This document shows positions 1-64,000 of a stretch of DNA of 64,000 bases, piece after piece (the first letter of the stretch is position 1; every line of letters starts with the position of its first letter). The DNA is from Chrysomallon squamiferum. Taxonomy: Eukaryota; Animalia; Mollusca. The notes under the pieces are model-generated. The model searched no databases, was not told the DNA's origin, and saw only the letters and a program-made list of their open reading frames with translations. The stretch covers positions 14,012,001 to 14,076,000 of the forward strand of contig CM022667.1 of the NCBI GenBank assembly GCA_012295275.1. The letters are read 5' to 3'. The translations under genes were made by a program, and so were the position numbers.

Positions 1-32
1 CTCAAAAAACACATATTGTTAACAAAATAAAA

Positions 33-65
<33 letters not shown>

Positions 66-627
66 TAAATGAAAGAGAATGTAAAGAAATAAACTGGTTT
101 TGTAAAGTGTATTTATCTCGGAGATCAGACAAATTATTTTAACGCCATTGGCTGGACTTACAGCCTTTTGTCGACTCCTTCTGCTTCAGCATGGTACATA
201 TCGTAGAAGTACTACGTTCGTAATGCCTAGCCAAGTCGACAACATGTACACCTCGCTCATGTTTTTCTATGAATTCAATCTTTAATTCAATGGACATCAT
301 CCGCTTCTTCTTCTCAGCACTGTCCTTTCCACTGACTTTCTTAGGATCTGTGGCCAGAAAATAGAGATTTGGCAGAATACTGCACTAAATGGACCACAAC
401 ACAGCAGAGATGCTTCCGCGGCGAGGTAACCACGCCAAGTAAACGAACGAGGCTAGGGGTGCTGTCCGCATGTTACGTTGATTGTTGCGCCAACTAGCGG
501 CGGCGTATCTGAAGCTCGCTCGTTACTCGCATTTTGGCTCGCAACTCAAAGCAAAAGATCGACAGGGCGACTGCTCTTAACTTGAAAAACACGTAAGTTG
601 GGGCACTCTTAAGTCGAGGTACCACTG
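1..627 (-). mobile_element. Tigger/pogo-type DNA transposon remnant, copy T1 (left part outside window)
   Basis: Terminus reads CAGTGGTACCTCGACTTAAG on the minus strand and is flanked by TA. The minus frame gives DPKKVSGKDSAEKKKRMMSIELKIEFIEKHERGVHVVDLARHYERSTSTICTMLKQKE, a CENP-B/psq-type HTH at the N-terminus of Tigger transposases. The start codon is lost and there is no DDE domain. Confidence 0.8.
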
Positions 628-1141
628 TATATATACATATATATGTGTGTGTGTGTGTGTGGGTGGGTGTGTGCATACACAGACACACACATACACATAC
701 ATATATACACAGAAACATATGGGATGCCAAAAGATGGCAAAATATTGGTGGAAACAAGTAGGTAAATCCCGTGATCACTTTTTATAGGATCTTCTTCAAA
801 TAGAAATTGCTTTGCGCGGCCCGAGTTAATGTAGCTAACAGGCAAGTCAGTAATTTCTCAAGGAGCGATTTACAGTGTCTGCCCATTTCCATCGCATCCT
901 CAGTCTCATGGAGTTTAGCGTAGTCCTAGTTCTTAAAACCTAATTCTATCACTTTATTTGACAGATACTTTACATTTTACAGATATTAAAAAATAAAAAT
1001 TAAAAAAATACGGAACTCTGTTTTCTTTCAGTCTTTCTTTGTTTATTTCATGTTATTTATTTATTACTATTTTTTTTTTTTGTTTCTTTATTTCTTTTTC
1101 TTTATTTTTTGTGTTGAAAATGAAAAATGTAAAATAATAAA

Positions 1142-1204
<63 letters not shown>

Positions 1205-1276
1205 TAAAAAAATAAATAAAAAAAAAAAATAAATGATAAAATTTGATTAGTTTTAGCTTTTGAAAACTAGGCTAGG

Positions 1277-1304
1277 AAATGACGTAATTTATTGGCAGAC
1301 GTTG
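1277..1304 (+). promoter_or_regulatory. Conserved CRE-like element upstream of gene A1
   Basis: aaaTGACGTAAtttattggcagacgttg. The equivalent motif lies upstream of B genes (5017-5046) and, inverted, upstream of gene C (48238-48263). Confidence 0.45.
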
Positions 1305-1490
1305 TTAACGGTTATTACAACAAAACTAATTTCGCTGTATTGTTTTCACGAAGTTTATATTTACTGCTTATCACAAGAGGTATCACTGAATATTTTTCTA
1401 TAATATGTTGTTCTGCTACTAATAGGAATGAAAATAAAACATTCAGTAAATCTTTTGTCGTTTTGTTTTAGTTCTAATTAAAATAAAAAC

Positions 1491-1542
<52 letters not shown>

Positions 1543-1653
1543 TAAAAATAATAATAATAATAAAAGAGAGAGTAAAAACATTTTGACATTCAGTAAGTCA
1601 TATTATCGAACTCACCTTTACTAAATAATATTTGTATTTTCTAGCAAAATAAG

Positions 1654-1721
1654 ATGAGATTATTGTTCGTTCTCTGCATTATGTTTGGTAAAATTTAATT
1701 TCTCATTATTGTCAAATCTCT

Positions 1722-1782
<61 letters not shown>

Positions 1783-2248
1783 TGAATGTATGTCTTTATT
1801 TTTTTTTAAATGAATATTTATGGTCGTTTCAGTTTCATTTTCAGTAATATTATAGTTTAATGCTAATTCTTTCAAAATTTAATATTGAATGCTTTGACGT
1901 TTACTATAAAGGATGTAACAGAAATGTTTGGTAACTGTGTGTATGTGTGTGTGTGTGTGTGTGTGCGTGTGCGTTTTTGTTTTGTACGTATAACTGCGGA
2001 CAGATACCGGTACACGCACGCCTGACGCCAAATGTTCATATAACGTCAATAAGATTTTTACAAACTGGTAATTCTGTTACATGATATGTTCTAATGACAT
2101 TTTTGAAAAACTGCAGCTATAAAACATTGTTTATTTCAGTAACAATACACTCGGGATTTTGTAAATGTGATGTTCCGACAGTGAAAAATTGCATCCGTGA
2201 ATTCCTGAGGAAAAACACAGAACTGAAGAGAAAAGTGGAGAAATGCAG
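1654..2248 (+). pseudogene. Six-Cys GPI-type family, type A copy A1, exons 1-2 only (3' truncated)
   Basis: Exon 1 1654-1687 and exon 2 2140-2248 have intact GT/AG sites and encode MRLLFVLCIMFVTIHSGFCKCDVPTVKNCIREFLRKNTELKRKVEKC. Intron 2 homology to complete A copies stops near 2555, just before the exon 3 acceptor. Confidence 0.75.
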
Positions 2249-2677
2249 GTATGTTCGTACATAAATAAACTATAGTAGGTTTTTATTTATGCTTGTATTT
2301 ACTGATTGATTGATTGGTTGATTCATTCATTGATTTATTTATATATTTTTTATATATCATTTATTTATTTCGTAATTAATTGATTAGTATTGTTTTTGTA
2401 GATATTATACATATACTTATTATTTATATTTTGTTTACATATACATACATACATACATACATATATACACTTGAAAACAAAAATGTCATTCATTCGCACT
2501 CACCGTTATAAACCAAATGGTTTCATTTTTTTAACTCAATGTTTTTGTCGTATATAAAAAAAATAAAAATAAATAAATAATAAATAAATAAATAATTAAA
2601 ACTGAAACTAAACCTTAAATAAAATGTAATAAAATAAAATAAAATAAAATAAAATAAAATAAAATAAATATTTGGTG

Positions 2678-3050
2678 GTTCATGTTAATGCTGACGATTA
2701 TTAAGAATTAAGTGAACCCTACTATCAACTTGTTATAGAGAGGAAAATAAATACTACCTGCATTTCAAATGACAAGAACAGGCAATGGAAAGCAAGAGAA
2801 AAATCAGTTTTGTGAAGAATACTCTCTAAATAGTTTTTGAACATATAACAATTCAGACAAAAAAGAAGATTTTAAAACATTTTTGTATCTGTTATTGAAT
2901 TAATTTTATTGGATCAAGTGAACCTTAATACGAGCTTGCTATAGACAGATTTGGATGTGGATTCAAATAATATATTCGCGATCATCATTTTGAACAAATA
3001 GAATGAATCAACATTTAACAAAACGTCTGCGTCTAAACCTCAAGGACAGC
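2678..3050. pseudogene. Rearranged remnant of a family member: inverted intron-4 pieces fused to a frameshifted last exon
   Basis: 2678-2740 and 2912-2948 resemble 44972-45040 (intron 4 of minus-strand gene C). 2955-3001 is a plus-strand last exon with a 2-nt insertion (corrected: MWIQIIFAIIILNK*), followed by 3'UTR-like sequence. Repeated near 10915-11290. Confidence 0.6.
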
Positions 3051-3370
3051 TTTTGTTAATAAAAAAATAAAAAATAAATAACTAAATACATTAAATTAAA
3101 TTAAATTTAAAAAAAAAAATAATAATTAGCTTATTCTCTATGTTTTAAAAAAATTAATGCTGCTTTTTATCAGCTCTGGGTATAGTGTTATTTTAAAAAA
3201 GTTGTTACAAGACCTTTCATCATGTAAACTGCTGAATCATCCATTTTAGTCACTTGAACTAGAAAACGAGCATATGTGCAGTTTAAGGACTGTTGGAATA
3301 AAGGTGAATACTTTCATCAATCTATCTATTTATTTGTCTAGTTATTTTTTTTCTGTCATATTTTCTTCTT

Positions 3371-3401
<31 letters not shown>

Positions 3402-3871
3402 TTATTATTATTATTTTTTTTATCCTCCTTGAACATGATCAACACCTATCATGCTTGGTGCAGTAATCTCACAGAGTTGTTTGATAATGTCAGAATCTAT
3501 CGGTTTCAGACTCCGCCATCTTTGCTACAAGCTTCGTCCCACGCATATTTACTCAAAAATTCATTAAATAGTTGAATAAATGAGCTTTTACAATATGTCA
3601 GTAAAACATTAAAAATGTTCGAGCCTTTTCCAAGAAATAACTGGCTAAAATTTCATCCGGATTTCACAGCGCAGAAAGCAAGTTAAATTACGTGTACAGA
3701 ACTCGTTAGATTTCTTTGCACGTAACAATACCTGGTTTTCAGTAGACACAGCTCGGCCATGTCCGCTCAAAATATCGATCAGGCGCGTGAAAGCTTCGAA
3801 ATAGCTCACAGTTTCAGAAATTCATAAAAAAAAAAAAAAACAAAAAACAAAATAAAAACAAAAACAAAAAC

Positions 3872-3917
<46 letters not shown>

Positions 3918-3983
3918 TAAATGAAATTAAAAAAAATAATTGCTATTGGAAACTTCATGTTTTTAGAGATAATTGTTTTGTTA

Positions 3984-4022
<39 letters not shown>

Positions 4023-4445
4023 TATTATTATTTAATAATGATGCAAAATATGAGGACAAAAAAAAAAAAAAAAAAAAAAATTAAGCATCTTGTAAGTGTT
4101 TCCAAATCCAGTTTGGAATGCCTATTTAAATTTATTACTTACTATTTATATATTTTTGTAGCCTCAAAATACTATAATAACGAAAAACTCACATCTAAGT
4201 ATACACAAATCAAAGACATTTACCAATAGGCTTAGCAGGCTTTTTGCACCTGGGGTCTAACGAGTATCTGGGGGCCTAGTGAAACTCGTTTGCTGTACTT
4301 CATGTGCTGTCAAATTTGATTATTCTTTAAGTTAACTGCATTTCTTTCATTATTTCAGTATATAAGATGTTCATTATATAAAACTAATTTGATTAAAAGT
4401 AATGAATTGTTACATTCTTATTTCTTTCATTGTACTATTATATTA

Positions 4446-4503
<58 letters not shown>

Positions 4504-5211
4504 GATACCGAAACAGGCCAAAATTTGGGGACCCACCCGTCATAACTTTTTATAGGACCTTCTTGAAATAGAAATTGCTTTGAGAGGCCACAATTAGTCT
4601 AGACAACAGACAAGTCAATAATTTCTCAAAGAGCGATTTACAGTGTCTACCCATTTCCATCCCATTCTCAATCTCTTGGAGTTTAGCGTAGTCCTAGTTC
4701 TTAAAACCCAATTTATCACTTTATTTGACAGATACTTTACATTTTGCAGATATTAAACGGACATATATATATAAATACGGAACTGCCTGTTTTCTTTCTG
4801 ACCTTCTTTATTTATTTAATTTAAAAAAATAAAAAAATAAAAAAATATCGTTTTTCTTTATTTCGTTTTCTTTTTTTCTTTTTTTTGTGTTTGAAATGAA
4901 AAAAAAAGATATATATATATATAGTAACAATAAGTAAGTAAATAAAATAAAATAAAATAATAAATAATACAAAGTGGCACGGTTTGATTAGCTTTACCAT
5001 TTGAAAACAAAGCAGAAAATGACGTAATTTAGTAGCAGACGTCATCAACAAGAGTGTCTTTTTTAAAACTATTAATTTGTCTTATTATACCAAAACTACT
5101 ACTACTAATAACAACAACAGCAATAATAATAATAAAAGAAAGAGTAAAAAAAAGAATACTGACATTTAATAAGTCATATTATTAAACTCTCAAATATTGT
5201 ATTTTCTAGAC

Positions 5212-6165
5212 ATGAAATTACTGTTCCCTCTCTGCATTCTGTCAGGTAAAATTTAATTTCTTATTATATTTAAATATTTTTCTTTCACAGACACATGCAT
5301 ACATACTGAAGAAAAATATTACTGTTTATGTGTTATTAGTACTATTATTATTAATTGTCATATACCTACTATATATAAAGACAAAACTGTAGACTTAGCA
5401 TGTTTCATTCAGCAGTAGTACATTAACGTATGCATTTATTTTTGAAACATGATTATTTACAGTTTTTAATTTCATTTTCTGTAATATTTTAGTTTAATGC
5501 TAATTCTTTTGCCATTCACCAGATATTCATTCATATAACGCCAATAAGAAAACTTAATAATAAACTGCTAATTCTGTTACATGGTATGTTGTAACGACAT
5601 TTTTGAATACATTGTTTATTTCAGTAATAATACACATGGCTTTTTGCGAATGTGATACTGACGCAGCGAAAACGTGCAGAATTGAATTCTTGCACGAAGT
5701 CGATAGTGCAAAGCGCAAAGCTGATAAATGCCGGTATGTTCGTACGAAAATAAGCTATATAGATTTTCTATTTTTTTTTTTTTTTTTTTTGTTGTTGTTG
5801 TTGTTGTTGTTGTTGTTCTTTTATTTATTTATTTATTTATTTATTATTATTTTTTACGTATCACTTATTTATTCAGTAATTAACTGATTAATATTGCTTT
5901 TTGTATTGTCAAGATTATATACATTTCCTTCATTCGCAATCACTGTCATAAACCAAACTGTTTTTACTTTAATTGAATATTTTTGCCATATAACTAATAA
6001 TAATAAATGTTCTATACTTCAGCATAGCACAGAAAATGATGAACTGTTTCATAGAAACCAACTGTTTTAATAACCAAACCAAGACTGGTGAAATACCAGC
6101 CCTGAAAAAAGTACTGAAGGAGAACTGCGGTACGTTTTCTTCACATGTTAAACACCAACGTTTTC

Positions 6166-6200
<35 letters not shown>

Positions 6201-6299
6201 AATAATATTAATAATAATAATTAAAATAGTAATAATAGTAATAACAATAATTAATACATCTACATATATATGTATATACATACATATATATGTATGTAT

Positions 6300-6333
<34 letters not shown>

Positions 6334-7009
6334 GAGCTATCTCTGTGTCTCTGTCTCTGTAATAATATTACAGGTGGTGTCATTGTCCCACGCGCTGCAC
6401 ATAGCAGAGGTAAGTGATTCTTAAGTACATTAATAGCAGGATTCTTGTTTAGAATTGTAATTATGTGTAAGTATGTAAAATTACTACTTTTAAAACGTTT
6501 AAACGTTGCTATTTCGTCTGCGGGAAAATCATCTCAATATGTACAATATATTCCCTAACGACTGTTTTGTTTCTCGAGACGAATCTGTAATAATAACAAT
6601 AATAATATGGCGATGTAATCTTAAGATCCAAATTTATTATCAGAAGATTAGATGTAACAAGGCAAATCATCACTTGTACTGTTATTGATTCACTTTATGT
6701 AAAAATACGGTCTACGCCGGTTTTTTTATTTTATTTCAGCTTCGAGCTTCTCATTTATATTTCTGTCGATCGATTAGAGAACTTCTATTATCATAAGATT
6801 AGTATTTCTCTGAACGCCTGTTAGATTTTTTGTTTCTGCACCAATCAGCTGAAATATGTGTGCATGCTAACAAATATATGTTAATATTCAAAATGAATTA
6901 CCAAATATTTGTCGATTCAATTTGTTTTACAGCTGAGCACCAGACACGCAGATCTCTGTTGTCGATGTGGATTGGAATAGTGATCTCGTTCGTGATTTTA
7001 AGCAAATAG
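5212..7009 (+). CDS. Six-Cys, predicted GPI-anchored surface protein, type B copy B1 (120 aa)
   Basis: Exons 5212-5245, 5625-5733, 6023-6129, 6374-6409, 6933-7009, all GT-AG and in frame: MKLLFPLCILSVIIHMAFCECDTDAAKTCRIEFLHEVDSAKRKADKCRIAQKMMNCFIETNCFNNQTKTGEIPALKKVLKENCGGVIVPRAAHSRAEHQTRRSLLSMWIGIVISFVILSK*. AATAAA at 7067. Confidence 0.88.
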
Positions 7010-7400
7010 ACAGAATTGCACATTGAAAAAACCCATCTGTGTCTAAGCCTCAAAACATCTATCTTTAATAAAAAATTAAAATATTGAAATTGAAATAATA
7101 ATAAATATGAGTAAATAATTTAATCTTCATTGTTATGAATTTGAAGATATATCCTGTTTAAAAATAAATTAATGTTTCTAATATCAGCATTTGTTATAAT
7201 GTACTTTCAAGTTTTTCTTTCGTTTCGTAATGTAAAGACGTTATATTATTATTATTATTATTATTATTAGTAGTAGTAGTAGTAGTAGTAATAGTAGTAG
7301 TAGTAGTAATAGTAGTAGTAGTATCATTATCATAATTATTTTTATTATCATTCATTATCATCATAATCATCACTATTATTAGCATTCTTCTTCATTATTA

Positions 7401-7453
<53 letters not shown>

Positions 7454-7479
7454 TCAACGTTTGAAATAACTGCAGTCAA

Positions 7480-7670
7480 AATGTTTTGTACATTAAATGT
7501 AAATATTATTTACAGTTATATTTTAGTTAAATGCTAATTAATAATAATTTATATTAAATGTGTTGACGTTTTGTAATGATTATAATCAGAAACGTTACAA
7601 TTTAATAACAATACACTTTTTAACTGTGTAACACATACATAAATATATTCATAAATACATACATACATAC

Positions 7671-7717
<47 letters not shown>

Positions 7718-7910
7718 CATACAAGTATTCATATAATTTCAGTAAGAATTTTATAAACTGCTAATTCTATTAAATGGCATGTTCTGATGATCGGGCACAG
7801 TTCTACTGACAATTTTGCAAAACTATAGTTCTGAATTTATTTCCATGCAACACATTTGTTTTTTTGTAAATGCGATAAAACAAACAGTTGAAGTAAGAGT
7901 GAATATCTTA
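7480..7910 (+). pseudogene. Degenerate intron 1 / exon 2 of an older family member (type D)
   Basis: Intron-1-like sequence (aaactgctaattctattaaatggcatgttct) leads to a dead acceptor and TTT TGT AAA TGC GAT AAA ACA AAC AGT TGA (FCKCDKTNS*). Also present near 16.0, 21.5, 28.8 and 33.9 kb. Confidence 0.55.
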
Positions 7911-8544
7911 ATCTATCTCTGTATATCTCTCTTTGATTGTGTCCTTATAAGTTAGCACGTACACAGAAAATATAGCCAGAGTTTGAATCCTTCAAAATTA
8001 TACTTTGTACATTTTCTTACTTCTTTAGTTAGAATTTTAGTAATTATTATTACTATTTATTTTATCTTTTATATTTAAAAAAAAATTATTTACCGTTCTT
8101 AAGCAATAAGCAAAGACCATTTCGGCTAAACACGTTTTACAATTGACGAAGTTCAAAAATCTGTTCCTCAGCACTTTTCAGGCACAGGACAAGTTAATTA
8201 GTAATTTAAGAGAAATTATTACGCAGAGAAACTCCATCGATATTTGACAGAATGTCACGCGATCACCTTCAGTAGCAAATAACTTTTTCAAAATTTGATT
8301 AGAAACATTTACTTTTGTCAAATTATTCTTCATTCGATATTCACCTTTCAAATCAAGTTTTAGGGAAACAAATGAATTTCTGACCAAAATAATAAATAAT
8401 AAATAAAATAAAATAAAATAAATGAATAAATTGATAATAAATAAATATACAAAAAATATTACGTTCACTGAGAAATGAAGGGTAAAAAAAATATGACTCT
8501 GTATATCGTGTACTTCAGTGTCTAAGCCTCAAACGCATCTATTT

Positions 8545-8622
<78 letters not shown>

Positions 8623-8869
8623 GCAACAACAACATACAGAGGTGCTGAATACGATAGAATCTATCATGCTTGATGCAGTAAACTCACACAACGTTGTTTG
8701 AAAATATCTTTCTACTTTCAAAATACTATAATAACAAAAAAACTCACGTTTAAATATACACAAATGAAAGCTATTTTACTAATAATTGATTTACAAATAG
8801 ACGTAGCAGGCCACTGGGGCTTAGGGTGTACGGGTGTATGTATGTATGTATGTATGTATATATATATAT

Positions 8870-9610
8870 CTTGACTTATGAGACGTGTTTAATTTGTTCC
8901 GAGTCCTTTCTCAATTTGCTCGTATATCAAATCAGTTTTCCAACTGAAATTAATTGAAATACCATTAATCCGTTCCAGCCCTCTCAAAAACCACATATTG
9001 TTAACAAAATAAAATAAATAAATAAATAAATAATAATAAAAAAAAAACTAAATAAAAGAGAATGTAAAGAAATAAACTGGTTTTGTAAAGTGTATTTATC
9101 TCGGAGATCAGACAATTTATTTTAACGCCATAGGCTGGACTTACAGCCTTTTGTCGACTCCTTCTGCTTCAGCATGGTACATATCGTAGAAGTACTACGC
9201 TCGTAATACCTAGCCAAGTCGACAACATGTACACCTCGCTCATGTTTTTCTATGAATTCAATCTTTAATTCAATGGACATCATCCGCTTCTTCTTCTCAG
9301 CACTGTCCTTTCCACTGACTTTCTTAGGATCTGTGGCCAGAAAATAGAGATTTGGCAGAATACTGCATTAAATGGACCACAACACAGCAGAGATGCTTCC
9401 GTGGCGAGGTAACCACGCCAAGCAAACGAACGAGGCTAGGGGTGCTGTCCGCATGTTACGTTGATTGTTGCGCCAACTAGCGGCGGCGTATCTGAAGCTC
9501 GCTCGTTACTCGGATTTTGGCTCGCAACTCAAAGCAAAAGATCGACAGGGTGACTGCTCTTAACTCGAAAAACACGTAAGTTGGGGCACTCTTAAGTCGA
9601 GGTACCACTG
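8870..9610 (-). mobile_element. Tigger/pogo-type non-autonomous transposon, copy T2 (~740 bp)
   Basis: Right end GTCGAGGTACCACTG|TA, decayed left end cttgacttatg, and the same HTH-coding fragment as T1. Confidence 0.8.
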
Positions 9611-9619
9611 TATATATAC

Positions 9620-9667
<48 letters not shown>

Positions 9668-9765
9668 GTAAATCCCGTGATTACTTTTCATAGGATCTTC
9701 TTCAAATAGAAGTAAATTCAGTAAATCTTTTGTCGTTTTGTTTTAGTTCTAATTAAAAAAAAAAC

Positions 9766-9826
<61 letters not shown>

Positions 9827-9931
9827 TAAAAATAATAATAAAAGAGAGAGTAAAAACATTTTGACATTCAGTAAGTCATATTATCGAACTCACCTTTACT
9901 AAATAATATTTGTATTTTCTAGCAAAATAAG

Positions 9932-9999
9932 ATGAGATTATTGTTCGTTCTCTGCATTATGTTTGGTAAAATTTAATTTCTCATTATTGTCAAATCTCT

Positions 10000-10040
<41 letters not shown>

Positions 10041-10498
10041 TGAATGTATGTCTTTATTTTTTTTTAAATGAATATTTATGGTCGTTTCAGTTTCATTTTC
10101 AGTAATATTATAGTTTAATGCTAATTCTTTCAAAATTTAATATTGAATGCTTTGACGTTTACTATAAAGGATGTAACAGAAATGTTTGGTAACTGTGTGT
10201 ATGTGTGTGTGTGTGTGCGTGCGTGTGCGTTTGTACGTATAACTGCGGACAGATACCGGTACACGCACGCACTGACGCCAAATGTTCATATAACGTCAAT
10301 AACATTTTTACAAACTGGTAATTCTGTTACATGATATGTTCTAATGACATTTTTGAAAAACTGCAGCTATAAAACATTGTTTATTTCAGTAACAATACAC
10401 TCGGGATTTTGTAAATGTGATGTTCCGACAGTGAAAAATTGCATCCGTGAATTCCTGAGGAAAAACACAGAACTGAAGAGAAAAGTGGAGAAATGCAG
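9932..10498 (+). pseudogene. Type A copy A2, exons 1-2 only; putative promoter region deleted
   Basis: Exons 9932-9965 and 10390-10498 encode the same sequence as A1 with the same 3' truncation. About 630 bp present upstream of A1 (approx. 805-1440, including the CRE-like motif) is missing at about 9712. Confidence 0.75.
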
Positions 10499-12095
10499 GT
10501 ATGTTCGTACATAAATAAACTATAGTAGGTTTTTATTTATGCTTGTATTTACTGATTGATTGATTGGTTGATTCATTCATTGATTTATTTATATATTTTT
10601 TATATATCATTTATTTATTTCGTAATTAATTGATTAGTATTGTTTTTGTAGATATTATACATATACTTATTATTTATATTTTGTTTACATATACATACAT
10701 ACATACATACATATATACACTTGAAAACAAAAATGTCATTCATTCGCACTCACCGTTATAAACCAAATGGTTTTCATTTTAACTCAATGTTTTTGTCGTA
10801 TATAAAAAAAATAAAAATAAATAAATAATAAATAAATAAATAATTAAAACTGAAACTAAACCTTAAATAAAATGTAATAAAATAAAATAAAATAAAATAA
10901 AATAAATATTTGGTGGTTCATGTTAATGCTGACGATTATTAAGAATTAAGTGAACCCTACTATCAACTTGTTATAGAGAGGAAAATAAATACTACCTGCA
11001 TTTCAAATGACAAGAACAGGCAATGGAAAGCAAGAGAAAAATCAGTTTTGTGAAGAATACTCTCTAAATAGTTTTTGAACATATAACAATTCAGACAAAA
11101 AAGAAGATTTTAAAACATTTTTGTATCTGTTATTGAATTAATTTTATTGGATCAAGTGAACCTTAATACGAGCTTGCTATAGACAGATTTGGATGTGGAT
11201 TCAAATAATATATTCGCGATCATCATTTTGAACAAATAGAATGAATCGACATTTAACAAAACGTCTGCGTCTAAACCTCAAGGACAGCTTTTGTTAATAA
11301 AAAAATAAAAAATAAATAAATAAATACATTAAATTAAATTAAATTTAAAAACAAATAATAATAATTAGCTTATTCTCTATGTTTAAAAATAAATTAATGC
11401 TACTTTTTATCAGCACTGGGTATAGTGTTATTTTAAAAAAGTTGTTACAAGACCTTTCATCATGTAAACTGCTGAATCATCCATTTTAGTCACTTGAAAT
11501 AGAACACGAGCATATGTGCAGTTTAAGGACTGTTGGAATAAAGGTGAATACTTTCATCAATCTATCTATTTATTTGTCTAGTTTTTTTTTCTGTCACATT
11601 TTCGTCTTCTTCTTCTTCTTCTTCTTCTTATTATTTTATCCTCCTTGAACATGATCAACACCTATCATGCTTGGTGCAGTAATCTCACAGAGTTGTTTGA
11701 TAATGTCAGAATCTATCGTTTTCAGACTCCGCCATCTTTGCTACAAGCTTCGTCCCACGCATATTTACTCAAAAATTCATTAAATAGTTGAATAAATGAG
11801 CTTTTACAATATGTCAGTAAAACATTAAAAATGTTCGAGCCTTTTCCAAGAAATAACTGGCTAAAATTTCATCCGGATTTCACAGCGCAGAAAGCAAATT
11901 AAATTACGTGTACAGAACTCGTTAGATTTCTTTGCACGTAACAATACCTGGTTTTCAGTAGACACAGCTCGGCCATGTCCGCTCAAAATATCGATCAGGC
12001 GCGTGAAAGCTTCGAAATAGCTCACAGTTTCAGAAATTCATAAAAAAAACAAAAACAGAAAACAAAATATCAAAACAAAAACAACAACAGATAAC

Positions 12096-12135
<40 letters not shown>

Positions 12136-12214
12136 AATTATATTAAATTAAAAAAATAATAATTGCTATTGGAAACTTCATGTTTTTAGAGATAATTGTT
12201 TTGTTCTTTTTAAA

Positions 12215-12273
<59 letters not shown>

Positions 12274-12697
12274 ATAATGATGCAAAATATGAGGAAAAAA
12301 AAAAAAAAATAAAAAAATTAAGCATCTTGTAAGTGTTTCCAAATCCAGTTTGGAATGCCTATTTAAATTTATTACTTACTATTTATATATTTTTGTAGCC
12401 TCAAAATACTATAATAACGAAAAACTCACATCTAAGTATACACAAATCAAAGACATTTACCAATAGGCGTAGCAGGCTTTTTGCACCTGGGGTCTAACGA
12501 GTATCTGGGGGCCTAGTGAAACTCGTTTGCTGTACTTCATGTGCTGTCAAATTTGATTATTCTTTAAGTTAACTGCATTTCTTTCATTATTTCAGTATAT
12601 AAGATGTTCATTATATAAAACTAATTTGATTAAAAGTAATGAATTGTTACATTCTTATTTCTTTCATTGTACTATTATATTATCACATTATCACCCC

Positions 12698-12728
<31 letters not shown>

Positions 12729-13117
12729 GATACCGAAACAGGCCAAAATTTGGGGACCCACCCGTCATAACTTTTTATAGGACCTTCTTGAAATAGAAAT
12801 TGCTTTGAGAGGCCACAATTAGTCTAGACAACAGACAAGTCAATAATTTCTCAAAGAGCGATTTACAGTGTCTACCCATTTCCATCCCATTCTCAATCTC
12901 TTGGAGTTTAGCGTAGTCCTAGTTCTTAAAACCCAATTCTATCACTTTATTTGACAGATACTTTACATTTTGCAGATATTAAACGGACATATATATATAA
13001 ATACGGAACTGCCTGTTTTCTTTCTGACCTTCTTTATTTATTTAATTTAAAAAAATAAAAAAATATCGTTTTTCTTTATTTCGTTTTTTTTTTTTTTTTT
13101 TTTTTTGTGTTTGAAAA

Positions 13118-13157
<40 letters not shown>

Positions 13158-13445
13158 ACAATAAGTAAGTAAATAAAATAAAATAAAATAATAAATAATA
13201 CAAAGTGGCACGGTTTGATTAGCTTTACCATTTGAAAACAAAGCAGAAAATGACGTAATTTAGTAGCAGACGTCATCAACAAGACCGTCTTTTTTAAAAC
13301 TATTAATTTGTCTTATTATACCAAAACTACTACTACTAATAACAACAACAGCAATAATAATAATAAAAAAGAAAGAGTAAAAAAAAAGAATACTGACATT
13401 TAATAAGTCATATTATTAAACTCTCAAATATTGTATTTTCTAGAC

Positions 13446-15234
13446 ATGAAATTACTGTTCCCTCTCTGCATTCTGTCAGGTAAAATTTAATTTCTTATTA
13501 TATTTAAATATTTTTCTTTCACAGACACATGCATTACATACTGAAGAAAAAAATATTACTGTTTATGTGTTATTAGTACTATTATTATTAATTGTCATAT
13601 ACCTACTATATATAAAGACAAAACTGTAGACTTAGCATGTTTCATTCAGCAGTAGTACATTAACGTATGCATTTATTTTTTGAAACATGATTATTTACAG
13701 TTTTTAATTTCATTTTCTGTAATATTTTAGTTTAATGCTAATTCTTTGCCATTCACCAGATATTCATTCATATAACGCCAATAAGAAAACTTAATAATAA
13801 ACTGCTAATTCTGTTACATGGTATGTTGTAACGACATTTTTGAATACATTGTTTATTTCAGTAATAATACACATGGCTTTTTGCGAATGTGATACTGACG
13901 CAGCGAAAACGTGCAGAATTGAATTCTTGCACGAAGTCGATAGTGCAAAGCGCAAAGCTGATAAATGCCGGTATGTTCGTACGAAAATAAGCTATATAGA
14001 TTTTCTATTTTTTTTTTTTTTTTTTTTTTTTTTTTGTTGTTGTTGTTGTTCTTTTATTTATTTATTTATTTATTTATTATTATTTTTTACGTATCACTTA
14101 TTTATTCAGTAATTAACTGATTAATATTGCTTTTTGTATTGTCAAGATTATATACATTTCCTTCATTCGCAATCACTGTCATAAACCAAACTGTTTTTAC
14201 TTTAATTGAATATTTTTGCCATATAACTAATAATAATAAATGTTCTATACTTCAGCATAGCACAGAAAATGATGAGCTGTTTCATAGAAACCAACTGTTT
14301 TAATAACCAAACCAAGACTGGTGAAATACCAGCCCTGAAAAAAGTACTGAAGGAGAACTGCGGTACGTTTTCTTCACGTGTTAAACACCAACGTTTTCAC
14401 AACAACAACAACAACAATAATATTAATAATAATAATTAAAATAGTAATAATAGTAATAACAATAATTAATACATCTACATATATATGTATATACATATAT
14501 ATATATGTATGTATATACATACATATATATATATATATATATGAGCTATCTCTGTGTCTCTGTCTCTGTAATAATATTACAGGTGGTGTCATTGTCTCAC
14601 GCGCTGCACATAGCAGAGGTAAGTGATTCTTAAGTACATTAATAGCAGGATTCTTGTTTAGAATTGTAATTATGTGTAAGTATGTAAAATTTCTACTTTC
14701 ACTATTGAAACCAATAAAACGTTTAAACGTTGCTATTTCGTCTGCGGGAAAATCATCTCAATATGTACAATATATTCCCTAACGACTGTTTTGTTTCTCG
14801 AGACGAATCTGTAATAATAACAATAATAATATGGCGATGTAATCTTAAGATCCAAATTTATTATCAGAAGATTAGATGTAACAAGGCAAATCATCACTTG
14901 TACTGTTATTGATTCACTTTATGTAAAAATACCGTCTACGCCGGGTTTTTTTATTTTATTTCAGCTTCGAGCTTCTCATTTATATTTCTGTCGATCGATT
15001 AGAGAACTTCTATTATCATAAGATTAGTATTTTTCTGAACGCCTGTTAGATTTTTTGTTTCTGCACCAATCAGCTGAAATATGTGTGCATGCTAACAAAT
15101 ATATGTTAATATTCAAAATGAATTACCAAATATTTGTCGATTCAATTTGTTTTACAGCTGAGCACCAGACACGCAGATCTCTGTTGTCGATGTGGATTGG
15201 AATAGTGATCTCGTTCGTGATTTTAAGCAAATAG
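13446..15234 (+). CDS. Six-Cys GPI-type protein, type B copy B2 (120 aa)
   Basis: Exons 13446-13479, 13862-13970, 14256-14362, 14583-14618, 15158-15234. Differs from B1 by N->S (MMSC) and P->S (VIVSR). Confidence 0.88.
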
Positions 15235-15624
15235 ACAGAATTAACATTGAAAAAACCCATCTGTGTCTAAGCCTCAAAACATCTATCTTTAATAAAAAAT
15301 TAAAATATTGAAATTGAAATAATAATAAATATGAGTAAATAATTTAATCTTCATTGTTATGAATTTGAAGATATATCCTGTTTAAAAATAAATTAATGTT
15401 TCTAATATCAGCATTTGTTATAATGTACTTTCAAGTTTTTCTTTCGTTTCGTAATGTAAAGACGTTATATTATTATTATTATTATTATTAGTAGTAGTAG
15501 TAGTAGTAGTAGTAATAGTAGTAGTAGTAGTAATAGTAGTAGTAGTATCATTATCATAATTATTTTTATTATCATTCATTATCATCATAATCATCACTAT
15601 TATTAGCATTCTTCTTCATTATTA

Positions 15625-15668
<44 letters not shown>

Positions 15669-15885
15669 TCAACGTTTGAAATAACTGCAGTCAAAATGTT
15701 TTGTACATTAAATGTAAATATTATTTACAGTTATATTTTAGTTAAATGCTAATTAATAATAATTTATATTAAATGTGTTGACGTTTTGTAATGATTATAA
15801 TCAGAAACGTTACAATTTAATAACAATACACTTTTTAACTGTGTAACACATACATAAATATATTCATAAATACATACATACATAC

Positions 15886-15946
<61 letters not shown>

Positions 15947-16781
15947 CATACCAAGTATTCATATAATTTCAGTAAGAATTTTATAAACTGCTAATTCTAT
16001 TAAATGGCATGTTCTGATGATCGGTCACAGTTCTACTGACAATTTTGCAAAACTATAGTTCTGAATTTATTTCCATGCAACACATTTGTTTTTTTGTAAA
16101 TGCGATAAAACAAACTGTTGAAGTAAGAGTGAATATCTTAATCTATCTCTGTATATCTCTCTTTTCTTGTGTCCTTATCAGTTAGCACGTACACAGAAAA
16201 TACTGCCAGAGTTTGAATCCTTCAAAATTATACTTTGTACATTTTCTTACTTCTTTAGTTAGAATTTTAGTAATTATTATTACCATTTATTTTATCTTTT
16301 ATATTTAAAATAACATTATTTTCTGTTCTTAAGCAATAAGCAAAGACCATTTCGGCTAAACACGTTTTACAATTGACGAAGTTCAAAATCTGTTCCTCAG
16401 CACTTTTCAGGCACAGGACAAGTTAATTAGTAATTTAAGAGAAATTATTACGCAGAGAAAATCCATCGATATTTGACAGAATGTCACGCGATCACCTTCA
16501 GTAGCAAATAACTTTTTCAAAATTTGATTAGAAACATTTACTTTTGTCAAATTATTCTTCATTCGATATTCACCTTTCAAATCAAGTTTTAGGGAAACAA
16601 ATCAATTTCTGACCAAAATAATAAATAAAATAAAATAAAATAAAATAAAATAAAATAAATGAATAAATTGATAATAAATAAATATACAAAAAATATTACG
16701 TTCACTGAGAAATGAAGGGTAAAAAAAATATGACTCTGTATATCGTGTACTTCAGTGTCTAAGCCTCAAACGCATCTATTT

Positions 16782-16850
<69 letters not shown>

Positions 16851-17121
16851 GCAACAACAACATACAGAGGTGCTGAATACGATAGCATCTATCATGCTTG
16901 ATGCAGTAAACTCACACAACGTTGTTTGAAAATATTTTTCTACTTTCAAAATACTATAATAACAAAAAAACTCACGTTTAAATATACACAAGTGAAAGCT
17001 ATTTTACTAATAATTGATTTACAAATAGACGTAGCAGGCCACTGGGGCTTAGGGTGTACGAGTGTATGTATGTATGTATGTATGTATATATATATATATA
17101 TATATATATAGATATATATAT

Positions 17122-17862
17122 CTTGACTTACGCGACGTGTTTAATTTATTCCGAGCTCCTATCTCAATTTGCTCGTATATCAAATTAGTTTTCCAACTGA
17201 AATTAATTGAAATACCATTAATCCGTTCCAGCCCTCTCAAAAACCATATATTGATAACAAAATAAAATAAATAAATAAAAAAAAAAAAAAAAAAAAAAAA
17301 TAAATAAAAGAGAATGTAAAGAAATAAACTGGTTTTGTAAAGTGTATTTATCTCGGAGATCAGACAAATTATTTTAACGCCATTGGCGGGACTTACAGCC
17401 TTTTGTCGACTCCTTCTGCTTCAGCATGGTACATATCGTAGAAGTACTACGCTCGTAATGCCTAGCCAAGTCGACTACATGTACACCTCGCTCATGTTTT
17501 TCTATGAATTCAATCTTTAATTCAATGGACATCATCCGCTTCTTCTTCTCAGCACTGTCCTTTCCACTGACTTTCTTAGGATTTGTGGCCAGAAAATAGA
17601 GATTTGGCAGAATACTGCATTAAATGGACCACAACACAGCAGAGATGCTTTCGCGGCCAGGTAACCACGCCAAGTAAACGAACGAGGCTAGGGATGCTGT
17701 CCGCATGTTACGTTGATTGTTGCGCCAACTAGCGGCGGCGTATCTGAAGCTCGCTCGTTACTCGGATTTTGGCTCGCAACTCAAAGCAAAAGATCGACAG
17801 GGCGACTGCTCTTAACTCGAAAAACACGTAAGTTGGGGCACTCTTAAGTCGAGGTACCACTG
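17122..17862 (-). mobile_element. Tigger/pogo-type remnant, copy T3
   Basis: Same termini and HTH fragment as T2. Confidence 0.8.
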
Positions 17863-17871
17863 TATATATAC

Positions 17872-17911
<40 letters not shown>

Positions 17912-18319
17912 GTAAATCCCGTGATTACTTTTCATAGGATCTTCTTCAAATAGAAATTGCTTTGCGTGGCCCGAGTTAATGTAGCTAACAGGCAAGTCAG
18001 TAACTTCTCAAGGAGCGATTTACAGTGTCTGCCCATTTCCATCGCATCCTCAATCTCATGGAGTTTAGCGTAGTCCTAGTTCTTAAAACCGAATTCTATC
18101 ACTTTATTTGACAGATACTTTACATTTTACAGATATTAAAAAATAAAAATTAAAAAAATACGGAACTCTGTTTTCTTTCAGTCTTTCTTTATTTATATCA
18201 TGTTTTTATTTATTACTGTTTTTGTTTATGTTTCTTTATTTCTTTTTCTTTTATTTTTTGTGTTGAAAATGAAAAATACAAAATAATAATAATAATAATA
18301 AGAATAAAGATAATAAGAA

Positions 18320-18355
<36 letters not shown>

Positions 18356-18625
18356 AAAAAATAAAATAAATGATAAAATTTGATTAGTTTTAGCTTTTGA
18401 AAACTTGGCTAGGAAGTGACGTAATTTATTGGCAGACGTTGTTAACGGTTATTACAACAAAACTAATTTCGCTGTATTGTTTTCACGAAGTTTATATTTA
18501 TTGCTTATCACAAGAGGTATCACTGAATATTTTTCTATAATATGTTGTTCTGCTACTAATAGGAATGAAAAGAAAACATTCAGTAAATCTTTTGTATTTT
18601 TGTTTTAGTTCTAATTAAAAAAAAC

Positions 18626-18690
<65 letters not shown>

Positions 18691-18705
18691 GAATAATAAT
18701 AAGAA

Positions 18706-18762
<57 letters not shown>

Positions 18763-18876
18763 CAACAACAAGAACAATAATAATAAAAGAGAGAGTAAAA
18801 ACATTTTGACATTCAGTAAGTCATATTATCGAACTCACCTTTACTAAATAATATTTGTATTTTCTAGCAAAGTAAG

Positions 18877-19986
18877 ATGAGATTGTTGTTCGCTCTCTGC
18901 ATTATGTCTGGTAAAATTTAATTTCTCATCATTGTCAAATCTCTTTCTTTCCCACACACACACTCCCACACACACACAAACACACAGACTGAATGTATGT
19001 CTTTATTTTTTGTAAATGAATATTTATAGTCGTTTCAGTTTCATTTTCAGTAATATTATAGTTTAATGCTAATTCTTTCAAAATGTAATATTGAATGCTT
19101 TGACGTTTACTATAAAGGATGTAACAGAAATGTTTGGTAACTGTGTGTATGTGTGTGTGTGTGTGCGTGCGTGTGTGTTTGTACGTATAACTGCGGACAG
19201 ATACCGGTACACGCACGCACTGACGCCAAATGTTCATATAACGTCAATAAGATTTTTACAAACTGGTAATTCTGTTACATGATATGTTCTAATGACATTT
19301 TTGAAAAACTGCAGCTATAATACATTGTTTATTTCAGTAACAATACACTCGGGATTTTGTAAATGTGATGTTCCGACAGTGAAAAATTGCATCCGTGAAT
19401 TCCTGAGGAAAAACACAGAACTGAAGAGAAGACTGGAGAAATGCAGGTATGTTCGTACATAAATAAACTATAGTAGATTTTTATTTATGTTTGTATTTAC
19501 TGATTGACTGATTGGTTGATTGATTGATTGATTGATTTATATATTTTTTATATATCATTTATTTATTTCGTAATTAATTGATTAGTATTGTTTTTGTAGA
19601 TATTATACTTATTATTTATATTTTGTTCACATATATATATATATATATACACTTCAAAACAAAAATTTCATTCATTCGCAGTCACTGTTATAAACCAAAT
19701 TGTTTTCCTTTTAACTGAATGTTTTTGTCGTATAAATAATAATAGTAATAAATTTACTATACTTCAGCAATGTAAAGACTATGATAAGCTGTGCGAAAAA
19801 AACAGATTGTGTTGATTACCCTAGCAAGGTCTATACTATGGAACAACTGGAAAAAGCAGAGAAGGAAAACTGCAGTATGTTTACCTGTATACACAAGGAT
19901 TCTTCACATGTTAAACACGAACGTTTTCACAATAATCATAATAATAATAATAACAATAATAATAATAGTAATGATATATATATATG

Positions 19987-20046
<60 letters not shown>

Positions 20047-20636
20047 ATGTATGATACGTTAGTAATACATTAGTAATAATATTACAGTTACTAATAAGGA
20101 TTCGAGTCACGAACATAGCAAAGGTAAGTAATTTTTAAGCAGGGTTCTTGTTTATGTATGCTTAAGTATGTAAAATTACTACTTTCAATTAGTATATTCC
20201 CTAACGATTTTTTTGTTTGTCGAGACGAATCTGTAATAATAATAATAATAATAATATGGCGATGTAATCTTAAGGTCCAAATTTATTATCAGAAGATTAG
20301 ATGTAACAAGGAAAATCATCACTTGTACTATTACTGATTCACTTTATGTAAAAATACGTCTACCCCGTTTTTTATTTCAACTTCGAATCTTGTAATTTTT
20401 ATTTCTGTCGATCGATTAGAGTCATCCTGATAACACTGGATTAGCCTGTTAGGTTCTTGTTTCTGCACTAGTCAGTTGAAGTGTGTGTACTTAGTAACAA
20501 ATATATGTTAATACTGAAAATGCACTACGAAATATTCATTGAATCAATTTGTTTTTCAGGTGAGCACCAGACACGTAGATCTCTGTTCTCGATCTTGATT
20601 GGAATAATGATCTGTTTCATCATTTTAAGCAACTAG
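18877..20636 (+). CDS. Six-Cys GPI-type protein, type A copy A3 (120 aa)
   Basis: Exons 18877-18910, 19338-19446, 19768-19874, 20088-20123, 20560-20636: MRLLFALCIMSVTIHSGFCKCDVPTVKNCIREFLRKNTELKRRLEKCSNVKTMISCAKKTDCVDYPSKVYTMEQLEKAEKENCITNKDSSHEHSKGEHQTRRSLFSILIGIMICFIILSN*. Confidence 0.88.
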
Positions 20637-20893
20637 ACAGAACTGACATTGAAAAAAACCAAAAACAAACATCTCTGTCCAAGCTTCAAAACATCTATCT
20701 TTAATAAAAAATAATAAATATGAGTAAATAATTTAATCTTCATTGTTATGAATTTGAAGATATATCCTGTTTAAAAATAAATTAATGTTTCTAATATCAG
20801 CATTTGTTATAATGTATTTTCAAGTTTTTCTTTCGTTTCATAATGTAAAGAAGTTATAATAATAATAATAATAACAATAATAATAATAATAAC

Positions 20894-20965
<72 letters not shown>

Positions 20966-21319
20966 CAAGTGTATGTGTGTGTATTTGAAACAACAGCAGA
21001 GGACTCAATGTGTTTATATATACCGACAACAGTATATACTTTACGAAATATGTTGTGTATGTGTGTAGTTGCATTTATTACATTTGTAATAACAAAAGAT
21101 AAAAACTGTAGCAATAACTGCAATTAAAATGTTTTGTACATTAAATGTAAATATTTATTTACAGTTATATTTTAGTTAAATGCTAATTAATAATAATTTA
21201 TATTAAATGTGTTGACGTTTTGTAATGATTATAATCAGAAACGTTACAATTTAATAACATTAAACTGTTTAACTGTGTAACACATACATAAATATATTCA
21301 TAAATACATACATACATAC

Positions 21320-21362
<43 letters not shown>

Positions 21363-22194
21363 CCAAGTATTCATATAATTTCAGTAAGAATTTTATAAAC
21401 TGCTAATTCTATTAAATGGCATGTTCTGATGATCGGGCACAGTTCTACTGACAATTTTGCAAAACTATAGTTCTGAATTTATTTCCATGCAACACATTTG
21501 TTTTTTTGTAAATGCGATAAAACAAACAGTTGAAGTAAGAGTGAATATCTTAATCTATCTCTGTATATCTCTCTTTGATTGTGTCCTTATAAGTTAGCAC
21601 GTACACAGAAAATATAGCCAGAGTTTGAAGGCTTCAAAATTATACTTTGTACATTTTCTTACTTCTTTAGTTAGAATTTTAGTAATTATTATTACTATTT
21701 ATTTTATCTTTTATATTTAAAAAAAAATTATTTACCGTTCTTAAGCAATAAGCAAAGACCATTTCAGCTAAACACGTTTTACAATTGACGAAGTTCAAAA
21801 ATCTGTTCCTCAGCACTTTTCAGGCACAGGACAAGTTAATGAGTAATTTAAGAGAAATTATTACGCAGAGAAACTCCATCGATATTTGACTTGATGTCAC
21901 GCGATCACCTTCAGTAGCAAATAACTTTTTCAAAATTTGATTAGAAAAATTTACTTTTGTCAAATTATTCTTCATTCGATATTCACCTTTCAAATCAAGT
22001 TTTAGGGAAACAAATCAATTTCTGACCAAAATAATAAATAAAATAAAATAAAATAAAATAAAATAAAATAAATGAATAAATTGATAATAAATAAATAAAC
22101 AAAAAATATTACGTTCACTGAGAAATGAAGGGTAAAAAAAATATGACTCTGTATATAGTGTACTTCAGTGTCTAAGCCTCAAACGCATCTATCT

Positions 22195-22251
<57 letters not shown>

Positions 22252-22498
22252 GCAACAACAACATACAGAGGTGCTGAATACGATAGCATCTATCATGCTT
22301 GATGCAGTAAACTCACACAACGTTGTTTGAAAATATTTTTCTACTTTCAAAATACTATAATAACAAAAAAACTCACGTTTAAATATACACAAGTGAAAGC
22401 TATTTTACTAATAATTGATTTACAAATAGACGTAGCAGGCCACTGGGGCTTAAGGCGTACGGGTGTATGTACGTATGTATGTATGTATATATATATAT

Positions 22499-22643
22499 CT
22501 TGACTTATGAGACGTGTTTAATTTGTTCCGAGTCCTTTCTCAATTTGCTCGTATATCAAATCAGTTTTCCAACTGAAATTAATTGAAATACCATTAATCC
22601 ATTCCAGCCCCCTCAAAAACCACATATTGTTAACAAAATAAAA

Positions 22644-22676
<33 letters not shown>

Positions 22677-23238
22677 TAAATGAAAGAGAATGTAAAGAAA
22701 TAAACTGGTTTTGTAAAGTGTATTTATCTCGGAGATCAGACAAATTATTTTAACGCCATTGGCTGGACTTACAGCCTTTTGTCGACTCCTTCTGCTTCAG
22801 CATGGTACATATCGTAGAAGTACTACGTTCGTAATGCCTAGCCAAGTCGACAACATGTACACCTCGCTCATGTTTTTCTATGAATTCAATCTTTAATTCA
22901 ATGGACATCATCCGCTTCTTCTTCTCAGCACTGTCCTTTCCACTGACTTTCTTAGGATCTGTGGCCAGAAAATAGAGATTTGGCAGAATACTGCACTAAA
23001 TGGACCACAGCACAGCAGAGATGCTTCCGCGGCGAGGTAACCACGCCAAGTAAACGAACGAGGCTAGGGGTGCTGTCCGCATGTTACGTTGATTGTTGCG
23101 CCAACTAGCGGCGGCGTATCTGAAGCTCGCTCGTTACTCGGATTTTGGCTCGCAACTCAAAGCAAAAGATCGACAGGGCGACTGCTCTTAACTCGAAAAA
23201 CACGTAAGTTGGGGCACTCTTAAGTCGAGGTACCACTG
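22499..23238 (-). mobile_element. Tigger/pogo-type remnant, copy T4
   Basis: Same termini and HTH fragment. Shares diagnostic variants with T1 (aaatgaaagag, tactacgttcg). Confidence 0.8.
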
Positions 23239-23247
23239 TATATATAC

Positions 23248-23278
<31 letters not shown>

Positions 23279-23755
23279 GGTGTGCGCATACACAGACACA
23301 CACATACACATGCATATATACACAGAAACATATGGGATGCCAAAAGATGCCAAAATATTGGTGGAAACAAGTAGGTAAATCCCGTGATCACTTTTTATAG
23401 GATCTTCTTCAAATAGAAATTGCTTTGCGCGGCCCGAGTTAATGTAGCTAACAGGCAAGTCAGTAATTTCTCAAGGAGCGATTTACAGTGTCTGCCCATT
23501 TCCATCGCATCCTCAATCTCATGGAGTTTAGCGTAGTCCTAGTTCTTAAAACCCAATTCTATCACTTTATTTGACAGATACTTTACATTTTACAGATATT
23601 AAAAAATAAAAATTAAAAAAATACGGAACTCTGTTTTCTTTCAGTCTTTCTTTGTTTATTTCATGTTATTTATTTATTACTATTTTTTTTGTTTGTTTCT
23701 TTCTTTTTCTTTATTTTTTGTGTTGAAAATGAAAAATGTAAAATGAAAAAATAAA

Positions 23756-23790
<35 letters not shown>

Positions 23791-24083
23791 TAATAAGAAT
23801 AAATAAATAATAAAAAATAAAATAAATGATAAAATTTGATTAGTTTTAGCTTTTGAAAACTAGGCTAGGAAATGACGTAATTTATTGGCAGACGTTGTTA
23901 ACGGTTATTACAACAAAACTAATTTCTCTGTATTGTTTTCACGAAGTTTATATTTACTGCTTATCACAAGAGGTATCACTGAATATTTTTCTATAATATG
24001 TTGTTCTGCTACTAATAGGAATGAAAATAAAACATTCAGTAAATCTTTTGTCGTTTTGTTTTAGTTCTAATTAAAAAAAAAAC

Positions 24084-24123
<40 letters not shown>

Positions 24124-24228
24124 TAAAAATAATAATAAAAGAGAGAGGAAAAACATTTTGGCATTCTGTAAGTCATATTATCGAACTCACCTTTACTAAA
24201 TAATATTTGTATTTTCTAGCAAAATAAG

Positions 24229-24296
24229 ATGAGATTATTGTTCGTTCTCTGCATTATGTCTGGTAAAATTTAATTTCTCATTATTGTCAAATCTCT

Positions 24297-24357
<61 letters not shown>

Positions 24358-24817
24358 TGAATGTATGTCTTTATTTTTTTTTAAATGAATATTTATGGTC
24401 GTTTCAGTTTCATTTTCAGTAATATTATAGTTTAATGCTAATTCTTTCAAAATTTAATATTGAATGCTTTGACGTTTACTATAAAGGATGTAACAGAAAT
24501 GTTTGGTAACTGTGTGTATGTGTGTGTGTGTGTGTGCGTGCGTGTGCGTTTGTACGTATAACTGCGGACAGATACCGGTACACGCACGCACTGACGCCAA
24601 ATGTTCATATAACGTCAATAAGATTTTTACAAACTGGTAATTCTGTTACATGATATGTTCTAATGACATTTTTGAAAAACTGCAGCTATAAAACATTGTT
24701 TATTTCAGTAACAATACACTCGGGATTTTGTAAATGTGATGTTCCGACAGTGAAAAATTGCATCCGTGAATTCCTGAGGAAAAACACAGAACTGAAGAGA
24801 AAAGTGGAGAAATGCAG
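24229..24817 (+). pseudogene. Type A copy A4, exons 1-2 followed by the assembly gap (probably truncated like A1/A2)
   Basis: Exons 24229-24262 and 24709-24817 are intact. Sequence after the gap resumes in B-upstream DNA equivalent to about 4207. Confidence 0.65.
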
Positions 24818-25004
24818 GTATGTTCGTACATAAATAAACTATAGTAGGTTTTTATTTATGCTTGTATTTACTGATTGATTGATTGGTTGATTCATTCATT
24901 GATTTATTTATATATTTTTTATATATCATTTATTTATTTCGTAATTAATTGATTAGTATTGTTTTTGTAGATATTATACATATACTTATTATTTATATTT
25001 TGTT

Positions 25005-25204
25005 NNNNNNNNNNNNNNNNNNNNNNNNNNNNNNNNNNNNNNNNNNNNNNNNNNNNNNNNNNNNNNNNNNNNNNNNNNNNNNNNNNNNNNNNNNNNNNNN
25101 NNNNNNNNNNNNNNNNNNNNNNNNNNNNNNNNNNNNNNNNNNNNNNNNNNNNNNNNNNNNNNNNNNNNNNNNNNNNNNNNNNNNNNNNNNNNNNNNNNNN
25201 NNNN
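25005..25204. other. Assembly gap (200 N)
   Basis: Run of exactly 200 n, a placeholder length. Confidence 0.99.
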
Positions 25205-25444
25205 AAATCAAAAGACATTTACCAATAGGCTTAGCAGGCTTTTTGCACCTGGGGTCTAACGAGTATCTGGGGGCCTAGTGAAACTCGTTTGCTGTACTTC
25301 ATGTGCTGTCAAATTTCATTATTCTTTAAGTTAACTGCATTTCTTTCATTATTTCAGTATATAAGATGTTCATTATATAAAACTAATTTGATTAAAAGTA
25401 ATGAATTGTTACATTCTTATTTCTTTCATTGTACTATTATATTA

Positions 25445-25486
<42 letters not shown>

Positions 25487-26197
25487 GATACCGAAACAGG
25501 CCAAAATTTGGGGACCCACCCGTCATAACTTTTTATAGGACCTTCTTGAAATAGAAATTGCTTTGAGAGGCCACAATTAGTCTAGACAACAGACAAGTCA
25601 ATAATTTCTCAAAGAGCGATTTACAGTGTCTACCCATTTCCATCCCATTCTCAATCTCTTGGAGTTTAGCGTAGTCCTAGTTCTTAAAACCCAATTCTAT
25701 CACTTTATTTGACAGATACTTTACATTTTGCAGATATTAAACGGACATATATATATAAATACGGAACTGCCTGTTTTCTTTCTGACCTTCTTTATTTATT
25801 TAATTTAAAAAAATAAAAAAATAAAAAAATATCGTTTTTCTTTATTTCGTTTTCTTTTTTTTTTTTTTTTGTGTTTGAAAATAAAAAAAAAAGATATATA
25901 TATATATATATAACAATAAGTAAGTAAATAAAATAAAATAAAATAATAAATAATAGAAAGTGGCACGGTTTGATTAGCTTTACCATTTGAAAACAAAGCA
26001 GAAAATGACGTAATTTAGTAGCAGACGTCATCAACAAGAGTGTCTTTTTTAAAACTATTAATTTGTCTTATTATACCAAAACTACTACTACTAATAACAA
26101 CAACAGCAATAATAATAATAAAAGAAAGAGTAAAAAAAAGAATACTGACATTTAATAAGTCATATTATTAAACTCTCAAATATTGTATTTTCTAGAC

Positions 26198-27146
26198 ATG
26201 AAATTACTGTTCCCTCTCTGCATTCTGTCAGGTAAAATTTAAATTCTTATTATATTTAAATATTTTTCTTTCACAGTAACACGCATACATACTGAAGAAA
26301 AATATTACTGTTTATGTGTTATTAGTACTATTATTATTAATTGTCATATACCTACTATATATAAAGACAAAACTGTAGACTTAGCATGTTTCATTCAGCA
26401 GTAGTACATTAACGTATGCATTTATTTTTGAAACATGATTATTTACAGTTTTTAATTTCATTTTCTGTAATATTTTAGTTTAATGCTAATTCTTTGCCAT
26501 TCACCAGATATTCATTCATATAACGCCAATAAGAAAACTTAATAATAAACTGCTAATTCTGTTACATGGTATGTTGTAACGACATTTTTGAATACATTGT
26601 TTATTTCAGTAATAATACACATGGCTTTTTGCGAATGTGATACTGACGCAGCGAAAACGTGCAGAATTGAATTCTTGCACGAAGTCGATAGTGCAAAGCG
26701 CAAAGCTGATAAATGCCGGTATGTTCGTACGAAAATAAGCTATATAGATTTTCTATTTTTTTTTTTTTTTTTTTTGTTGTTGTTGTTGTTGTTGTTGTTA
26801 TTTTTTTATTTATTTATTTATTTATTATTATTTTTTACGTATCACTTATTTATTCAGTAATTAACTGATTAATATTGCTTTTTGTATTGTCAAGATTATA
26901 TACATTTCCTTCATTCGCAATCACTGTCATAAACCAAACTGTTTTTACTTTAATTGAATATTTTTGCCATATAACTAATAATAATAAATGTTCTATACTT
27001 CAGCATAGCACAGAAAATGATGAGCTGTTTGATAGAAACCAACTGTTTTAATAACCAAACCAAGACTGGTGAAATACCAGCCCTGAAAAAAGTACTGAAG
27101 GAGAACTGCGGTACGTTTTCTTCACGTGTTAAACACCAACGTTTTC

Positions 27147-27181
<35 letters not shown>

Positions 27182-27994
27182 AATATTAATAATAATAATT
27201 AAAATAGTAATAATAGTAATAACAATAATTAATACATCTACATATATATGTATATACATATATATATACGTATGTATATACATGCATATATATATATATA
27301 TATGAGCTATCTCTGTGTCTCTGTCTCTGTAATAATATTACAGGTGGTGTCATTGTCCCACGCGCTGCACATAGCAGAGGTAAGTGATTCTTAAGTACAT
27401 TAATAGCAGGATTCTTGTTTAGAATTGTAATTATGTGTAAGTATGTAAAATTTCTACTTTCACTATTGAAACCAATAAAACGTTTAAACGTTGCTATTTC
27501 GTCTGCGGGAAAATCATCTCAATATGTACAATATATTCCCTAACGACTGTTTTGTTTCTCGAGACGAATCTGTAATAATAACAATAATAATATGGCGATG
27601 TAATCTTAAGATCCAAATTTATTATCAGAAGATTAGATGTAACAAGGCAAATCATCACTTGTACTGTTATTGATTCACTTTATGTAAAAATACGGTCTAC
27701 GCCGGTTTTTTTATTTTATTTCAGCTTCGAGCTTCTCATTTATATTTCTGTCGATCGATTAGAGAACTTCTATTATCATAAGATTAGTATTTCTCTGAAC
27801 GCCTGTTAGATTTTTTGTTTCTGCACCAATCAGCTGAAATATGTGTGCATGCTAACAAATATATGTTAATATTCAAAATGAATTACCAAATATTTGTCGA
27901 TTCAATTTGTTTTACAGCTGAGCACCAGACACGCAGATCTCTGTTGTCGATGTGGATTGGAATAGTGATCTCGTTCGTGATTTTAAGCAAATAG
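26198..27994 (+). CDS. Six-Cys GPI-type protein, type B copy B3 (120 aa)
   Basis: Exons 26198-26231, 26610-26718, 27004-27110, 27344-27379, 27918-27994. Carries the MMSCLIETNC variant. Confidence 0.88.
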
Positions 27995-28363
27995 ACAGAA
28001 TTGACATTGAAAAAAACCCATCTGTTTTTAAGCCTCAAAACATCTATCTTTAATAAAAAATTAAAATATTGAAATTGAAATAATAATAAATATGAGTAAA
28101 TAATTTAATCTTCATTGTTATGAATTTGAAGATATATCCTGTTTAAAAATAAATTAATGTTTCTAATATCAGCATTTGTTATAATGTACTTTCAAGTTTT
28201 TCTTTCGTTTCGTAATGTAAAGACGTTTATTATTATTATTATTATTAGTAGTAGTAGTAGTAGTAGTAGTAATAGTAGTAGTAGTATCATTATCATAATT
28301 ATTTTTATTATCATTCATTATCATCATAATCATCACTATTATTAGCATTCTTCTTCATTATTA

Positions 28364-28398
<35 letters not shown>

Positions 28399-29550
28399 TC
28401 AACGTTTGAAATAACTGCAGTCAAAATGTTTTGTACATTAAATGTAAATATTATTTACAGTTATATTTTAGTTAAATGCTAATTAATAATAATTTATATT
28501 AAATGTGTTGACGTTTTGTAATGATTATAATCAGAAACGTTACAATTTAATAACAATACACTTTTTAACTGTGTAACACATACATAAATATATTCATAAA
28601 TACATACATACATACGTGTATATATATATATATATATATATACATACATACCAAGTATTCATATAATTTCAGTAAGAATTTTATAAACTGCTAATTCTAT
28701 TAAATGGCATGTTCTGATGATCGGGCACAGTTCTACTGACAATTTTGCAAAACTATAGTTCTGAATTTATTTCCATGCAACACATTTGTTTTTTTGTAAA
28801 TGCGATAAAACAAACTGTTGAAGTAAGAGTGAATATCTTAATCTATCTCTGTATATCTCTCTTTGATTGTGTCCTTGTAAGTTAGCACGTACACAGAAAA
28901 TATAGCCAGAGTTTGAATCCTTCAAAATTATACTTTGTACATTTTCTTACTCCTTTAGTTAGAATTTTAGTAATTATTATTACTATTTATTTTATCTTTT
29001 ATATTTAAAAAAAAATTATTTACCGTTCTTAAGCAATAAGCAAAGACCATTTCGGCTAAACACGTTTTACAATTGACGAAGTTCAAAATCTGTTCCTCAG
29101 CACTTTTCAGGCACAGGACAAGTTAATTAGTAATTTAAGAGAAATTATTACGCAGAGAAACTCCATCGATATTTGACTTGATGTCACGCGATCACCTTCA
29201 GTAGCAAATAACTTTTTCAAAATTTGATTAGAAACATTTACTTTTGTCAAATTATTCTTCATTCGATATTCACCTTTCAAACGCATCTATCTTTAATAAT
29301 AATAATAATAATAATAATAGCAACAACAACATACAGAGGTGCTGAATACGATAGCATCTATCATGCTTGATGCAGTAAACTCACACAACGTTGTTTGAAA
29401 ATATTTTTCTACTTTCAAAATACTATAATAACAAAAAAAACTCACGTTTAAATATACACAAGTGAAAGCTATTTTACTAATAATTGATTTACAAATAGAC
29501 GTAGCAGGCCACTGGGGCTTAGGGTGTACGAGTGTATGTATGTATGTATG

Positions 29551-29598
<48 letters not shown>

Positions 29599-29607
29599 TA
29601 TATATAT

Positions 29608-29743
29608 CTTGACTTACGCGACGTGTTTAATTTATTGCGAGCTCCTATCTCAATTTGCTCGTATATCAAATTAGTTTTCCAACTGAAATTAATTGAAATA
29701 CCATTAATCCGTTCCAGCCCTCTCAAAAACCACATATTGATAA

Positions 29744-29782
<39 letters not shown>

Positions 29783-30343
29783 AAATAAAAGAGAATGTAA
29801 AGAAATAAACTGGTTTTGTAAAGTGTATTTATCTCGGAGATCAGACAAATTATTTTAACGCCATTGGCTGGACTTACAGCCTTTTGTCGACTCCTTCTGC
29901 TTCAGCATGGTACATATCGTAGAAGTACTACGCTCGTAATGCCTAGCCAAGTCGACTACATGTACACCTCGCTCATGTTTTTCTATGAATTCAATCTTTA
30001 ATTCAATGGACATCATCCGCTTCTTCTTCTCAGCACTGTCCTTTCCACTGACTTTCTTAGGATTTGTGGCCAGAAAATAGAGATTTGGCAGAATACTGCA
30101 CTAAATGGACCACAACACAGCAGAGATGCTTCCGCGGCCAGGTAACCACGCCAAGTAAACGAACGAGGCTAGGGATGCTGTCCGCATGTTACGTTGATTG
30201 TTGCGCCAACTAGCGGCGGCGTATCTGAAGCTCGCTCGTTACTCGGATTTTGGCTCGCAACTCAAAGCAAAAGATCGACAGGGCGACTGCTCTTAACTCG
30301 AAAAACACGTAAGTTGGGGCACTCTTAAGTCGAGGTACCACTG
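29608..30343 (-). mobile_element. Tigger/pogo-type remnant, copy T5
   Basis: Same termini. Shares variants with T3 (atttgtggcc, ggccaggtaa). Confidence 0.8.
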
Positions 30344-30352
30344 TATATATAC

Positions 30353-30412
<60 letters not shown>

Positions 30413-31101
30413 GTAAATCCCGTGATTACTTTTCATAGGATCTTCTTCAAATAGAAATTGCTTTACGTGGCCCGAGTTAATGTAGCTAACAGGCAAGTCA
30501 GTAACTTCTCAAGGAGCGATTTACAGTGTCTGCCCATTTCCATCGCATCCTCAATCTCATGGAGTTTAGCGTAGTCCTAGTTCTTAAAACCCAATTCTAT
30601 CACTTTATTTGACAGATATTAAAAAATAAAAATTAAAAAAATACGGAACTCTGTTTTCTTTCAGTCTTTCTTTATTTATTTCATGTTTTTATTTATTACT
30701 GTTTTTGTTTATGTTTCTTTATTTCTTTTTCTTTTATTTTTTGTGTTGAAAATGAAAAATATAAAATAATAATAATAATAATAATAAGAATAAAGATAAT
30801 AAGAATAAATAAATAAATAAATAAATAATAAAAAATAAAATAAATGATAAAATTTGATTAGTTTTAGCTTTTGAAAACTAGGCTAGGAAGTGACGTAATT
30901 TATTGGCAGACGTTGTTAACGGTTATTACAACAAAACTAATTTCGCTGTATTGTTTTCACGAAGTTTATATTTATTGCTTATCACAAGAGGTATCACTGA
31001 ATATTGTTCTATAATATGTTGTTCTGCTACTAATAGGAATGAAAAGAAAACATTCAGTAAATCTATTGTATTTTTGTTTTAGTTCTAATTAAAAAAAACA
31101 C

Positions 31102-31147
<46 letters not shown>

Positions 31148-31180
31148 GTAATAGTAATATTAAGAATAATAATAATAATA

Positions 31181-31218
<38 letters not shown>

Positions 31219-31332
31219 CAACAACAAGAACAATAATAATAAAAGAGAGAGTAAAAACATTTTGACATTCAGTAAGTCATATTATCGAACTCACCTTTAC
31301 TAAATAATATTTGTATTTTCTAGCAAAGTAAG

Positions 31333-32438
31333 ATGAGATTGTTGTTCGCTCTCTGCATTATGTCTGGTAAAATTTAATTTCTCATCATTGTCAAATCTCT
31401 TTCTTTCCCACACACACTCCCACACACACACAAACACACAGACTGAATGTATGTCTTTATTTTTTGTAAATGAATATTTATAGTCGTTTCAGTTTCATTT
31501 TCAGTAATATTATAGTTTAATGCTAATTCTTTCAAAATGTAATATTGAATGCTTTGACGTTTACTATAAAGGATGTAACAGAAATGTTTGGTAACTGTGT
31601 GTATGTGTGTGTGTGTGTGCGCGTGCGTGTGTGTTTGTACGTATAACTGCGGACAGATACCGGTACACGCACGCACTGACGCCAAATGTTCATATAACGT
31701 CAATAAGATTTTTACAAACTGGTAATTCTGTTACATGATATGTTCTAATGACATTTTTGAAAAACTGCAGCTATAATACATTGTTTATTTCAGTAACAAT
31801 ACACTCGGGATTTTGTAAATGTGATGTTCCGACAGTGAAAAATTGCATCCGTGAATTCCTGAGGAAAAACACAGAACTGAAGAGAAGACTGGAGAAATGC
31901 AGGTATGTTCGTACATAAATAAACTATAGTAGATTTTTATTTATGTTTGTATTTACTGATTGACTGATTGGTTGATTGATTGATTGATTGATTTATATAT
32001 TTTTTATATATCATTTATTTATTTCGTAATTAATTGATTAGTATTGTTTTTGTAGATATTATACTTATTATTTATATTTTGTTCACATATATATATATAT
32101 ACACTTCAAAACAAAAATGTCATTCATTCGCAGTCACTGTTATAAACCAAATTGTTTTCCTTTTAACTGAATGTTTTTGTTGTATAAATAATAATAGTAA
32201 TAAATTTACTATACTTCAGCAATGTAAAGACTATGATAAGCTGTGCGAAAAAAACAGATTGTGTTTATTACCCTAGCAAGGTCTATACTATGGAACAACT
32301 GGAAAAAGCAGAGAAGGAAAACTGCAGTATGTTTACCTGTATACACAAGGATTCTTCACATGTTAAACACGAACTTTTTCACAATAATCATAATCATAAT
32401 AATGACAATAATAATAATAGTAATGATATATATATATG

Positions 32439-32525
<87 letters not shown>

Positions 32526-33128
32526 GTATGATACGTTAGTAATACATTACTAATAATATTACAGTTACTAATAAGGATTCGAGTGATGAACATAGCAAAG
32601 GTAAGTAATTTTTAAGCAGGGTTCTTGTTTATGTATGCTTAAGTATGTAAAATTGCTACTTTCAATTACTATATTCCCTAACGATTGTTTTGCTTGTCGA
32701 GACGAATCTGTAATAATAATAATAATAATCATAATAATAATAATAATATGGCGATGTAATCTTAAGGTCCAAATTTATTATCAGAAGATTAGATGTAACA
32801 AGGAAAATCATCACGTGTATTGTTACTGATTCACTTTATGTAAAAATACGTCTACGCCGTTTTTTATTTCAACTTCGAATCTTGTAATTTTTATTTCTGT
32901 CGATTGATTAGAGTCATCCTGATAACACTGGATTAGCCTGTTAGATTCTTGTTTCTGCACTAGTCAGTTGAAGTGTGTGTACTTAGTAACAAATATATGT
33001 TAATACTGAAAATGCACTACGAAATATTTATTGAATCAATTTGTTTTTCAGGTGAGCACCAGACACGTAGATCTCTGTTCTCGATCTTGATTGGAATAAT
33101 GATCTGTTTCATCATTTTAAGCAACTAG
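31333..33128 (+). CDS. Six-Cys GPI-type protein, type A copy A5 (120 aa)
   Basis: Exons 31333-31366, 31794-31902, 32220-32326, 32565-32600, 33052-33128. Differs from A3 by D->Y (CVYYP) and H->D (SSDEH). Confidence 0.88.
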
Positions 33129-33345
33129 ACAGAACTGACATTGAAAAAAACCAAAAACAAACATCTGTGTCCAAGCTTCAAAACATCTATCTTTAATAAA
33201 AAATAATAAATATGAGTAAATAATTTAATCTTCATTGTTATGAATTTGAAGATATATCCTGTTTAAAAATAAATTAATGTTTCTAATATCAGCATTTGTT
33301 ATAATGTATTTTCAAGTTTTTCTTTCGTTTCATAATGTAAAATAA

Positions 33346-33453
<108 letters not shown>

Positions 33454-34646
33454 CAAGCGTATGTGTGTGTATTTGAAACAACAGCAGAGGACTCAATGTG
33501 TTTATATATACCGACAACAGTATATACTTTACGAAATATGTTGTGTATGTGTGTAGTTGCATTTATTACATTTGTAATAAAAAAAGATAAAAACTGTAGC
33601 AATAACTGCAATTAAAATGTTTTGGACATTAAATGTAAATATTTATTTACAGTTATATTTTAGTTAAGTGCTAATTAATAATAATTTATATTAAATGTGT
33701 TGACGTTTTGTAATGATTATAATCAGAAACGTTACAATTTAACAACATTAAACTGTTTAACTGTGTAACACATACATACATATATTCATACATACATACA
33801 TACGTATATATATATACATACATACCAAGTATTCATATAATTTCAGTAAGAATTTTATAAACTGCTAATTTTATTAAATGGCATGTTCTGATGATCGGTC
33901 ACAGTTCTACTGACAATTTTGCAAAACTATAGTTCTGAATTTATTTCCATGCAACACATTTGTTTTTTTGTAAATGCGATAAAACAAACTGTTGAAGTAA
34001 GAGTGAATATCTTAATCTATCTCTGTATATCTCTCTTTGATTGTGTCCTTATAAGTTAGCACGTACACAGAAAATATAGCCAGAGTTTGAATCCTTCAAA
34101 ATTATACTTTGTACATTTTCTTACTTCTTTAGTTAGAATTTTAGTAATTATTATTACTATTTATTTTATCTTTTATATTTAAAAAAAAATTATTTACCGT
34201 TCTTAAGCAATAAGCAAAGACCATTTCGGCTAAACACGTTTTACAATTGACGAAGTTCAAAATCTGTTCCTCAGCACTTTTCAGGCACAGGACAAGTTAA
34301 TTAGTAATTTAAGAGAAATTATTACGCAGAGAAACTCCATCGATATTTGGCTTGATGTCACGCGATCACCTTCAGTAGCAAATAACTTTTTCAAAATTTG
34401 ATTAGAAAAATTTACTTTTGTCAAATTATTCTTCATTAGATATTCATCTTTCAAATCAAGTTTTAGGAAAACAAATGAATTTCTGACCAAAATAATAAAT
34501 AATAAATAAAATAAAATAAAATAAATTAATAAATTGATAATAAATAAATAAACAAAAAATATTACGTTCACTGAGAAATGAAGGGTAAAAAAATATGACT
34601 CTGTATATCGTGTACTTCAGTGTCTAAGCCTCAAACGCATCTATCT

Positions 34647-34704
<58 letters not shown>

Positions 34705-34950
34705 GAATAAGAATAATAATAGCAACAACAACATACAGAGGTGCTGAATACGATAGCATCTATCATGCTTGATGCAGTAAACTCACACAACGTTGTTTGA
34801 AAATATTTTTCTACTTTCAAAATACTATAATAACAAAAAAACTCACGTTTAAATATACACAAGTGAAAGCTATTTTACTAATAATTGATTTATAAATAGA
34901 CGTAGGACACTGAGGCTTAGGGTGTACGGGTGTATGTATGTATGTATGTA

Positions 34951-34987
<37 letters not shown>

Positions 34988-35694
34988 GTGTTTAATTTGT
35001 TCCGAGTCCTATCTCAATTTGCTCGTATATCAAATCAGTTTTCCAACTGAAATTAATTGAAATACCATTAATCCGTTCCAGCCCCCTCAAAAACCACATA
35101 TTGTTAACAAAATAAAATAAATAAATAAATAAATAATAAAAAAAAACTAAATAAAAGAGAATGTAAAGAAATAAACTGGTTTTGTAAAGTGTATTTATCT
35201 CGGAGATCAGACAATTTATTTTAACGCCATAGGCTGGACTTACAGCCTTTTGTCGACTCCTTCTGCTTCAGCATGGTACATATCGTAGAAGTACTACGCT
35301 CGTAATACCTAGCCAAGTCGACTACATGTTTTTCTATGAATTCAATCTTTAATCCAATGGACATCATCCGCTTATTCTTCTCAGCACTGACCTTTCCACT
35401 GACTTTCTTAGGATCTATGGCCAGAAAAAAGAAATTTGGCAGAATACTGCACAAAATGGACCACAACACAGCAGAGATGCTTCCGCGGCGAGGTAACCAT
35501 GCCAACTAAACGAACAAGGCTAGGGATGCTGTCCGCATGTTACGTTCATCGTTGCGCCAACTAGCGGCGGCGTATCTGAAGCTCGCTCGTTACTCGGATT
35601 TTGGCTCGCAACTCAAAGCAAAAGATTGACAGGGCGACTGCTCTTAACTCGAAAAACACGTAAGTTGGGGCACTCTTAAGTCGAGGTACCACTG
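34988..35694 (-). mobile_element. Tigger/pogo-type remnant, copy T6
   Basis: Same right terminus. The HTH fragment is visible in ORF 35221-35505, with a 15-bp internal deletion shared with T7. Confidence 0.8.
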
Positions 35695-36099
35695 TATATA
35701 TATATGTGTGTGTATGTGTGTGTGCGTGTGTGTGTGTGTGTGTGTGTGCATACACAGACACACACACATACACATACATATTTACACAGAAACATATGGG
35801 ATGCCAAAAGTGGCCAAAATGTTGGGGCAAACAAGCAGGTAAATCCCGTGATCACTTTGTATAGGATCTTCTTGAAATAGAAATTGCGTAGTCCTAGTTC
35901 TTAAAACCCAATTCTATCACTTTATTTGACAGATACTTTACATTTTACAGATATTAAAAAATAAAAAAAATAAAAATACGGAACTCTGTTTTCTTTCAGT
36001 CTTTCTTTATTTATTTCATGTTTTTATTTATTACTATTTTTGTTTATGTTTCTTTATTTCTTTTTCTTTTATTTTTTGTGTTGAAAATGAAAAATATAA

Positions 36100-36144
<45 letters not shown>

Positions 36145-36588
36145 GATAATAAGAATAAATAAATAAATAAATAAATAATAAAAAATAAAATAAATGATAA
36201 AATTTGATTAGTTTTAGCTTTTGAAAACTAGGCTAGGAAGTGACGTAATTTATTGGCAGACGTTGTTAACGGTTATTACAACAAAACTAATTTCGCTGTA
36301 TTGTTTTCACGAAGTTTATATTTATTGCTTATCACAAGAGGTATCACTGAATATTTTTCTATAATATGTTGTTCTGCTACTAATAGGAATGAAAAGAAAA
36401 CATTCAGTAAATCTTTTGTCGTTTTGTTTTAGTTCTAATTAAGAAAACCGTAATAATAATAATAATAATAATAATAACAACAAAAACAATAATAATAAAA
36501 GAGAGAGTAAAAACATTTTGACATTCAGTAAGTCATATTATCGAACTCACCTTTACTAAATAATATTTGTATTTTCTAGCAAAATAAG

Positions 36589-36656
36589 ATGAGATTATTG
36601 TTCGCTCTCTGCATTATGTCTGGTAAAATTTAATTTCTCATTATTGTCAAATCTCT

Positions 36657-36697
<41 letters not shown>

Positions 36698-37655
36698 ACA
36701 CTGAACGTATGTCTTTATTTTTTGTAAATGAATATTTATAGTCGTTTCAGTTTCATTTTCAGTAATATTATAGTTTAATGCTAATTCTTTCAAAATTTAA
36801 TATTGAATGCTTTGACGTTTACTATAAAGGATGTAACAGAAATGTTTGGTAACTGTGTGTATGTGTGTGTGTGTGTGCGTGCGTGTGTGTTTCTACGTAT
36901 AACTGCGGACAGATACCGGTACACGCACGCACTGACGCCAAATGTTCATATAACGTCAATAAGATTTTTACAAACTGGTAATTCTGTTACATGATATGTT
37001 CTAATGACATTTTTGAAAAACTGCAGCTATAATACCTTGTTTATTTCAGTAACAATACACTTGGGTTTTTGTAAATGTGATCTTCCGTCAGTGAAAAATT
37101 GCATCCGTGAATTCCTGAGGAAAAACACAGAACTGAAGAGAAAAGTGGAGAAATGCAGGTATGTTCGTACATAAATAAACTATAGTAGGTTTTTATTTAT
37201 GCTTGTATTTACTGATTGATTGATTGGTTGATTCATTCATTGATTTATTTATATATTTTTTATATATCATTTATTGATTTCGTAATTAATTGATTAGTAT
37301 TGTTTTTGTAGATATTATACATATACTTATTATTTATATTTTGTTTACATATACATACATACATACATACATATATACACTTGAAAACAAAAATGTCATT
37401 CATTCGCACTCACCGTTATAAACCAAATGGTTTTCATTTTAACTGAATGTTTTTGTCGTATAAATAATAATAATACATTTACTATACTTCAGCAATGTAA
37501 AGACTATAATAAGTTGTGCGAAAAAACACGGTTGTGCTGATTACCCTAGCAAGTTGTATAGTAAGGAAAGATTGAAAGAAATAGAGAAGGAAAACTGCAG
37601 TATGTTTACCTGTATACACAAGGATTCTTCACATGTTAAACACGAACGTTTTCAC

Positions 37656-37714
<59 letters not shown>

Positions 37715-38394
37715 TAACACTAATAATAATAATAGTAATAATAATAATAATAATAGTAATGATATATATATATGAGCTCTCTCTCTCTCTCTCTCTCACT
37801 CATGTATGATACGCTAGTAATACATTAGTGATAATATTACAGTGCCTAATAATGATCTGAGTGCCGCACGTAGCAAAGGTAAGTGATTTTTAAGCAGGGT
37901 TCTTGTTTAGAATTTTAATTATGCTTAAGTATGTAAAATTACTACTTTCAATTACTATATTCCCAAAACGATTGTTTTGCTTTTCGAGACGAATCTGTAA
38001 TAATAATAATAATATGGCGATGTAATCTTAAGGTCCAAATTTATTATCAAAAGATTAGATGTAACAAGGAAAATCATCACTTGTACTGTTACTGATTCAC
38101 TTTATGTAAAAATATGTCTCTGCCGTTTTTTATTTCAACTTCGAATCTTGTAATTTTTATTTCTGTCGATCGATTAGAGTCATCCTGATAACACTGGATT
38201 AGCCTGTTAGGTTCTTGTTTCTGCACTAGTCAGTTGAAGTGTGTGTACTTAGTAACAAATATATGTTAATACTGAAAATACACTACCAAATATTTATTGA
38301 ATCAATTTGTTTTTCAGGTGAGCACCAGACACGCAGATCTCTGTTCTCGATCTGGATTGGAATAATGATCTGTTTCATCATTTTAAGCAACTAG
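36589..38394 (+). CDS. Six-Cys GPI-type protein, type A copy A6 (120 aa)
   Basis: Exons 36589-36622, 37050-37158, 37493-37599, 37843-37878, 38318-38394: MRLLFALCIMSVTIHLGFCKCDLPSVKNCIREFLRKNTELKRKVEKCSNVKTIISCAKKHGCADYPSKLYSKERLKEIEKENCMPNNDLSAARSKGEHQTRRSLFSIWIGIMICFIILSN*. Confidence 0.88.
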
Positions 38395-38645
38395 ACAGAA
38401 TTGACATTGAAAAAAAACAAAAAAAACAAACATCTGTGTCTAAGCTTCAAAACATCTATCTTTAATAAAAATAAAAAAAATAAAAAAATTGAAATTGATA
38501 TAATAATAAATATGAGTAAATAATTTAATCTACATTGTTATGAATTTGAAGATATATCCAGTTTAAAAATAAATTAATGTTTCTAATATCAGCATTTGTT
38601 GTAATGTATTTTCAAGCTTTTCTTTCGTTTCATAATGTAAAGAAG

Positions 38646-38684
<39 letters not shown>

Positions 38685-38951
38685 CAACAACAACAACAAC
38701 AACAACATACAGAGGTGCTGAATACGATAGCATCTATCATGCTTGATGCAGTAAACTCACACAATATTTGAAAATATTTTTCTACTTTCAAAATACTATA
38801 ATAACAAAAAAACTCAGTTTAAATATACACAAATGAAAGGTATTTTACTAATAATTGATTTACAAATAGACGTAGGACTCTGAGGCTTAGGGTGTACGAG
38901 TGTATGTATGTATGTATGTGTGTTTGTATATATATATATATATATATATAT

Positions 38952-39662
38952 GTGTTTAATTTGTTCCGAGTCCTATCTCAATTTGCTCGTATATCAAATC
39001 AGTTTTCCAACTGAAATTAATTGAAATACCATTAATCCGTTCCAGCCCCCTCAAAAACCACATATTGTTAACAAAATAAAATAAATAAATAAATAAATAA
39101 TAATTAAAAAAAAACTAAATAAAAGAGAATGTAAAGAAATAAACTGGTTTTGTAAAGTGTATTTATCTCGGAGATCAGACAATTTATTTTAACGCCATTG
39201 GCTGGACTTACAGCCTTTTGTCGACTCCTTCTGCTTCAGCATGGTACATATTGTAGAAGTACTATGCTCGTAATACCTAGCCAAGTCGACTACATGTTTT
39301 TCTATGAATTCAATCTTTAATCCAATGGACATCATCCGCTTCTTCTTCTCAGCACTGACCTTTCCACTGACTTTCTTAGGATCTATGGCCAGAAAAAAGA
39401 AATTTGGCAGAATACTGCACAAAATGGACCACAACACAGCAGAGATGCTTCCGCGGCGAGGTAACCATGCCAACTAAACGAACAAGGCTAGGGATGCTGT
39501 CCGCATGTTACGTTCATCGTTGCGCCAACTAGCGGCGGCGTATCTGAAGCTCGCTCGTTACTCGGATTTTGGCTCGCAACTCAAAGCAAAAGATTGACAG
39601 GGCGACTGCTCTTAACTCGAAAAACACGTAAGTTGGGGCACTCTTAAGTCGAGGTACCAGTG
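38952..39662 (-). mobile_element. Tigger/pogo-type remnant, copy T7
   Basis: As T6; see ORF 39189-39473. Confidence 0.8.
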
Positions 39663-40073
39663 TATATATATATATATATATATGTGTGTATGTGTGTGCG
39701 CGCGCGCGTGTGTGTGTGTGCATACACAGACACACACACATACACATACATATATACACAGAAACATATGGGATGCCAAAAGTGGCCAAAATGTTGGGGC
39801 AAACAAGCAGGTAAATCCCGTGATAACTTTTTATAGGATCTTCTTGAAATAGAGATTGCGTAGTCCTAGTTCTTAAAACCCAATTCTATCACTTTATTTG
39901 ACAGATACTTTACATTTTACAGATATTAAAAAATAAAAATTAAAAAATTACGGATCTCTGTTTTCTTTCAGTCTTTCTTTATTTATTTCATGTTTTTATT
40001 TATTACTATTTTTTTTTATGTTTCTTTATTTCTTTTTCTTTTATTTTTTGTGTTGAAAATGAAAAATATAAAA

Positions 40074-40121
<48 letters not shown>

Positions 40122-40132
40122 GATAATAAGAA

Positions 40133-40164
<32 letters not shown>

Positions 40165-40595
40165 AAAAAATAAAATAAATGATAAAATTTGATTAGTTTT
40201 AGCTTTTGAAAACTAGGCTAGGAAATGACGTAATTTATTGGCAGACGTTGTTAACGGTTATTACAACAAAACTAATTTCGCTGTATTGTTTTCACGAAGT
40301 TTATATTTATTGCTTATCACAAGAGGTATCACTGAATATTTTTCTATAATATGTTGTTCTGCTACTAATAGGAATGAAAAGAAAACATTCAGTAAGTCTT
40401 TTGTCGTTTTGTTTTAGTTCTAATTAAGAAAACAGGTAATAATAATAATATTAATAAGAATAATCATAATAATAATAATAACAACAACAAAAACAATAAT
40501 AATAAAAGAGAGAGTAAAAACATTTTGACATTCAGTAAGTCATATTATCGAACTCACCTTTACTAAATAATATTTGTATTTTCTAGCAAAATAAG

Positions 40596-40663
40596 ATGAG
40601 ATTATTGTTCGCTCTCTGCATGATGTCTGGTAAAATTTAATTTCTCATTATTGTCAAATCTCT

Positions 40664-40730
<67 letters not shown>

Positions 40731-41669
40731 AGACTGAATGTATGTCTTTATTTTTTTTAAATGAATATTTATAGTCGTTTGAGTTTCATTTTCAGTAATA
40801 TTATAGTTTAATGCTAATTCTTTCAAAATTTAATATTGAATGCTTTGACGTTTACTATAAAGGATGTAACAGAAATGTTTGGTAACTCTGTGTATGTGTG
40901 TGTGTGTGTGCGTGCGTGCGTGTGTGTTTGTACGTATAACTGCACTGACGCCAAATGTTCATATAACGTCAATAAGATTTTTACAAACTGGTAATTCTGT
41001 TACATGATATGTTCTAACAACATTTTTGAAAAACTGCAGCTATAATACCTTGTTTATTTCAGTAACAATACACTTGGGTTTTTGTAAATGTGATATTCCG
41101 ACAGTGAGAGAGTGCCTCCGTGAATTTCTGAGGAAAGACACACAACTGAAGAGAAGACTGGAGAAATGCAGGTATGTTCGTACATAAATAAACTATAGTA
41201 GATTTTTATTTATGTTTGTATTTACTGATTGATTGATTGGTTGATTCATTCATTGATTTATTTATATATATTTTTATATATCATTTATTTATTTCGTAAT
41301 TAATTGATTAGTATTGTTTTTGTAGATATTATACATATACTTATTATTTATATTTTGTTTACATATACATACATACATACACACATATATACACTTGAAA
41401 ACAAAAATGTCATTCATTCGCACTCACCGTTATAAACCAAATGGTTTTCATTTTAACTGAATGTTTTTGTCGTATAAATAATAATAATAAATTTACTATA
41501 CTTCAGCAATGTAAAGTCTATGATAAGTTGTGCGAAAAAACACGGTTGTGCTCATTACCCTAGCAAGTTCTATAGTATGGAAAGATTGGAAGAAATAGAG
41601 AAGGGAAACTGCAGTATGTTTACCTGTATACACAAGGATTCTTCACATGTTAAACACGAACGTTTTCAC

Positions 41670-41760
<91 letters not shown>

Positions 41761-41779
41761 TATATATATATATATATCA

Positions 41780-41852
<73 letters not shown>

Positions 41853-42456
41853 ATGTATGATTCGCTAGTAATACATTAGTGATAATATTACAGTGCCTAT
41901 TAATGATCTGAGTGCCGCACGTAGCAAAGGTAAGTGATTTTTAAGCAGGGTTCTTGTTTAGAATTTTAATTATGCTTAAGTATGTAAAATTACTACTTTC
42001 AGTTACTATATTCCCTAACTATTGTTTTGTTTCTGGAGATGAATCTGTAATAATAATAATAATAATATGGCGATGTAATCTTAAGATCCAAATTTATTAT
42101 CAGAAGATTAGATGTAACAAGGAAAATCATCACGTGTACTATTATTGATTCACTTTATGTAAAAATATCGTTTTTTATTTCAACTTCGAATCTTCTCATT
42201 TTTATTTCTGTCGATCGATTAGGGGTCCTTCTGATATCATAAGATTAGTATTTCTCTGTACGCCTATTAGGTTCTTGGTTCTGCACTAATCAGCTGAAGG
42301 ATGTTTGCTCAGTAACAAGTATCTGTTAATATTCAAAAATGCATTACCAAGTATTTATTGATTTATTTTGTATTTTCAGGTGAGCACCAGACACGCAGAT
42401 CAGTGTTTTCGATGTGGATTGGAATAATGATCTCGTTCGTCATTTTAAACAATTAG
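40596..42456 (+). CDS. Six-Cys GPI-type protein, type A copy A7 (120 aa)
   Basis: Exons 40596-40629, 41063-41171, 41507-41613, 41894-41929, 42380-42456: MRLLFALCMMSVTIHLGFCKCDIPTVRECLREFLRKDTQLKRRLEKCSNVKSMISCAKKHGCAHYPSKFYSMERLEEIEKGNCMPINDLSAARSKGEHQTRRSVFSMWIGIMISFVILNN*. Confidence 0.88.
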
Positions 42457-42880
42457 ACGAAATCGACATTCAACAAAACATCTCTGACGATGCATCACAG
42501 ACATTTATCTTTAATAAACAGTAAAAAATATAAAATGAAAATAATGATAAATATGAGTAAATACTTCATTCTCCATTGTTATGAAATTGAAGATATATCC
42601 TGTTTAAAAATAAATTAATGTTGCTGATATCAGCCTTTGTTATTATGTATTTTATAGATTTTCTTTAGTTTCTTGATTTAAAGAAGTTATATTATTATTA
42701 GTAGTAGTATTAGTAGTAGTAATAGTAGTAGTAGTATCATTATCATAATTATTTTTATTATCATTCATTATCATCATTATTATTAGCATTCTTCTTCATT
42801 ATTATTGTTATTATTATTATTATTGTTATTATTATTATTATTGTTATTATTATTATTATTATTATTTCAACGTTTGAAAC

Positions 42881-43420
42881 TGTTCGTAACTACCTTTTCA
42901 ATTTTGCTAATTTAACTAACACGTTTTCAACATTTAAACAAACAAAATGTTTCTCCTAAAGCGCCTATCATCTTCTCTGAGTAACTGAAAGATGTTAATT
43001 ATTTTCATTATTTATTTCATGTCAGAAACATGTCACTGGAAGATGAATGTCAGTTCTAAAATAGCGGTGCAAATGTGTATATGTTTGTATGTACGTATGT
43101 GTGTGTGAGTGTGAGTGTGTATATATGTATGAATATATTTGTGTGTGTGTATGTGTGTATGTTCATATGATTTGCCTGCGTGTGTATGCTTAGTTTAATT
43201 AGCTGTGTGTATTGACATATACACACAACTAATTAAAATAAGCAAAATTTATCTGGAAAGCTTAGAATCGAAGGTGAACCAGTATTTTCCAGTTTTCTGG
43301 ACCATGTCCATATAAATACAGTCCTTTCTGCTTTTAGAAGATCCAAATTAAAACAGTTATAAAGCCTTTATTTTCTGGTATGTGTACGACCAAACAGCAG
43401 AAACAATATATAAATATAAC
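42881..43420 (-). pseudogene. Minus-strand pseudogene fragment of the family (exon 3 plus intron 2)
   Basis: An acceptor atctttcag at 42985 is followed by YSEKMIGALGETFCLFKC* (compare YSNKLFVCLVKASC and IAQKMMNCFIETNC). 42978-43400 aligns by eye with gene C intron 2 (46415-46870). Confidence 0.6.
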
Positions 43421-43489
43421 AAACAAACAACTAAATAAAAGGCAATAAAACTCTGAGATTTAAATGTAAACGTATTTGTAATGATTACG

Positions 43490-44440
43490 ATAGGTACCTC
43501 TAGTTACTGTGTGTATGCTGGAAGCAGACGAATATACTGCTTGATGCAAAGTCCTAAAACACGTATGGCACTTGGGAACATATTAAACAACAGCATATGT
43601 TTGTTATCAAACACTGTGTTATATCCCAGATGTTCTGGCAATGATTTTATCTTGGAAGGAAACTGCAGAGACAGTTTTGTACTTCTAGCACGCACAGTTT
43701 CACGTGCATCGATGTACAGACTATCTGCAGTTATAGTACTAAATGCTCCAAGAGAGTCTAAGACCCTGGTTTTGTAGAGGATTCAGCATTTGTAAGTAAC
43801 ACCTACCAGAGAGAGGCCCCATACACAGTGCAAGCGTTTACATCTTATCGAAGACCTATAAAGTCGGAGCATGGCCTTTCGGTTTGCTCCCCATTTAATA
43901 CTGCCAATAACATTTAAAAGAGTGAAGGAGTTTAAGGCCTTTAGGATGCAGTACAAAGGGTAACTTCCTGTCAAATATAACGTTCACAAATTTGGCCTCT
44001 TCCACAATAGGACAGAATATGTCCAGAAACATATTTATATGGAGACCTGTTTTCTAGCAGATATAAATACTGACTGTCTTTGTCTTTTGTAATCTAAAGC
44101 TGTTTTCAGTTGCCCATTACTGAAGTTTATTCAGACCAATTTGAAGCTGTCATTCGATAATACTTACGTTGAACGATCTTTAGCAAATCTGAAAATCGTC
44201 GACATAAGGTTTTAATTAAAAAAAAAAAAAAAAAACATTATGCACAGGTTGCACCCATTTCTTGCGGGTTGGAATCTGAAAATGTAGATCCAACACTTTA
44301 AAAGATCTGTCTTAAAAAACATCTTTAAAAATAGGAAGGCCACCTCATAGATCATGAGCCTTGGAGTCAATAAGCCCATACTTCCATATAGTGTCGTAAG
44401 CTTTATTCAAATCAGAAAACACTGAAACTAGGTGTCGACT
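43490..44440 (-). mobile_element. Decayed non-LTR retrotransposon (LINE) ORF2 fragment
   Basis: Minus-strand pieces HLVSVFSDLNKAYDTIWKYG (RT motif FFDLEKAYDTTW type), YVDDFQIC, and WGANRKAMLRLYRSSIR, with many stops and frameshifts. Confidence 0.8.
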
Positions 44441-44859
44441 AGGTGTCGGTGGGGCACCATGGAAGATTTTACAAATTGCTTATTTTCATTTTCAAGTCAA
44501 TTTAATGGATTATATGGCTACAATATGTTGACGAAAGCTACCTAAAGATCAGAATTAACAAAAGCTGACATTGTCAAATATTACCAAAATTATAACCCCA
44601 GAACATAATCAAATAATAATAATAATAATAAAAAAAACTATTACTTATTGAAAAGCTTTGTAAGGTTTTCACAATACACAATAACAAATGCTGATAAACA
44701 GCAACATTAATTTATTTTTAAAAAGAATATATGTCCAAATTTATAATTATAGAGAATAAGTTAATTACATTTATTTAGTTGTTAATAAAATAAAAATAAT
44801 TCTTTTTGTAAGGTCCTTAACGGCTTGGACACAGACGTTTTGCTGAAGGTCGATTCTGT

Positions 44860-45288
44860 CTATTTCTTTAAGATAACGAGCACGATCATTATTCCAATCC
44901 ACATCGAGAAGAGACATATATGTACCTGGTGTTCACCTGCAAAACAAACATTAAATCAGTTAATATACAGCTGTTCATGTTAATGCTGACGCTTGCTGAC
45001 GATCAAGTGAACTTTAATATCAGCTTGCTATAGATAGAAAAGCCAGCACTACAGGCATGTCTAGGATAGACAATGGATATAAAGAGAAATATTAGACGTG
45101 TGATGTACCAGAATCTCTGCAACCCAACGTAATCAAGGTGGTATTGGCGTTCAGTATAACATGTTGAAAATTTCAAGAGACAGCAGTGTTTAATATACAA
45201 TTACCATAACTATGAGGATAACAAAACCAGTTTTAGAAAGAATCAAAGATGTTTTAAAAATATGTCGAGACATAATAATTGCTTTAAA

Positions 45289-45319
<31 letters not shown>

Positions 45320-46892
45320 GACTGTTGGTCGTAAATGCAGTTATACTAATTTTGAGATGATTTATGCTGTCCATGTGAAAATTAATTTAAATAAATGTGA
45401 TCTAGTAGAGAAAAGGCTGGAAACCAGAGCTTTAACCAGTCGATTGAAATTGAAATTAGGAAACATCGAATGCAACATTTATAACCCAACTGTTCCGATT
45501 ATGCACAAGGGAAATCGCACAAGCAGATACAACAAGAGCAGCAACAGCAGCAACAACAACAACAACAACAACAAAAACAACAATATTAATAATAATAATA
45601 TGTTTTTCAATACAAAATTATTTTTATAAACAGGTTGACAGTTTCTCGATTTTACTATTATGTCATCATTTATCATTATTAAGATTCTTGAAAGACAAGA
45701 ATAATTAGGAAGTAAACTTAATATACCTAGCTGACTTGTATATACAAGCAATGATAAGCTTTAAACCTATTCATAGACAACACTGTAACTTTTCATACAT
45801 AAAAACTATTCTGCAGCTAATACATGTAAAACATACCTTTACTCGACATCATAGAGATTTCGTCACCTCCTGCAATATTATTAGAAATTTATTACATATA
45901 TACATACTTGCAAACTCGCACACTCACGCACACAGTAATAGTATCATTAAACATATTACAGTTATCAAAGGCTGGTGTTCTGGTCAAATGTTAGGCTAAA
46001 CGTCTGGATTTTCTTGAAAGTCGTCTGCTATGAATTTAAACATTTTCATAGCTGAATTTTATTAAAGTTTTCATAACAATCTTCCCACAGAGACACTGAC
46101 AGAAGAAGTCACTGTGTACTGTTATGCTGTGTAAAATTGAAAGGTTTGCCTTATGGTATATTAATTTAAAGACTTTTGCTTTTTAAGCAGAAGTCTCTTT
46201 TGCAACATTTGTCTTGGAATGGAATAGCTATTTAATATTTTGCGCAAAATCATGTGGATTCGTATACTAAATCAGTGGAAACACTGTGTATATGTACAAA
46301 CATACCGCAGACACTAAACACGAAATGTTTCAGTTGTTTAAATTTATTTTTCGTCCTTTCATCATCTTCATCTTCAGAACAGGATGCTTTTACTAAACAG
46401 ACGAACAATTTATTTGAGTAACTGAAAGATAAGACTTATTTTCATTATTTATTTAACAACAGAAACATCAAGTTCATGAAATATAATTTTGGATTAAAGT
46501 AAAAACAAATAAGTGTGCTAATGTACGTATGAATGTATGTATTTGTATATGGTTTTATGTGTTTGTGTATGAACATTTTCATGATTTGCGAGCGTGTGAA
46601 AACGAACACCCCCCACACACACACACATACACACACACCTACGCAACAATAATTAAGTAAAATAAGCAAAATTTATCTGGAAGGTCTGAGATCAAGGATG
46701 ACTCTAATTTCAGGATCTTCTGGTTTTCCGGACAAAGTCTTAACAATTTTATTTAAACTATAATGCACAATCGTATCTAAATTTAAAGCCATTTTTTCTT
46801 TTTTTTTAATTTCCCTAATGCTGAACGGACATATTCTGGAACGTGTACGATAAAATAACAGAAAATATATAAATAATTTTTGAATTGGCAAA

Positions 46893-46923
<31 letters not shown>

Positions 46924-47513
46924 AAATAAATAAATAGAAGTAATTAAAAGTATTAAATTGAGTGATTTTGGTGCAAACTTACAAACATCGATTTGAGATG
47001 TGTAAAGAATTTGTATTTACATCCTGTTGAAAAGATTCCTGGCACCTGTTTACAGTTTCTTCATCACAATTTCCACAAAAAGCCAAGTTTATTGTTACTG
47101 AAATTGGCAAAAATGACGCTAGAACTGTGGAGTCCAGAAAATTCGATAAGCATATTTATATCATCTAATTAGAATTGTTACTGATATTATCAACTGAATG
47201 TGTGTGTGTGTGTGTGTTTTAACTGTACGTCAACACATTTGATACAAATGATAAGAATCAGGATACAATTATATTACAATCATTGAAATTATAAACTTAA
47301 CAGTTAGAATTAGAATTTTATATTGCATAAACTGGAAAGTAGATTTCATTAGTCTGTTGAGAATAATTGCTCGCTATATCACCACAGTACTTTGATTCTG
47401 CTGTTTGATAAAATATAATGTCACGGAAATGTAACTGTGTGTGTTTATGTTTAAAAGTAATACAAGAATAATACTTTACCTGAGAAAATACAGAGAGCGA
47501 ACAGATACTTCAT
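44860..47513 (-). CDS. Six-Cys GPI-type protein, divergent inverted type C (124 aa)
   Basis: Minus-strand exons 47513-47480, 47097-46983, 46421-46306, 45869-45837, 44936-44860, with the same phases 1-2-1-1: MKYLFALCIFSVTINLAFCGNCDEETVNRCQESFQQDVNTNSLHISNRCFYSNKLFVCLVKASCSEDEDDERTKNKFKQLKHFVFSVCGGDEISMMSSKGEHQVHICLFSMWIGIMIVLVILKK*. Confidence 0.87.
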
Positions 47514-47577
47514 TTTATTGAGTGCCTAGAATATGAATACATACATATGAATATGTATTAAGCAAAAGCAAAATCTT

Positions 47578-47578
<1 letters not shown>

Positions 47579-47612
<34 letters not shown>

Positions 47613-47625
47613 TAGATATAGATAC

Positions 47626-47692
<67 letters not shown>
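47579..47692. repeat. (GATA)n microsatellite
   Basis: About 28 GATA units, continuing briefly after the inserted element at 47928. Confidence 0.9.
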
Positions 47693-47695
47693 CTG

Positions 47696-47927
47696 CAGTG
47701 GCTTGCAGAGGTCTGGTGATGCCCGGGGCTAACTCTTTGATTGTACGCCCCAAAGACTCAAGTACAAGACCTAATACTGAGAAATACTATGAGAAAGGAA
47801 GATATTTGAACATAAAACAAAAATTTTATTCGATTTAAATATAAATCAACCAAATTTATTAAATTCTTTTCTCTGATTGAATGACCCGGGCCACCGCCCC
47901 TTCGCCCCCCCCCCCCGTACGCTACTG
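47696..47927. mobile_element. Short MITE-like element inside the (GATA)n tract
   Basis: GC-rich ends with imperfect inverted termini, CAGTGGCTTGC versus reverse-complemented CAGTAGCGTAC. GATA repeats lie on both sides. Confidence 0.5.
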
Positions 47928-48237
47928 ATAGATAGATATAGATATATAGATAGATATTTGCTTAGTGTATCTATGACTTGTCAATAAAGCAGATTTTACC
48001 TATTGTTATTTGACTTCTCCAAACTGAAAAAGATATTAGCAAAAGAAAAAAACGCAGAAAACATTTTAGGTAAATCCTCTGCTTACAAGACATAGCATGA
48101 TTAATTTGAAATTTTTTTGGTCAGAGTACAAAATTACAAATATTATAAGTCTGATATAATAGCACCTTATTCGATCGTATATAAAAGAAATTGGGAAAAA
48201 CAACACACACGCGCGCACACACAGAACTTTTATCGTT

Positions 48238-48263
48238 AAATGACGTCTGTTATTACGTCATTT
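48238..48263 (-). promoter_or_regulatory. Conserved paired CRE-like element upstream of gene C
   Basis: Minus strand aaaTGACGTAAtaacaGACGTCAttt matches the B-type aaaTGACGTAAtttagtagcaGACGTCAtc. Confidence 0.5.
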
Positions 48264-48513
48264 GAATTTATTTACTAAACTTTTTGTTTTGTTTTGATAA
48301 AGCTGGGATTCCATACATCCGACACGAAATTGATATTGATACATTCCAACATCATCGATTGATACATCATCGATCCCAACATATATATATATATATATTT
48401 TGACAAGGTGCCCTTGCATTAGATCGGCTACAGAAAATAAACGCACACAGAAATAAGAAACTTAGAAAGATTATGACACGGATGAAATAATAATATTAAA
48501 AAAAAAAAAAAAA

Positions 48514-48563
<50 letters not shown>

Positions 48564-50286
48564 GGAATGACAATTTAATAACATAACGCAAGGGATATAT
48601 TTTTTATGAATTAAACTTTTAGATCTTCAACTGTAATCAACTTTACAACTATGTGTAATGATATTTACATGATCAAATGCGGCCTTTACAGTGCACCCAT
48701 TCAAAAATTGTAATAAAAATAAAAAAGAATTTCCCTTCTCTTTACTTCCCAAACCGCAAAGATCGTTGGGACATCTCGGATGGTTGTAAGTCCAGTTTCC
48801 TCCCTTTTTCCCTACTCTTCACTGCCCTCTGGATATCGACATTGGTAAACAAAACGATAAAAAAACCACGTATAAAATTCAAAAGCTATATTTATTAAAA
48901 GCTGACTTGCAAAAATACTATGTATTCGAAATCTTTACATCAACATTATTTTGTATATTTTGTATATTTTTTTTATGAATTTATGTTGTGTATTGAAAAA
49001 AAATTTCGACTCTCTGAGACCGTCTTTTTCGCGCTCCTAGGGTTCGTGGAGATTGATCGCACTTTAAAAAAAAAAAATACTGTATGCATTTCTTCACACA
49101 GAAAAAAATGTTCAGTGTAAAAAAAAAAAAAAAACGGAATGACTACTGTGAACACATGTATATTAGTTGATCTTTATACTTAGTTATCACAAACAAACAT
49201 ACAGTGATTTGAAATGTGTACGGTCTGTTTTGTTAGAATTTTACAAGGTCAAATAACATTACAAGTAAACTATGATAAAAAGAAGAAAAAGAAAAAAGAT
49301 GCAGGGAAATAGTTAATCTTTTTCTGAACATATTGTGAATGGAATATGCTTATTTTTTTTTTTTTTTTTTTTTTTTTTGGTGAGTTAAAGTGTCTATATA
49401 TATATAGCTGTTATATACTGAAAACAGCTAAAAAAATAATAATAAAAAAAATATTGGAAATACAGAATCGACAAAAGCCAATTGTAATCGGATATTTATT
49501 GTAAATACGAACTTTCAAATGTAGCAATTAACATAACAATAATAATAATAATAATTATTATTATTATTATACGTTTTAAAAACAGATAATCAAAAGTAAT
49601 TATAGAAAAACATCTACAAATGAAGAACAAATGTTTATGTATCATAATAGTCAAAAGTGACATGTAATTATAATGTACACCAGTAAAAAAAAATGTATGT
49701 CCTTTCATTTTCATACAACAGTTGTGCACTAAAAAAATGTCTGTGATATTTTCATCAAAGAAACAATACAGAAATAAAGCCCCAATTGATACAAGTTCAT
49801 ATACAAATGTAGCACTGAAAAAAAAAAGAAAAAAAGAAAAAAAAAAAAGAACTTTATTTAACAAAATTTAATTCATCAAAAACTAAGTATCTTAACATTT
49901 TTTTTTTTGTAATTTTTGCCACATTTCATTCACTCTTGGATGAACTGTTCATCACTTTAAGAATCACTCAGTCTAAAAATACAACCAATGTAATTAAAAA
50001 ATCTATGGATAATAATTTGCAATGTACATATATTAATAAGTAAATGTAAAATATTTATTAAAAATGTTAATATATAGCCAAAAAAAACAAAAAACAAAAA
50101 AAATAAAATAAAATAAAACAACACAAAAATCCCATCTAAAACACAAAAGAAAATAAATAGAATAAAAAAATATGTTTCAGAATAAAAAAAAAATTCTCAT
50201 AGCTCCAAAAATATTCAGAGGTGTAACCATTTTTTTATTTTTTGTTTTTGTTTTTAAATAACAGATGGTTATGTCATATATTAATG

Positions 50287-60756
<10,470 letters not shown>

Positions 60757-60812
60757 CTGAGGAAAGAACGATAACTTATATAATAAGTGTGTGCTTTCCT
60801 TCTCTTTATGAC

Positions 60813-60885
<73 letters not shown>

Positions 60886-61062
60886 TGTATGTGTGTACAG
60901 AATTCATCTGCACAGCAACTAGTTCAACTGAATAATTTATTTTAAAAAGCACCATACAAAACTTGTCAAAACAAGAACGAATTACAAACGTGGGAAAGGA
61001 AGAGTCTACGGTCATAAGAGTATTAACTAATGAAAAAGGCTCTGTGTGAACTTTTAGACATC

Positions 61063-61138
<76 letters not shown>

Positions 61139-61586
61139 TAAAAGAAACCGTCTGCAAACGTTTTAGACCTTTCACTGAAAGCAGTGAAATCCTGTTTCGT
61201 GCAAAATCAAAATGACTGAATGTGACATTATAATCTATGGTCGATCTCACTGTGATATTTAGCCGTAATTATTAGTTTGAACTGTGAGGGAAGATCGGAG
61301 AAAAAAAACAAATAAAAACAGCCATTAAAGTATCACATTTTCACGTTACAGACTGAAAAACACACGTACTTGTAGAGCGAGAGAGCGGCTCAGTCCTGAC
61401 CTTCATGAATCTTCTACGGATAAAACAGACAGATAGTGTACAAATGTGGCCGAAAACACCCACCAGAATGTTATTTATTTATTTAATTTGGTGCCGTAAT
61501 AGATATGTAACAAAACTAGGAATAGTGATAATAACAACATAGTGTATGTTTCTATATGTGTGTGTATGTGTGTGTGTGTGTGTGTC

Positions 61587-61625
<39 letters not shown>

Positions 61626-61915
61626 ACATTACATTTGATATGCACAGTCATTCCACTTATCAGTACTAGTGTTGTTTTCATATGCTAAAGATCAGCTTCA
61701 CGTATGGTCAGTAATTTATCATAACAACTGTAATAATAAAGGAAAGCCATTAATCATACACTACATTTATCGATAAGGAATCATCACATTTAACATCGTC
61801 CCCGCAACTGTTCATTTCTTTTTGTGTTAACTATTTTGCATTTTGCATTCATCTTTTTCACTATATTCTTTTCTTTTTTTTTTTTTTTTTTTTTTTTTTT
61901 TCTTTTTTTTTTTAA

Positions 61916-62801
61916 CCCCTTCAGCGAAATATATTTGTCTTAAATTTTTAGGAGAAAACATCTTTCACGTTTACTGAATTTGTACGGGACGATAATCAGT
62001 CATTACCACCACTAATCATAAGCGACCTCCTTCTTAATTCGCTACACATCCTTCTGGCCAAGGTTCTAAGAGAACTAACTCTAAGTAAGCACAAGACTAT
62101 TGTTGATCCTCTACGTCACGGATTAACACGGGTGGGGTAGTTGGTGTGCTGGGGGGGTGCACCAGTCCGGAAAATACAGAAGTCTGAAACATTAACCTAA
62201 AATTTTACGAAACATTAAACTGTGACACTACACATAACAGCTATTTAATACAGTAACATGATAATTCTGAGAGCCATTATACAGGCATTAAAAACAATGT
62301 AAACATGTCATACAGTACATGTAAACAAAAATGTAGGCTAGGCTGGGTGACGTTTGTTAGGCTAGGATACTAATGGGGGCGCAACTGTACAATTTACTCT
62401 TACCTTCGTGGAAAGGGTTGACGTGACTGTAACGTTCTAAATGGGGAAATGGCGGTAAGTTCAGATTTTGTGATTTTTCAGTAAATCGAGAGCTCCATGA
62501 AAAGGAGGGTCTGCAGTATTTTAACCAAAAAAAAAAAAAAAAAAAAAAAAATGGCTAACTTCGGTTTTTAAAAACATGTTTTGTACAAGAAAATGTTTGA
62601 TATATATATATATTTTTTTTTTTAAATTGACCGATATGGTTCACTGGTGAAGTAAACAAAACTATCTTTCCTATCTTCCAGTGTGGAGGTCCCTGAAATT
62701 ACGACGCGGTCATGACACATATTAGTTGTGATGATGCGTGATAATAGTCCCGTACAAAGCTGTTATCTCAGAAAAGATTAAGACAACGGTATTTGAAGGG
62801 G
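61916..62801. mobile_element. Non-autonomous piggyBac-type (TTAA) element
   Basis: TTAA|CCCCTTCA ... TGAAGGGG|TTAA, with imperfect subterminal inverted homology (ttgtcttaa, tttgtacgggac, actaat). No transposase ORF. Confidence 0.75.
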
Positions 62802-64000
62802 TTAAAACAAAAAAATGCAGAGTTTAATTTTAGTGAAGAAGAAGAGTAAGCAATTCAAAACATCGCAAATGAATGAATGAATAAATAAATAAATAAAGAA
62901 AGAATAAAATGATGCAGAGAAAAAAATTAAATGTAATAATTCCTTGACGATGAAGGTGGAGTATGATTTATGCTTTGGGTTTTAATTGTTATTTCTGTTA
63001 TGTTGAATTACAGAAAATACATGAAGCTAAGGAAAATCAAATTAAAATAAATAAAGAACAAAACCAACAAATAATAAAAATAAATAAATAAATACATGAA
63101 AAAAACAAAAACAACAACAACAACAACAACAAAAAAAACGATAGCAGCAACAATAACGGCTTAACATAAATAAAGTTAGTTTGTACCAAACAGAATGATT
63201 TATAGAACTATGTCTATCTGACTATATATATATACACACCCACCCACAAACACAACATATGGCATATGTTTTTGTTTTTTTTCGGCTCTAATTATATACT
63301 GTCTACATATTCTACATTCACAGTGGACTCATGAGACCGAGCAGCTCTCTCACTCTTCTTGTACTTATGTCTGTGTGTCTGTCAGTCTACATAGTGAAAG
63401 CCTGATACTTTAATGGCTGCATTTTTTTTTTTTCGTTGGACTCAGTTCCGACTAATAGAAAGTTGTTGAACTAACAAACTCAACGTTCTATTTGGAACCT
63501 CTGTTATTTCCACAATACTATCGTTAACCAAGGACAAAGCATCATTATGTGCATCTTTCTTTAGGAATGCAGTGACTGGATCATAGTGACTTCAAAACAA
63601 ATAATAATAAAGTTTTGAAAAGGTAATTACATTCGACCCTCCATTTACGGACACCCATTTGCAGGATTTCCGAGAATACGGAAAAATAATGGAAATCTCC
63701 TTTGACTCGAATAAATTATTTCGATTCCCATTGTACGATCTAGACAAAAGAAGCACATTCTTCTGTCCAGTAGGTAGGGTAAATAAAAACTTTGAATCAA
63801 AAATAAATTTATTTCTGTACATTATTCTACTTTGTGAATTTAAAACAGATTAAAGTCTGTACATTATTAATATTAACATTGTGTGATAGCAACCCACGAA
63901 AATCCGGATTTATTTTTTATTTTTTCCGGACAAGCTTCGCTCTTTTTTTTTCAGTCGATAAACTAAGGGACCACTTTATATAAAAGTTATGGTTTAGTTG

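What the first reader, a model, noticed from the sequence alone, without database searches (positions are those of the whole stretch)
18877..20636. Cysteine scaffold resembles the RGM N-terminal domain / neuritin helical bundle
Seen: segments between cysteines look amphipathic-helical (NCIREFLRKNTELKRRLEKC, TMEQLEKAEKENC), with conserved C-x-x-E-F, C3-x8-C4 and a terminal N-C. Recalled knowledge (from memory, approximate): the BMP-binding N-terminal domain of RGM proteins is a three-helix bundle with six Cys, including a KCNSEF motif, C-x8-C spacing and a terminal HNC. Neuritin/CPG15 is a small GPI-anchored six-Cys protein with the same C3-x8-C4 spacing. Inference: these may be stand-alone, fast-evolving members of that fold, possibly ligand binders or decoys.
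Basis: inference. Interest (0 to 1): 0.7.

Follow-up and report, generated by a model that had tools for sequence, protein, structure and literature searches.

The report
Fast-evolving snail cell-surface protein cluster
A likely snail genome holds a tandem cluster of spliced genes for small six-cysteine proteins, predicted to be helical and lipid-anchored on the cell surface, whose outer part changes faster than the introns; they likely share a fold with neuritin and RGM but lack RGM's growth-factor-binding loop, so they likely recognise some other, changing partner.

Summary
The finding is one gene (A3) of an 11-copy tandem family (8 complete, 3 partial) in a gastropod-type genome. The gene has five coding exons; a 36-nt exon at 20088-20123 supplies a stalk and the likely GPI attachment site. 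The 120-aa product is signal peptide, six-Cys domain (spacing 7-17-8-5-20), stalk and hydrophobic tail. One RNA run shows exon-only cover and the exon 2-3 junction; its variants match copies A5, A6 and A7, not A3 itself. All six cysteines hold across paralogs only 14-34% identical in the domain. Ectodomain exons diverge up to four times faster than introns (A3/A6 13.1% vs 3.1%). Single-exon models are all-helical (low confidence), which fits a three-helix bundle. No profile, sequence or fold search linked either half to RGM_N, neuritin or DUF19, and the whole domain was not folded, so the decisive test is open. The RGD/RGN loop that RGMs need to bind BMP/GDF is absent in 8 of 8 proteins. Verdict: real and orphan; likely the RGM-N/neuritin-type fold (about 65%), not an RGM, unlikely a BMP decoy; most likely a diversifying surface-recognition family.

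The parts
18877..18910 (+). A3 coding exon 1: start codon and first 11 residues of the signal peptide (phase-1 intron follows)
   Evidence: GT donor; homologous exon in all 11 copies; RNA loose end matches this exon
19338..19446 (+). A3 exon 2: end of signal peptide, Cys1-Cys3, predicted helices 23-36 and 38-46; phase-2 intron directly after the Cys3 codon
   Evidence: AG/GT; RNA cover and joint 19446>19768; model; phases
19768..19874 (+). A3 exon 3: Cys4-Cys6, predicted helices 50-60 and 72-80
   Evidence: AG/GT; RNA cover; model
20088..20123 (+). A3 exon 4 (36 nt): hydrophilic stalk ending in the candidate GPI omega site Ser94
   Evidence: RNA loose end equals the A5 copy of this exon; present in all complete copies; omega candidate
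20560..20636 (+). A3 exon 5: polar spacer, hydrophobic C-terminal tail, stop; AATAAA 67 and 77 nt downstream
1654..2248 (+). Partial copy A1 (exons 1-2 only), followed by a decayed terminal-exon remnant near 2918
5212..7009 (+). Complete paralog B1 (45% identical to A3)
9932..10498 (+). Partial copy A2 (exons 1-2 only), remnant near 11156
13446..15234 (+). Complete paralog B2
24229..24817 (+). Copy A4: exons 1-2, then an assembly gap (25005-25204); completeness unknown
26198..27994 (+). Complete paralog B3
31333..33128 (+). Complete paralog A5 (98% identical to A3; its variants are the ones seen in RNA)
36589..38394 (+). Complete paralog A6 (80% identical to A3; exon-2 variants seen in RNA)
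40596..42456 (+). Complete paralog A7 (72% identical to A3; exon-2 variants seen in RNA)
44860..47513 (-). Complete divergent paralog C (124 aa, 36% identical to A3, acidic domain), same five-exon plan

Best explanation
This is one member of a tandem family of five-exon genes for small six-cysteine proteins that are predicted to be GPI-anchored three-helix bundles (likely of the RGM-N/neuritin/DUF19 type) and that likely act as cell-surface recognition proteins for a changing partner other than BMP. Shown: gene structure, family, splicing of exon 2 to exon 3, fixed cysteines, fast ectodomain change. Predicted: the signal peptide is cut after residue 19, the tail is swapped for a GPI anchor at Ser94, and three disulfides (likely C1-C5, C2-C4, C3-C6, by analogy with RGM-N; pairing recalled) staple the helices on a 10-residue stalk. 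Inferred: duplication and selection on the exposed helix faces give paralogs with different surfaces (domain pI about 9 in A, 8.3 in B, 5.6 in C), as expected for binding microbial, gamete or non-self ligands.
For: Canonical AG/GT at every internal junction of 8 of 8 complete copies, all open. RNA run X1 covers exons only and joins 19446 to 19768 with GT..AG. Ser-x-Gly/Ala sits exactly 26 residues from the C-end in 8 of 8, ahead of a polar spacer and a hydrophobic tail. No strands in either exon model; helices at 23-36, 38-46, 50-60, 72-80. C3-x8-C4 equals hemojuvelin C80/C89, and the C4-to-C6 distance is 27-30 against 30 in hemojuvelin. Exons 2-4 differ at 33 of 252 sites against 31 of 1001 intron sites for A3/A6 (p 7.8e-9) and 37 of 252 against 51 of 889 for A3/A7 (p 1.2e-5). 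Among A copies dN/dS is 1.35-4.5 in the domain and 0.12-0.37 in signal and tail, where it can be computed.
Against: No whole-domain model or profile match; the single-exon models have mean pLDDT 60 and 69 and pTM about 0.3. dN exceeds dS in no pair significantly (p 0.13-0.47), A6/A7 exon versus intron is borderline (p 0.054), the pairs are not independent, and gene conversion could flatten the introns. Helices 2 and 3 are not significantly amphipathic. Spacing differs from RGM-N at C4-C5 (5 here; 7 in RGM, recalled) and C1-C2. No ligand, tissue or anchor data. A3's own variants were not seen in RNA or in the second run.
Confidence: 0.55

Rival explanations
1. Stand-alone RGM N-domain that binds BMP/TGF-beta ligands as a decoy or co-receptor.
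For: Three helices and three disulfides define RGM-N (PMC7354924); cysteine spacing partly matches hemojuvelin; membrane anchoring strengthens RGM inhibition of GDF5.
Against: No RGD/RGN motif in 8 of 8; that loop, Leu103 and His106 are required for binding. The loop after Cys5 differs between subfamilies and exon 3 changes fast, which is unexpected for a conserved ligand. Hemojuvelin has no intron between codons 41 and 119 (c.122-c.356 run colinear with the genome), while this gene has one after Cys3.
Confidence: 0.08
2. Invertebrate neuritin-like trophic or adhesion protein: same fold and anchor, acting on the animal's own cells, with the array expanding by birth-and-death under relaxed rather than positive selection.
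For: Same layout as neuritin: small, signal peptide, GPI (PMC12877949). Recalled and not verified: neuritin genes have a phase-2 intron right after Cys3, as here. dN>dS is not significant; partial copies show turnover.
Against: Neuritin is about 97% identical among human, mouse and rat and has a single paralogue, unlike this array. Non-synonymous sites exceed intron divergence in 3 of 3 A-type pairs (p 7.7e-9, 7.8e-6, 0.006), which relaxed selection alone does not give.
Confidence: 0.2
3. Convergent lineage-specific scaffold: a small disulfide-braced helical protein unrelated to RGM-N or neuritin; the cysteine pattern is a generic outcome of stapling helices.
For: No relative in the 5.8-billion-cluster search (0 of 61 candidates; no candidate), one spurious hit among 1.84 billion representatives, no named Atlas family. 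Only part of the spacing matches.
Against: All searches used 35-40 residue halves and cannot see remote homologues. Cysteine count, x8 spacing, helix placement and the Phe four residues after Cys2 agree with the recalled RGM-N pattern.
Confidence: 0.25
4. A3 and some near-identical neighbours are haplotype or assembly duplicates, so the true family is smaller.
For: A3/A5 and B1/B2/B3 are 98% identical; repeat units are 94-97% alike with a gap inside the array; A3-specific letters were not seen in either run.
Against: A5, A6 and A7 variants occur together in one RNA run; A, B and C types are only 33-45% identical. This affects the count, not the family.
Confidence: 0.15

Closest known systems
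RGM N-terminal domain (RGMA/B, hemojuvelin; Pfam RGM_N PF06535, accession recalled)
   Same: Six cysteines, C3-x8-C4, C4-to-C6 distance 27-30 versus 30, predicted helices, GPI-type surface display.
   Different: No RGD/RGN loop, no C-terminal vWD-like domain, 120 aa against 426-478 aa, intron inside the domain, multi-copy and fast-changing.
Neuritin / CPG15 (NRN1, NRN1L; Pfam PF15056, accession recalled)
   Same: Small single-domain protein with signal peptide and GPI signal. Six Cys, x8 spacing and an intron after Cys3 are recalled for neuritin, not verified.
   Different: Neuritin is highly conserved in vertebrates with one paralogue; no profile match from single exons.
DUF19 / T20D4.11-like proteins (Pfam PF01579)
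   Same: Small secreted proteins in tandem clusters; 14 of 51 C. elegans members are infection-induced (clusters); one oyster protein carries the name. A helical cysteine-rich fold is recalled.
   Different: 140-220 aa and listed as secreted; no profile match from single exons.

Membership tests
RGM N-terminal domain | Bundle of three helices with three disulfides | tested here: inconclusive
RGM N-terminal domain | Six cysteines with C3-x8-C4 and similar C4-to-C6 distance | tested here: met
   8 of 8 copies; hemojuvelin C80, C89, C119 from PMC6615163. Positions of RGM Cys1, Cys2 and Cys5 are recalled only.
RGM N-terminal domain | RGD/RGN loop with following Leu and His (BMP/GDF-binding site) | tested here: not met
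   0 of 8 proteins; requirement from PMC7354924.
RGM N-terminal domain | Match to the Pfam RGM_N profile | tested here: inconclusive
   No row in 15 single-exon queries at E<=10; whole domain not scanned.
RGM family (full protein) | C-terminal vWD-like domain with GDPH site, 14 cysteines, over 400 aa | tested here: not met
   Products are 120-124 aa and end in the anchor signal; RGM layout from PMC6370684.
RGM family (full protein) | N-domain core encoded without an internal intron (hemojuvelin) | tested here: not met
   Hemojuvelin c.122-c.356 colinear with genomic positions; here a phase-2 intron follows Cys3, confirmed by RNA.
Neuritin/CPG15 | Small protein with signal peptide and C-terminal GPI signal | tested here: met
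   Predicted from hydropathy and an invariant omega candidate; neuritin layout from PMC12877949. No dedicated predictor was run.
Neuritin/CPG15 | Match to the Pfam NRN1 profile | tested here: inconclusive
   No row from single exons; whole domain not scanned.
Neuritin/CPG15 | Shared cysteine spacing and intron position after Cys3 | not testable with these tools
   No neuritin sequence or gene structure was retrievable (searches; papers not held); the neuritin side is recalled.
DUF19 / T20D4.11-like | Match to the Pfam DUF19 profile or fold | tested here: inconclusive
   No row from single exons; whole domain not scanned or folded.

The most novel reading that the evidence does not exclude
RGM-N, neuritin and DUF19 are one ancient three-helix surface module, and this snail lineage has turned its minimal, single-domain GPI form into a positively selected recognition repertoire, for example for symbionts, pathogens or gametes, much as other animals use Ig or three-finger folds.
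Probability: 0.2. Interest if true: 0.7.

Novelty: new variant of a known kind. Interest (0 to 1): 0.38.

Why it matters
If the fold is confirmed, it extends the RGM-N/neuritin module to a minimal, stand-alone, rapidly diversifying form in a mollusc and separates the scaffold from BMP binding. The genes are small, five-exon and absent from the protein collections searched, so such families are easy to miss in annotation. Lineage-specific arrays of small cysteine-braced surface proteins are, however, a familiar general pattern (DUF19 clusters), and no ligand is known.

Tried and rejected
A four-exon model was replaced after RNA showed a further exon; the first script had exon ends off by one. 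Homologue searches: exon-2 alignment, 0 of 61 candidates at E<=1 among proteins of 75-2000 aa; exon 3, no candidate among 45-146 aa; 1.84 billion representatives gave 1 hit, a leucine-rich-repeat-like protein with no shared layout, rejected. ESM Atlas: short unnamed clusters for exon 2, nothing for exon 3. PDB by sequence: 1 and 4 rows at E 0.26-5.7, all unrelated helices. Pfam rows below cut-off (Zn_ribbon_NOB1, CDC37_M, RM3_Med14, STT3, EED insertion) were rejected as chance. Fold searches with 35-residue models did not list RGM, which says little; the wide search for the exon-2 model was not run. RNA runs X3 and X4 gave no cover, which is no proof of absence. No related loci could be fetched (queries too short) and no genome is held. 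The dN/dS script stopped at the last pair; comparisons with copy C are saturated and were not used. No complex was predicted. Literature: ten searches listed no paper on such a gastropod family or on an RGM-N/neuritin/DUF19 link; the library lacks most subscription papers, and one search listed 25 of 1,097.

Full report
Setting. The window is AT-rich animal DNA full of microsatellites. A transporter exon at 59082-59327 has its best relatives in gastropods (best 67%; 15 of the 16 hits with a species name are gastropods by my knowledge of those names, one a scallop), so the genome is likely a snail's. No whole genome is held.

Gene structure. The finding is a gene on the + strand. Exon searches in the window found 11 copies between 1.6 and 47.5 kb: A1-A7, B1-B3 and C on the minus strand. 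One RNA run of three (X1; only 19290-19925 was laid) covers exons 2 and 3 and none of the intron bins between them, and one contig joins 19446 to 19768 with GT..AG. A second contig carries the end of exon 2 ahead of exon 3 and runs on into a sequence found once in the window, at 32565. That revealed a 36-nt exon, present in all seven complete + copies and as 33 nt in C. With it, 8 of 8 complete copies have AG/GT at each internal junction and open frames of 120 aa (C: 124). Intron phases are 1, 2, 1, 1. RNA variants match A5, A6 and A7. At 19814 both covering runs show the A5 letter, so expression of A3 itself, and its distinctness from A5 (98% identical), are not shown. A1 and A2 have only exons 1-2, followed by a decayed terminal exon; A4 runs into a gap.

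Protein anatomy. Hydrophobic N- and C-ends flank a polar middle. I read residues 1-19 as the signal peptide (inference; no predictor was run). Six cysteines follow, spaced 7-17-8-5-20 (C: 7-18-8-5-23). Only 2 of 58 other domain columns are invariant across A3, B1 and C. After a short stalk, Ser-x-Gly/Ala lies exactly 26 residues from the end in 8 of 8 proteins, followed by a polar spacer and a hydrophobic tail with no cytoplasmic part. By established GPI-signal rules (my knowledge) that is an omega site. AlphaFold on single exons gave helices at residues 23-36, 38-46, 50-60 and 72-80 and no strands, at pLDDT 60 and 69. If the two middle helices continue across the exon junction, that makes three helices (inference). 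Amphipathy was significant only for helix 1, in 3 of 4 proteins.

Evolution. Domain identity is 73-77% among divergent A copies, 28-34% between A and B and 14-20% to C, while signal and tail stay at 56-100% in the pairs computed. With simple repeats and gap-adjacent columns masked, exons 2-4 differ more than introns: A3/A6 33 of 252 vs 31 of 1001; A3/A7 37 of 252 vs 51 of 889; A6/A7 19 of 252 vs 42 of 939 (p 7.8e-9, 1.2e-5, 0.054). Non-synonymous sites exceed the intron rate in 3 of 3 pairs and synonymous sites in 0 of 3, but dN vs dS is not significant in any pair. This suggests positive selection without proving it: the pairs are not independent, masking may lower the intron figure, and conversion could homogenise introns.

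Is it RGM-N or neuritin? RGM-N is three helices with three disulfides, and BMP2/GDF5 binding needs the RGD/RGN loop, Leu103 and His106 (PMC7354924, passages; its supplement with the alignment could not be read, and may bear on cysteine spacing). Hemojuvelin has C80, C89 and C119, with RGD at 98-100 (PMC6615163, table rows and passages). The x8 spacing matches and C4-to-C6 is 30 there against 27 (A, B) and 30 (C) here, but RG[DN] occurs in 0 of 8 proteins, the RGM C-terminal domain is absent (PMC6370684, passages), and hemojuvelin has no intron where this gene has one. Neuritin shares the small signal-plus-GPI layout but is highly conserved (PMC12877949 and PMC6502786, passages); its cysteine spacing and an intron after Cys3 are recalled only. 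DUF19 genes form clustered, partly infection-induced families in C. elegans, and one oyster protein bears the name (PMC3534327 one table, PMC8410859 passages, PMC10058639 one table row). PMC13234300 (passages) only confirms RGMA as a compact helical bundle. All database tests used single exons: Pfam, PDB sequences, large protein collections, ESM Atlas and folds. None named RGM_N, neuritin or DUF19, and none found a relative. Halves of 35 residues cannot show remote homology, so the fold question stays open; I put the shared fold at about 65%.

Earlier notes of this scan (unchecked AI notes) describe an abalone protein of six RGM-like modules without the growth-factor residues, and similar small GPI-type arrays in other animals. 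I could not test them. They make the general type look common and lowered my novelty estimate.

Verdict. A real, spliced, orphan gene family of small, likely GPI-anchored, six-cysteine helical proteins with a fast-changing ectodomain. It likely works like a neuritin/RGM-N-type surface module but is not an RGM and is unlikely to bind BMP. Best reading: surface recognition of a changing partner (0.55). Interest 0.38.

Noticed in passing
window about 50300-60750, minus strand: Multi-exon SLC6/SNF (PF00209) sodium-dependent transporter gene, glycine/proline-transporter-like, closest to gastropod proteins.
   Followed up: partly
window 2918-3000 and 11156-11240: Decayed copy of the family's terminal exon (acceptor lost, in-frame stop) behind the partial copies A1 and A2; trace of an older, lost paralog.
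   Followed up: partly
window 17377-17619 minus, and copies near 200-420, 9140-9360, 22750-22995, 29900: Fragment resembling a Tigger/CENP-B-type transposase N-terminus (recalled), carried in the repeat units; Pfam gave no hit at E<=0.01. It may mark the duplication units.
   Followed up: partly
window 54350-55190: Minisatellite of roughly 21-nt units inside an intron of the transporter gene, with strong strand skew.
   Followed up: no
window about 43500-44500 and 50890-51070: Degenerate sequence that looks like non-LTR retroelement remains (by eye); Pfam blank for one piece.
   Followed up: partly
window 18078 and eight homologous places: A conserved non-coding block lies upstream of most copies, and an AG precedes the start codon closely, suggesting an untranslated first exon; one 10-letter RNA loose end resembles it but has no exact match.
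   Followed up: no
cysteine codons of all eight complete copies: Five of six cysteine codons are identical across A, B and C despite high synonymous divergence; reminiscent of conotoxin codon conservation (recalled), not tested for significance.
   Followed up: no
window 25005-25204: Assembly gap of 200 N inside the array.
   Followed up: no

Follow-up and report, generated by a model that had tools for sequence, protein, structure and literature searches.

The window, the whole 64,000-nucleotide stretch analysed here, was AT-rich DNA with many microsatellites. Self-comparison of the window showed that its first 48 kb was spanned by a tandem array, which contained eight complete five-exon genes, three partial copies, and relics (Table 1). 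In the seven plus-strand genes A3, A5, A6, A7, B1, B2, and B3, exon lengths were 34, 109, 107, 36, and 77 nt and the product was 120 residues long, compared with 124 in gene C. GT/AG junctions and open frames were kept in all eight complete genes. The interval 37493-37878 comprised exon 3, intron 3, and exon 4 of gene A6.

Table 1. Positions of the family members, the parts of gene A6, and the assembly gap within the window.
Feature	Positions	Strand	Description
A6 exon 1	36589..36622	+	34 nt; begins signal peptide (GT donor, hydropathy)
A6 exon 2	37050..37158	+	109 nt; signal end and Cys21, Cys29, Cys47; predicted helices 23-36 and 38-46
A6 exon 3	37493..37599	+	107 nt; Cys56, Cys62, Cys83; predicted helices 50-60 and 72-80
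A6 intron 3	37600..37842	+	Carries AAT and CT microsatellites
A6 exon 4	37843..37878	+	36 nt; linker; invariant Ser94, candidate GPI attachment site
A6 exon 5	38318..38394	+	77 nt including stop; polar spacer, then hydrophobic C-terminal tail
Gene A3	18877..20636	+	Complete, five exons
Gene A5	31333..33128	+	Complete; near-identical to A3
Gene A7	40596..42456	+	Complete; exon 2/intron 2 mosaic, 3′ end divergent
Gene B1	5212..7009	+	Complete
Gene B2	13446..15234	+	Complete
Gene B3	26198..27994	+	Complete
Gene C	44860..47513	-	Complete, inverted, divergent, acidic (124 aa)
A1	1654..2248	+	Exons 1-2 present, exons 3-5 missing
A2	9932..10498	+	Exons 1-2 present, exons 3-5 missing
A4	24229..24817	+	Exons 1-2, then assembly gap
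Assembly gap	25005..25204	.	200 N, within array

Several further observations were made within the array. A1 and A2 ended inside an A-rich repeat, just short of the exon 3 acceptor. Their exon 2 and that of the B genes ended in one and the same phase, and a splice from it to exon 3 of B1 or B2 would therefore stay in frame. After these two copies, at approximately 2918-3001 and 11192-11436, lay the degenerate remains of an exon 5 and 3′ UTR from a further member of the family, matching the B exon 5 region at about 70%. Five spacers, at 7848, 16078, 21490, 28778, and 33952, held short remnants similar to the beginning of exon 2 (83% over 29 nt). A GC-richer insert at approximately 150-630 had equivalents upstream of other A genes and was copied with each unit; its end resembled a pogo/Tigger-type inverted repeat. 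The assembly gap was flanked by blocks that were 95-97% alike. The sequences on either side of it could represent different haplotypes, and the gap may conceal further copies. Outside the array, a 13-exon SLC6 (PF00209) transporter gene was found on the minus strand at 50290-60756. Its best match was a glycine-transporter-like protein of Gigantopelta aegis (70% over the aligned exons), followed by Haliotis rubra (63%), Patella vulgata (60%), and eight other lophotrochozoan proteins (40-59%). This ranking placed the host among the gastropods, likely with the neomphalids or vetigastropods. Units of about 21 nt were tandemly repeated in an intron of this gene (54351-55194). A 167-nt element occurred twice in opposite orientations, 97% alike, at 44273-44439 and 50896-51062, flanking gene C.

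The family protein (120-124 aa) had the order signal, six-cysteine domain, linker, and hydrophobic tail. Hydropathy showed a hydrophobic N-terminus and a C-terminal hydrophobic tail that extended to the stop. Seven cysteines were present from residue 19 onward, and signal cleavage near residue 19 would leave six. These six were spaced as C-x7-C-x17-C-x8-C-x5-C-x20-C and were invariant in all eight complete genes, in agreement with the earlier note on this DNA, which had described six cysteines that never change. The codons of Cys21, Cys29, and Cys47 and the three cysteine codons of exon 3 were identical at every base, the silent third position included, in all seven A and B genes. Inspection and hydropathy of five of the eight genes showed the features of a GPI signal, namely an N-terminal signal and a hydrophobic C-terminus without a cytoplasmic tail. 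Such a signal is also expected to have one small residue where the anchor attaches and another two positions further on; Ser94 was invariant, and residue 96 was Gly or Ala. These features, judged by eye and from hydropathy, suggested that the product is likely GPI-anchored on the cell surface. An Arg-Arg dibasic site, which could serve for shedding, was seen just ahead of the hydrophobic tail in exon 5 of seven of the eight genes, C being the exception. Net charge was +5 to +9 in the A genes and −3 in gene C. AlphaFold was run on two 35-residue exon pieces and gave two helices per exon at a pLDDT of about 65. A four-helix, three-disulfide domain is thus only weakly predicted, because it was modelled from separate exon pieces at this confidence. 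No repeat relationship was detectable between exon 2 and exon 3.

No homologue was found with queries that were all single-exon pieces of 35-59 residues. A word-index search with the exon 2 alignment gave none among 61 candidates. HMMER with pieces other than exon 3 against 1.84 billion representatives returned one match, a 438-aa repeat protein over 20 residues, which was judged to be chance. Eight exon pieces of the family gave just two sub-threshold Pfam matches, both to one piece. Exon profiles against PDB gave chance matches only (E 0.22-5.7), 35-position profiles being weak, and exon 2 gave no usable match in the ESM Atlas. In metagenome contigs, 1 of 556 stretches matched; this match fell on the final helix encoded by a hydrolase-like gene of GC-rich bacterial DNA and was attributed to chance. 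No description of such a family was found in the literature. In passages of the genome paper on the scaly-foot snail, 2415 novel genes are mentioned but this family is not described (PMC7142155); the supplements of that paper, like the Gigantopelta ones, could hold it. The snail six-cysteine family seemingly is undescribed.

Divergence was compared between exons and introns, with microsatellites and gap edges masked in the A3/A6 counts. Between A3 and A6, exons 1-5 differed at 1/34, 6/109, 18/107, 9/36, and 2/77 positions, and introns 1-4 at 5/305, 7/189, 2/85, and 9/337. Exons 3 and 4 together (27/143) exceeded the introns (23/916) with p 2.5e-12. With a lighter mask the introns differed at 46/1129, and the same comparison gave p 2e-9. 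The statement of the earlier note that the introns were nearly identical was therefore correct. In A6 intron 3, which lay between exons diverged by 17% and 25%, the first 50 columns showed 0 differences from A3. In the A6/A7 pair, the peak was at exon 2 (11/109 vs 9/591, p 4e-5). Between A6 and B1, exons 2-4 differed by 37-47%, and the aligned columns of introns 1-3 differed at 73/386. Across the A/B split, exons 2-4 differed by 37-53% compared with about 19% of alignable intron columns; the intron figure counted alignable parts only and was lowered by this. Global intron alignments of A with B and with C overstate intron divergence. A circular-shift test that kept the clustering was also performed. 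For A3/A6, 16 of 1801 positions of the exon mask reached the observed count (p ~0.01). For A6/A7, this number was 15 of 1207 without the divergent 3′ end and 463 of 1801 with it. These results showed that exons 2-4 accumulated changes at 3.5-5 times the rate of the introns, and that the signal and tail exons diverged at the intron rate. The excess of coding over intron divergence was not seen in the near-identical pairs, whose exon divergence was no higher than intron divergence (B pairs, 2/363 vs 4-6/1129; A3/A5, 3/363 vs 13/916).

The earlier note had argued from an excess of amino-acid-changing codons. Its counting was exact. Exon 3 of A3 and A6 differed by the 11 listed amino acid changes and two silent codons (S55 and L75), B1-B3 differed by N/S55, F/L57, and P/S89, and A3 and A5 differed by D/Y64 and H/D91. 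The 11:2 ratio was not a replacement excess, however. Non-synonymous sites made up about 78-81% of the sites in these exon 3 codons, outnumbering silent sites by about four to one, and 11:2 was therefore the neutral expectation. The corresponding dN/dS was 0.97 at kappa 1 and 1.22 at kappa 2 (Fisher p 0.61-0.77; binomial p 0.43). The differences within B1-B3 and between A3 and A5 likewise failed as evidence of selection, since five non-synonymous codons out of five had a chance probability of 0.27. This meant that a raw replacement-to-silent codon count misleads in AT-rich genes, and that introns are a usable yardstick.

Codon likelihood models were custom-written and were checked by one simulation. 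In the joint model, mature codons 20-96 and introns 1-3 shared one tree, and dN/dS and the exon/intron rate were the free ratios. Gene C was excluded from the seven-gene version because it was too distant. The fully neutral model was rejected for the seven genes (p 1e-18). Once the exon rate was allowed to vary, the mature part gave a dN/dS of 2.38 (p 0.005), and 2.44 when double-base changes were also allowed (p 0.010). The four A genes gave 2.67-3.14 (p 0.014-0.042) and, with double hits, 2.63 (p 0.050); the A6/B1 pair alone gave p 0.116. Signal and tail codons showed no excess over introns (p 0.77 and 0.50). The exon/intron silent rate in the mature exons was 1.6-1.8 for the seven genes (p 0.08-0.27) and 1.0-2.3 for the A genes. 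It was not significantly above 1 in either case (p 0.08-0.94 over both sets of estimates).

With codons only, dN/dS in the mature part of the seven genes was 1.98 (p 0.025). When data were simulated under neutrality, with the six cysteines held fixed and the tree of exon 2 swapped, 1 of 128 runs reached the observed statistic. By region, with several partitions and uncorrected p values, dN/dS was 0.45 in the signal, 0.59 in the tail, 1.27 in the linker (p 0.65), 3.4 in mature exon 2 (p 0.059), and 3.6 in the interval between cysteines 5 and 6 (p 0.041). Exon 3 alone gave 1.96 (p 0.15), which was not significantly above 1, and a separate joint-model analysis of it gave p 0.21-0.27. The earlier note had placed the selection between the fourth and sixth cysteines and in the stalk. 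This location was only partly right. The interval between cysteines 5 and 6 agreed with it, but the excess extended to exon 2 as well as exon 3, and the linker was not significantly above 1.

Site models on the eight genes, in which seven ambiguous columns near Cys83 of gene C were set to missing, favoured M8 over M7, the comparison proposed in the earlier note, with p 0.0003. Tree length differed threefold between signal/tail and domain, which probably makes this and other p values of whole-gene site models too small. Part of a study on this problem describes how uneven silent rates inflate whole-gene selection tests (10.1101/174839). For the mature part only, M2a vs M1a gave p 0.027. When five genes were split into three partitions, each with a tree of its own, p was 0.016 (0.027 with double hits), and A5, A6, A7, and B3, which lie to the right of the gap, gave p 0.0006. 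The four A genes alone did not pass (M2a vs M1a, p 0.09-0.41). Sites 23, 28, 69, 71, 74, and 89 exceeded 0.9 in both eight-gene runs by naive Bayes, and codons 23, 64, 69, and 91 each held three amino acids among the four A genes. The changes in exon 2 were almost all conservative (BLOSUM 1.60 vs −0.31 under neutrality, p 1e-4), whereas those in exon 3 were as radical as chance. Since the exon 2 changes were far more conservative than neutral, the fold was under constraint. Constraint and acceleration act together on the domain. CpG transitions accounted for 3 of the 43 variable mature sites, by which CpG decay was ruled out as a cause. In summary, a mean dN/dS of 2-2.4 in the mature part of the seven genes was statistically supported at a moderate level, with a sampling of about four independent lineages and one very long branch. 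Diversifying selection on a constrained scaffold, as proposed earlier, thus received moderate support from the codon models and none from the 11:2 count. We consider it quite likely that selection acts on the domain.

The copies also exchanged segments. Among informative site pairs, 12 of 253 were incompatible, and A7 switched partner over four sites at 37143-37202; a permutation test for recombination on adjacent sites gave p 0.72. Gene conversion was present and likely sharpens the contrast between exons and introns. A7, the last A copy, is an edge copy escaping homogenisation. From intron 4 to the 3′ UTR (42000-42700) it was 10-17% different from other A genes, and the 3′ UTRs of A6 and B1 differed by 5%. 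Conversion could have produced the whole contrast if it had homogenised introns, signal, and tail around exons 2-4 that are older and drift under weak constraint, save for the cysteines. We regard this explanation as unlikely, though the mosaicism that it needs is real, and intron 4, exon 5, and the 3′ UTR differed by only 5-19% between A and B genes. The linker fits it well with its dN/dS of 1.27. The dS of A3/A6 exon 3 by simple counting, 0.17-0.20, was above the intron divergence of 0.025, and exons 3 and 4 of the A genes alone do not separate selection from an exon-wide rise in rate, as a dN/dS of 5 and a whole exon 4.8 times faster reached the same likelihood. However, a mature dN/dS of 1 was still rejected with the exon rate free (p 0.005-0.05). 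It is also unlikely that random tracts would stop at three exon borders, given the unchanged start of intron 3 and the result of the A3/A6 shift test, and selection itself would be needed to hold the exons unconverted.

Local hypermutation of the domain exons, lifting silent and replacement change alike, appeared very improbable. The six cysteine codons, base-identical in the seven A and B genes, are not what a mutational hot zone predicts, although base-identical cysteine codons have been read as part of the hypermutation model for conotoxins. The silent rate estimate of 1.6-1.8 and the two- or three-base differences in several codons are in its favour, but the rise in rate was not significant once dN/dS was free, and the signal persisted with double-base changes allowed. 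Such a process was proposed for conotoxin mature exons, for which passages of the source give raised Ds and Dn (PMC3862624). There is just as little likelihood that the copies are decaying, or that two haplotypes were joined at the gap, with changes that are neutral or mildly harmful polymorphisms. All eight complete genes kept their frames, GT/AG sites, and six cysteines, and the changes in exon 2 were conservative, even though the array also holds A1 and A2 without exons 3-5, and relic exons in its spacers. Blocks across the gap differed by 0.5-2.3%, as alleles might, and A3/A5 and B2/B3 may therefore be alleles. However, blocks on the same side also differed by 0.9-1.8%, and A5, A6, A7, and B3, all on one side of the gap, carried the signal alone.

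It is probable that the fast divergence of exons 2-4 is due to positive selection, which would drive amino acid change in a predicted four-helix, six-cysteine domain. In the array, copies were seen to arise, break, and exchange segments, and cysteines, signal, and tail were kept while the domain exons ran ahead. Unequal crossing-over would make and break the copies. Gene conversion would keep introns, signal, and tail alike, and selection would keep the binding exons apart. Three disulfides would hold the fold. The domain, likely displayed on the cell surface, would have a binding partner that changes, for example a protein of a microbe, a parasite, or a gamete, or else the paralogues may be pushed toward different partners. 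By analogy with Biomphalaria clusters as described in part of one study (PMC7494358), our first guess, at slightly under even chances, is that the partner belongs to host defence or microbe recognition. Gamete recognition is a second and rather unlikely guess, by analogy with abalone lysin in passages of another (PMC2704960). A more specific and improbable idea is a variable surface-receptor system of neomphalid or vetigastropod snails that sorts symbionts or pathogens from self. It would use a compact four-helix disulfide scaffold with its halves on separate exons, diversified by selection and reshuffled by conversion, with exons 1-2 of A1 and A2 spliced to a downstream B exon 3. Invertebrate immune, self-recognition, and fertilisation systems were previously found via orphan surface proteins under diversifying selection. 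With its likely GPI anchor and its basic (A) and acidic (C) members, this small family, from a snail group that includes symbiont-bearing vent species, offers a tangible candidate for a part of this kind.

The family was compared with known systems. Neuritin (PF15056) and nematode DUF19 (PF01579) are six-cysteine helical domains. Both have a signal followed by this domain, and neuritin has a GPI tail. The likeness to the signal and the six-cysteine, predicted helical domain of the snail family is a lead only. The cysteine spacing given above sets the snail family apart, and the eight exon pieces gave no Pfam match to either. In abalone sperm lysin and sp18, replacement change reportedly exceeds intron change (Metz et al. 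1998), as in the snail family, and the gastropod group is related. Lysin and sp18 are helical, soluble acrosomal proteins that diverge mainly between species. The exon profiles gave no PDB match to them (E 0.22-5.7, with weak 35-position profiles).

Conotoxin superfamilies share more of the pattern. As passages of one study describe them, they are gastropod multigene families with invariant cysteines, change mostly in the mature-region exons, a conserved signal exon, and conserved introns with simple repeats (PMC3862624). In contrast, the snail family has about 75 mature residues predicted to be helical, no pro-region, and a hydrophobic C-terminal tail. The host is not a cone snail, there was no hint of venom, and exon pieces scanned against Pfam and PDB gave no match to conotoxins. 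Mytilus MgCRP-I, in the portion of the source that covers it, is likewise a lineage-restricted mollusc family with six invariant cysteines, a hypervariable mature region, duplication, and positive selection (PMC4558851). Its members are short secreted pre-pro-peptides (PMC4558851), whereas the snail proteins are larger and have a membrane tail. What was matched in both systems was copy gain and loss, invariant cysteines, a conserved signal, and a moderately supported excess in mature dN/dS (1.98-2.4, p 0.005-0.025, seven genes). Both systems release a short soluble peptide from a pre-pro-precursor, which the snail family did not match, as the first mature cysteine directly follows the signal and the C-terminal tail is hydrophobic. 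The evolutionary pattern is already familiar from conotoxins and mussel cysteine-rich peptides, and the protein itself is neither. For function, the Biomphalaria PTC2 cluster, or Guadeloupe Resistance Complex, was compared. It is a snail cluster of divergent cell-surface proteins, which are predicted here, with gene gain and loss (PMC7494358). According to passages of that study, its proteins are single-pass transmembrane, diverse between alleles, and linked to parasite resistance by mapping (PMC7494358). The snail array is set apart from this description by a tail that ends at the stop and by divergence between paralogues. By analogy, PTC2/GRC may be the closest model for what the family does.
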